DNA of 64,000 bases from contig NMRA01000166.1 in assembly GCA_002633005.1 (NCBI GenBank), positions 699,403 through 763,402 of the forward strand, given 5' to 3'. Under the pieces are notes generated by a model. The model was not told where the DNA came from. It did not search any database and saw nothing but the letters and a program-made list of their open reading frames with translations. Of this stretch, positions 1-64,000 are shown one piece after another. The DNA is from Phoronis australis (lineage: Eukaryota; Animalia; Phoronida). The first letter of the stretch is position 1. Every line of letters begins with the position of its first letter. Made by a program: the position numbers and the translations under genes.

Positions 1-324
1 TGAGTAAAAGCATTATTTGACAAAAATAGCCGGGCTTTTCTTAAAAGGTCACGACCTCCGACCCCGGGCCTCTGACATAGAAAGTAGTTACAAAGCCGTG
101 GAGAGTCAGAAAACGTAAATCGATTCATTGCAATGTTTCTCGTTTAGTTAGTGGTATAAATAGATTATTACATGTTCTCAGTCGTTATCCCCCTTATCTA
201 GAGCCCTCGTGGATTTTGTAGAATTATCACCCTCGGGGCTAACGCCCCTCGGGCGATAATTCTCCAAAATCCACTCGGGCTCTAGATAACGGGGGATAAC
301 GACTTCGCCATGTAATAATCTATA
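1..324. repeat. Dispersed non-autonomous element ending in a ~162-bp palindrome (copy 1, cut by window edge)
   Basis: Highly similar to 26511-26834. 161-322 is an imperfect inverted repeat (tagattattacatg...catgtaataatcta). Confidence 0.9.
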
Positions 325-489
325 TTTATTCCAATGACTTCAAATTGTCGTCATAATGATGTGACAAATTTTTCGGACACAAGCGCGAGATGTTCAAAAA
401 TGTTATACACATATCGACACACGTGCAAAACTAATCAATGGCATTGAATGGCGTGATGAGGGGAAACAAACCGAGAACTATGTGAGAAA

Positions 490-1335
490 ATGGGAGCTAG
501 AGTTTCGGAATTAGTGGATGGAGGGTGGTCAGAATGGGAGAGTAATGGACATTGCAATGCCACGTGTGGGAAACGAGGTAGACTTAAATTGATACGGCAG
601 TGCAACAATCCATCTCCAAAGCATGGTGGAAAAGCTTGTGTAGGAGTTAATGAGTCGTTGGTGACATGCCAAGGGTCATGTGTCATCACTGATGCTGCGA
701 AGGTACAGGTTACTGGAAATGAAGAGGAGGCATTGGATGGTGCAACTGTTGTCGGTATAATTGTTGGGTTACTTGGACTGATGTTGGTTACACTGGCCGC
801 GAGTTATTTTTATTATTATTACAGGAAGGGTACACCGAAAAGAGGAAAGGACAGCGCTAAACGTTCAAAACCTAACCAACGTGGGGAGGACATGAAAGTG
901 AGCAGACAAGAAGTTATAGATGAAAATGTCATGATCGAGAAAAGCATTATGAATACAAATATTGCGCATGGGGACTGCGATTCGATGTATCAAAACGTCG
1001 CTCCAGAGTCTCGACCTTGTGAGGCGCTCTTCCCGCAAATAGATGGAGGGGAAGGCAAAGAAGTTGATTCAGATCCTGTTGCTAACTTTCGGGAAACCGC
1101 TGAAGAGAGGGATTCCTTCCCGCCGTCGCCAAACACTAACGCCGCTCACGGTGAGTACGACTCAATATATAACGAGGAAGTCGCTGCTGCTCGTCCTTCG
1201 GAGGATTTGGTGAATGAAGACGAAGAAGAAAAGTCAGCCGTTGTCAACGTCATTAGTTTTGCCCAAGTTGAGGAGGTGCGTGATAACACTAACATAGCAC
1301 AAGAAATACAGTGGCACAGCAAAGCCGCTATTTAA
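490..1335 (+). CDS. Thrombospondin type-1 domain single-pass membrane protein (intronless ORF or terminal exon)
   Basis: VDGGWSEW...CNATCG...R.CNNPSPKHGGKACVG is a canonical TSP1 repeat. It is followed by the hydrophobic segment VVGIIVGLLGLMLVTLAASYFYYYY, a basic stop-transfer RKGTPKR and an acidic tail. No signal peptide; a possible phase-1 acceptor lies at 514/515. Confidence 0.8.
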   Translation: MGARVSELVDGGWSEWESNGHCNATCGKRGRLKLIRQCNNPSPKHGGKACVGVNESLVTCQGSCVITDAAKVQVTGNEEEALDGATVVGIIVGLLGLMLVTLAASYFYYYYRKGTPKRGKDSAKRSKPNQRGEDMKVSRQEVIDENVMIEKSIMNTNIAHGDCDSMYQNVAPESRPCEALFPQIDGGEGKEVDSDPVANFRETAEERDSFPPSPNTNAAHGEYDSIYNEEVAAARPSEDLVNEDEEEKSAVVNVISFAQVEEVRDNTNIAQEIQWHSKAAI

Positions 1336-3549
1336 TTGGAGCAGACAGGACAGTAAATTTTTGTAACTGCACACGGATTTTGTGTATTAAATGAGGATAC
1401 ATCAACAGGAAATACATTTTGTTTCCGTAAGCTACTTAAAGTGAAACATGATTTCTAATAATTGTGAGAAATGTCAAGTAGAGTCTACGAGAAAAAATGT
1501 TAATTCGTAATGTAGCGCCATGTATTTTTTTCAAAACGCTCGGTGTACAGCCTCAAAACACCAATGTCGCCAACGAGACATATGCTAACCAACAACATAT
1601 AACTCAGAACACAGCATAGCTAGACACGTAACCGGGGTGTGCTCCTTACAGCAAGTTTCTCGTGAGTGAAGCGAAATCACGTGAAATTATTTCACGATAG
1701 CCAATACAGCTGCTCAAGCAGAGCTGAAGATACATCGAAAAAATTTTACATAGACTTTGAGAAATGGGCATTAAACCAGAAGAAATTTCCTGCGTGGGTG
1801 CAAAGTAATTGTCGAGTGTTACAGTACTAAAAAAATCCAATTCCCGGCCCTGGGTGTCAATTGAATTACATTTATTTTTCGCTTCTTATAAAATCTTTAA
1901 ACCACAGGCAACCGAATCTCCCTCTTACTTAACTATATCAGAAACAAAATTGTGTTTTATCAGTATCACACAGCGATGGTGGCAGTGGTGGATATGAGGA
2001 ACAGGTATATTCAAGAGTCTGTTGTAACATTGAAAAAAATCAAGTCGTCTGCAGTCTTAGAGACCTTGAGCCCATTCCAAAACTACAGACAAATCTAAAA
2101 TTCAAATCAATTTTAAAGTAAATTTTATTCCGTTCCAAGAAAGTAAGAAAGTAATCTTAAGTTTTTGACTTAAGTTTTGTCTTAAGTTTGTCTAACTCAC
2201 CGGATATGGAAGTTTCAAAGTTTGGAGGTTGACAAAAATCTTAGACTTACTGGTAAGTCGGTTTCTTAGAGCGAGCTCCATGTTGTTGATAGCAGTTCGT
2301 CAATCATTCGTGCGGTGGAGCCACAGGTTACACAAAGTATGGGCAATATTTTGGCGCTTTGTAAGAATGGTGTTTTTAGCAGACGTCGAGTTACTAAATG
2401 AGTTGAAGTTATTAGCCATAACCAGGGCCCGGTCTCCAATTTCCGTACTCAGACTCAACTCAGACTCAAGCTCACACTTCATGCTCAATTTGAGTACAGA
2501 TTCAGCTTTCGTGTATTCAATGTCATACTCTAAAAATCTGTTCTCGAAATTTCGAGCAACCGCTATTCACTTTTCGAGTACAAGCGAAGTGAAGTGTATC
2601 TCATCTATATTTCGAGTACGATTTTGGGCAAAAATTCCGAGTAAATGCTTCGAATTTCAAGTTTCCTTTGACAGTATACTTGAAATCGTACTCGAAAATA
2701 ACTACGAGCGAGAAAAGAAAATATTGAAAGACATAGCAAATCTTTGGAAAATTTAAATCCTTATACCGTATTTCAGCGCTTCAGTTTCAGTACAGAGACA
2801 ATAGTTTTCATTTTAAATCTTCTTCATCTTATTAAGCCGCCGTATCATCACAATTCATTGCCGCCAATTTATAAACTCCTTCTTACTCTACGATTCCTGG
2901 CAATAGGCGCATTCTAATCCCTTGTTGGCGAGTCATTACATGTGTCAAAAGCAGCTGTACCTGTGGGGAAAGTAGAGTGGAAAATCTGTGCTGCCCTGAT
3001 TGCAGTAGGTGTTCCAACGGTTTGTTGGGTTTCCCAAAGACGAGGAGGCGAGGAAAGATAAAAACAGTTTGCTTCCCTGCCAGGTACATCGATAATTCCT
3101 TAATACCAAATGGTATTCCAGATTCTGTCTGCCGATTTCTAAGTTGACGTCTCGTTACGTTCACTGATGAAAAATGAATGCCTGTACATGTAATGTTTTT
3201 AACTCATGCACCAAATGTCAACTAACTTGATGCATTCCTGTAAAATGCAAAGATACAATGTCAAAGTTTTGACATCAGCCTACACAGCACTAGGTTCTTC
3301 TTCTTCTCGTTCGTGATTGGTTTTCCCGATTCTAGGTATTTTCCAATTACCATACTGTCAGATATTGTTTGCAGCTAATCGTGGGCGTGTATTTTTGTGT
3401 TTTCGTATATTGAGGGGGGGGGGCAGATATCACAAAATGAAAAATGTTGGGCCCCTCATGATTTCATAGATCTGCCCTTGTAATTACAAAATAATGAAAA
3501 ACTGAAATAATAAAACATGTCTGGCACTAGTAAAACTTCTTTAAGACCA

Positions 3550-4300
3550 GTTACATTTAAATGTGGAATACTTTTTGAAGCACTCTGGATATGATTCCTT
3601 CACTTGCTCTCGTGATGGCCAATGTATTCGTCCAGACAGTTTTCTGGAGAGAAGAGGTATCTGGTTGGATTTAATCTGGGACATAGCGCGTTAAGAAACT
3701 CCATACAAAAACAAGTAGTCATCCAGAAAATCCAGTTTGATCCGCATGAAAGTCATAAGCAGATCATTTTCAGAATGTTGGTTTCGTAACTTCCCTTGTG
3801 TCTTTCTGTTATTCAACTGATAATTCTTTACAGTGAGGTTTTCATAACCTCTATAGTGCTGCATGATTTCACTGCCATGAGCCTCTTCATCAAGTATAGC
3901 CCGGAATGTTTGATAGCTTGTGGACACCCAAGTGCATGTACAAAAAGTATCATTGTCATTTGTCAGTCATTGATTTTTGAATTTTTGTTGAGACTAGTTG
4001 CCACTTTACAAGTTAAATTTGCTTCGTTCTCGATTGCTGACATCTTGGCTTCAGTAGGATGGTTTTCTAGCTGATAAATAGAAGCAGACTACAAAAATGT
4101 CTCTGGAGGGCTGATCTCGGCCAAAGGGACTAACTGTGATTTAACACTCAAAATGTTACCTGTCGTTGATGCAATGCTTAACGGCGTAAAATATGGTGGG
4201 TGTACTTTTCACTATGAAACTGATCTGCCAGCATAGTCCGTTTGCGATGTTAAACGATAATTCTGAATCCTGACCTGCATGATGGCGTAAATTTGAGGTC
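3550..4300 (-). mobile_element. Degraded THAP-HTH-DDE (ISL2EU/Harbinger-like) transposase remnant
   Basis: Stop-interrupted translation gives KSTPTIF (THAP AVPTIF-like box), ENDLLMTFMRIKLDFLDDYLF.YGVS (HTH_Tnp_4-like) and IHWPSREQVKESYPECFKKY (the segment that precedes DDE_Tnp_4). Confidence 0.7.
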
Positions 4301-4589
4301 AAGAGTAAACTCACTGCAAGTTTAGTTAGCATACAGGTATGACGATTTGGTGTCGAGAAGCCGTTTAGTAACTCATTTATTAGTAAAAAACGAGAGAAGT
4401 TACTTACTAGAAGACTATAAGTTAGGTGCGCATAACGTTTCAAGCCTGCAGATCAGGCCCTTGTTCACATGTCTGAGCTTCCCGTCGTTGTTGAACCGGA
4501 AGTAATATCTTGTCCTAAATGAGGGGAAGTTGTAGTCCTTGCTCATTTATTGCTACAACTGATTAACACTAATCTCCATGCTCCCTAAC

Positions 4590-5295
4590 TGTTAGAAGAA
4601 GAGTGACACTTGTTTTAGTAATATAAGTTTCATTTTGATGTTCTATTGTTTACTACCAGATATCGCCTGATTGCCGGACAAAACTCATGAGATCAGACCA
4701 GTGATGATGTAATTTGTTTAGAATGGAATACTAGAGAACATTATAGTAGATTCAAGCATATAAGTGATTAATATAGAACCGTAGTCTGGAACACTCTACA
4801 GCTTAGTATATCTTTGTAGAATGGTTGGAGAGATTTTGCAAAGTTCTAGCATGTGCTTGAATTGGTGAAAAGTTCCAGAACATTGTAAGACGCTACACAT
4901 AGGCTACCAGGCACGGGTTAGTGACAGCCGGTTGACGTAAAGTTGGGTAAAAATTAAAAATACAGCTGCAGTTGAAGTTGCAGTTGAGTTGAAGTCCCAA
5001 AAACAACAGTTACAGCGATAATTGATAAAAGATAGGTGTAGAGACTCTCGCTTATATAATCAACGAGTGTGACAATTGCTGGATGTGACCTATGAGTTCA
5101 TTGCAGGGCTTCTAAGCACTGGTTGGAGCATAGAACAGAAATTATGCCGGACGTTTTGTTTGACTTGTGTACGTACGGTAGATATTCATAAAATGATGAA
5201 CTCAAACCAGTCTTCAGTCAATCATCGCACCGAAAGCTGTTAGCAGCGATCAGTGACGACCGGCGCCCACCCATCCACGGGGGTAAAACGTGACA
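4590..5295 (+). mobile_element. Solo LTR (diverged copy)
   Basis: TGTTA...TGACA termini; collinear similarity with 30264-30815 (shared blocks atgtgcttgaattggtgaaaagtt, gcactggttggagcatagaaca, aaaacgtgaca). Confidence 0.7.
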
Positions 5296-5539
5296 AATGC
5301 TTTCACGAACAACAATAGACAGTTGTCAAAACGTTTAGAATTGCAATAGCCATGGGCATGTGTTGCACTTAGGATTGTCATTTTTCTGCATATTCACCAT
5401 TACGTAATTATTCGTTAGTTTGTATGTCTTTTTCTCTTGGATTAAGTTTCTCAACTTTAAGAAAACTTTGCATCATAAGCATTTCACTCACTCCTTTATT
5501 CCTCGAAGTTGATAAATAAATATCAATACGGAGAAAATT

Positions 5540-8500
5540 TTATTTTTTGTCTGCATTTTTGCTATCAAAACCTAGAAGGTCAGCCACTTCGTGGACAACT
5601 TCCTTAACGTCAAATTCTAACTTGAAATTTTTTACGCTCTCTGTAAGGACTTCATCAACCCTTTGCAATTCTTTGACATTCAAGACGTAATCCACATTCT
5701 CGTCGAGCCAATAGATAATATACCAGACAGTGCCAGATCTGCAAAAGAGAGTGCCCAAACTTTTAAGGACATTGGATAGTACTCCCACATAAAATGGAGT
5801 AGACGTTTTCATTGCGTCCGTGGAATCCGAAGCACGTTGTTCCCCTGTCTAAATTTAAGAGGTGGCTGTATAAGACTGAAAACCGGTGTAAACAGGACTC
5901 GGAATATCAGCCCGTAAGATGGTAAATATCATTGGGGGACGTGAGGGGGCAATTTGTCTTAGTCAAACTTTTTGCCCTACCCCCTTTCCTAACGCCACTA
6001 TCTTTGCTACCCCCCTCCCTCTACATCCATTCTCCGCATGTTGACAGTTTTGTTCAGATCCCCCACGCCCGCCACACCTGGATGCAAACCCGGGGAGGCA
6101 GCCATCAGAACTTGAGTAACCATGTTTCAACAAAGGTTCAGAGAGGGTAGGAGGGAGACAAAGGGCCAGCGCAGACAGATGGCAGGGAGAATACATACAT
6201 ACATACATACATACATACATACATACATACATACATACATACATACAAACATACATACATACATACAGACATACATACATCCGTACATACATATATGAAC
6301 ACGTATAGGCCTATACAGCCTTTCGTTAACGCAAACTTCATTAAAAACACGATTGTCGCAAAGCTTGATATACACTCGCTCACAGTCTCTGTGAATAGTT
6401 TGCTACCTTCCGGTGCATGAGCAGGTATATAACAAATTTCCAGTGGACATTACAAACAAACAAGCTAAAATAGTAGTTATATTTCGAGAGCACACATGCC
6501 TCTTCACATAGTAAAAATGAACATGGTGTAAGCGAAACAGTGAAATAAAAACTGTGACAGCATGGTAGAGGTGAGTAGCTGTCTCGCTGCAAAAAATTTA
6601 ACCAAAATCAGGTGCCCTTGTTCAAAATACACAGCAATATATCGCGTAGTCTTATTTTCCTAGCTAGCTTCTGGCGAGGTCCTAGCGTTATTGAACTCTA
6701 CTCAGGTAGAAGGGCATGCAAGCGGAAGTCCATAGGGCCAGAATGCGGGAAATCCCCGGAAGCTCCTCCTTCAGCACAGGTTTTTCATGTCTGATTAAGA
6801 TTGACTGCAAAATCTTTCATCAAAGTGTGTAATTTGGGCATAGCAAAAAGTAGTGCTGTATATTATATCTTTCCACGTTGATATAAAATATAGACCGGCA
6901 GGCCAGAACACTAAGCATAGATGAACGAGGTACCAACATCTGACCATAGGGGCACTTAGAGTCCACTTCAGTATGTACAGAAACGGATTTACGCCCTTGT
7001 CTGCACTCTGGGTGTGACCCCTGGGTACCTTACAAGGGGGAAACATGAACTAGATGAGATATTCGATGTGCCGGCCAAAACTGTCCTAAAACCAGCAATA
7101 TTACCACACTGAACACCGAATGACCCATGGCAGACAAACTGCACTCTAGAAAGGGTCCCCCAGAAACCAAAATTGAGGTAGTTCATACATTTGAGGTACC
7201 ACAAAAATCCTATTCCATATGATTCAATACATGCCACTGACCACTAAATGGCCTATGACAGACAATACACTCTGGATTGCACTCACCAGAAACCCCCAAA
7301 AATTTCAACCAAGGTATGCCACTGAACATTTGATCAAGATTATATACGAGATGATACCGGTGAAAAATATTATTTCAAAATGAATGATCGTGTCGCACAA
7401 CACCGAATGATCCATAACAATTAAACTCCAATCTGGAAAGGTCCGCCAGTTACTACGCACTTATTTTTGTATAGATACTTACAGATCCCCTGTCCTATTT
7501 AGATATCCGAATTCCTCTGCAAACACGTCCCACAAAGTAACATTCCCATCCTTATTCAGGTCAGCTTGTTCCAAATACTTCTACAATGATATGTTTCGAT
7601 ATTAAAGGTAAGCATCAAATTCAGGTGCACCCATCTGATACATTTGCGAGCTAAGGGCGAAAGCAGAAATTGTTATGAGTGTCAGGCGGGCTTTTTCCAA
7701 CACCAGACCAGTCCATTTCTGTATTGAGTCGGTCGCAAATTTTCTCAAGTGTCGATTTCATACTTTGGGGCCCGAAAACTGAATGTGGAGAATAAATCGT
7801 AAATGTTTCTGTGTGATTGGTAGATTGAAATTTATTCGGTAGATGTATTTCCTAAGACCTGTTTATCACTACGGCTTCAAAATGTTTGTTTTCTTCAACT
7901 TACATGCAAAACAATCACAGGTAATTTGAGCAAGAAACGTGTTTACTCGTAATTTAACTCAAAGATCACAACCATGACTTTTTTCAATCAATGAGGCGGA
8001 TACAATTATACGCAGTTTGTTCAGTCAATCGAATGGCTTTTAAGACGATCTCAAATGTGCGAGTACGCTGCTTTAAAAATGCGTTGTCGCTTAAGAAACA
8101 TGCTTTTTATTTAGACTGCATAACGTTATCAAATTCAACTTGTTTCTTACTTAGACGAGAAATGATGTCTAAACTTAAAAAGAACTGACAGTTTCTTTAT
8201 CGTTTGAGATCATGCTCGGCGCATGACGTGACCCGACGGGACAAGCCAGCTTGTTGAGCTAGCAATAACAAAAAGTATAGACTAATGTCACAGTTGTTAG
8301 CGATGCTAATCAAAAATTGCATTTAAAGTACATGTAGTCTCTTTTGCATTATAAAGGTTCGCTATAGAATCATGAACATGATTTTTCAGAAGTTTCACTT
8401 TCTCAAAGCAATCTGTGGTCTGGCTACAACATTAACAAAAAAGTACCGAAATAAAATTTCATACGTTGAAGTTCTTAAGGTAGTCACGTGCAAACACATT

Positions 8501-10775
8501 TTATAACAGAAAAGTTACACTTGGAAAACATTTTCAAAATCTGCTATTTTCGACAAATTCCACAAATTTTGTCGGCATGGTGATATTTTGTAACACGAGA
8601 TGATGAAAGCCTACGGAGTAAAATGAATAATTATGTTTAGTGGTAAAAACTGCCATGAGATACTGTATCTCTAAATCTTATTAACACATGTACACCGTAG
8701 GTCCATGTTTAGAGCCATCTTTCTGAACACGTGTAACAGTAGCCGTACTTTGTACAAAGGACGTAAAACTTTCCGTTTTTAACTCTTACCTTAGCTCCAT
8801 TAACTGCCCACGCATCTGACATGTTTTTCACCAGGTCTGATACAGTAATAAGTCCATCCTTATTTGAATCGAGCAATCCAAAGTACGTGCTCACAAGTGA
8901 TTTCTGTGAAAGGAAAATAATGTGACGGTAAGTACATTCCCTCTGCACCACGTGATTGCATGGTAGGAATTACGCAATCAGTTAGGGACGAACAGGAAAA
9001 AGTCCGGATCTCAGTAAAAAATCGAGATTAGGACAGGCTTAATAGCACTAAGCATTATAGTTTTTCTTCTCGAAGGCTTTTATCTGCAGCACTGCTGTCG
9101 CGCGCCTTTCAAATCTATTACGGAACGGTGACCTCTGTAATAGCGCCACCTACGTGGTAACCTCTTCTAGCACTGGGAAAGTGTGTATGTGGAACGCTTG
9201 CTGGCTCGTAAGCAGATTGACGTGCAGACCTAAATATATATGTGTGTGTGTTGCGTATGTTTTGCACATGCGTGGGCGTGTATCAAATTTTGCATTGTTT
9301 AACGCAAGACTGGGTGCTGTCACAGGTTTTGTGTGTGCGTGCCATTTGGCAAAAATGGGTCTTTGAACAACTTCAACAAAGCGGTGTCTTTAAGTTAAGG
9401 CATCCTGTCAGAAAAACAGATGATTTAAATAAAGTACTCACTTGGAAAACTCTTTGGATATCAGAATACCATAAAAGGTGCACAAAGACTGGTATAAACA
9501 TGTGAATGATTTACTCTACAAAACCAAAAGAAATAACTGAGTGTTTAAAGCACGATCATACAAGACTTACCCAAGTTTGACACTTTATGCCACAGTTTGC
9601 ACTCCTGAAATGATGCAAATAACTAAATTGTTTTGTTTTATACATGACGAAATCTTCAGAATCCGCAAATGAAAGGCGTCTGAAATGCGGAAAGTAGAGC
9701 AACAGTGATCTATTTTCCAACGCGAATGTTTTTTACAAAAGTTGAAATTTTTAGCCATATCACTACCACCCAAAACAACTCAGGTTAATCCTTTTTCATT
9801 GAATGTCACAAAATTTTTTAGAACAGTCACCATCTCCCGCTGCTCAAATGTTTTTAAACCTCACAGTTGCTGTCTTACACTTTCTTTAATTGTGTTTACA
9901 GAGTCGAATTTTATTCGGACATTTCACAGCACTACTTCGACTCCCAGAATGTATTTCTTCAAATGTCATTGTCCGAATCTCTCTAAAACCTTTTCCCCAG
10001 TGTCGCCCAACGAACATTATTTTGTTATATTGGCAAGACAAGGTTAACGAACAGGAAGTCACCTAAGAGCTTGTCACTTGTATCGTGGGTAGTAAGATAT
10101 TGCCTAAACCATGGGCGGCGCACCATAGGGGGCTGGGGTGCGATAGCCCCCCCACTTTTTTCACTGCTACGTTGCACATGGTCTATAGGCGATGCACCAC
10201 AGGGGAGCTATTTTTCAGTCCTTACAGAGTCGAAAGATTATTCCGAAAGGCTTGAAACTGTGTACTGTTCTTGAAGTCATGTGACGCGCTCAGGAAAAGT
10301 CCCACGGATACTGTCATACTTACCAAACATTGAGTAAGAAACGTCATTTACCATAATGTATAGAAGTTAGAATAAGTACTTACGAGTTCTTTAGTGCAGT
10401 CAATATTGTATCCACAGTCTCTTTGGCTTCCATCTTTCCATTGGGTTGACCAGCCGCTCTTTTAACAATTGGCTGTGCTCTTTTGACCACCGTGGCATTG
10501 GCTAGCTGCGCTGCTCTTTTGTCCATTGTTTCAAGAATAATACTCGGCATTGGTCTTTTGACCACTGGGTCATTAGCTAGTTTCGCTGCTCTTTTGTCCA
10601 TTGTTTCAAGAATAATACTCGGCATTGGTCTTTTGACCACTGGGTCATTAGCTAGTTTCGCTGCTCTTTTGTCCACTGTTTCAAGAATCACACCCTGTGG
10701 TGCTCCTCTGTTGACCAGGGATGCTGCGGAACAGACGGCCAAAACAAAGGCAAAGACGACCAGCAAGACTTTCAT
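5540..10775 (-). CDS. Secreted precursor: signal peptide + KR-flanked peptide repeats + EF-hand (SCP/calexcitin/aequorin-like) domain, about 282 aa
   Basis: Exons 10384-10775 (ATG at 10775, acceptor ctacag just upstream, donor TC|gtaagt), 9571-9604 (ttcag/gtaagt), 8790-8903 (tttcacag/gtaaga) and 5540-5848 (tttag, stop TAA) join in frame with phases 2, 0, 0. The product has signal MKVLLVVFAFVLAVCSA, seven KR sites, EF loop DSNKDGLITVSD and a second EF-like loop DENVDYVLNVKE. AATAAA lies at 5495-5500. Confidence 0.72.
6192..6292. repeat. (TACA)n microsatellite
   Basis: Directly visible; source of the spurious MYVC ORFs. Confidence 0.97.
7100..7450. repeat. Degenerate tandem repeat within an intron
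   Basis: Recurring cactgaacaccgaatgacc...ctagaaagggtcc-like units at about 7107, 7235, 7320 and 7400. Confidence 0.5.
10509..10675. repeat. 75-bp coding tandem repeat (25-aa unit AAKLANDPVVKRPMPSIILETMDKR)
   Basis: Identical units start at 10509 and 10584, with a partial unit at 10659 and degenerate flanking copies. Confidence 0.95.
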
Positions 10776-11171
10776 TATAGTGACCTGTAGATTGAAATGT
10801 TTATACGTACACACAAATTTTAGACTCAGTGTGGCTAGATATCCTAGGAATATCAAAATTTTAAGTGATTTAATCGGCATGAATAAAATGCGCAAAGTTG
10901 AACTGAATTAAAAAAAATCATCTCTGACAATATTTCAACAGTTTGCCGGAGTTTTCTTATAAAAATATTTTAATTCTCTTAAGCGAATGTGGTTTTCTTT
11001 TGCTTTTGTGTTCAAAACATCGGCGATTCCAATTACCCTCGACTTCCGGACTATTGAACCACATGACTTTCAGGTATCACCTTACTAGTAAGCTTGACTC
11101 CAGTTACTGCAAATTATATTTTTAGCAATAAAAATTAAAAAAATAAAAAGCTCTCTCTGCCGGCACGTATA

Positions 11172-11177
11172 TTTATA
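11172..11177 (-). promoter_or_regulatory. Candidate TATA box for the EF-hand precursor gene
   Basis: TATAAATA on the minus strand about 400 nt upstream of the ATG. A possible non-coding first exon ends at a gtaagg donor near 11085. Confidence 0.3.
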
Positions 11178-11989
11178 GTTCACGTATGATGCCCAACACC
11201 TTAGTACTCGAGTGATTATTACCCCCTCCCCCGNCCCCCCCATAAAACTGCATGAGGTAGCAGTTACAATTATCAAGTTGTTCGGTTTCCAAAGCAAATT
11301 CGCACATTAAAAAAGCGAGGTTTGTATTATTATGCCACCAACTGAACAAGATCATCAACAAAACACAGTTTTAATTTATCGATGTTTTTTTTAAATTTTC
11401 ATATTTTGTATTTCGGGCTTTGCCTAGTAAAAGTCTGCAAAATATGTTGCGGTCACAAAATTAGTTTTTCCGCTTTTTCGTTCACGGTTAAACAGAGGCA
11501 CTACACTTGAAATAATGTTAAATTTGCAGGAGTTGCTTAAAACACTCGTCTATTGATGAACAAAATCCTTTTGAAAATGGATTAATTACGTTTCTACGTT
11601 CACCGATTTTCTTGCGGCGGTGTAAGTAAACGTATAGTGTTTTGGCTTACACACAAAAAGTTAAACCGTTAGTTTTTTATGTTTTGGTTTGTTGCCCATC
11701 GTGTTTTATATGAAAAAATTAGACAGTCAACGACTTAATTTTTGAGGTATTTTAGTTCGTTTTTGACGCCTAAAATTTGCGTCAACATCCAAACTTTAAA
11801 ATCTTCAGTCAAACTAAAAGTACTTGCGTCAAAACCTCAAGTCGAATTTAAGATCACTTTCTTGAAACAGAGTTGACTAAAATTTATTGTTTGTTCTAGG
11901 TAAGACAGTTTTTCTTGGAAAGAGCTCCTGTGCTCGATTTCGTTTCCAAATGCTTATTCTAGATAGGTTTCTCTGCCAATTTGCTTCGG

Positions 11990-14900
11990 CTCTTCGTCTC
12001 TTTTTCTCACATATATTCAGAAGATAAGTCTAGCTTTTGACAATTTCACGTCGGCTTTGATCAACACAACACATGCACTGCCCGTGTCGACCATTACGAT
12101 GGCGCCTAATATGGTATGAGAAAAACTGAGCCACCACAACGTAGATCAAAACCAGAAACATGGTTTGATAGAGAATGTCATGATCATAAGTTAATATTAC
12201 GTAGTTATTTAAGGAAATACAGAAAATATGGAATTGAAGAAAATTTGGCTAAATATAGGGAATATAACAAGAGATATAAAAATTACTAAAAACAAAACTA
12301 AAAAAAATTTCCGAGAAACACTAACCAAAGCATTGTTGGATTCTTCGTTGAATGAAAATAAGAAACAATTTTGGAAATTGGTGAAAGATAACAAAGAAGA
12401 ACGGTCTTCAAATATTACACATACACAATGGTATAACAGTTTTAAAAACGTTTATACGTCTCACAATAGAGACTATGATGTATTTTTTTTCTCAGTTTCA
12501 TGTATATGTTGAACAGTTTAATCACTTCTATGAGTCAGAAGAAGCGGTGCATAACTTGGATGATCAGACAGTTTTTAATGAAATTATTACTTTTGATGAA
12601 GTAGATAAGTGTACGAATGACATGAAATTGGGCAAAGCTGCTGGAAATGATGGCATTTTGTTGGCAACACCCGCATTTAAACAGTCTCTCGTTTGTCTGT
12701 ATAATAAAATTTTTGATACGGGGAATTACCCATCTCAATAGAATTCAGGTATTACAGTCCCGGTGTTCAAGTCTGGAAATAAGAATGACCCAGATAATTA
12801 CAGAGGAATCACGCTGTTACCGGTGGCTGGCAAGGTATTTGCCCGGTTGTTATGTAACCGACTCCATTCATGGGCGGATGCGAACAATATTGTGTGTGAG
12901 GCTCAAGCTTGTTTCAGGAAGAGGTATTCCACAGTGGATAACATGTTTATTCTAGATACACTACAAAAAAGGTTATGTCCAACCTTATTTAGTGGCCTCC
13001 ATTCTAACACTTATATCAAAAAACTAAGCTTTGTCAACTAGTAAAAGTAGACATTTTATGGAAGAACAAAGACCAGGAAATATAAATATACTTTTTGTAT
13101 TTATTTGTCATCATTATTTTCACGTAAAAAGCTTTTTTAAGTAAAAATTTCATTTTTAAGAAAGGTACATTCATAGCAAAATAACCCCTCGGTCGATTTT
13201 AACGAAACCTTTTTTAAATGAAAACTTCATCAATTACCTCAAAAACGCTATTAGGAATTTTCGATTAGTTTGTTCGTTTGGTTTTTATGACAAATCAACT
13301 CGCAAAACGTAAGGTATTTTTGTAAAAAATTGAAGTCGTATTCGTCTTTGTCACATTACACAAAAACTAAGCTTTTATATCAAAAATCCTAACATAGTTT
13401 TTGAGATTCGTGACTAAATATTAAGTTTGGAAAGTTTCAGCGAAATCCATCGAGCCATTTTCGAGAACTCGTGTTCCTAAGTTCAAATAAAGTCGATTTG
13501 CCGAAGCCGAGAAAAAAACGATTAAACTGGAACACGTGAAAATCTCTAAGTCTTTGGTTAATTATTCTGTGAAAACTTGTTTTCGGTATACATTTCCTAT
13601 AGAATCCTTAACTATGTCACCTATTTCAATGTTTTCTTGCAATGTCAACTAATTTTGCAGTGCGTAACTAACTTAAATATCATTAAAACCTCAAATAGAC
13701 CTATCTTTCGCAGCCAACTTTTGCCGTTTTGTACGACCTACTTAGAAAAGTAGGTCACAGTTCATATTCTGTACACGTCACGTGCTGGGAGTCTGATACC
13801 AAACCAAGTAAGAAATGGATAACAAAAATTGAATTGGTGGTTAAAGTAAGTCGTTAACATGAAATCGAAACATCGAAATGTTAACTTAATAACTGAATTA
13901 AGGAATAAGGGGGAGGATTTATCTATTTTCACAACTTTCTGTGTTCATGACCAGACTGAGGCCTGAGGCAACTCGTAGCATTTGTTTTCAACGTCAACGG
14001 TCGTATGCATGTAGACCCACAACTCCCTTAGGATAAAAACTACGTTTTGTATTCGTTTTCCCCGGGAATATTCTATCATAACCACACCTCGTTGGTTCAA
14101 TGTTATGGCGAATTTGTGAATGAAAGGACTGAGGGTATACCGAAGCTGTTCTGTACCTGGCGGGAGACTCGATTTACTTGAAAGCCCTTTAACCTTTGAC
14201 CTTGGATAAGTGCTCAACAAATAACCAGGCGGTTGTGCGCTTCCAAGGTGGTTCTGCTAAATCTTTTTTTTCTCGCTACGCAGTATATATTTCGTATTTG
14301 AAGTTTCCCGAGAATGAAGATAAGGTATTTTGCTAGACACAAGTGAAATTTTGTAAAAATGGCCAGTTTTTGTGAATAAGGTTGGAAATATCCTTAACAA
14401 ATACCTATTGAAACGTAGAGGACGGTTCTAGTTGTCTTTTTATTGACTTTAAAAAAAGCGTTCGACTTGGTTTGACGAGAGGGTCTTAAGTATAAAATAT
14501 CAAGTTTTGGAATATATGGAAAAAAGCATAAAATTTTAAACAGTATGTATGACAATGTCTTGCGTCTTGCTGAATGGGGATCGTTACGTAACCGATTTCT
14601 TCCAATGTACGATGGGCGTAAGACAAGGGTGTCAATTATCTCCTTTTCTCTTCTCGCTATTTATAAATGATTTAGAAAGTGATTTACAAAATGTAAAGGG
14701 CTCGTGTCTAAATATTGGAATATTGAATTTATATTTGTTGTTGTTTGCCGATGATTTGGTTCTCGTCGCTGAAACCGCTATTGCCATGCAAAGATTAATT
14801 ACCAAACTAGAAGAATATTGTAATAAATGGAAGCTTCATGTGAATATGTCGAAGACAAAAATTATAGTCTTTAGAAAAAGGGGATACTTGAGAACTTATG

Positions 14901-15995
14901 AAAAGTGGAAATTATTTGGCGAAATTGTACAAACGACTTCAGAGTATAATTATTTGGGTATCAAGTTTACTCCTAAAGGTGTTTTTCTTACGAAGACGCA
15001 GAAAACGTTAGCGGCAAAGGCTATTTTTGTACTAAAAAGCACATGTTTAAGTACAATGAAATTCCTGTGCAAATGTGGCTTAAAATGTTTGATACAAAAA
15101 TATTACCGATCGTTAATTGTTATATGGTTCTGAGATTTGGGGATTTCACTCCGCACAAGACATTGAAATCGGACAAAATAAATTTTGGGAATTTTTGTTG
15201 GGACTTGGCCAGCATGTCTCAAACGCTGCAGTGAGGGGAGAGTTTGGTAGAGTGACAATGAAGGTACATCTATTATTGAGAAATGTTAAATACTGGTTAA
15301 AAGTTATCAATTTGCCAAGCCATCGTTAAGTTAGGGTATGCTACAATGTGCAATATGAAATGGCTGAGCAAAATAAGTCTTGTTGGGCTCTAAATGTGAA
15401 AACGATTGTTATTTGCTTATGGTTTTGGAGGTGTTTGGATACAACAAGGTGTGGGCGATGCTGCCTCATTTATAAGTGAATTTAAACAACGATGCTTTGA
15501 TATTGACATCCAGGATTGGAGAAACAATGTTTTTTCTCAATCTTTAGATGTTTACAAAACAATTAAATGTAACTTTGTAGTAGAAAAAGACGTAACATGT
15601 TTAGAAAATAGACTTCATAGAATAGCCCTTGCAAGGTTTAGATGCTCCGCACATTCATTAATGATTATCCAGGGAAGGTTCAGTGGATTTGACAGAGAAG
15701 ACAGATTATGTCCCTGCTGTGACAGTGGGAAAGTGGAAACAGAATTCCACTTTCTTCTCGAATGCAATTTATATTCGGTTTTTACCAAGGTACGATAAGG
15801 TGGAAGATATAGTATTCAGAAATTTTCTACAGACTCATGACTTAAATGTTGCTCGATAATTAATTAATGCGGAGAAACGCCGAAATAAGTTCCTTGATAT
15901 GAATTAATTTAGACTTGAAAATTTTGTTGTACTCTCTTTGTGTTATATATTGTAATGTGGGCCGGAGGCCTCAGTGTTACATGAAATAAATCTAT
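11990..15995 (+). mobile_element. Degraded non-LTR retrotransposon (RTE-X/CR1-like LINE ORF2), interrupted by a DNA transposon
   Basis: Frameshifted RT motifs KLGKAAGNDG, DPDNYRGITLL, EAQACFRKRYSTVDNMF, FIDFKKAFD, GVRQGCQLSPFLF and LLFADDLVL. C-terminal RLCPCC...ETEFHFLLEC. 3' end has a ggccggaggcc hairpin and AATAAA. Confidence 0.92.
12969..14395. mobile_element. Non-autonomous DNA transposon (~1.4 kb, possibly Kolobok-like) nested in LINE RT
   Basis: 21-bp terminal inverted repeats (aaggttatgtccaaccttatt / aataaggttggaaatatcctt, 19/21 match). The RT reading (..ILDTL | NKYLLKRRG..) resumes on the other side. The right end reads cc|ttaa. Confidence 0.85.
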
Positions 15996-18181
15996 GGCAA
16001 AAAATAACGAAACAGCTGATGAGGTCACCGTCTCGATTTCAGTTACATTTGACTGGCTACCTATGTTTGGAATCTTCAATCACAAAAACACAGCAAATTC
16101 GGGTGTTTTATTGTTCTAGTCAAATCTAATGCCTTCAAGAAGTGAATTCTTCTCAAAAGTACTCCCTGAAAGGAATTTTCGGCAGTAAAACCGACCGTGT
16201 CACATGAAGGTTACGTATGTGCATTTTATTGTAAAACGTGTTTTAAATATGTATGAGCACTTTCGAAACACATTTCACGAGCTCGAAATACCCATACAAC
16301 TTCGAATGCCAAACTACAATAGTGAATATTCGTACACGTTTCTCCCAAAACTAGACCTGATTAAAGAGGCTATAGTGCAATTTTCAGCAACAAAAGCAAC
16401 TCTTCGTTTTGATCGCTAACCATTGTGATATTGGTATCAAATTGTTCATTAGTCAAAATAGGTGAAATTTCTGTTTTCGGTAAGAACTGAAATTTCGTTA
16501 TTTCCCGTCACGGCACTTCGTTTGTTCTCCGAGCATTTCATCAACCATTAGCTGTCAGCTCTTTAGAAGACCTCAAATCATTCCTCATCTTAGTAAGGAA
16601 CAAATTGGGACAAATTTTATAGTGTTAAGTCATCTAAACCAAAAGTTAGTTTTTTTCGCCGGAACTGGATTAAAAACAGCTTTAAGTGAATACCATATAA
16701 TATTTGATAATTTTTAGAATTTCACTTTCAAAGTGAAGATAGCGAATTCAAGATGTTACGTAGCAAAGAGTTTGTGGCATATATTTTTTAAAATAAAAGT
16801 GTTTCTAGATCAGCCCCTATTTTCACACCCATAGCCTCTGTTAGCAATAGATTCTGGTGAACAACTCTGACAATTGGTTTTTTATTGGTCAATGAAGAGG
16901 ATGGACGTTTTACGAAAACATGGACCCGCGCTTCAGGGTTAACTACTTTCAATCCCATTCACCCTTGGACCACATTCTTTCGATAGGCACAACCGCCGAA
17001 TATGCATCAGGCCTGGTGTGACATTATCCTTAGGCCAACAAACTGACACAGATTTCGGAAACTCCGGATAACTTCTCGATATTTTCGTGATACTTGAATA
17101 ACTCCTGTATGTTTACTCGATTCGCCTTAAACAATCTCGTTTCTGATACTAGCGGATCTCCCATCCAGTAATGGGGGAAGACAAGAAGACGGGAAGCATC
17201 TAAAAACGCCATGCCGGTGGCGTTTTTGGCTTTGGCCTTGAATCCCTGGACCCCCTGAAGCCGCATATTAATGTGAAGTTGCCGTATGACACTCGCCTTC
17301 CGTGATCGGAACCAAATTTAATTTATGTCACTTACAGTTATGAAATTGTTCTCAAATTGTTCCCAAATCAAAATAAATGTGATTTCGGAGCTTGTAAAGA
17401 GATAACACTTAGTTATTGCTTGAGTTGAGGCTATACGAGTTGGCTTGTCATGGGGAGCATCGGCTCGAGCAATGAACAACTGTCAACTTCTAACACCAAA
17501 ATCGCTTCTTAATTGAATAAGGACAGAGAGTGGGTTTATCACTGCTTCTTATTTTTTTATTAAAATGTTTATATTTGTCATTTCTCGATAACGTTAATGT
17601 TCAAAACATAAAACGCCGGGTTTTATTTCCGTGCAAACAAGTCAGTTTACTGTTTAGAATCAATTGCCGGAATAAACAGAGTGCCCGGCTGGTTATCAAG
17701 TTGGCCATGGCAAGTACTGTAGCACAAAACATATTGGACTCCGCTACTTTCTCAGTTTTACTTGAGTCGGCAACGTGGCTCGCGGCAACAAGTCGAATCT
17801 GCAATTTGTGGTGAGGAGTTAGGCAACCCGCGATTTCGTTGGTACACGCGACAGAAGTAGAATCTACAGCGGGTACCAGCGTTAATGGCGCTGACCTTTG
17901 CAGACATCTAATTGTTTGGTGAAGTGACTCGCCTGATACCACATGCTGCTGAAGTGCAAGGGACATCTCTTTCTAAATTAATTTTCTCCGTTAAGTAGTA
18001 ATTCTGTAACTACTTTCAGAAAATAGCCAAAAATCGTTGATTTGGAATTTGACCCTTCTTTCTGATACTAAGCTACTCTGTGAGCCATACCAACTCTCGA
18101 AACTCTCTCTGAGAAAATTTGATAAGTACATAAAAATGTTTCAAATGGGCAGGCGATACTATAGCGCTTGGGATTAGGGAA

Positions 18182-18952
18182 TAGACCCTTTCGGGCTCAG
18201 AAACTTAGCGGAAAAGTGAAAGATATATATCCACGCACCCAGAAAACCAGCATGAGATTTTACAAACTTCAAAAGAATTCCGGATGTGCAGTTCGGAAGA
18301 CGCAAGAATCTCGTCTGGCTGGTTCCCTGCGTGCCGCTAGGTGGTAGCCAGCTCGCAGGTATCACTTAATTTTCCTTTGGAAATTTTTCACACCATCGTT
18401 TCTGATTGGCTGGTCGAATTCTCAACAAGCGGCGCTTTACGCAAACAAATTGACTGATAGAGGAAGTGTAAATGTGGTCTGTTGTACTGACAAATCGGTA
18501 CTTAAAATTGACGTTCAGGAATTGTGGTTGCACCTTTTCGGAGTGCATCTTTCTATTGTCGATAACTTTTGTTTACGATACTGTCATGTATTCATACAGT
18601 ACGAATAACAAACCGGTTAAATCGGCCAGATATCATTGTACCTGTCTTGTGCTTCAAGCACGCGGCTACTTAACGTTACTGCAGAAACGAAATAGTTGTT
18701 GCTACGCCCCTTGCATGACAAGACTAAAGATCGTTCATAGTCCGCCATTTTTCACGTTGTTGTACAGCTAATCAATGACTGCCGAGGTTACATCAACCAA
18801 TGCTAAAGCGCGTGCTACTGCGTAATACCAGCGTGCTGGCCAGGCACGTAGGGAACCAGCGAGGAAACTCGTGAGTCTTCGCAATGTACCACAATGCATT
18901 ACAAACGAAGCACGTGATAACAATAGCTTTTCTCGAGAGTGTCTTGGGTCTA
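18182..18952. mobile_element. MITE-like element with long degenerate terminal inverted repeats
   Basis: tagaccc...gggtcta ends, plus inverted blocks gctggttccctgcgtgcc (~18318) and ggcacgtagggaaccagc (~18843). Confidence 0.55.
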
Positions 18953-19854
18953 GGTAACGCAGGCAGGGGCCGTATTCTAAATTTCCCTTATTTTTTTATA
19001 TTTTGCTTATCTTTCGAAAATTTCATTAAGTTTCCCTTGTCTTGAGAAAAACACTAGTTGACGTCAAGGGAGAAGTGGAACAAAAACCCACCTTGATTCT
19101 TATCTCGCAAAAGGTATATTCCCATCGCCCCATGAAAGCTATCCATTTATTATGTGAAGCAACACAGGGGAAGGTTGCCTTATTGACAAAATAGAAGCCC
19201 CCTGCCTCGTGTGCGGGCAATGAGTTTGGTTGCCAAATTTTGTAACACACAATTCAGAATGAGGATACGTTTTATAAACGACCAAACAATTTCTCACCGG
19301 CTCCCGAGTAATTTCCAACGAGTTGACACACCTACCTTTAAATACCTTTTAAAGTCATACTCATCCCATATGTCCACCTCCTTTTTATAATAACGTTCAG
19401 ACCCGTGCTTTAATTTGAAAATAACGGCGACTCTATTTGGACACTTGGACAAATACCCATTTTATATAAAGATTCCATAATTACCGTATAAAATATGGGT
19501 TTATTTTTGTTTCGATAAATATTCCATAATCATGTTTGGTGTGTTTGTTTAACTCTTCATCCGACAAGCTTGGATTGATTGATTGGCGAGTCTATTCATT
19601 TAACCGTTGATTTTATACGGTGTAAAGTTATAAATCCTCAAAAAGCCCAGGGCAAGGGGCTTAATTTTTGTTCTCGATTTTTTTTACTTTTTCCGTTCTA
19701 CATTTGTGTTAACTCAAGATAATTGTCCATTATTCAGTGCTCAAGTACAATGTATTAAAATGTCCCAGGGTCGATTAACTTTTGTAAGGCCAAAGCAATA
19801 AAATAAACAGCGATTATTTATGCTGGGTTCTTAGCGTTTTAGGTAAAAATTATT

Positions 19855-20349
19855 TAAGTATTAAATTATTTTATGTAAGCTATACTGCCTCCTCCTCATT
19901 ATCATATTGTTTGGATTCTCAGGTCAGTGACCCTCTTTGTTTTACGATTATTGGTTTAATTGTACCACGTGATCTCTTTGTCTTGTTGCAACACTGGGCC
20001 ATCGTCCACAATTCTCTCCAACTTTCATTTTTCACTCAATTTCTCTTTGAAGTTTCAGCACTCTCCGTCTCATCACATCATTAAGGTATTGTACCTTGTT
20101 TCCTGCTTGTTCTGGACTAAATATGCCACCTAGTTGTTTGATTTTGGGCAGTTCTTACGTGCGTTGGCTGGACGCCTATCTTAATTCGCCTGCGGCGACC
20201 GACCAGGGTCTGACCAATCTGGGTTTCCACGAGTCCATCAACTCCTTAGGGTTGTCCGGGGCCACCCTCGCCCCTGGCCCTCGTTCTGTTCGCCATTTGA
20301 CCCCAGCCATCGCCGAATTCTCGGCCACTTTAGTGTTAGCGCATATAAA
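19855..20349 (+). mobile_element. Fragment of Ngaro/DIRS-like element: repeat A plus SGNH-hydrolase-like ORF remnant
   Basis: 19855-20048 is nearly identical to 37566-37759. The downstream ORF CLILGSSYVRWL...GLSGATL...LVLAHI resembles SGNH blocks I-III. Confidence 0.6.
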
Positions 20350-22319
20350 CAACCTTATTGAAAACGTCTGTGCACATCGGAGATGGGTGCAAAACACATA
20401 ACAATTTATTTCAATTGAAACTGAATTAATAAACAATGCAATGCGTTTTCTATGTCTTCTAGAGTAACTGTAAACACTGTAGTTGATTTGTGTGATCTTA
20501 CTTCGTGCATTTCCGTCTAAACGAAACAGTCACGACTTTAGAGCCTCATTCAAAATGGCCAGTGATATCAGCGACCGTTTCAAAATTCTGCTTACGGAGA
20601 CAAACAAGGGTTAAGATTGGCAAAACACGTACATTTGTGAAGGCTGATATATATATGTCCATGACATCACATGAGCAGTTACTAACGGACATTGGGTGGT
20701 ATGACAACCAGATGCTTTTTATACTTATATTCACGACTTTAGGTAACCGGTGGCTATGTTCTCCATGACAATATCAAAGTGGGCTAACCCACTGAAACTC
20801 TTCACCCACACGGCCACTTGCTCGGCTCTGATTAATGCCCTTTACAATCCCAGAACCTTTTACTCGTTTGTTATACGCTATGCCTGTTCTTCGAATTGGT
20901 CACCTGGCACTGCACTCTTGTCTTCCAAGTGTCGACAGCTGTGCGCAACTTCGGTTAGAACTTTCTTGACATTTTCGGGAACCGTGCTCCACACACTGTA
21001 GACTTCAAACTAATCTCCGAAAGAACACTGCCAAGACGCTTATTGTTTAATTCTGAATGGATTTACGTGCAAATTGTGGAAATTACGACAACGTACATGG
21101 AGGCGCTGTCTGATTCTACTAGTCGAAAAGAGTTTCCACGATGCTCGGTTTATTTTGAAAACTGTTACACCAGCGCAAGTACTGTACACAATTATGTTGA
21201 CCTGCTGCGAAGAAACATGTCAGTATTTCCTTGAGATAGGTTTGTTGAAGGAAGAAGTTAAGACAGAAACATGAGAGACAGCAGTGTTGACTTATGAAAA
21301 GAAATCTACCGATACGGGTGGTTATTAACCATCTCCAGGTAAACCATCAGCTCTTCATAAGACTTGGCCTCATTTGAGTAGAGACTGAATAACAACCATG
21401 TTGTGATGAGATTTTATACCTACTGTTAACTATACTGGAGTGTAACAGGTCACTACTCCGATGGCCCACTACTCCGAAAAATACATTACTACGAAATGTT
21501 GGTTTTATTTTTACACGATCTTCCTACATTGTCTTCCAATTTCACGAATGTGTCATTAATTTGTTACTTACTGACAAAATACCTCACAAAACTATAATTT
21601 GGCAATGAAGTCCAATGACATTTTTGCCGTTTCTACTGTCTTTGTAATTAAGGACTCTTGTATCGCATCTCCTTTGAAGTTCGCTTGGCTGAGAGAAAAT
21701 GTATCATATTAATGTCATAAAACGTTCATGAGCAAAATGTTTGGCCCACTTTAGTATGCAATAATCAGAATTTGGGAAATGCGTGTTGAAGTGCTTAACG
21801 AAGAAAGTGAAGCAGGTTGAATGTTTTTGAATCTCCCGATTTACCATCCCTTATGCGCGCCTGATTTTTTGTGGATTCTCCGCCATCCAATTTACTGACC
21901 CCTTTCTTAGTCTTGCGCTTCCGACGGCGCTAATGACTGCATCATAGAGAACTGTATTTCACAGAAGAAAATATTTGTTAAACAAATTAAATATATGTTT
22001 CGTGCAACTAGTGCGTTCTTTTCATAAATATGTCGATGAATGCAGCCTATTTTTAAATACACTTCAATAAAAACCACATTTTGATAACTAGTAACTAAGT
22101 TCATAAAAATTTTGTTGTATATCTTAATATTAGGTATACTACATGATGGCATAATGCAGCCAGACGTATTATTTTAAGTTCTACATTTTTATAATGTTTA
22201 TTACAACAAAACATGAAAGACAATCTGCTTACACATGAGGATATGTCTGCCATGTGGGTATCTCCACAGGAACACAGAGGCGAAATATTATTAAAATTAT
22301 GTCTAAATTTCTCGTTGTT

Positions 22320-23945
22320 TAGGAATAGACCACATCTTGATCTGTATAGGGTAATTGTTAGAATTGGAACTTAGAACGTAGAATTGGAATCAACATCGGA
22401 CTGCCACCTTTGCAAAACACAGTCCTTAACACGTTGTGAGAAAATATTTACAAACGACTCGACATGCGACTCGTTGGTTTACCCAAACATCATAGAAACC
22501 ATGCATTGACAATAAATTACGAAGTGAACTTGCCCAATTATACATATGTCTACCATTTTCATCTAGTCTGTACAACATGTTGTAAACGGCTCTTTGATAA
22601 CGCTCCTGTGGCATATTCAAAATTTTAAACCAGTATTTAATACAGCTAACAAAGTATCTCGTAAACATAGGGTATCTGCCAGATTCACCCAATACTGCAA
22701 CGTTAGAGTTAGAACCGCCTAGTCGTAGGGTCCATTTAGAAAATTTTAATTGATTTTTTTGGACACTCGTATTCTTTAAAAGCCCAAGTCTCGGCCCCAT
22801 AACACAATGTTGGATACATCAGTTTATCAAATAATTGAAAGGCAAGTGATGGGGGCATATCGCGACAAACACGTGATGCAGCTTTATTTGCTTGACAAGA
22901 GAGAGAGTTTTTGTCGCTTTCGACAATGACAGTTTAAGTGTGATAAGAACACAAAGATGTTTATAATGAGATACATCATCAACTTGCTATTTGTTAAAAA
23001 ACATTTCTCACAGTGTCTTAAGGGATCACCATTTCTAAATACAATTATTTTGGTTTTCTTTAAATTCACGGCCATACCCCATGAATTACAATAATCGAGA
23101 CAGTTTAACATAGTTGCAAGTTAGACGCTGTTATAGCGCATAATATGGAACGCCTCTAGCGTCACCTTATGACGGGTCTTTTCTGTGAAGTGTAGCACCC
23201 TGCAAAAGTACAACGGTGGCTTCTGCGTTAGATTCGCATGTACAGTCAAAATGATATAAACGAAAGACTGTATTTTTCAAATAAACGAGGGCAACGCTGT
23301 GAGGACTTGATGTCTGTGACCTTGGATGATTTTCGTACGTGCTGTGTCCACAGTTGTTGGGTTCTTGTAGGTTCTATTTGCTTAATCAGCGAAGATGTAC
23401 TATCATTGCTCAGTGGAGACAGGACATTGTGTAAGTTGTGTTTTTGTGTGAGACGGTGCTAGCCATTTTTTCTTTTTTGTCAAACGTTCAGCCTATGTAA
23501 TTGTCAGTCACGTCAAAACATGACGATCCCATTGGGTTGGTCAACACACTGTATAACCTTAACACTGATTGGTTCTTTTAAGAACATCGACAGCATCACT
23601 GACGCGTCAGCGTGTAGTAGAAATGCCTCGTCATGTGTCAGAAAACACCCGTCATAAGGTGACGCTAGTGGCGTTCCGTAGCATAGAACCATGTCATCTG
23701 CATATAACAGTGAATTAATATTTGTAGCATGCTCATCTAAGCAGATGCTATTTATGTCACTATGCGAATTGAGTTTTTCTAGAAACTCATTGAGATACAA
23801 AACAAATAGCAGAGGGCTTATCATACAGCCTTGACGAGTGCCAATAGTGCAATTAAATAAGTCTGTTAAATCATCACGTGTTTTAACACATGATGTCAAC
23901 TTGCTATACGTTGATCGCAGAATTGATAACATGTTACCAAGAATG
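22320..23945 (-). mobile_element. Degraded LINE RT fragment
   Basis: GTRQGCMISPLLF, LLYADDMVL, VNLKKTKIIVFRNG, AVLGESGRYP, IKYWFKIL; multiple frameshifts. Confidence 0.9.
23144..23680. mobile_element. MITE with ~42-bp TIRs inserted just after the RT YADD motif
   Basis: tatggaacgcctctagcgtcaccttatgacgggtcttttctg and its reverse complement at the right end (3 mismatches); flanks gcataa/gcatag. Confidence 0.9.
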
Positions 23946-24127
23946 TTAGCATAATAAGGACTATGTAAATACAGGAATTGTTATTAATTTATATTGTTAC
24001 AGTTACTGAAATTGAAATTTAAATAGAGGCCCCTATATATGCGTGATTGTTTTGGCGGTACCGGTATTAATTCAGTTTGTCCAATCTGTGTTGTGGTCGT
24101 GTTTACTAACCACATACAGGACCGTAA

Positions 24128-24341
24128 CAGGGGCGGATCCAGGATTTTGGGTTAGGGGGGCCAGGGTACAGGAATAACCAGAATTTCGCCTCATGAGCGC
24201 GCCCAGCCTAAAATGTAGGGATGTAGGGGGCCCCCCTGGGTGCGTGCATATGCTAGTCAGCAATTCGCACCCCGAACTGGAATCTGGGAGAATTTTAGGG
24301 GGGCCATGGGCCCCTTGCCCTCCCCCCCTAAATCCGTCACT
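24128..24341. mobile_element. Short hAT-like MITE
   Basis: caggggcggat...atccgtcactg inverted termini around a GC-rich core. Confidence 0.7.
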
Positions 24342-26054
24342 GTGTAAGAAGGTAAAAACTATTGGGGTACACAAACTAATACTACTTCTCCTAACTTTTG
24401 ACCACCCACGTGGTCTCAGATTTTTGTAGACGGAATATTGTCTCAGAAACTTTAGTTATAGCTTTAATCGTCTATTTGGAGAGGAAGGTCAAGATTAATG
24501 GCCCAGTTTGGAGAAAGTTCATTTCATTACGATCATGCTTTGAAGATACATTTTGTAAGAGTTTGGTCCGAGGTCCCTGTTACATTGCATCAAGGGCTAT
24601 TTTGAAACCCCTTGTTAAAAATGGCAAATGAGTTTCTGGTCTGATGGCTGCACCTTCCGGGGGAAAATGATATAAATGACCAGGCTACATCGTAGAACAA
24701 CAATTCCTTAGACGGTTATTTCAGAATGCCAAAGATTAGCAAGTGTTCTTTATTGTTTGGTGGACGGGTGATGCAAATTTCCCCTAAGTTCAACTTGTAT
24801 CTAAGTCCGTTAAAGTATCATTATTTTCTTTAAAGATTAGCTCCTGATTATTGGAGGCAAGCGAAAGAATACGAGCATCATTTTCTGAACAGTCATTTTA
24901 TGATGGTGTGCTGGCAGTATCTTGATCACGGCACTATAGACATAGATGGTGGTACGTACCAGATGGATACAGGATACCACAAAACACAAGTAAACATTAA
25001 AGGGACCGAAATCTCGGCGAAAAAACAAGTTTTGCAAACAAGATACTAGCACCAAGCACAGTATAAAAACCAATTTTAGAGCCGTTTTCATGATTTTGAC
25101 AACTCAGTAGCATTAACACAATTCTCGCTTCCTCGCGAAAACGAAATAGCATTGTACCGATGGAGATGCGGTCTTTTCCTCAACTCCAACAAGTTCAGTT
25201 AGGCACAACTTTAGTAATGTCTCTCCAAACTGTAAATGTGGTGACCATCAATCATGTTTTCTTTAAATGTCTCCTCATCGAACACCCGAGAAACTCACTC
25301 TTTCGTGCACTCAATGAAAACCAATTAATTGTAAATGCTTTCAATTTTTGCAATAATATACCTACTTAAGTTACATTATTTTAAATGTTAGTCCAAACTT
25401 TGACCTATTTCTCAATGAATTCCTCTTAAGCAATGTTAGCAAATTTTTATATATTGCTTATAAATCTTGTTGCTTGTGATTTCCATATTATATCTGTACA
25501 TGTTTTTGTTTTTAGTATGTTCGTAATAGCATTTATACCACAATATTAGCCTCGAATGGTAGATACAAAAGTGTAATAACCCATAAAGTTATCTCACTAG
25601 TGAGATAACATTTTGGCGGGAACCCGAGGCCGGATTTTTTTTTTTAATGTTTATTACGAAATCTTCAGAATACAATCAATATACATAACCCAGAAAGCGC
25701 CAAGAGGCATTAGATCTGGGTTAAAAAATACAAAGAAGTCTATATACAATGATTATACACGAATACATAAATAAAAGAAACTGATGTTAAGAATACAATG
25801 ATATATGACAACGAATGAAAATAATTCATTTTCATACAGATGTATAAAATTCTATCCACTCACACAAAGAGATTTAATGTTATAAAGAAATTCTGATACT
25901 ATTTCAAATAAAACCTTATTTTCGTTTGAGTTAAGTTCTTGACATCCATATAGAAAGAAATTAATTTTGTTGTACAATTGCGGAATTTCAGAATATTTTT
26001 TATAAACATTGGGGTATTGTTCGAGTGCCTGGAAGAGCTGTACCCTCTCCTCCT

Positions 26055-26130
26055 TGCATACCTCACGGATACGAACCCGGGCCTCAACAGTTGCGAGTCG
26101 CCGACTTTACCACTACACCACTCAGCGGCT
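26055..26130 (-). mobile_element. tRNA-derived SINE head remnant
   Basis: Minus strand gtggtgtagtggtaa (A box) ... gggttcgtatcc (B box-like); no intact cloverleaf. Confidence 0.5.
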
Positions 26131-26510
26131 GACGTCATCATTCGTGAAAATAGAATACTTAAATGAGCACGCGCAACAATCGCATGTTCAGAAAAGGGCA
26201 TTGCACCGACATTTATACGCTATGAAAAATAAGACGCATAATTTCCATAAAAACGATATTTTAATTCAGTGAAAATTTTCTCTCGTGTTGTCTCACATGT
26301 AAATCACCGATCTCCAATTTTAATGCAGGTATCGTGTCGTCGGGATCCTTTGACTTGAGCATTATAGTCAGTTACTAGTGGTAACCTACTTTAGCAGACG
26401 ATATTCTCCCGGTCGAAGCTTAGCGTGATAAAATGTGAAGTAAGCTATAATAGTTGCTAAACCTTAATTTATAGATTCATTTTATTTTTGTTTTATTTTT
26501 CAATTAGTTT

Positions 26511-26834
26511 AGAGTAAAAGCATTATTTGACAAAAATAGCTAGGCTTTTCTTAAAAGGTCCCGACCTCCGACCCCGGGCCTCTCACATAGAAAGTAGTTA
26601 CAAAGCCGAGGCGAGTCGAGAAAGGTAGATCGATTCATTCCATTGTTTCTCGTTCAGTATGTGGTATAAATAGATTATTACATGTTCTCAGTCGTTATCC
26701 CCCTAATCAAGAGCCCTCGTGGATTTTGGAGAATCATCACCCTCGGGGCAAACGTCCCTCGGGCGATAATTCTCCAAAATCCACTCGGGCACTAGATAAC
26801 GGGGAATAACGACTTCGCCATGTATTAATCTATA
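26511..26834. repeat. Dispersed element ending in a ~162-bp palindrome (copy 2)
   Basis: Aligns with 1-324; palindrome at 26671-26832. Confidence 0.9.
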
Positions 26835-27400
26835 TATCTAAATATTTGAATACTCTTATTAGATACTACTTACATGTATATAGTTCTATGTACACTAGTT
26901 TCATTTATGAACTGTCTACAACCCAGGTATAATGCTTCGCGACTTATGGGTTTGTTATTGTTTCCTTGTATGTTCTGTGTAATCTAATGTTACCGCAGAC
27001 TGCCATGTCATGTTATTCTGACTTACGCGTACGAATATGCTAGTTTCCCGCCATATAAGTAGACTTGTTACTGTGTATTTCTTGCATCAGATGTCGCTCT
27101 CTCCGACTATTTATTATCGTGCCGCCTTTTTCGAATGTCATTCCACAAACGTTTATGGTGGAGAAACGTCTACTGTACATAGTTATTCAACGGGTTTTGG
27201 TTGGATTTGGGGCGACATCGGCGTAAGTATTCGTGTTTCTTGATATAAAGCAGTTTATATACATTTGTTAGTTTTCCCATGTTCTGTCACTGTATTTAAC
27301 GTTTTGAACACTTGCTATTACTGTATGCCCTTTGCCATTTTCTAGGTTGTTGTCCGGGGGAATTGGCTTGTTATCTACATGGTATAGTATTATGTAAAGA

Positions 27401-27486
27401 CCACTACCACCACCACTACCACCACCACTACCACTACCACTACCACCACCACTACCACTACCACTACCACCACCACTACCACCACT
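27401..27486. repeat. (CAC/TAC)n trinucleotide microsatellite
   Basis: Directly visible. Confidence 0.95.
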
Positions 27487-27772
27487 GCGTATTTGTGGGC
27501 TTGTGAAAACAGATTGTCATTCCTTATGCTGATTGATTTCATTACTAAGGAATTCTTTTAATTGCCTTTAATACAAATTGAGAATGAACTTTACGTTGAA
27601 TTCTTGATATCATTGAAAATAAGTAGGTATTTTTTTCATTTTTCATGCAACACCCATAATTTAATGATTAAATCCTAATTATTTTGATAGAATTAAGGGC
27701 CCCGCTTTAGTTATATTATTAGAAAATGTTATTATTCAAAAAAGAGCTCATAGTGAAGATAAAATGATAGAA

Positions 27773-29024
27773 AAAACTAGAAAGATTATTGTCACGGCGT
27801 GACAATAACGGACTCTGCGCGTGCGTATTACTGGAATTATTATGGGAAGTTACTGACAGCAACCCGTTTACCAATATGAAAAGGAATTCTTTAAAATTGT
27901 AGGGGAAATTACATATTAATTTTTTGATGACCTTTCCACTAATTGACCTCTTCCGGTGCATTATGAGCCCCGATGAGGGAGTAATTGTTAACTCGATTAA
28001 AAGTGTAGTTAATGCTAATAATCACAGATGTTTTACTTTAAGCACTTCAGAATACAACATGAATGAATTGGTAAAACTTTCAGAAGAAAAATGCACCTAA
28101 TGACCCCATGGGTGCACCAAATGACCTGAAAATTTAGAATTTAAACTCAATCGTACTTAGTAAACAGATATGTAATTCTGAAATCTCTAACTCAAAATTT
28201 TAGTTTGCACTCAATGACCTTTGACCTATTTTTTTCTGATTGGTTAGACCTATTGCGAAGTAAAGTAGGGTATTCAATTGGCATGTTGACTTACACCAGT
28301 GTGTTGAAATTGAAAAGAATTCCTTGAAAAACGTAAGAGATTCAACATTTTGAGCGTTACACCTTATACGGTGCATTTTGAGCATCTTTAGGAGAATTAT
28401 TGCAAAGCCCATTGTAAATGTGTTTAACGCTGAGAATCACAGCTATCTAACGGTTGACACATCAGAATACTTGCTGATTGAAAAGGTCAAATTTTCAGAA
28501 GAAAAATTCACCTAATGACCTCATGTTTGCACTAAATGACCTGAAACTTTGGATTCCGATTTGATTTACCTGTGGCAATCAAACCTGTCAATTTGAAGTG
28601 TCTAGCTCAAAATTTTAGTTTGCACCTATTGACCTTTGACCTATTTCACCTGATTGGATGACCCGATTTCTTAGAAAAGTAATTTTTAAAATTGTCATAT
28701 TGACTTATATCTGTGCACCGAATTTGAAAAAGATAGCTTTAAAACTGAAGGAGGAGTAGCATTTTGAAAATTATATGACCTTTGCACCAAACGACCTCTT
28801 CCGGTGCAATATGGAATATGATTATATAACCAATCAAAATTTATATACTGTCAAAAGTTATATGCTGAATTTAAAGACCGTACCTGCACCCAATTTGGAG
28901 TTATTAAGCCTCAAAGTTGGTCGGAAGAAGAATAAGAAGAAGAATAAGAAGAATAAGAATAAGAATAAAATTGAAGAAAACCCAGGAACAACAGTACTCT
29001 GCGCTTACACGCGCAGAGTAATAA
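27773..29024 (+). mobile_element. Helentron-associated (HINE/DINE-like) non-autonomous element
   Basis: 5' palindrome ttattgtcacggcgtgacaataa and subterminal actctgcgc; internal duplicated gacctttgacc units (~28080 and ~28495); (AAG/AAT)n microsatellite at 28925-28970; 3' hairpin tactctgcgc-ttacac-gcgcagagta. Confidence 0.7.
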
Positions 29025-29539
29025 TACATCTGTGTGTAAAGAACGAATCAAATACGCCAAGATTTAGAGAGCTTTGTTGAGTCAATATTTGGTATTGTTC
29101 TAAAATACATGTGTAGATGTATTCTTTATTTTGGCAAGGTATATTTTTTCTGCATCGCGATTTCACTCATTTAACGAGATATTGGGTGACTTTGTTGGTA
29201 ATTAGCTATCTTTAGCACAATATGAAGGACAGCTTTGACGCACTGTGTTTGCTGAATGCGATTTAAGCTGGGACGAATAAAATTGCAGTGAGATACGACT
29301 ACATACATTAAGAAGACGAGTTTATTTCAAACAGTTTCAGAAAATAGGCTCGGGCGTATATTCGGTTTCATTTGACGTTTTGAAAGGTTGTTTTCCGATT
29401 ATACGCCCATGAGTCTATTTCCGAAAATTCCTGGTATTTAAATTGCCTTGATTTCAACGAAAGTCTGGCAGCCAATAGCGAGAAGTAGAGATTTGTATTA
29501 AAATCACAAAAACATAGCGGCAGTCAGGGCTGTCCATAA

Positions 29540-30010
29540 AGTCAGCGTGGGCTGTCACATTGTTGGAAAAAACTGCTCAGTCTACAAGGATCCCGTAAAT
29601 GAATCAGGAGCTACAATACAAAATCGCCACTAGGGGACGGAACAGTTGTCAGACTCATTCAAAAATCAACGTCAGCATAGAACACAACCGCTTAGTTTAA
29701 TAACGATCTTTTGAGCAGTTTGGCGGATAAAGAGGCGGACGCCAGAAAAACTGTCTTGAAATAATAAAAATGACCACGTGCGCAGAATACATCGAACCTG
29801 TCCAAAATTGAAAAGGCATTATCTCCTTAATAGAAGCCTATCTGCCAAATTTTACGAAAATCCATCCATGAACTCCAAAGATTGATACAGAGGTAAACGT
29901 AAAAAACAACCATACTAGGGGGCACAGCTGTAATCGGATTGGAACGCGAAAGCTCGTCAAAAACAAATCATGTCGAAAGTACCATCTCTTAACGTCTAGT
30001 ACAGAGTAAT
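29540..30010 (+). repeat. Tandem-subunit repeat family with ccactagggggc motifs (other pieces at ~31040-31148, 31690-31860, 52090-52560, 54620-54990)
   Basis: Shared blocks tgccaaatttta.gaaa.tcc and gatacagaggtaaacgtaaaaaa between 29840-29925 and 54750-54836. Confidence 0.75.
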
Positions 30011-30263
30011 TTACATTCCCCTGTGAGAAAAGTTCTAGAAAAACCCAAAATTCACGATTTTTAAATACGCGCTAAGGAAGAACTCTATGGTTACCACAGA
30101 CTTTCTAATCTCTCTCCCACTTATGGTAAGTGCGCGCATACGCTCACAGTCAGTTGCTTGACGTCGTTTGAGATCAAAGGTCTCATTTTCCATATAAGGA
30201 AAACGTGCTACGTCTATGTCTTGCCATATCAAATAAGGAGACGTGCTTTGCTTTGTGGGAGAA

Positions 30264-30815
30264 TGTCAGGAGTGGACTGACACTGTTCTTAGTTTTATTA
30301 TTTTGTTCTATTGTTCTGTTTGTGTTCCAGCAGATAGTTATTGATTGGCAGGTCAGCGATGATACAATTTGTTTATCAAAGAATAGTGTGGAACTTTATA
30401 GAAGATTCGAGCATGCAAGTGATTAATGTAATCTGGAAAATTCTAGAGCGTAGTATATATTTGTCGAATGGTTGAGTAGATTCCGGAAAGTTCTAGAATG
30501 TGCTTGAATTGGTGAAAAGTTGTAGAAAATTGCATGAGACTATAAATACCCTAACACGGGTTTGTGACAGTCAGTTGAATTACAAGACAGCTGCAGCTGA
30601 GTTGCTGAAAGTGTTTCAGAAGTTCATCACAAGCCAAGGCTTCGCAGCACTGGCTGGAGCATAGAACAAACATTACGTCGGTCGTTTTGTTTGAGTAGGT
30701 CGAGATTAATAAAGTGATTAACTCCAACGAGTCTTCAGTCTAGCGTCGCACCGAAAACGACTAGCATCGGTCGATAACTACCTGCGCCCACCCACACACG
30801 AGGAAAAACGTGACA
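30264..30815 (+). mobile_element. Solo LTR
   Basis: TGTCA...TGACA inverted termini, internal TATAAATA (30541) and AATAAA (~30708), near-TSD gagaa/gaaaa; homologous to 4590-5295. Confidence 0.78.
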
Positions 30816-31148
30816 GAAAAAATCGACGAATTGGCGAGAAGTTGACAGATCGTGTTTTTTTAATTTTAAACTAAAAGAAAATGGTTTGATATGAACATAA
30901 ATTAAAAGTCTTTACGGACAAGCCATAAAAATATCTGGTGAGTAGGTTGAAATCTGTTTCAGTGGCAGAGAACCACTTTCAATATTGCAATTTAGTCTGT
31001 TTATTGCGTCCCAGACCTCTTTAATCTCCTCGTCATCCGTTGCCATGTTCTCCATAGGAGCACATCTGTCAAATTTCTCGAAGATCGTTCAAGGAGGTAA
31101 GAAAACACACCCATGGACGCAAAAAACAAAATTGCCACTAGTGGGCAC

Positions 31149-31588
31149 CTGTGACCGGTTGCATGAAACAGTCCCAAATAGGGATTCAACTAGAGTCCCG
31201 AAATCTACTGCGTATTTTTGGACTTGTGAAAACATCGATTGCCCTTTCTTGGATTGTTTTAGTTTCATTACTAAGTTAACTTTTGACTTTGATACAAATC
31301 GAGTGTGAACTCTACGTTGAATTGTCAATGTTATCGAAAATAATTAGGGATCTTTTCACGCAACAGCCCCAATTTAAGGACTGAGTCCCAATTTATTTTC
31401 AATGAACTCTCGGCTCAGTTTTTAGTTATATTATAAGAAAATTTTATTAATCAAAGAGGAGCTCATAGTAGAGATGAAATGATAGAAAAATATTGCACCT
31501 GTGCGTCCATGAAGACACAAATGTGCAAAAAGACTTAGGGACCTTAGTTGAGTCTCTATTTGGGACTGTTTCCTGGAACCGTCCACAG
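31149..31588. mobile_element. MITE with ~58-bp imperfect TIRs; partial copies at ~27540-27775 and ~50790-51020
   Basis: ctgtgaccggttgcatgaaacagtcccaaataggga versus tctctatttgggactgtttcctggaaccgtccacag; internal block aaagaggag...aaatgatagaaaaa shared with the other copies. Confidence 0.8.
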
Positions 31589-32032
31589 AGCAGTAAAACG
31601 CATCCGAAAAGCAATGTCTTCTCACCAGCAAAACATCTGTAACTTTTTATAATGATCTTTTAAGTGGTTTGGCGCACATCAAAAATGCACTCAAAGTGTT
31701 TTAAATGACCATCAAGTGGTGCAGAATACGTCAAATTTGTCCCAAAATTGGAAAGCGTCGACGTCCTCTCAATAGAAACCTGTTTGCCAAATTTCTTGAA
31801 AATCCATCGAGGAACACTAAAGACACAGAGGCAAACGGCATTGGTTTCAGCGAATGGACATGTCTGACAGGCATTGGTGCGAACTGGCGATTTTGTAATA
31901 AAATCACAAAGAAACAACGAGTTTGGTTGTTGGGTAGCTCTGGTTAAACCTAATAACTTCAAAAAGTCTACCCAATCCAATAATATTAAAAAAATATTTC
32001 CTGCCGTAAAAGCGATAATATCTCTTTAACCC

Positions 32033-32503
32033 TTTCTAAAACCGCTCTGAGGTGGTGGTGTGTTATAACTATTATTAAAATCACTTGGTCTATTTACACC
32101 GACCCTTTGTCTATTTACACTGTCGCGACGTTTCGGTCGGCCTATTCTCCGGCCATCGTCAGGTGTTCCCGCGTTCTTAGAAGAACGAGCACGGATGTTT
32201 GGTACACTCATGGGTGATTTTTTGTCCGAGGCTGGATTTGAATCTACGACTTCTGAAACTACAGATAATTCGAGTCCAGCACCTTAACCACTACACCAAA
32301 TGTAAATGGATGACTCCGTGGTGTAGTGGTTAAGGTGTTGGACTCGAAATATCTGTAGTTTTATAAGTCGTGGGTTCAAATCCTGCCTGGGAAAAAAATC
32401 ACACCATGAGTGTACCACATATCCGTGCTCGTTCTTCTAAGAACGCGGGAACACGAAACGTCGTGACATAGTAAATAGAGCAAGAGATTTTAATAATAGT
32501 TAT
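32033..32503. mobile_element. Head-to-head inverted pair of tRNA-Ser-derived SINE-like units with a Penelope-type hammerhead motif
   Basis: 32065-32298 and ~32318-32503 are inverted copies. Heads read gtggttaaggtgttggactcgaaat...ggttcaaatcc, resembling tRNA-Ser(CGA). Flanking direct repeat tatctctttaaccc / tatctctttagccc. Confidence 0.8.
32117..32167 (-). ncRNA. Minimal hammerhead ribozyme-like motif
   Basis: Minus strand CUGACGA-u-GGCCGG-agaauagg-CCGACC-GAAAC-GUC contains the CUGANGA and GAAA cores, stem II, a palindromic ACGU minimal stem III and a GUC triplet. Confidence 0.62.
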
Positions 32504-33228
32504 CTCTTTAGCCCGTTAGACATGAACACTGTACACGGCGACGTCCTAAAAATTATAGCCCGACAATCTGATCGACAAGTGCAGGTTTCCTACGAATAAC
32601 TCTCTCTACGTACACAATGATTTCTTGGAATTATTTAATCGATATAAAGCCATTGTTAATACTTCTTGCGTAATTTACAAATAGGAGTCTTCAACTTCGT
32701 CAAACTTCATGTATTAGAGTCTCACATTATTTGGTTGGAAGTGTTTTGATTTTGCTAAGCTTCACATGAACATGTTCTGTGGTTCTCTCAACCAATTTGA
32801 AAGTTTGTATATATATTTCCTCTCGTGAATAGGCAAATGCCCCGGAACGCCTCTTCAAAAGAGAGCCCCGTCTCAAAGGAGGCCCTTTAAACAGTACACA
32901 CCATGGATTTTTGCACATTTTGAGTTACCGGTGGCCACAGACTAAATGTATGACGTAAAATTTAGCTAAACCCATGTTTATTTCGTGTAATTAGCTCGAA
33001 ATTTTGATTTTTCTTTCAATTTTGCCAATTTTCACATTTGCCGCCATGTGACGTCATGGGTTGAAAACAAGAGATCAGTGACTAGCATTGAACAATGGCG
33101 GAGAGCAGGGAATTTGAAAGCGACGACGATTATGAGCATGAATTGAACGAATACTATGAAAAAACGTACGGGCATGGTGGCCAGGATGAGGAAATGGGGT
33201 TGCACGAAAGCGAGAACAAGTTTAATGT

Positions 33229-33711
33229 NNNNNNNNNNNNNNNNNNNNNNNNNNNNNNNNNNNNNNNNNNNNNNNNNNNNNNNNNNNNNNNNNNNNNNNN
33301 NNNNNNNNNNNNNNNNNNNNNNNNNNNNNNNNNNNNNNNNNNNNNNNNNNNNNNNNNNNNNNNNNNNNNNNNNNNNNNNNNNNNNNNNNNNNNNNNNNNN
33401 NNNNNNNNNNNNNNNNNNNNNNNNNNNNNNNNNNNNNNNNNNNNNNNNNNNNNNNNNNNNNNNNNNNNNNNNNNNNNNNNNNNNNNNNNNNNNNNNNNNN
33501 NNNNNNNNNNNNNNNNNNNNNNNNNNNNNNNNNNNNNNNNNNNNNNNNNNNNNNNNNNNNNNNNNNNNNNNNNNNNNNNNNNNNNNNNNNNNNNNNNNNN
33601 NNNNNNNNNNNNNNNNNNNNNNNNNNNNNNNNNNNNNNNNNNNNNNNNNNNNNNNNNNNNNNNNNNNNNNNNNNNNNNNNNNNNNNNNNNNNNNNNNNNN
33701 NNNNNNNNNNN
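33229..33711. other. Assembly gap
   Basis: Run of N. Confidence 1.
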
Positions 33712-34258
33712 NTGGAAGGACTACAAAATTGTTATGCTTTTCAAAAACAATAAAAGAAGTATTTCACTTTTCGGTGTTGATGATTGAAATTGACTGTTTT
33801 TATAAGCACGTCACTGCGTATTCCTTGACAATCAGTCTGACTGTTTGTCTGGTCGCGCTCTATATCTTTTAGATTTAGACCTTATGTTTTGGGGTTTGTT
33901 TTTGCATCTGCTGTTTGTGATAAAAATAAATGATTGACTTTGAGTCTATGCCACCACTATCCTTTACCGATGTTTTGATGTGGTGACATCACGGTGTCGG
34001 GTATGGGACGTCCTTATGGAGAATCAGAACAAATAATGTTACGTGACTGGAATGTCTAGGCGCACACAGGGCACATGCTTGTACGTGTGCGTGTCTGTGT
34101 TCCAATGAACTTTGGACAATATATTGAAATCTTTAAAAATTGCATAATTACACCAAGGAACTGAATACAACGCTATATCTGTTGTCTTTATATAGACGCT
34201 GAGGTTGGCCAGTAATGAAATATATCAAATAAACACAGAAAAGTCAGGAAACCCAACT

Positions 34259-34345
34259 GCTCTCTCTCTCTCTCTCTCTCTAGAGCACTTGAGCGGCAAT
34301 CTAGAGTCCTGTGGTTCGATTCCCAGTTGTGGTTCCGGATTTTTC
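34259..34345 (+). repeat. (CT)n microsatellite followed by tRNA-SINE-like fragment
   Basis: ctctct run, then tagagcac...ggttcgattccc (B box). Confidence 0.55.
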
Positions 34346-35248
34346 TGTGTTTATTTGATCTGTTGTCTTTGAAACACAAAAATATTTATAAAATTTGCTT
34401 ACGTGATGCAAGATACTACCTTTCATCTCCTTGTAGGCTAGTATAAGAATATAAATGAATAACGCATGTTTTAAATAACATTGCTCCACCTAAATACACA
34501 TATAAACGTTTTAGTGAAATCACCAGTTGTAGTCCACGATGTGTGAATTTATTTTAGCCCGTGTTTTATTGCGTGAAGCCACCGCTAACGAGGTAACTGG
34601 TCACAATACGACCTTAGATCAGATTTTCTGATAAACAAACCTCTTGACGATAGCGGGACTTGTACAAACCATTGACGAAGTACAAGGTCCCTTGAGAAGG
34701 GAGGAGGTGTTAATGCAACGGCGAGACTTAGTGATTTGTTACAAAATAACAAAAATACAACGGATATTTTGTTTTATAACTCTGTTCAAAGCTAATAACT
34801 TCAAAGTGTCTATCCCATTCAACAGCAATCCCAAAGTTGCCTTTTTCAGCCTCAAAACGATAAAGTTCTTATATAGGCTGTTTATAGAAATACACTTTTT
34901 TCACAACACTACCAAGTTTCAAGTTGAATTTTTATTCTTATGAAATACAATTGTTTCTTGGTTTTCATTTGTTAATGTTGTATTAAATCGAATGTGATGG
35001 TTTAACTTCCTTACTCTGGACAAAATTTTTGATACATGCAGATTCTTACCACACGTCTTTAAGTAGCGTGTTCCTTTTACACGCGGAATCTCGCCCTCCG
35101 GGAATGTACGGTACTGCAGAACGCATAAGCCTCTTGGAAATAGGCTACATGTTCTGTTTTCAAGCCAACTTATCGAACGATTAATCGACATTTACCACTT
35201 AGAGCGCTGTGGGAGATGAAGATAATCTGATGGTGGGCATTTGAAAAA

Positions 35249-38200
35249 ATGAGACTGGCATACATGACTCTGGTTTTAACAACTCTCGCTTCCTGTATAA
35301 GTAAGGTTTGAAATTGCTTTTTGTGTGACATTATGCAAAGAAACTTTCAATAGTACTTCTATATCACACACTATTTTGGTTATTGGTACGTTTTTAAAAG
35401 CTGGTTCTAGTCCGCCTTGTCATCAAGCGAAAAGGAACTTTTGATTTAGACCACTTGCCGCAATAATACTGGTCTCTATTTTTTCCTCACATAAATGAGG
35501 AATATTTTCTGGGACCGGAAAGAACTGATCGTTAAGAGACCGCATAATATAATCTGCTTCCATGGCAAGTTCACGTTCAGCTTGAACTTCAGCAAAAATC
35601 TGTCAGTTATTTTAAAGCTCTGAAATCACCTTTTATTCAAGTAGTAACCAACTACGAGTGTTTCTTCTTTGCACAATCCCAAACCTGAACAACCGTTGCC
35701 TTCAGTGAAAAAGTGATATAATTGTGCACGTTTGTGCGTTGTTTTTCGCACTAAGCGATTGTAATTTCTCTCCCCATTCGTCTGTTTAGGTTATTGTGAA
35801 AACGTGTTATTAAAGGCAATAGCACGGTCCCGGATTACACAGCTACATTTGAATTTCACGGCATTGACCCACAATGCTTCAACATCCGTCAAGCAGTTCT
35901 CTAGCCTCGTTTTTTACGCTTCTGAAGTTTCTCGTGTAATTTTTTAAATTTTACTCGACTGCATGAATTGTATTCGCCAGCGAACTTATACTGTTGTGCT
36001 GTGGGCTGCAATCCCGACAGTAGAAAGATAGATAAACTTGGGATGTGTCCATGAATTATATCTTTTCCGTACTTTCTAAAACGAGACCAATGTAATAAGA
36101 CGTTTTCCTGTCTCCAAGGGAGATTTCTATCCGGGACCGTCTTATTGCTTTAGTACCTATGTCTTTGGTCAACGTTATGCAAACATGGTTTCGACAGATG
36201 TATGACTGGCATCTGTAACATGAGGAGTGAAACCAAACTTTACGGAGATTTTAACGTCTCTTCGATGAAAGGGCAAGACTCTGTCTTGGTCAAATGCTAG
36301 CCCTACCATGGAGTGTGCAATGCTTTCTTTGGGGAGGCACTGTAGCGTTTTCTCTCACGGAGCACACGTCAGTCACTGGACTTGCTGCCTTTCTTCTATT
36401 TGATCAAAAAACGTGTGAACAGAAAACTTGTGTCATTTCACATCAAAAGCACACATGACAAAGAAACTTTATTTTTTCTATCTCATATTTAGCCCTTTCA
36501 CTCCCATGGAAAAGTAAACCAAGCTCAGAAAAAGGTGGCAAATAGCACAGAATTGACACTTTTCACCCAAAAACCACAACTTCCGTGCCAGTGCTCTACA
36601 TAACCCAACATTAGGCTCTGAAAGCAAAGTCACCACAGATTCTAAAAATGTGGTCCAAAAGTGCTGCCATTACATTACATTTCTGTTAATTCTAGGTTGT
36701 TTGAGGGCACCAATATAACAATGGTAGAGGCGCCGCCATTTTAAGAAAAAAAGTATCTACAGCTGAATTAGTGGACTTTTCTTATTCGTAACATTTTCAC
36801 AAATACGAGCAAACCAATTTCACTGAACTTAATCGTAATGTATACCTCAAGACCGCCTCTATATATTTGTGTTGAAGCCTGGAGAGCTGGTTTGTGTTTT
36901 GTTTCTTTTACTTTTAATCACAAACTTCTATGGAATCATTTGTATAGTGTTTTAAACGATAATGAAAATTTTACAGCTTTTGGAACATCAAAAACTGATT
37001 TTGAGAGTATAAATTGTCGAGATATCCAAAACTGAAGATTTGATAAACTTTCTTAGTCAATAAAAATGCACGTGACACTTTTCGTGCAATATCATTATGA
37101 ATGAAAAGGTCATTGGAGCCAGAAACGCGAATAGAATACGGGTAATATTGTCGGATGGTTTTGAAACTGCCGGGAAACAACTCCTGGAGTTGAATAGCCT
37201 CGAACCAGTCTCCAGCGCGCAGTCAGCTTCGTGTATGACGGATAACACAGTTAGTACCTGACTGTATTCGCTTCCTCATTTAGAAAATCGTGTGAGTTGA
37301 CCTGCGTGATAGGTGTCGCTCAGTGGTGTACGTTTATTACGAACTAACACTAACGCAGACTGTGTTATTATGCATCCTTCTGCTGCGAGGCAGATTGTCA
37401 CCCACCTTTACAGTTCAACATGTTATATAACTTTTGTAATTACTGATATCTGTAGTAGTTTAGTTTGTCATAATATATATGACCTTTTATCTCAACTACA
37501 CGTGTTGTTTCACTGTAAACTAGCTTCGGTATCGCTTCGCAGTTAGCGCATATAAAAACTATTAATAAGTATTAAATTATTTTATGTAAGCTATACTGCC
37601 TCAACCTCATTATCATATTGTTTGGATTCTCTGGTCAGTGACCCTCTTTGTTTTATCATTATTGGTTCAATTGTACCACGTGATCTCTTTGTCTTGTCGC
37701 AGCACTGGGCCATCGACAACAGTTTTCTCCAACTTTCATTTTTCACTCAATTTCTCTTTCCCTCCCTCCCCCAAACCAATTTTCTTTCTCTCTTATCCTC
37801 AAATTTCCCATGTCGCTGTCCCGGTGTTGCTGTTATGCTTCGGCATATTGTTTCTTAACTTACTATTCACCACTTGTGTATACCTTCATTGGAGGCAGAT
37901 TGTCACCCACCTTTACAGTTCAACATGTTATATAACTTTTGTAATTACTGATATCTGTAGTAGTTTAGTTTGTCATAATATATATGACCTTTTATCTCAA
38001 CTACACGTGTTGTTTCACTGTAAACTAGCTTCGGTATCGCTTCGCAGTTAGCGCATATAAAAATATGTTGCCGTTAGCAAGCGGACGACTACATGAAATT
38101 AGAAGTTATGAAAGGTCAACCTCCGTCGCTTAGGTCCTCGTGCGTTATTTCTATGACCAGAAGAGATCGGAGGCGTCTAGTCTCGCTATGGGTACTAGTC

Positions 38201-39427
38201 TAGTTAATATGGTGAAATATTGGCAGATATTTGAAGAATTGTAAAGAATAATGACATCAACTTAAAATTTCGGGCGTTAATCCTGCTGCGACTTAGCATC
38301 ACGGAATCGTGCCTGTGGACTGCCTTGCGATCCGTCATCGGCCTGCGACGTTTTACTTTCGTTTTATTTTACGTTGTTTGTATCTAATTCAAGTAAACAA
38401 AAGCCATAAACGATCTAAATTTTTCCATGGATGACAACTTAGATTTCTTTTAAGACGTTTTACACTTGTCATCTTTAGAAATCGCGAAAAACTTATGTAG
38501 GGTGCTTTTAAGGTTTGTTTTTACGGCACCTTAACTTTTACACAATTAAAATTTTGGCCGCCGGGTGGAGCTCATTGCTCCTGATGATAGTCCATCCACC
38601 ACAAATTTAATTATCGGTGACTTTTCATATTGGCGCAATCTAGAGTAATTAGGACGTGAAAGTGACTTCCGATTGCTCCCGACTCAGATTCCGCAATGGA
38701 CAGAAGCTCATTTACTGCATAGTGGTTCATTGATCTAAGAACAATGGAACAAATCCCCCCTGTCAGCCCCTCCAATTGTTTGATTAGTTTAAGTGCATTA
38801 ATTTACTTTAGCTTTTTAACATCGCCTGGGACAGATTCTTCTTCGCAGTGTAAAATGTTTGGAACATGATGTCATTGTTCATCCATTGCTATTTCATAAA
38901 GTTTGCCTCTTTCCGTAAGGCATTAGTACACCCCACAGACAAATTGCCGGCTTCATGATACCAGGAAAGGTGATTACACCAGTAGGTTGAAATCTTGCGT
39001 ACGCATTACGTAGGATCTGCATGTGGTGCTGAACGCCTGTCCACCATTCCAGATCGCCGTCTGGCGGTATAGTGAATTTCAATATGGCGTGGCTATTTCA
39101 CATTCCACTCTTCTAATAGTTGCTGTCTTCTGTCTTTAATCACCATCAACAGATCGACGTCGTCAAAATCGCGCTCAGTGTTATTAGGCCTACTATTCTT
39201 CCAAGTCACTATAATGTCTTTAGGTCATAGTCCAGAACATAATGCATTGACGTATTCTGCTCGTCAAGGGTTAGGCTATTGCATTGCTGTATCATGTGTA
39301 GAACAATGCTTCTTGAAGTCTCCTGAATAGTTTCATAACAGGGTGAGAACTCATTAGGTCTTCATAACACAACGAGATCCGCTTCATGTCGACGTTATTA
39401 AACTAAAAGGCATGGTGTACTGTTCCC

Positions 39428-39474
<47 letters not shown>

Positions 39475-39768
39475 TGAAGTCACGCGTCCAAGTTTTGAGA
39501 AGTTCGAAATTTATTTTTCATCTTAGGAATCTCCAGACCTGTTTTGCTTATTGTTTGAATATTGCAAAATATGAAAATGCCAACTGTCCTCCGTTTTACA
39601 TACCCTTTATTCTTTCAGATGCTCGCCGACTACGCTGCTTTTCATGCAGAACTCAGACAGACAATGGCTGTGGGAGTACGTTTGCTTCCACAGGATCCAG
39701 CGTAGAGTGCGAAATGTTTGATGAGGAGAAATCTTGCTTAAAGATACACTACTACGACAAGGAAACAG
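35249..39768 (+). CDS. Ly6/uPAR (three-finger, quiver/sleepless-like) secreted protein, partial (2 exons found)
   Basis: Exon 35249-35300 (MRLAYMTLVLTTLASCI, donor A|gtaagg, phase 1) joins exon 39619-39768 (tctttcag acceptor; ARRLRCFSCRTQTDNGCGSTFASTGSSVECEMFDEEKSCLKIHYYDKETG; donor G|gtagga). The LxCxxC...C...C...CxK spacing matches the N-terminal half of a Ly6 domain. The final exon with the CN motif was not located. Confidence 0.68.
35813..36151. mobile_element. MITE with ~22-bp imperfect TIRs (Kolobok-like) in the Ly6 gene intron
   Basis: ttaaaggcaatagcacggtcccggat ... atccgggaccgtcttattgcttta. Confidence 0.7.
37387..38062 (+). mobile_element. Split direct repeat terminus (B1-A-B2) of a Ngaro/PAT-like retroelement
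   Basis: Identical 171-bp direct repeats at 37387-37557 and 37892-38062 bracket repeat A, which also occurs at 19855. Confidence 0.6.
39429..39470. repeat. (TG)n microsatellite
   Basis: Directly visible. Confidence 0.97.
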
Positions 39769-41482
39769 GTAGGAGGTACACCGACTGCCAGTGCAGTATT
39801 TTTATTACTAACTAAATGTGCTACAGCTTAGAACCCCCTCAAAACGGGCTGATAAAATTGAGAGTCGGGTGGGCGAAAATTGCAGCTACCAAGTTTTCAT
39901 AGCTTAGGCGTCTATAGAAACGTTTTAAGGTTTAAACATGTTAGCTTTAGTAACAAGAGCAACATAAGGCGTTGGTATGCGCCCATAGTGCACCGCAAAC
40001 GGAATGTTTCAACATTCGCTTTTCAGTTTCAAAAAATGTTTGCAATAAAATCATTCTTTGTATATTTCTGAGCAGTTTTACCAAACTACCTACAGAGACG
40101 TGACTGTAACAGATGTGAGACTGTGGCAGTTGCTTAAGCGAAGTTTTAGTATCCGATGTCTAATGAATTTTTAACCGAAAATGTGCAGAGTTAAAATGTC
40201 GTGACAGCCTAAACATTCACACCAGTGAGCAACGCATACTTAAAATTTCTTGAGATTACGATGCTGGACTTCATTTAAAAAATCAAACTGACGTCTGTTA
40301 CAAAATACAATCCACAGAAAGCACCTCGGGTATTGAAGTACCCAGAGAAGCCACAATTCATTGTCAACATCTATCCAACATAGCTTAAAAGTCACCTCCT
40401 GGTACATGGGAATTAACATGGACCTGCAGTCATAAACATGACACTACTCACATTGATTATAGGGCACATGTCGAGTAGAATTGAGCAGATGAAATTGTTG
40501 AAATCTATAATAGGGATGACACACATTTTGTTTTATTAGAGGGCTTTTCAACTAAGTGCGGTATTATGTCAAGATATTGGAAGTTTTCTAAGTCAAACAA
40601 AAGTAATTCCACAGGTCTCGTTTTCTCGTCTTTCAAAAGCTCTGTATTGATAAAATTGCTTGTTTGTTGATTACTGTTGTAGAATTTAAACTGTGCCAGC
40701 AACAGAAGTAAACTCTTCTTCTAGTTAATTTTTGTCAAAAATTTTAATGGAATAATTCACTATTTCAACGCATTAAACCTAAAAGTGTGTTCTAAAGGAT
40801 TTCATCAGTGTTCATCAATTTCTAACAACTATAAATACTTTGTGGGAAAAATGAAAGACTGAACCATTAGAAAACTGGTAATGAGTAACAGTTGATACCA
40901 CCATCGCATCGCTTTCCGTCAACAAGTGATTTTTAATATAAAAGTTTGACTATTACTTCACAAAAACAGGAAAAAAGAAGCAATTACTCCATCAGTGGAC
41001 CCCCCTCCGTGAGTGGCTTCTTATAAAAAATAATAATAAACAAAAACATTAAAAGGGAAGCCATAGTTGCCATCAACAAGTCAATCCAAGAGCTTGCATT
41101 TATTTCAAATGATATGCTATTTCATAAAAAAAGAAAAAAGAAATATTAGAGATGATTCCATTATGTGGTGTTAATCTCTGGATAAATACAGCTCTGAATC
41201 TCGTATGAATGATTTTTGACTTTAAAAATCTGAATCAATTTGTCCTGGGAAATATGTGCTTAACTAGTTTTCTCGGACTTCTTTAAAGTGTGTACAAATA
41301 AGGGCACTTTTCAAGTGAGTATAGACAACCCACACTACAAACTTCATTGGGGACCTCTAAAGGATAGATCCAACACTGGTAGCAAACATTTTTTTCTGTT
41401 CTACGTGTTTCGCTATGTCGATTGTACCTGGCCCCGCCCTGCACCAATGCCGGTAGCCACGAAGGTTTCATAGATATATATT

Positions 41483-41652
41483 TGTATGTGTGTATGTATG
41501 TATGTATGTATGTATGTATGTATGTATGTTTGTTTGTATGTATGTATGTATGTATGTTTGTTTGTATGTATGTATGTATGTATCTATGTATGTATGTATG
41601 TATGTATGTATGTATGTATGTATGTATGTATAATGTATATGTATATGTATAT
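41483..41652. repeat. (TATG)n microsatellite
   Basis: Directly visible. Confidence 0.97.
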
Positions 41653-42900
41653 ATAGACATGTATAGTTGCACAAATATGTAGACATATGCTGCCATGCAC
41701 AGTTACACAGGTATATAGATATAGAAAGTTTTGTACAGTCTATCACCTGCAGTCAAATGACAGACCTACGAAGGTTGAATGTTGCCGGTGGGTTGTAAAA
41801 GCATAAACTTTGCTCAAGGGAGAACAACTGTTGTCTGGCAACCAGTCTACGCACGTGGTTATTGATATGATAACTGGTGTGTGGATTGCTCTCGAGACGA
41901 ATTCGATTCAAATGCGAAAACTAAATTTCACAGACGAAGTTGTAGTCAGAGCTTTAGGAGCTTTCAGGGGACATAATCGCCGAGAAAAGCGAGTTTCTGA
42001 CATCAGACTCGGCGCGGAATTGAACTTGGAACCCTCGCGGTCGCAACGCTCTTCTGCCAAAGATAAATACCACTCGATAAATGACAGAGTATTTTTTCGT
42101 ATTTAACTGGTAAGCTACCAGACTTGATTTCAGCAAATGTTTGGCGGACGTGGCAAAAAGAACGGATTTTACCGCTTTACAGCTCTAGTCAAAGATGTTA
42201 ACATCAGTTAGTCTATTCCAGCCTACAACAATCTCTAAAATGCATTTTTCGGTGGTAAAACCAGTAATGTCCCTTTCAAATATGTTTCGTGAGTACTTTC
42301 ATCGGGCAGTTTTATTTTGCCATTTTCCACCTCACTCGTAGGTCTACTTTTCAATTACCGAGGAATTTGATGACAAATGGCAAATCCTTGAATATTTAAA
42401 GTTTTTATACGTTCGGTCATTATTGATGGAAATATTAGTCCAGGTACTCTACCAAGCACATCTAAATACTGTTGATGACATTAAAAAAACGAGCAAAATC
42501 ACACCACTATCTACCTGTAGAATTTAAAACTACTTTGCTCAATTGCTATGGTCCACTAATTCAATAATACATAAGAGTATTACGTCAATGTATTGAAAGT
42601 TGTGCTTGAAAATTTGATTTTTGCAATGTTAAGGAAGTATGCCACCTCTTTATTGTAAGTTTATTGTCTCAAAGCTGTATTATTGAAAGTGCCTAAACTT
42701 GAGGCTAGTGCAGTTGCACTATATAGCCTTGTCCATACCTATCTCACACGCAGCTGTAGTAATATTAAACGACCAATATTTAGTATTACGTTGGTCACAT
42801 GGTAATATAAATTGCCAAGCATGTGTCCTAACATGATTGGAATTTGTAGAAAACACAAGAAATGTTAAATGTGGAGCTAGCTTTTCTCCCTGTTGAGTCC

Positions 42901-43723
42901 GGTCGCCCAGTGCCTTGTGCTATTGCGATTATAAACTTAAGCCAGTTTTGATGATTCAGTCCAAATCAATTTAAGTCATCGAACTGCTCCCACACATGTA
43001 CTTTTTCGGCTTCATTTTCATTAAAATATTTACAAAATGGACATTTTATTACCTGCGTTTTCATGATCAGATATGAACTCATCTTTTTATTAACTTGGGT
43101 TAAACCGTTTTAACTGTGCTAAAAGTAGTCTAACCATGGGTTTCTCACTCTGTCCGACACTCGCCTTTGTTATAGAATTTACAGCTACCGCGGGAACTAT
43201 AAATGGCTCCCTTTCTTTATATATATATATGTGAGAGTTTAATCCATGAAAACCTCATTTTTACAGAAAATGTGCTACCTAAAACGTGTGAACTTTTTAA
43301 TGAATGGCTATAANGGTCGCCCAGTGCCTTGTGCTATTGCGATTATAATCTTAAGCCAGTTTTGATGATTCAGTCCAAATCAATTTAAGTCATCGAACTG
43401 CTCCCAGACATGTACTTTTTCGGCTTCATTTTCATTAAAATATTTACAAAATGGACATTATATTACCTGCGTTTTCATGATCAGATATGAACTCATCTTT
43501 TTATTAACTTGGGTTAAACCGTTTTAACTGTGCTAAAAGTAGTCTAACCATGGGTTTCTCACTCTGTCCGACACTCGCCTTTGTTATAGAATTTACAGCT
43601 ACCGCGGGAACTATAAATGACTCCCTTTCTTTATATATATATGTGAGAGTTTAATCCATGAAAACCTCATTTTTACAGAAAATGTGCTACCTAAAACGTG
43701 TGAACTTTTTAATGAATGGCTAA
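42901..43723. repeat. ~410-bp tandem duplication joined by a single N (probable assembly/haplotype artefact)
   Basis: 42901-43313 is nearly identical to 43315-43723; N at 43314. Confidence 0.9.
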
Positions 43724-46586
43724 AATACATTATTAACAACAGATAAATATACTGGTGAAAGTAACCACAAGGAGGTCTCTTAAACTCAGTGTCCATCAAC
43801 TATAATATCAAGTAGGAAGAAGCTTCTTTCGGGAGTCGGTCAGTCTCTCACATCAGTCCAGACTTGCATTTTGTCTCTGCGTTTTTGCCACGACTTAGGG
43901 ACTGTGAGTGTTCACCATGGCCAGTACTGTAATCACATATGCCTGCGTTTCAACATAAATTTCGTGTTTGGTCATCATTTTTGACGCTTTCATGTTGTTT
44001 TACGAAAATTAATAAAATTCTATAACAGCCAACTAGTTCCAAAATTGTTTGTCGTAATTACGTCAATAAATCCAAAAAGGCAAGCCCCGGTATGCTGTGA
44101 AATAATGTTCACTAATGCTTTCTACAAGCAAGCACAAGCATGTGGTACATAACGGCAAATCAATTATTCGTTCGAACGCCACAACATGGCTATTGCATTT
44201 CTTTACATCTGTAGTTTGTCATTAAACATAGCGGGCCAATTAGGCAATACAAAACATAAGGGACTTCTTCAATGTTGGCGATCACTCAAACTAGATGCAA
44301 CCACGTGTATGTTTCATAAGTGGCACGATTCCTTCGAAGTGCAATTATGAATTATTAACTTGTCCCAGTTGAATTCGCAGAGGCCACTTTAGGTCCTCGC
44401 TTGGGTATTAATTGAAGTTATTGCTCTTGATTACAAAGCGTGTTAAATGTTCGAGTACATAACCCGTCTCTCCTTAGTTGGATATGGCAAATTAAATATA
44501 AGTATATAATTTGATAATCGTTGCTTTGTATCACATCAAAAATCATTTGAAAGAGACGACAATCAATATTTTACGTTGCTGAGCGAGAGTTAGGCGATCA
44601 AGACGGCTTAAGTTCAAATTAAACCGATCTTTTTGTATATATACATCGAAACGAATTGTGACATTGGATACGGATACAACGACTAAAAATGCCTGTCCTT
44701 GCAATATCTAAGAATTCGCGAAAAAATCAAACAGGCTCCCTGTAAAAGTAAGATCCGCAAATACTGTTACAGAATGCAAGACATGCGGCTTAGGGATTTT
44801 TGTACCGGCCCAGCTCAAAGGTAATAATCCGTTTCGATATACCATTGATACTCGTTATCTATAGTCTATGGATATACAATGCATGACATACAAAAACATC
44901 AGTCTAATCTCAATTTTAAAGTCCTAGAAGCACACGTTTTTAACCCTTATTAAATGGTTAGAAGCCATTATAAGGAACCACGCAGTACTTATCCTATAAC
45001 CAATGCACAATCTATAGTCGAAGAAAGTTTAAATAAACGCGTCACTCACGATTCCGACCCGAAGTTCTTAACCATTTTGAACTAACGGCGAAACCGAAAG
45101 AACAATTCATTCAAGAACCCAGGCGTAGTATACGCCGTCTGTGCGACTGGGACAGTGTCTGTTACCAGCCTGCAAATGAGGATAAAATAATCGACAGCGG
45201 ACCTCAACTTTAATAAAATCAAAATAGGGACAATTTGTACTGAAAATGTTGAAAAAATGTGGCAAAATAAATTTTGACAGAAATTATTTTGCGGGCTCGG
45301 ACCTGCAGGAACTCAGGTCACGGAAATAGACGGGAATAGTCGATGATTTTCCGCTCTCGGCCGAGGTACAAAATTGTGCTCAGGCTAAAAGAGGATTTTA
45401 GTTTGATAACAGAATTGATGTGAACATTCTGCCGTGTTACATAGTACTTAATTTGGTATATATTTTCAAATTTTGAACAAGAATACCCTTTGAGATATGG
45501 ACTTTAAGCCAGCTCATTCGTCGAACTCGGGAGAAGTAACTTTAACGATAGCCTCAAGCTATTGAAGTATAATAGGCGCAACTCCAATGTCTTATGTAAA
45601 TTAACACGTGCATAAACGTATTGGATTTCAAGAGTGGCGTACGCCATGCATATGGATCACGTTGAACCTACTTACCAAACCCGGCGGCCTCTTCTTACAC
45701 TCGATATCTGAAAATTGATTTTGGCATGTGTTACAAGTGACGTTGCAGCTACCAGGGAGTCTGGACTACGTTAGATTAAAGCTACGATATATCCTGCTAT
45801 GGTGTTACCGTCAACATTCTTCACCACCGTATTTGCTTTTGGAGAGCAAAGTGATCGCGTTCTTAGTTTTTATTTGAATCGAAATTGGTGACAAATAAGA
45901 ATTCCCGGCCTTAGTAGTCGATCATACGCCATTGGCAACTAAAACTAACCCGCCGTAGCAATGACCCTAACAGGCGTGGTCTGATTCAAATGACAACCTG
46001 TCTCCGTAGAAATCATTTCTAAACTGAGTAAGAAGTTAAACGAGACTGGTTTTATAAAAGTGCGTGGCCTACACATAAATCAAAAGTTGGTTTTGGCAGA
46101 AGTCATGGGTTCATTTGCTCAAATTGTCACAGCATATTTTGCGTTTCGTCGACCACTGCTGACCCAAATTGTCAATATTGAGAAGTTGTATCAAGTTGTA
46201 TCAAGTTGGGACGTCGTAGCAATAAATGTTTAAAAGTGACAGAGAATTCTGGCTAAAAAATATTGGGCCGTTTTGTCAACATGGGCGCGCACTAATTATA
46301 TAACATGCCTATAGTATGCCCGCCAACAGCCCTCAGCAACTGCATGAGTTGGTTGTCTGCAAATAATTTCCCCAGGCGTGAGCCAATCTACAAGTAAGAC
46401 GCTTTCCTGGTTTGCTGTCATGTTGGTTGGTCTACAAGAGTGTGTCTTTCGCAAAGACATTTACCAGGGGATTAAACTTTCAAAAATAGAGGTTGACTAC
46501 AACAGTATGCACACAAACAAGCCAGTAATGAAAACGAAAATACTTTGCACACCCGACTCTAACGGTGAATACATGTATGACATGCT

Positions 46587-46887
46587 CACTGGCGTAGCCA
46601 GAAGTTTTCAAGAGGGGGATTAAACGCGAAATTGATGGCGACCATAAAGATGAGTGGCGACAGCGTTGACGGGTTTTCAAAACTGAAATGAGTGCCGGCT
46701 AAGGGGGGGGGGGAGCTTTTTTTGTANGACATGTTAAGTGCCAGAAACGTACCAGGATGCATGGAAATGTCACCGTTTGTCTACAAAAATAAAACGTTAC
46801 CCCCCGCTCGGCGCCACACGCCTCGGATTCGACCTTAGCGGGAATCGTAACCCCCCCCCCCTTACTGAAAACGTAGATTTGCCACTG
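46587..46887. mobile_element. hAT-like MITE sharing its right end with 54428-54616
   Basis: cactggcgtag...cgtagatttgccactg termini; shared acatgttaagtgccagaaac...ggattcgacctt.gcgggaatc. Confidence 0.7.
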
Positions 46888-47419
46888 AACAGGGGTCTTA
46901 TATCAACGTGGGTAGCCGACTTCTTCTCATACACCTGTGAATAGCTACCGTTGCAACAATCACTTGTAAACAAAAAGTAACTATTTTCAGCTCGTAAAAT
47001 GGAGAACACGCGCCTATCCCATCACTGTAGGTAGAACATTTCCCTGGCACAAGATGAAGCGGCAGTAAACCCACGTTCTTAGAAGAAACATTCCAAACTT
47101 TTGATTAAGACCACTGGAACCGCTACAAAATTGGTTTCAATTCTTTCCTTATTCTGACGCGAGGTATTTCGTCTTACAAAGAACTAACGGTTCGCTGTTG
47201 TTTGAGACCATGCTAGGCGAAGAAATTGACAGGGGGATCACTTATATTGGCAAGGTGCCCGCAGGCGTGCACCAAAAATTGTTGCGAGACTCCCTATTGC
47301 GGGTGCCAGGTCTGCTAATTCCCATCCCTTTTTGCGGGGTAAATTTTTCTGTCACATCCTCTTTTAAAAATTACCGTGACATTTTTTTCTTTCCTTTAGT
47401 TATTTGTACAGATGGTCAT

Positions 47420-47975
47420 GGGCCTAAAGTACAACAAACAGCAATACACAAGCTGTCCCGTTTTTAGATGCGTAGTATACATATTTCACAACTGATTATC
47501 AGGATTACATAACAGTCTATGAAATCTAAACAAAGAGGGATTTGTCCAGAGGCTCTCACTTAGAAACTTAGCTCTGATTTCGGAAAAAGCTTCGCAAACT
47601 AACAAAAAGTGATATTTATCCTCGAGCATAATGTACACACTCTGTCTTGATATATCACATTTACGTGACGACCAGTTTCTACTGCCAGTCTGTGGTTTGC
47701 ACATCGAAAACGTGTAAAATTTTGCACGAACACTTTTGGAAGATTATCAATTTCTAAATAGTTTTCATGTTCAAATACAACCTTAAATTTTTCATAATAT
47801 TTTAACTTAGAATCGGAATCAACATCGGACTGCCATCTTTGCAAAGTACAATCCTTAACACGTTGTGAGAAAATATTTACAAACGACTCTTGACATGCAA
47901 CTCCTTGGTTTACCCAAACTCTATAGAAACCATACATTGACAATAAATTGCTGACTGATCTTGCCCAACGACAGT
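47420..47975 (-). mobile_element. LINE 3' fragment, same family as 22320-23945
   Basis: FTRFRCANHRLAVETGR...RVCTLC...EDKYHFLLVC; 47815-47968 closely matches 22386-22537. Confidence 0.88.
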
Positions 47976-49345
47976 TTAGTGTCCTATTGGATCGCGCGCG
48001 AGTCCCGCAAAACATGCTGAAAAGTACCGACTAGCCGTAATTTCTGGTACCCGCCTGCGGCATCTTGTCAATATGATTGACCCCCGGGTCAAAAATGAGC
48101 TTTTAGTACGATAAGTGGCATAAATCAACATGCTTTTTAGTCCAATGCGAAATCAATAGCGAGCCGCTTTAGTCGTTGGGCCAACTTGGGCTGCTGTGAC
48201 ACTGGGGCCTGTAGACTACCATAGATGAACCACAGTAGAGGACCAAATTGACACAAGCAAGAATTATCTAGATAATTTGGACAAAGTGTGTCAATTTTGG
48301 GCCGATAATAGTGACCCAACTGGTCACATTCCATTCATTACTATTAAAATTCAGAAACAATAATTACGATTATTTTGGTGTTGACTTTAGCCTACATCGG
48401 TGCGATAATTAAGCAGTTGCTCCTGTCTGTTAACATAGACCATTCTTAATATAGATGAGCATGAGACATTCTTTATTGATTACATATTGGTTGCCAGTGT
48501 CGATGTAACTTGTCTGCAATGATTCCTGAAGGCAAGTTCTAGTTCTGACGTCACGACGACCCAGTGATCTCTGGGCTGGTCTCGCACACTCGTTCCTGTG
48601 TTTCAATAACTGAGTACAAGCATAAATCGATGGCAGAATTTATTCAAGGTCATAGATACGTGAACGTACAAAAAATCTCTAGAACTGTTACCAGTTAGGT
48701 ATACGAACTCAACTCCAACGACTGAGATAGCAATACGACTTGATTGTGGCCTGCTGCTCAAGCCTCGTTTTTGGCATCAAAATATCGACCTTGCATTAAT
48801 TTTAAGAATTGCCTACCAAATTTGGGTTTTGAATTGTTTGGAACTAAAACTATAGATAAGGTTTTACGAGGTTTTACAAATTTTTTTTATTTTTCCACAA
48901 ACATCAGTATAAGGTCGTTGGGATGTTGTTTGACAAAGAGCTGCTGAAAACGATAGCAAATTCTCGACAGAAAAATTCTTGCTTTAGACTGTCAAAGTAT
49001 TAACTTTCAGGATTTTATTTTTCAGAAAGAGAAGAAATCGAACGATCTTGTGGGAAAACGTCAGGCGACGGCTTGTGTCAGAAAACTACGTTTCGGGGTG
49101 ATAAGAATGCTTTAATATGTGCATGTGAGAGCGATAACTGTAACAAAGCACTTGAGCTCTTATCTCCGAAAATCCTGGTCACGGTTTTAGCCTTAGGTGT
49201 GCATTGCGTAACAGTGTTATGACTGCCCCCACATAAGTAACCAACAGCGGGACGGAAGTCGCTCGAACCCATGCACTCCCATGTGTGCACTGAACTTCCT
49301 GGCAAGTTCTAAATTATGTACTGCACTTGAAAATAAAGGGGTACT

Positions 49346-49597
49346 CATGCGCGCACCCAGCCTTTAATGTGGGGGGGTCGTATTTCTGACGTTGTGGACC
49401 TTTTGGTAACAAAAAATCGGGCGGACTAAAAAAACGGAGTGCACCACTGTGAATTGCGCGTTTGTGCTTGTTAAGTGGACTTTTGTCTCATTTTCTCGGA
49501 CTTTTTGTTTCTCAGAGGCGGACCTTTTTGCCCACTTCGCCAAATGGGGGGCTTGTTCGAGCCCCCCGAGTCCCCCCCCTCCCTGGGTGCGCGCATG
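49346..49597. mobile_element. MITE with perfect 15-bp TIR and 5-bp TSD; second copy starts at 52565 and runs into the gap
   Basis: gtact|CATGCGCGCACCCAG...CTGGGTGCGCGCATG|gtact. Confidence 0.9.
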
Positions 49598-52500
49598 GTA
49601 CTGTAATTGAAACTTCTTTTTCATTAACTTTTTAGTTTAAAAGATCATTTCCAATATACACACAACCTAGCTAGTGGAAGGTGAAAGGAAATAGCCTACC
49701 TTAACAAATACACAATCACCTTCCAGTCAGTAATTCCGAAACTCAATTTCAATAAGTAGCGATTGATTTTTATCATCAAAATCCTAAAAGAAATGGCCTT
49801 GAAATGGATTGCAGCTATCTTTTTCAAAAGTGATTGCACTTCGTACGCTTGCCAAAAAGAAGAAATTGTCACGGCCTTAAATTTAAAGTGTCTCCAAGCC
49901 CGCGTTCCGTCCCTCAAGCAGAACTTTTGATTTAGACCACATATTGCAAAAAAGTGGTCTCAACTTGTTCCTCAGGCGTTAAATGGTTATTCCTTGAAGT
50001 CATGGTCGGTGCACAAGTCAACTTGTGGAGCTTCAGTGGTCTCAGGCAATCACTATATGCCAGTCCTGAAATCACTTCTAATTGTACTAAAGCACTGTTC
50101 AAGACCAGTTTCGAAGATTTGGAGGTGGAAGGCTATTTTATAACCGCTACATGCTTTGTAACCCCAGTTGTGTTATTTAAGGTTACGTAGGATCCTAGAA
50201 AAATTTTAGATTTGACAAACAAATTCGGAACATCAAATCTCAGAAAAGGATGATCGGGTTCATATGAAACTTTAACTATGCAATAAGCACTGATCTACAA
50301 AACGACTTAAAGAATAGTTTTAGAAATGTTCATCTTTTGCATGAGAAAATAAGACTTATATGATTTTCTGAAAAAAATCAGTATAAAACAAAGATTAAAT
50401 TGTAACTCAGAAAACTGTAACAACGTTATGAGATTTCATCTTGAAGATTTAGATGGAACGAAATTAGGTCATTTTATTGCATGCACCATTAGCTTTGGGT
50501 AAAATTTACTAAAAAAGCAATGTGGTCACGTGACTAGATTCACGGCAGATTAGCATAAAATTAAAAATCAGTCTAGTCTTTGTACTTTCAGAAAATACGT
50601 ACTTTCACAGAGTTAAAATTTGCAGATCTCTTTGTACCAGTTACGCTAAATACACCCACTCGTGGATACGGTCTTACATACATCTTGAGACAGACAAATT
50701 TTCTTCCGGATATATTCTAATGGTATGTATGTTACAGACCGTAAACACTGGAGAGGCCTGTTGGATTTGTAGACACCCATACGAATCTTTATATCATGCA
50801 AAACCTTTAATTTAAGGACTAAGTCTCTATTTATTTTCATTGAAACGCAGGCTCAGTTTTTAGATAAATTGTCAGAAACTGTAATGAGTCAAAGAGGAGT
50901 CACTAATAAAGATAAAATGATAGAAAAAAAGAAAATTAGTGAGAAGAAAAAGACACAAACACGCTGAAGATTATGGGAGTTAAATGGAATCTCCATATTG
51001 GACCGTCTCGTGCAACTAGGCAATGGACCAAAATAAATTCAACCAAACAAGTACCTCATTATGTGTTCAACAGGTAATGCAACTACATTTTCCTTACACC
51101 TCTTGGTATAATTTATAGGAAGGTCCCTGAGGAGGATTTACGCAGCCATCAAATTCTTTTCAGGCTATCCTCACAGTAAGGTGCTAAAAAAATCCTAATC
51201 CGTGAGGGAGAAAGGTCCAGAGCAGTAACGTTTTCCTCCCTTCCAGTCGCCCTACTCAGGTGTGAAACGCATCGTGAGACCTCATCTTTTTTGCATGAAC
51301 TCATGCGATGATTCTGTACAATTTTCTGTCAATGCTAATTGTTCTTACGAGGGAACAGGTCACTTCGTACCCAAGAATCAACTCGTACCAATATCAATTC
51401 ACAAAACTAATTTATTTTGGTAAGTAATGATCGAAATAAAAACATCAGTTTATGTTGACAAAAAGTGGTCACGTGTTACCCACTATTTAGTAAAATAAAG
51501 TGGTTATAAACCGCCTTGCGTCGCAAAAAAACAAAATTTTATTTTGACCTTTATGAAATTGTCCCAAATTGTCCTTTAGTCAAATTAGCGGTTGGGTTGT
51601 CACCGCTTTGGTGACAGAGGCGTAGTCTCAAAAAATAACGAACTGTCAGTAGCACTCAGCTCATTGCAAGACCAATAATCACTTCTCATCTGACCGAGAA
51701 ACAAGTGGAGACTACTTTTACAGCGGTGAGTGGTCTACATGTCAATTAACAGCTCATTTCTTGAAGGGAACTCCCATTTATAGCCGCTTTGAAATGAGTC
51801 AAATTGAATGTGTCCTGGGTAAGAATTGACTGGAGTCTTTTTTAAAATTATTTTCAACAAACAGAAATTTCAGCATTGTGGAGTATTGCGTAAAGTTTAG
51901 AACCTCAAACTCGACAGTTAATTTTGGCGAATTTTCTAAATTCTTTACACAATTAGAAAATCGCTGGCATTTCAAAATAAACTGCGTCCTTCTTTTAGAA
52001 CAATGTCAATCATTCCGTTTACTGAGCATAATGTTTGCATGTCCCTTGATGACGACTAGAACTCAGGACTCTGGTGTTGTGTTGGTTTAACGTGGGGCGT
52101 TGGAATGCGCCCACGAATGCACCGCAAACGGCGTTTTTCTAGGGTTGTTTATTTTATCATAAAAATTGCCACTAAAGGATGCAAAATACGTCGAATCCAT
52201 CCAAAAGCTGGTATGTGTCATCAAAGCTATTTGCCAAATTTCATACAAATTTGACAAGGTTTGCCTGAGAAACCAAGGAAAATGGAAAAAATGAAATTGC
52301 CACTAGGAGGCTATGGGCGCAAAACGTAACTCACTAGGAGGCGCCACAGTAGTTGAAGTCATCGAAAAATCATTGTCAATCGTCCTCTTCACACTAAAAA
52401 TATATATGTCAATTTTCACAAACATCCTTAGAATGAGAGTGGTTTGGCTGATAGAGGACTGCTTGCCAAAAACAGACTAAAAACAGAAAAAATGTCCACT

Positions 52501-52802
52501 AGATGGCGCAAAATATGTCGAACCCAACAGGAACCTGTCATGGTTTCAATAGAAAGCTACTTACCATGCGCGCACCCAGAGGGGCTCCAATGAGCCCCCC
52601 CCCATTTGGCGAAGTGGGCAAAAAGGTCAGCCCCAGAGAAACAAAAACTACGAGTAAATGGACAACAGTCCACATGAATTCGGCGCCAATGCGGCAATTC
52701 ATAGGTCTGAACATAGTACCTCGTTTATTTATTTTTTATTTTTTCAGTCCCGTTCTATATCTTTTCACTAACAGGTAAGCAAACCAAAAAGTCGAGCCCC
52801 CC

Positions 52803-53043
52803 NNNNNNNNNNNNNNNNNNNNNNNNNNNNNNNNNNNNNNNNNNNNNNNNNNNNNNNNNNNNNNNNNNNNNNNNNNNNNNNNNNNNNNNNNNNNNNNNNN
52901 NNNNNNNNNNNNNNNNNNNNNNNNNNNNNNNNNNNNNNNNNNNNNNNNNNNNNNNNNNNNNNNNNNNNNNNNNNNNNNNNNNNNNNNNNNNNNNNNNNNN
53001 NNNNNNNNNNNNNNNNNNNNNNNNNNNNNNNNNNNNNNNNNNN
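52803..53043. other. Assembly gap
   Basis: Run of N. Confidence 1.
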
Positions 53044-53199
53044 AAGGAGCCCTAGTTCCGACCTCAACACCTACCGTCTGTCTACCTGCAATAAGCACAC
53101 TGCCGTCTTCTATACTGGGAATTTCCGCAGAAAGGCTCACCCGATGAAACGCTCATGCCCATAGGCATTTATTTGATATTAGTACTTCGGGTTTCAAGC

Positions 53200-54616
53200 G
53201 TTCAGACATTGGGACTTTTATTTTGAAAATTGCCAGAGATGCAAATAGGTCCTGGGATGCTTCGTCTAGGTTTGAAGTAGTTCATGATGAACGGATCAAA
53301 TTTAGTTACGCATGTAAGTCTTTTGAATGGACTTGGCAACCTCAAGGGTCTTAGTGTCAACTAAGCTGCGAAACGAGATGCTGACAGTTGTAGAGGCTTA
53401 CAAGCTCATTGACACAGCAGTTGACGAAGTGCAAGCGTTGGGAACAAACATCGAAGATATGTGGGTAGAATGGTTCCAAGACGAGCAAATCATTGGATCC
53501 GATATACAAATTTCTCGGCAGTCTAGACAACAGAAGAATAGGACTAACGTATGAGTAAGCACTGGGGATTAAAATTTTAGAGAGAAGTTTTCAATTCAAA
53601 TTTTTTTGCATAGTACACTTTAGGTCTCGCGACGGACCAGGTCAGTTGAGTTTCAGTGTACTTCTGGTCCCTCGGCGAACTAGTCTTGTGATTTTTTTTA
53701 CCAAAGTGTGCTTTGTAAAACTATTTATCTCAGCCAGTACTGTTTGGTCCCGCGACAGATCGACTATTTGTATAGGGATAATAAGCACAGGTGTACTCTT
53801 GGTCTCGTGACGGACCAGGTCAGCTTTTTGTGTACTCTCATTGTACATCTGGTCCCTCTGCAAACTAGTCCAATGTATCTTTTCACCACTGTGCACAGGG
53901 TGTTTTGGTTTCGTGAAACTGTTTTCAGGTGATTTGTTTCCTGATAGATTTGACGTTTTTCAATTGTTGTCAACGTGATCCAGCTTAATAAAGTGATACC
54001 TAATTATTTATTGTCGCTTTTGATAATAGACTATGAATTGAGAGCACCATCGTTCGCTATTTTTTCTCGTAACGAGACAGAACACGTGTTTATTTCCTGA
54101 CTAACAGTACAGGTCTTCGTTCTTAAACAACTTGAGGCTGCTGTTACGCGATCATCTGATATTCAAGTTTTTACGCCCCGTCGGTGCTCCTTAATCATGC
54201 TCTTGAATATTTGGAAATTGTCTTAACCCCTGTATACACACCACACTTTTTCGTATACGACTTTTCGTATGCTAAAAAGGTGTGTGTAAGCAGATGTTCC
54301 AACAAAAATTTTTGCTGGTGGCGAGACTCATACCCAGATGTGCACAATATGGTTTCACGAAACTTATGTGCCAAGTTCATGTGACGAAATCGAAAAGGGT
54401 CTTTAATTATCTTAAGAAAAACTCCAGACATGTTAAGTGCCAGAAACCTTACAGGATGCATGGAAATTTCACTATTTGGCTAAAAAAACAAAAAAATATC
54501 TTACACGGGTGGGGAAGCCCCCCTCCCGACCTCCCCCCTCTCGGCGCCACGCGCCTAGGATTCGACCTTGGCGGGAATCCTAAACCCCTCTTGCTGAAAA
54601 CGTAGATCCGCCACTG
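53200..54616 (+). mobile_element. hAT transposon remnant
   Basis: STKLRNEMLTVVEAYKLIDTAVDEVQAL...ISRQSRQQKNRTNV resembles the post-catalytic segment of P52rIPK/ZMYM1-type hAT transposases. The right end is cgtagatccgccactg. A degenerate tandem repeat lies at 53610-53900. Confidence 0.6.
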
Positions 54617-55260
54617 GTTTGGTTGACAGGGGGGCAGACGCCAAAAACAGTCTCGAAAACAGTAAAAATGGCCACTAGGTGGTGCAAAGTATCTCAAATC
54701 CATCCGAAAACGGGTGCATACTGCACGGTCATCTCACTAACATATGCCTAAGTGCCAAATTTTATGAAATTCCGTTGAGGACCTCCGAAGATACAGAGGT
54801 AAACGTAAAAAAACTAAAATTGCCACTAGAGGGCACATCAGTAGTAGGAGAGGTCTGAAATTCTTAGTCATCCGTTGTCAGCTTCATAGGAACACATCTG
54901 CCAAATCTCACCAAGATCCCGTGAGGATTTAGGAGCTGCGGACGGCCGACGACAGACACCCAGACAGAGCTGACGGCTATATGCATCCACATATAAGAGG
55001 GAGTTTGAAACGGGATGGTCAGCAATTCCAGTAAATCAATAAACCAGAAGCTTGACTCAGTTTCAGCTAATGAGCCTTCATCATCTTGGCTGATAGAAAC
55101 AAGTATGGGTTGATTTTGTCTGAATGAATATATGGTTTGTATTAGACCCACCTTGTACCAGCAGCGTGATTTCTTTTGAGTAGCCTAGCTTTCGAATCCA
55201 CTTTAGATTCTTTTTCGGGTTGACTGATAGGAAACTATCAACACACACAATATTATGAAC

Positions 55261-55266
55261 TTTATT
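55261..55266 (-). terminator. Candidate polyadenylation signal (AATAAA) of ZMPSTE24
   Basis: Plus-strand tttatt about 320 nt downstream of the stop codon. Inferred from position only. Confidence 0.4.
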
Positions 55267-55586
55267 GAGAAATGTGAATATACACTTGCACATTGATATC
55301 CTTTCAGTCAAGGCAGAATTATTTCAAACTTGAAATTATGATGTTGCATGATGCACCCAACACGTAGTGCACAGGAACCTGACAATGTTAAATCTTCCTG
55401 GGAATACAGATCTGTTTATAACAGCATATCCATTTGCATTCACTATTTCCACCTGGATGCATTCAACAGTCTTGTTGGATAATGGTCTTGATTAAAGACA
55501 TCAAAAGGTCAGGTAACTGACAGGTGGTGCATGAGATGGGAATCAAGCTGACATTTGCTGTTTTATCAGTGCCAATGACTTTTGAG

Positions 55587-58500
55587 TTAGTCCTCCTTTT
55601 CGAGGGCCTTCAGTCTCTCTAGTAGCGGAGGGTGTGAGTAGTTCCAGGCTGAATACAACCAATCAGCGACGGGAAAGCCAAGATTGTCCTTATTTAGCTT
55701 AATGAGCGAAGACTTGAGCTCGGCACCACGATGGAGGGCACGGGCAAAAGAATCGGCCTGGAACTCGAAGAACCGGCTCAGAGCCGTCATCAGGAAGGAC
55801 AGCAGCTGAAACGAAAAGGCATCAAAGAATTTGGGGAAAGAATAGGCCCATTTTAAATGTTTGCTCTAGTTTAACTTTGCGCTACTTGTGAGTTTTCAAT
55901 AACAGAAATATGAAGTAAGGTCAAGGCACAATATGAAATCGATGGACGACATCAGTAAAATTAAGCAACACGTCAACAACATTTTGCTCATAAGAAATAC
56001 ATGTGGAACACAAAGACAGACTATTAGCAAAAGTCATTAGTTTGACCTTCCCTCCAAATGACCTTGCATCAATATAAACTAATGATGTTGATGCAAAAAC
56101 AACGATAACCAGTCATATTTCTAAAATATTGATTTCTACAGTGATTATTACATTTCTGTAGAAAACAGAATGTCGCAAGCTAACGAAATTTTAACCTAGA
56201 TGGAAAGGCACTCTGGAGCACGGTTACAAAAACATACAATATTACTGTGATTACAGCTCAAAGAGGTGATTAATCCAAGATTCTATTTTTTGCTTTTAGT
56301 GTCTTTCCATGACCCTGCTGTGGTTGCCATGGTATATCAGAAGCATAATCGCTACAACTTCAGCCTGGGATAATGAAACTGCTTTTAGTACCAAAGCTCA
56401 GTTTGCTTGCAATGACAAAAAATCCAGCACTTAGCAACTTTCTAACCAGCATGAAATCCATCTGGTAAATTCTGCTGAAATGACCCAGTAGTTATGGCTA
56501 ACTTTCAGTAGATACAAACCTCATTGTAAGGTGAGAAAATAAACTGGAATATGATGAGGATGCCTATGAGAGTGGGCTGGCTGGTGAACCCGAACGCTTC
56601 GTAAAGCACTGTCTTGTTCATTAGATAAGCAAAGACCATGAAACAGAGGAATGTGTTAACCTGGAAAAACAGTTGAGTAAAGCAAAAATTAGATCAAAAC
56701 ATTCAATACTTGCTGTTGTGCAAAACAGTATATCCCAGTGTAATAGCAATAGTACCGAAACACCACTACATGTAACAGTAAACAAAACACTTTAGAAATA
56801 GGATTCAAAATTGCACTCATGTCACTTCAAATACACCCATGATTTATAACCATTAGCTGGTACTGTCCTGTACTTTTTTATGTCATTTACGACATTACCA
56901 ATCTGGACAGGGAAACAGTGTTCTCCCTGAAAAGCAACAACTTTACCAAGGGGCTTGAAAACAATAGCTCATCACAACAGGAAGTTGAATCCACCTCACA
57001 ACTTTGGCGAGAACTTTCCTAAGAGGCGTGGGGAAAATTAGGCTTAAGACAGGGACTTGAACTTTGACTAAGGATGGACAAGGGCTTTGGGAAGATGAGG
57101 GCTTTGGGAACAACAGCTTGATAAGATGGGGAATTTAACTACTAACAATGACTATGGGAACAATAGCTTGTCAAGTCAAGGAGTTGAGCTTTGACACGGG
57201 CTTTGGGAAGACAAGGGCTTTGGGAACAATAGCTTATCAAGACAGTGAATTGAACTTTGACAAGGGGTTGGGAAACAATAGCTTGTGGAATTGTGAATCT
57301 TGTTATTTCAGTCATTATATCACTGGGTATACAGTAGAAATACAAATATGCGCAAACTACATTAAACAATCAAAAGCACTTACTTGGCCAATTACCAAAT
57401 TCTTGAGATTGTGACTCAATTTCCAGTGGCCCAGCTCATGTGACAGTACTGCCAACACTTCTTCATTGGTACACCCTAACTTCTCAGTCTTTTTCTCAGC
57501 TGGAGAATCACCCTACGGGCAATGTGTATGGTCAGGCAATGGACAATTTCTTTTAAACACATTCAAGGAGTCTGATCTTGTGATTTCCATGCATATTCAA
57601 TGACTATACGTTAGTCTTATTGGACACTTGCAAATTATCAATAGGACAAAAAGTTCCCTTGATGAATTCCCCAATGTCGTTGAAATTAGTTTAAAATAAC
57701 CAATTTGAAAAATATTCTTCAAAATATTTGAATAATTTGTTTCGTGTTTCACATTCAACCATAAAGCAACTTTTAAGACATGCGTTCAATAATCTCTTTA
57801 CTGCATTTTCTTGTGTTTCGTTTTCTTCATCTTGATCGTCTGCTGACTTAGTGCTGTTGTCTTCTGCTGTACCCTCCCGCTCTTTGATTGGTGTATAGTC
57901 AGCTAATAGGGTGTCAAACAGCACGATGCGCTTGTTGTTGAAGAAACCGTAGAAGTAAGCATTGCTGTGAGAAGACCTCTTAGAACCTGAATTAAAGGAC
58001 ATTATGGGACTAATTCTCTACGCAGTTAGTAAGTACCACATGTAGCCATATCTTTAGAAATCTTTGTTTTGAGGACAGATCTCAAAGTTCTTGTTCTGCG
58101 AGTTCAGTGATTGGTGATATGACTCGTCACCTTGAACTTGTTTTACTACAGTCGACATGACTTAATCAGGCCTGCCAGCAAGAGCTTTAAAAAGACTTAT
58201 GAGCAGTGACCAGTAGAACCTTTGGCAACAACTATTTGTGGTCATACTTTCATTTAAAGTCATATAAAACTTAGTCTTTGAAACTTCTGACTTTGCCTGG
58301 ATTGCATATTAAAAGTATTCTAAGAGTAGACACCAAATTAACGTTCCAAATTTCACAAGATCACAAAACTGACCAAATGGGGTGGGTCCACTTGATGGCT
58401 GCTACGACAGTTCAAAGGTGGAAATTTTGATGTGGTATAATTATCGCTGTATCTGGCTGTAAATTGCTTGCTTCTAGATTAGGCTCAGATGCAGTTTTAA

Positions 58501-61500
58501 ATATACACAACATAGCAAACATTAGCTTAGAAATGGGTGTGGTTCTTAACTGCCGTTGTCCATAACAGGACATTTTACTTAGAACTCATTATGAAATGAT
58601 TATTTTGGTAATGGTCTCATATTATTCATAACTTAAAATGCTAGGACATTGATTGTGTGTTCATACGCTATTCATATGGAGTTTTGCAAATCAACATAAA
58701 CATGAAACAGTGTCAAAATCCAACACCATATCTTGTCATAACACCAGCTTATAAATACAATTATAGTGAATTGTCAATGCTTACAATTTAGTTTTACATA
58801 AAAATCTATTTGTAAAAGCCCTATTATCATTCTGTTCAAAAATGATCAGAACCACTCACCATCCACTACATACAGCTTCTTCAGAGGAAAGTTGATGCTG
58901 GCAGCTAAAGTTTCAATCTGTGTCCTCAGCTCACCCTCAGGAAGAGGGGTGAACTTGTCAAACAAGGGGGCAATGTAGTCAGCGTAGACAGTCACCAGTA
59001 TCTGTGGTGGAATAGAAATGATAAACTCAAGAACAACACCATAAGAATGATATGCAATGTAGTATGAATCAAATAAACCTGTGCACTTTACATGGAAATA
59101 AAGCCACTTATCAAATCACACAACTAAGCCCATTTCATCAGGTCTTATTTTGTAAACTTGGGAAAATGCTAACAGGATGCAAAATCCTGTTCTGTTGATT
59201 TCACCATGGCAACTGAAAACTGATTATATCACCTATATTGCCAGTACTTCCCTTGAGAGATAAAATGATTATTCAGCAAAGACACTTCCTCAGGGAGTCA
59301 CAAGATGGATTGTGTGTTTTGAGTTGGACGGCTTTCCCAATGAACTCTTCCAATGTCCAAGGTGCAATTTACACTAGCTTGTCAATTCATTGTAATTGAT
59401 AACCTTATTGACATCCTGTCACATTTCATAAAATAACATTTTTAGAGTTAAAATAATATGCTTTTTGATACCTCCATGATTAAAAATTCTGAATTCACCT
59501 CTTGAAATGTTGAAAAATTATTGATAACCACATGACTGATGTTTCTGTGAAAAAAGTAATTTTTACTTTGAACAAAAATTAAAGAACTTCAAATGCAGGT
59601 GACTTAGTGTTTGAACTATATATTCTTACTGCCAAAACACAGATACTTTTGTCATAGGTTTTTGATTTACCTTAAAACAACAAATATATCAGAGACAGAC
59701 ATTAAAGTTCTTCTTCAAAAAAAGGTCTTAACTTTTCATTTTTGGCAGCCAACATCTCTGTTTTTCCGGGGGAAATTAAAAATCTGAGACAAGATTTCTT
59801 CAATCAAAGAGCACACTCAGCAAGTTTCTAGTCATGAGTACCTACAAGTAGTCCATGTGATTTTTGTTTGCAGACCAGTTTTTCCTATTTCACTATTATC
59901 TCAAATGGCTTATGTTCAATTCTTGTTTATTTATTAAACTTTTTCATTGTTCTTATCAAAAGTCAGTGAGATTAAACTTTAGCTAGCGTTGTACTATGTC
60001 TGCGAATAGAAGTATCAGAATGTATTGTATTGCATTGTTATGTGTGCTCACCAATGAAATGACAAACGTGAAGAGCCAAGCATAGATGAAGAAGTAGTCA
60101 CCACCCCACTTGATAACGTAGATAAGGCCAGCCACAATGGGAGCTGAGATCAGCATCATCACCACAAACTTCTTCAACGTGTCTTTTAGGAAAAAGCCCA
60201 GTGTCTGTGAAGATATAACCAAAACATATAATAATTACTTAGACTTAAACTCATAATATACATAATAACCATAATAATGATAATGATAACACTCTATAAT
60301 ACACAGTGGCAATTGACCTCCACAATAAAAGTAATCATAGTAATAACATAACAAAACATAACACTAACAATATAACACAGCAATTTCAAAACTAAAATTT
60401 TCACAACTGAGTTACAACTGTGGTTCAAGATCATGTATTTGTTATATTTATAAAGTGCTTTGCACTGTAACCAGTGTCCAAACCAGCCAGCTGGCTATTT
60501 TTAGGTCAAGCTCAATATTAACACCCTCAATTGTTTTAATCAAAAATTTAACAAACCAGTTTGATTTATATACCATGTATTATACATCAGTGTGAAGCTC
60601 ATAAAATCAGCTTCATCTCTATCATATTAATCTGGAAGATAACTAAATTATATGCTGCTGATGACCAATGGAACACCGTAATGGTGTAAAATACAACAGT
60701 TTTCAATATTCTCATCTCATGCAATTTAAACACAAATAACCAAAACATATGACTATAAGTCAATTAAAACAAGGGTAGAAGTGTTCTGAAATCAGTATCA
60801 AGTGTCCATTTCAAACACGAGGCCTCAGAACAACAGGTAAATCAAGTTAAGTTACCGGTGTGCAAGAAGACTGGAAAATCCCATGCTCAATATGGAATCC
60901 TAGACCAATATTGCTCAATTAGCCAATCACAAACAGTCTTTCATGAATACTTGGGACCTTATGCCTTGTCTGAAGCAACCCAGCCTAACTAGGCCCTTTT
61001 AAATTATCTGATTGGCCCTTATTTTTTAATTGAGTTTGACCTACTTAGGTGAATGCTGGTCAGCCGGATACATCTGGCATTAGCCAGACAGGCTGGAATG
61101 TTGAGACCCGTATGAGCCTGGGCTTAGCAGCAGCAGGGTTTTAAGACAGGCCACAGTATTTCGTTATTTTACATTTCACCTATTTCAACCAGGTAAGATG
61201 CACAGACACAAAAATAAAGGCCAATTTAAAAATGAACGTTAACTTAGATGAGCCAGGCTACAGCTAACATCATATACTTAATGTCCCTTGAGTCTGGACA
61301 TGTAAACAAAAATTTACTAATTTACCAGAAACGAAATTTTAAACATTTTATTCAAACAACTTTTTTACTAACAAATGATGTATTCAATATGATTTCCATC
61401 ATCGACCATACAAAGGATTATGAGCTTTGGAAAAGTATACAAACTCAATGTTATACATCCTATCCAAATTGCATCAATATTAGAAAATTTCTTCCTCATG

Positions 61501-62948
61501 GCTTCAATCAAGTGTGTTGCATTCGTTCTGTGATTTCCAACACACTCTCCTTCAGCACGCTCCACAAACAGTAGTTAAAAGGCCAAGGTCAGGCAAAGGA
61601 GGTGACTGCAAAACTATGCTTAACAGGATTAGACTTGAGGAACATCTTGATGTCTCATTGTAGACAACTAAATTTAGGGAAATTGCATGAAGGTAATTGT
61701 GGTAAGTCTGCTTGACTACCGTACCTGTTTGTTGAAGCCGTGCCTCTCCTCAATAACAAATGTGCTGTACAAACTGAAGGGCAAGCCAGTCACAGTACTG
61801 TATACGGAAGCTAGGACCACAAACACGACAGACTGAAGAATCTGAAAAGAAAGGGTAAAGTAGAAATGGAGAAATAATTTCACAAAGCCCAAGTCTAATA
61901 GGTTCAAACTTCCTACGCTTAGCAACTGAAAAACTAATGGAGCTATGAACTCGTGTTGATTTAGACAAGGAATAAAAATCTTAAAAAAGCCTTTTAAGAT
62001 ACTTGCCTCATACTCAGGACCATAGTCGTACTTAGCCAGCAAGTATCCAGACACTCTCCACAGCAAAGGGATACCATAAAACCACAGAATAAGCTATGAA
62101 GAAGAAAACTGGTGTTAACATGCACTGAAAGCGTTCCATTTCCATACAATTAGGCGTATAAGCGCATAATAACAATTGACTTCTAACAATGTGATGACAG
62201 TTTTCAACTACGGCAATCATATATGGAGAATTCAGGTGATTTCATCTATGGTGCAGCTGTCCTTTTTCAAATGCATTGTGGGATGGCTGCCGATTCATAA
62301 ACATCTGGTGACAATGTGGACAAGTGGGGAATGTGCAATTTGATTGATAATCTCTGTTTTGGGTGGCATTTTAGGTAACTTCAGCAAGCTCTTGATGGCA
62401 CATGCCTGGAGAATCTCTCACAGAAAGGATAATGTTGCAGTATGATTTGATGCATTTTGAGGCTCATTTTCAATCATTTCATTTAGTAAGCCTGTTGCAC
62501 TTGAACTGTGAGCTCAAACATCAAGGGCTGATTTCCATCATATTGCTTTCACACCAAGCTACCTGTAATGTCACCAGATGCTTACCAGCCAACTACTGCA
62601 GCATCGTAGATGAATTCCCCACAATGTCTGCCTCAATAAATATCTGGTAAATTGTACTAATACCCAGTCTTGACCTTTTATCTCACATTTAAACCAAAAT
62701 TGTTTTTCTAGCTTGAAAAGTAAACATTTTGCAATAAAAAATGTTCCAACATGTCACTCTTGCGTGAGAAAGGAATATAAGTGGGATAGAAAACAACTTA
62801 CAGTAGATTCCACCTGAGACCACAGCCCTGACCAAAATCCAAAGTTACTTTTGTCAAGCTGATACAGTCTTGCCTTGTTAAAGGTATCTTGATCCAAAAC
62901 ACCAGTCAACTCATTAGGAACCTCGGTGACAGTTTTCAACAGATAACG
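55587..62948 (-). CDS. ZMPSTE24: CAAX prenyl protease 1 homolog (zinc metalloprotease STE24), 9 coding exons; first exon not found in window
   Basis: Phase-compatible exons at 62802-62948, 62007-62093, 61725-61841, 60052-60204, 58860-59001, 57802-57986, 57384-57512, 56520-56660 and 55587-55805 (stop TAA). The translation has STE24 hallmarks: [61 protein letters not shown], the zinc motif [13 protein letters not shown] and [10 protein letters not shown]. All acceptors are AG; donors are GT except one GC. Confidence 0.97.
57047..57290. repeat. Degenerate minisatellite in ZMPSTE24 intron
   Basis: Recurring agggctttgggaa.aa.agctt and gaactttgac units. Confidence 0.75.
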
Positions 62949-63149
62949 CTGTAAGTAAAAACACACGTTTGGCATAAACATGTAAACATAAAGAAATAGA
63001 GAAAGAAGTAACTCTTATTGAGTATTGCACACCCAATGCAAAGCACAGGAATTTGATTCCTATACACCTGTATACTCATGGTGCTGTTGGAGTTCGGAGT
63101 CCTGTGACCACAGATATCCCCATAAAAAGTTAATCATTTCAAAATACAG

Positions 63150-63382
63150 CAAATAATATTGAATGAAGAATACATATACCGGTATACACAGTGACAAATA
63201 ATATTGAATGAAGAATACATATACCGGTATACACAGTGACAAATAATATTGAATGAAGAATACATATACCGGTATACACAGTGACAAATAATATTGAATG
63301 AAGAATACATATACCGGTATACAAAGTGACAAATAATATTGAATGAAGAATACATATACCGGTATACACACTGACAAATAAT
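63150..63382. repeat. 45-bp minisatellite (~5 copies) in the presumed first ZMPSTE24 intron
   Basis: Unit caaataatattgaatgaagaatacatataccggtatacacagtga. Confidence 0.97.
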
Positions 63383-64000
63383 CGACACATGCCATGACTC
63401 TGGAGACACTTTAATCAACATAATTTGAACATATCCATGAAAATCTGTCGAGGTTCACTCGAGCTTCCCTTGCCAGGTGCCATTTTGAGGGAGTCACGCA
63501 AAATCACGAAGTTCATGAACAAAAAGTCCAAGAGACACAAATACTAAAAGTTCCTCCAAATATCCTCCCATGCTGCTTTTTTCAAGTGTCAACCACCAGT
63601 TCATTCACTCTGCACAGTCTCTTGTTTGACGTAACTCGCATGACGTTAATTGAAATACTGTGTGGTTATTGCGTAGTGAAAAAGTTAACGGCGACCAAAA
63701 AAGAAGTTGGAATTCTTCGCTAGTCATCTTAATTCTCACAGACATGCTCCATCCAGGATATGCATAGAACCAGAAAGGATCACTGCAGAAAGTAAGCAGT
63801 TTATAAGAGACAATTTTAAGTGTAAAATATATTTTTTGACGAGATGAAAACCTCTTATTCGATGACCGATATGGGCTATCACCAGATGAAAATACATGGG
63901 GATGACATTAATACCAATACCACTGAGGAATGTTGAAGACCCTTTCCAGCAAGCCGAGGGGCTACGTCTTGCCTAATCCACGCATTGCTAGTAATTGATG

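Follow-up and report, generated by a model that had tools for sequence, protein, structure and literature searches.

A five-exon gene occupies positions 5540..10775 on the minus strand of the window, the 64-kb stretch of DNA that was analysed (Table 1). Its open frame encodes 278 aa, and GT/AG ends are present at all four introns. The gene is real, and the exon model of the initial annotation needs correction. The RNA data consisted of three raw-read runs (X1, X2, and X3) of strand-specific 151-nt reads, and a junction was listed only if supported by at least three reads at two starts. Library polarity was checked on a plus-strand neighbour gene, where first mates lay on the opposite strand.

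Table 1. Features of the gene, in window coordinates
Feature	Coordinates	Strand	Evidence
Exon 1, coding part, 392 nt	10384..10775	-	ATG at 10775, donor GT at 10383; strand-specific reads, junction to exon 2
Predicted signal peptide, aa 1 to about 17-18	10722..10775	-	Rule-based: hydrophobicity, small residues at -3/-1
Pro-region, aa 19-106 (88 aa), seven KR sites	10458..10721	-	Sequence
75-nt (25-codon) tandem repeat, three copies	10463..10710	-	Spacing 75, 75
Exon 2, 34-nt microexon	9571..9604	-	Reads across both junctions
Exon 3, 114 nt, first canonical EF-hand	8790..8903	-	Pfam, PDB EF-hand proteins, pattern match
Exon 4, 98 nt, second canonical EF-hand, missed in the initial annotation	7483..7580	-	Junction reads on both sides; Pfam; pattern match
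Exon 5, coding part, 199 nt: non-canonical third loop, predicted helices, stop 5542-5540	5540..5738	-	Acceptor 5738 from reads; helices from low-confidence model
AATAAA, candidate polyadenylation signal, 40 nt past stop	5495..5500	-	Sequence

The junctions 10384/9604 (8 reads in X1 and 2 in X2) and 9571/8903 (14 and 6 reads) were both found, indicating that the microexon is real and that transcripts do not all end at the TAA at 10380. Both joints and the microexon had been proposed in the initial annotation, which named such an ending as grounds for rejecting its model; in X1 and X2, reads splice past it. An alternative acceptor at 9601 is also in frame, but the listed joint fits 9604 instead. 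The proposed four-exon model of about 282 aa, whose GT/AG ends and open frame were reproduced by computation, was right in these two junctions but wrong in the third. Its last junction, 8790/5848, is absent from the listed joints. Reads instead run from 8790 to 7580 (5 in X1 and 7 in X2) and from 7483 to 5738 (3 reads with one start in X1; 4 reads with four starts in X2), giving five exons and 278 aa, so that the 110 bases at 5848-5739 are intron in the read-supported form. The aligner placed the joint from 8790 to 7580 one letter off with an identical skipped length, which we infer to reflect a base difference at the first position of exon 4 in the reads.

RNA depth over the gene was low, and same-strand reads within the introns had a depth of about 0.6-1. 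X3 had no depth on exons 1-5; the gene or a close copy is thus expressed in two of the three runs. The distance from the signal peptide to exon 2 is spanned by no read (151-nt reads against a 392-nt exon 1), and a form without the signal peptide is also compatible with the reads.

Exon 1 codes for the predicted signal peptide and the KR-punctuated pro-region and extends 24 codons into the predicted mature domain. The N-terminus is the most hydrophobic stretch of the protein, with a Kyte-Doolittle value of 3.4 over 11 residues compared to at most 1.3 beyond residue 30, and by rule the small residues at -3/-1 permit signal-peptide cuts after aa 15-19. The KR sites lie at aa 36, 48, 61, 73, 86, 98, and 105, followed by Ala at five sites and by Pro at two. 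Seven KR sites in residues 20-106 were matched by none of 100,000 shuffles, a contrast that is inflated by the tandem repeat. The first two repeat copies differ at 1 of 75 bases, indicating that the duplication is recent. The hydrophobic N-terminus and the KR-punctuated repeats were thus as first described. None of the seven sites is preceded by an amidation Gly. A furin-type R-x-K/R-R motif is likewise absent from all seven, and cleavage would therefore need PC1/PC2-type enzymes. The 278-aa protein has no KDEL-like tail and no transmembrane or second hydrophobic stretch. The calculated pI is 10.7 for the basic leader versus 4.6 for the acidic mature domain.

The predicted mature domain comprises 172 aa. 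Its canonical EF loops are at positions 48 and 81, and a third, non-canonical loop is at 119. A PROSITE-type EF-hand pattern, scanned over all six frames of the window (approximately 128,000 residues), matched in exactly two places, 33 residues apart, in exon 3 (8870) and exon 4 (7562). Loop 1 (aa 154-165, 8870-8835) and loop 2 (aa 187-198, 7562-7527) both have Asp at position 12, and loop 2 contains an N-glycosylation sequon. The two form a pair of 12-residue loops with ligands at positions 1, 3, 5, 9, and 12, Gly at 6, and a hydrophobic residue at 8, as is typical of the EF superfamily. Pfam matches were below the curated cut-offs (EF-hand_6 on exon 3, E 0.0014; EF-hand_5 on exon 4, E 0.014). 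The loop of exon 3 had been recognized in the initial annotation, but the loop taken there as the second (aa 225-236, 5704-5669) fails two pattern positions and is the non-canonical third, the true second being in the missed exon 4. The supposed degenerate loop at aa 108 fails three positions and its entering helix would sit in the pro-repeat, so a fourth, N-terminal EF-hand was discarded. WD40 and dockerin matches of exon 4 were dismissed as short-motif likeness.

The mature domain has just two cysteines (aa 135 and 139), both encoded by exon 2, and four N-glycosylation sequons. Exon 5 modelled alone gave three or four helices at low confidence (pLDDT 60, no alignment). With this lone-exon model (pLDDT 60), Foldseek gave no match at E 0.001, and the best VIA-align matches were unrelated helical proteins (Z up to 6.0), with no EF-hand entry among the best 50. 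Exon 3 modelled alone gave two helices and no open loop (pLDDT 75, pTM 0.34); a reliable fold is not to be expected of a lone EF-hand modelled without an alignment.

All homologue queries were single exons, and their shortness makes blank results weak evidence of novelty. A word-index protein search, limited to longer proteins, confirmed 0 of 60 candidates for exon 5, 0 of 443 for exon 1, and 0 of 3 for the exon 3 stretch. With the 65-aa exon 5 as query, HMMER gave no match at E 0.001 among 1.84 billion representatives in a full scan, exact look-up of five ORFs found none, and no metagenome contig stretch was confirmed for exon 1 (0/316) or exon 5 (0/344). In the ESM Atlas, nothing usable was obtained for exon 5; for exon 1, all matches scored <0.9 and were to secreted proteins of fungi, among them an alpha-factor precursor cluster (0.81), which is a lead at best. 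No description of the protein was found in a search of the main texts of papers, mostly from outside subscription journals. Judged from its sequence, the gene apparently represents an orphan family whose architecture is otherwise a variant of a known design and whose function is predicted.

On exons 1, 3, and 4, the majority of reads differed from the window by several percent, whereas the neighbouring gene matched at 99% or more; a neighbouring exon with a depth of about 300-440 had one fixed difference among those listed. At least five places in exon 3 and at least eight in exon 4 differed in most or all reads; at position 8797, for example, the non-window letter was carried by 8 of 10 and 13 of 13 reads. 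These differences indicate that a second copy or allele exists and is diverging fast. At the listed sites of exons 3 and 4, one or two reads per site in X1 and none in X2 kept the letter of the window, so that expression of the window's own copy is weakly shown. Among the differences listed, the amino acid was changed in 12 of the 15 codons touched, close to the neutral non-synonymous share (164/210), and the calcium-ligand positions were spared (0 of 9), which is not significant (P = 0.12). Depth over exon 1 bins rose when the likeness threshold was relaxed from 90 to 80, although the bins differ between the two settings. No paralogue of the gene was found within the 64-kb window.

It may be that the copy in the window is an almost silent duplicate and that expression comes from a paralogue elsewhere, since most exon reads carry other letters in runs that match the window at 99% at the neighbouring gene. 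We regard this as a tenable minority reading, which is compatible with the function proposed below for the family. The frame and all four GT/AG introns are nevertheless intact, a few X1 reads keep the window letter, same-strand reads occur in the introns, and a divergent allele would also explain the data.

The gene probably codes for a secreted precursor in which a KR-rich leader is cut by convertases and the released domain binds calcium outside the cell. The initial annotation had proposed a secreted, proteolytically released calcium-binding protein, and the combination of a secretory precursor and an EF-hand domain fits the sequence, better after the exon correction; nothing specific was found for the roles it suggested in venom, luminescence, mucus, or mineral formation. 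A P1' proline affects convertase cleavage, and Asp at EF loop position 12 affects calcium affinity. The predicted signal peptide would take the precursor into the ER, where the mature part may be N-glycosylated at its four sequons and a disulfide could form between aa 135 and 139. Convertases would cleave the five KR sites that precede Ala and probably spare the two that precede Pro, freeing the acidic domain, whose paired EF loops would bind calcium extracellularly. Before cleavage, the basic leader would likely act as a mask or chaperone for the acidic domain. Asp instead of Glu at position 12 would give a modest affinity suited to millimolar extracellular calcium and to a structural or release-triggered role rather than that of a cytosolic sensor. 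A short propeptide extended by recent tandem duplication, not a conserved hormone set, is the most likely nature of the leader. The family to which the gene belongs is likely small, fast-diverging, and restricted to its lineage, and would act in a secretion or in extracellular matrix. A more far-reaching version seems rather unlikely: an undescribed multigene family, restricted to its lineage, whose secreted products are effectors switched by calcium and in which a three-EF-hand domain is held inactive by an amplified basic leader, convertases release several active 25-residue peptides, and the copies diverge as fast as defence, venom, or gamete-recognition proteins.

It is unlikely that the gene is a true prohormone whose repeated peptides are bioactive, with the EF-hand domain as a co-released carrier or granule-packing partner. 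Models for such partners are neurophysin for vasopressin and nesfatin-3 for nesfatin-1. The predicted signal peptide, the seven regularly spaced dibasic sites, and the repeated units are those of a neuropeptide prohormone, but the amidation Gly, a common though not universal feature before the basic site, is missing. Furthermore, the repeats look very recent, two KR sites are followed by Pro, five short motifs of the protein were found in no paper in a literature text search, and the rise in exon 1 depth at relaxed likeness, with its differing bins, suggests that the repeats are not the conserved part. Precedents do exist. A snail giant-interneuron gene, reportedly that of Bogdanov et al. in 1998, is one by its title; it is said to be Helix HCS2, with amidated peptides, unlike the present repeats. 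Nucleobindins (NUCB1/2, the nesfatin precursor) combine a signal peptide, dibasic sites, and EF-hands, as here, are kept back to pre-metazoans, and have a leucine zipper (PMC9004410). The tandem KR-repeat leader sets the present gene apart from nucleobindin, and single-exon searches gave no sequence link to NUCB. In the annelid myoactive-tetradecapeptide gene (Pomatoceros contig 102), a peptide region is followed by a C-terminal EF-hand predicted by InterPro, also as here (PMC2762978); that gene has one conserved tetradecapeptide, in contrast to the unamidated recent repeats and the two canonical loops plus a third described above. The view in the initial annotation that no family with this architecture had been described was therefore too strong.

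A luminal calcium buffer or sorting protein kept in the secretory pathway, like nucleobindin or the CREC proteins, is very unlikely. The signal peptide, the acidic domain, and the probably low-affinity loops would suit ER or Golgi calcium, but there is no KDEL/HDEL-like ending and no transmembrane stretch. CREC proteins have six to seven EF-hands and often an HDEL-type tail, compared to two canonical loops and no such tail here. Luminal housekeeping calcium proteins are conserved and broadly expressed, whereas the present gene had low depth, with none on its exons in X3, and its copies diverge quickly.

The domain had also been called SCP/aequorin-type. SCPs are cytosolic and lack a signal peptide, unlike the signal-like N-terminus seen here by rule. 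The domain resembles annelid SCP (PDB 1q80, 2scp) in size (172 versus 174 aa) and around one EF loop, and the reported gap-free match of exon 3 to the first EF hand of annelid SCP is real locally. In the PDB comparison, however, the best matches of exon 3 were KChIPs (E 1e-6), and annelid SCP was in fourth place (E 9.3e-5); exon 3 scored about equally on the first and last loops of SCP and barely matched the photoproteins berovin (E 0.68) and mnemiopsin (E 0.92). The SCP likeness is, on sequence grounds, a generic one-loop match and does not indicate SCP identity. Exons 1, 4, and 5, as short queries, had no SCP or photoprotein match at E up to 10. In SCP, an active loop at the N-terminus is separated by an inactive second hand from a C-terminal pair of active loops (16/104/138, positions taken from the 1q80 alignment); the layout of the present domain is different (48/81/119). 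An SCP- or aequorin-derived domain recruited to secretion, possibly as a photoprotein or luciferin carrier, is a very unlikely reading.

Secreted EF-hand families arose several times in invertebrates (Orpins, shell proteins, and nucleobindin), and few have a tested function. A pearl-oyster shell protein, reportedly that of Huang et al. in 2007, is, by its title, another extracellular invertebrate EF-hand protein; nothing found in the present gene points to a mineral role. Orpins of sea cucumber, other echinoderms, and hemichordates are lineage-restricted, predicted secreted, acidic proteins with two EF-hands and close paralogue pairs, all of which recalls the present gene (bioRxiv 10.1101/2020.05.22.110411). 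They differ in length (122-123 aa, with a C-terminal EF pair, versus 278 aa with 80 residues after loop 2) and, in the sections of their description that were covered, no KR-repeat leader is mentioned. Orpins have Glu at -Z, compared to Asp in both loops of the present protein. The residue that follows the odd loop is Trp in Orpins, and loop 1 here is followed by Leu. The even loop of Orpins is non-canonical and lacks Gly 6, in contrast to the canonical loop 2 here.

The general design of a signal peptide, dibasic sites, and EF-hands is already described in other precursors, namely, nucleobindin/nesfatin and the annelid peptide gene. To this design the gene adds the repeat-expanded, predicted convertase-cut leader and the odd loop layout, and the reads hint at a second divergent copy and at expression specific to certain samples. 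The gene alone does not open a long-standing question; it would be a compact case of a calcium-binding fold recruited to secretion and gated by proteolysis.

The initial annotation had described four minus-strand exons, and their GT/AG ends and open 282-aa frame are present. RNA data carrying the same species label as the window, namely three raw-read runs (X1 to X3, about 18 to 19% of each sampled) and one contig set (X4), were mapped on positions 4500 to 12500. The reads bore out the junctions 10384/9604 (8 reads in X1 and 2 in X2) and 9571/8903 (14 and 6 reads, respectively). The proposed junction 8790/5848 did not appear in X1 or X2, and reads from 8790 instead joined a missed exon, exon 4, with 1209 bases skipped (5 reads in X1 and 7 in X2). 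From 7483, reads continued to 5738 with 1744 bases skipped (3 reads in X1 and 4 in X2). None of these junctions was found in X3 or X4 within the mapped region. With five exons, each of the four introns is bounded by GT/AG, and the frame stays open over 278 aa. First mates of all exon reads were on the plus strand, opposite to those of the plus-strand neighboring gene, indicating that the RNA is minus strand. The EF-hand gene is a real gene, corrected from four to five exons. A noncoding exon upstream of its ATG is possible.

Features of the window (window positions)
Feature	Positions	Strand	Remarks
EF-hand gene, exons 1 to 5	10384-10775, 9571-9604, 8790-8903, 7483-7580, 5540-5738	-	coding parts of exons 1 and 5; exon 2 is a 34-nt microexon
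Acceptor-like site	10785-10806	-	ends 9 nt before the ATG; no junction listed there
Repeat elements	10040-10210 (intron 1), 6600-7400 (intron 4), 4690-5210 (downstream)		both-strand reads in all runs
Large exon of neighboring gene	460-1335	+	weak TSP1 match
Exon, weak quiver/Ly6-like match	39402-39815	+	Pfam QVR, E 0.0038
CAAX prenyl protease exon, STE24-like	61719-62093	-	Pfam Peptidase_M48_N, E 6.7e-16
Broken LINE-type retroelement pieces	12385-15798, 22426-23980, 47599-48030		reverse transcriptase match 14540-15130, E 4.2e-20; others by resemblance

The X1 and X2 runs match the window's organism; 2347 and 1787 reads, respectively, were at least 99% alike to the window, versus 77 in X3. Depth over the large exon of the neighboring gene (taken over ~460-1400) was 290 to 440 in X1 and 240 to 320 in X2, with at least one fixed difference. 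In contrast, most or all reads differed from the window at no fewer than five places in exon 3 and eight in exon 4, and among the differences listed, X1 reads show substitutions together with a deletion of 3 bases near the start of exon 1, at its 5' end. Since the neighbor is near-identical while the EF-hand exons differ, the source of most of the exon reads is either a paralogue or an allele that has strongly diverged. The junction evidence therefore holds for the family, and for the window copy through shared splice sites. No second copy was found within the 64-kb window. Among the differences listed, 12 of the 15 codons touched had an altered amino acid, near the proportion expected under neutrality (164 of 210 sites). 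None of the nine ligand positions was changed, an absence that is not significant (P = 0.12).

The large neighboring exon encodes a likely transmembrane segment and an acidic tail in which two tyrosine motifs resemble each other. It was strongly expressed in X1 and X2 and nearly silent in X3; the EF-hand gene, which is convergent with it, has this on/off pattern too. The window has a GC content of ~38% and a CpG observed/expected ratio of 0.82. Its spliceosomal introns, its LINE remnants and the nearby exons of TSP1, quiver-like and CAAX-protease type indicate an animal source, conjecturally a marine invertebrate.

The sole strongly hydrophobic stretch of the precursor is residues 1 to ~18, a signal peptide by rule-based prediction that agrees with the small-residue rule. 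The dibasic pairs of residues 19 to 106 are all KR, seven in number, followed by Ala at five sites and Pro at two; none of the seven is preceded by Gly or is of the furin type. This leader consists of three copies of a 75-nt unit, the first two differing by 1 base, and its pI is 10.7, versus 4.6 for the predicted mature domain. The product probably behaves like a convertase-processed secreted EF-hand precursor; every step beyond splicing is inferred. The signal-like N terminus and repeated dibasic sites are prohormone hallmarks, but the amidation Gly is absent; that the leader peptides are true hormones is unlikely, because the recent origin of the repeats and the lack of amidation signals favor an expanded propeptide. 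Neither an ER-retention tail nor a transmembrane stretch is present in the precursor, and a luminal buffer, a quite improbable reading, fits less well than a secreted, convertase-cut precursor.

The predicted mature domain comprises the 172 aa after the last KR. It carries four sequons for N-glycosylation, and its two cysteines, spaced four residues apart, both lie in the microexon. A scan of the six frames of the 64 kb with a PROSITE-type EF-hand pattern matched only in exon 3, at aa 154, and in the missed exon, at aa 187. Asp is the last residue of both loops. A second EF-like loop had been proposed at aa 225; its positions 1, 3 and 5 are still Asp, Asn and Asp and its position 12 is Glu, yet positions 4 and 6 depart from the pattern. 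It is possibly a third, weak hand. The supposed degenerate loop at aa 108 fails at three pattern positions and does not stand.

Searches with single exons as queries found no sequence relatives, and exon 1 gave only subthreshold look-alikes in the Atlas search. Exon 3 matched many EF-hand proteins in the PDB, with KChIPs first and annelid sarcoplasmic calcium-binding protein (SCP) fourth; on SCP it scored 10.8 bits at the first hand and 9.4 bits at the last. Exons 1, 4 and 5, searched singly, had no SCP or photoprotein match in the PDB. Loops start at 16, 104 and 138 of 174 in SCP, whereas those of the mature domain start at 48, 81 and 119 of 172. The SCP/aequorin-type label was not sustained, because the loop layout differs, KChIPs match exon 3 better and the other exons, each searched singly, lack an SCP match; an SCP or photoprotein derivative is very improbable and a poorer fit than the secreted, convertase-cut precursor.

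A literature search found no account of this precursor; PMC5627052 contributed just a citation on nucleobindin, and PMC6425005 had no more on the subject. By its title, a 1998 snail paper reportedly places neuropeptides and an EF-hand region in one gene, a related title names HCS2, and an oyster EF-hand protein is said to be extracellular. Nucleobindin unites a signal peptide with dibasic sites and EF-hands (PMC9004410), as the window precursor does with its signal-like N terminus, and gives rise to a C-terminal product that binds metal (PMC10308643). A tetradecapeptide gene from an annelid carries a predicted EF-hand at its C terminus (PMC2762978). Echinoderms and hemichordates have small, predicted secreted proteins with two EF-hands, the Orpins, whose defining residues differ from those of the precursor (bioRxiv 2020.05.22.110411). 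The features compared do not place the precursor among SCP, aequorin, nucleobindin, Orpin or CREC proteins.

In the most probable reading, that of a secreted, convertase-cut protein, the precursor would enter the secretory pathway, where PC1/PC2-type convertases would cut at the KR-Ala sites. Cleavage would free the acidic, glycosylated EF-hand domain, for which the basic leader probably acts as a mask or chaperone, and the freed domain would load calcium in granules or outside.
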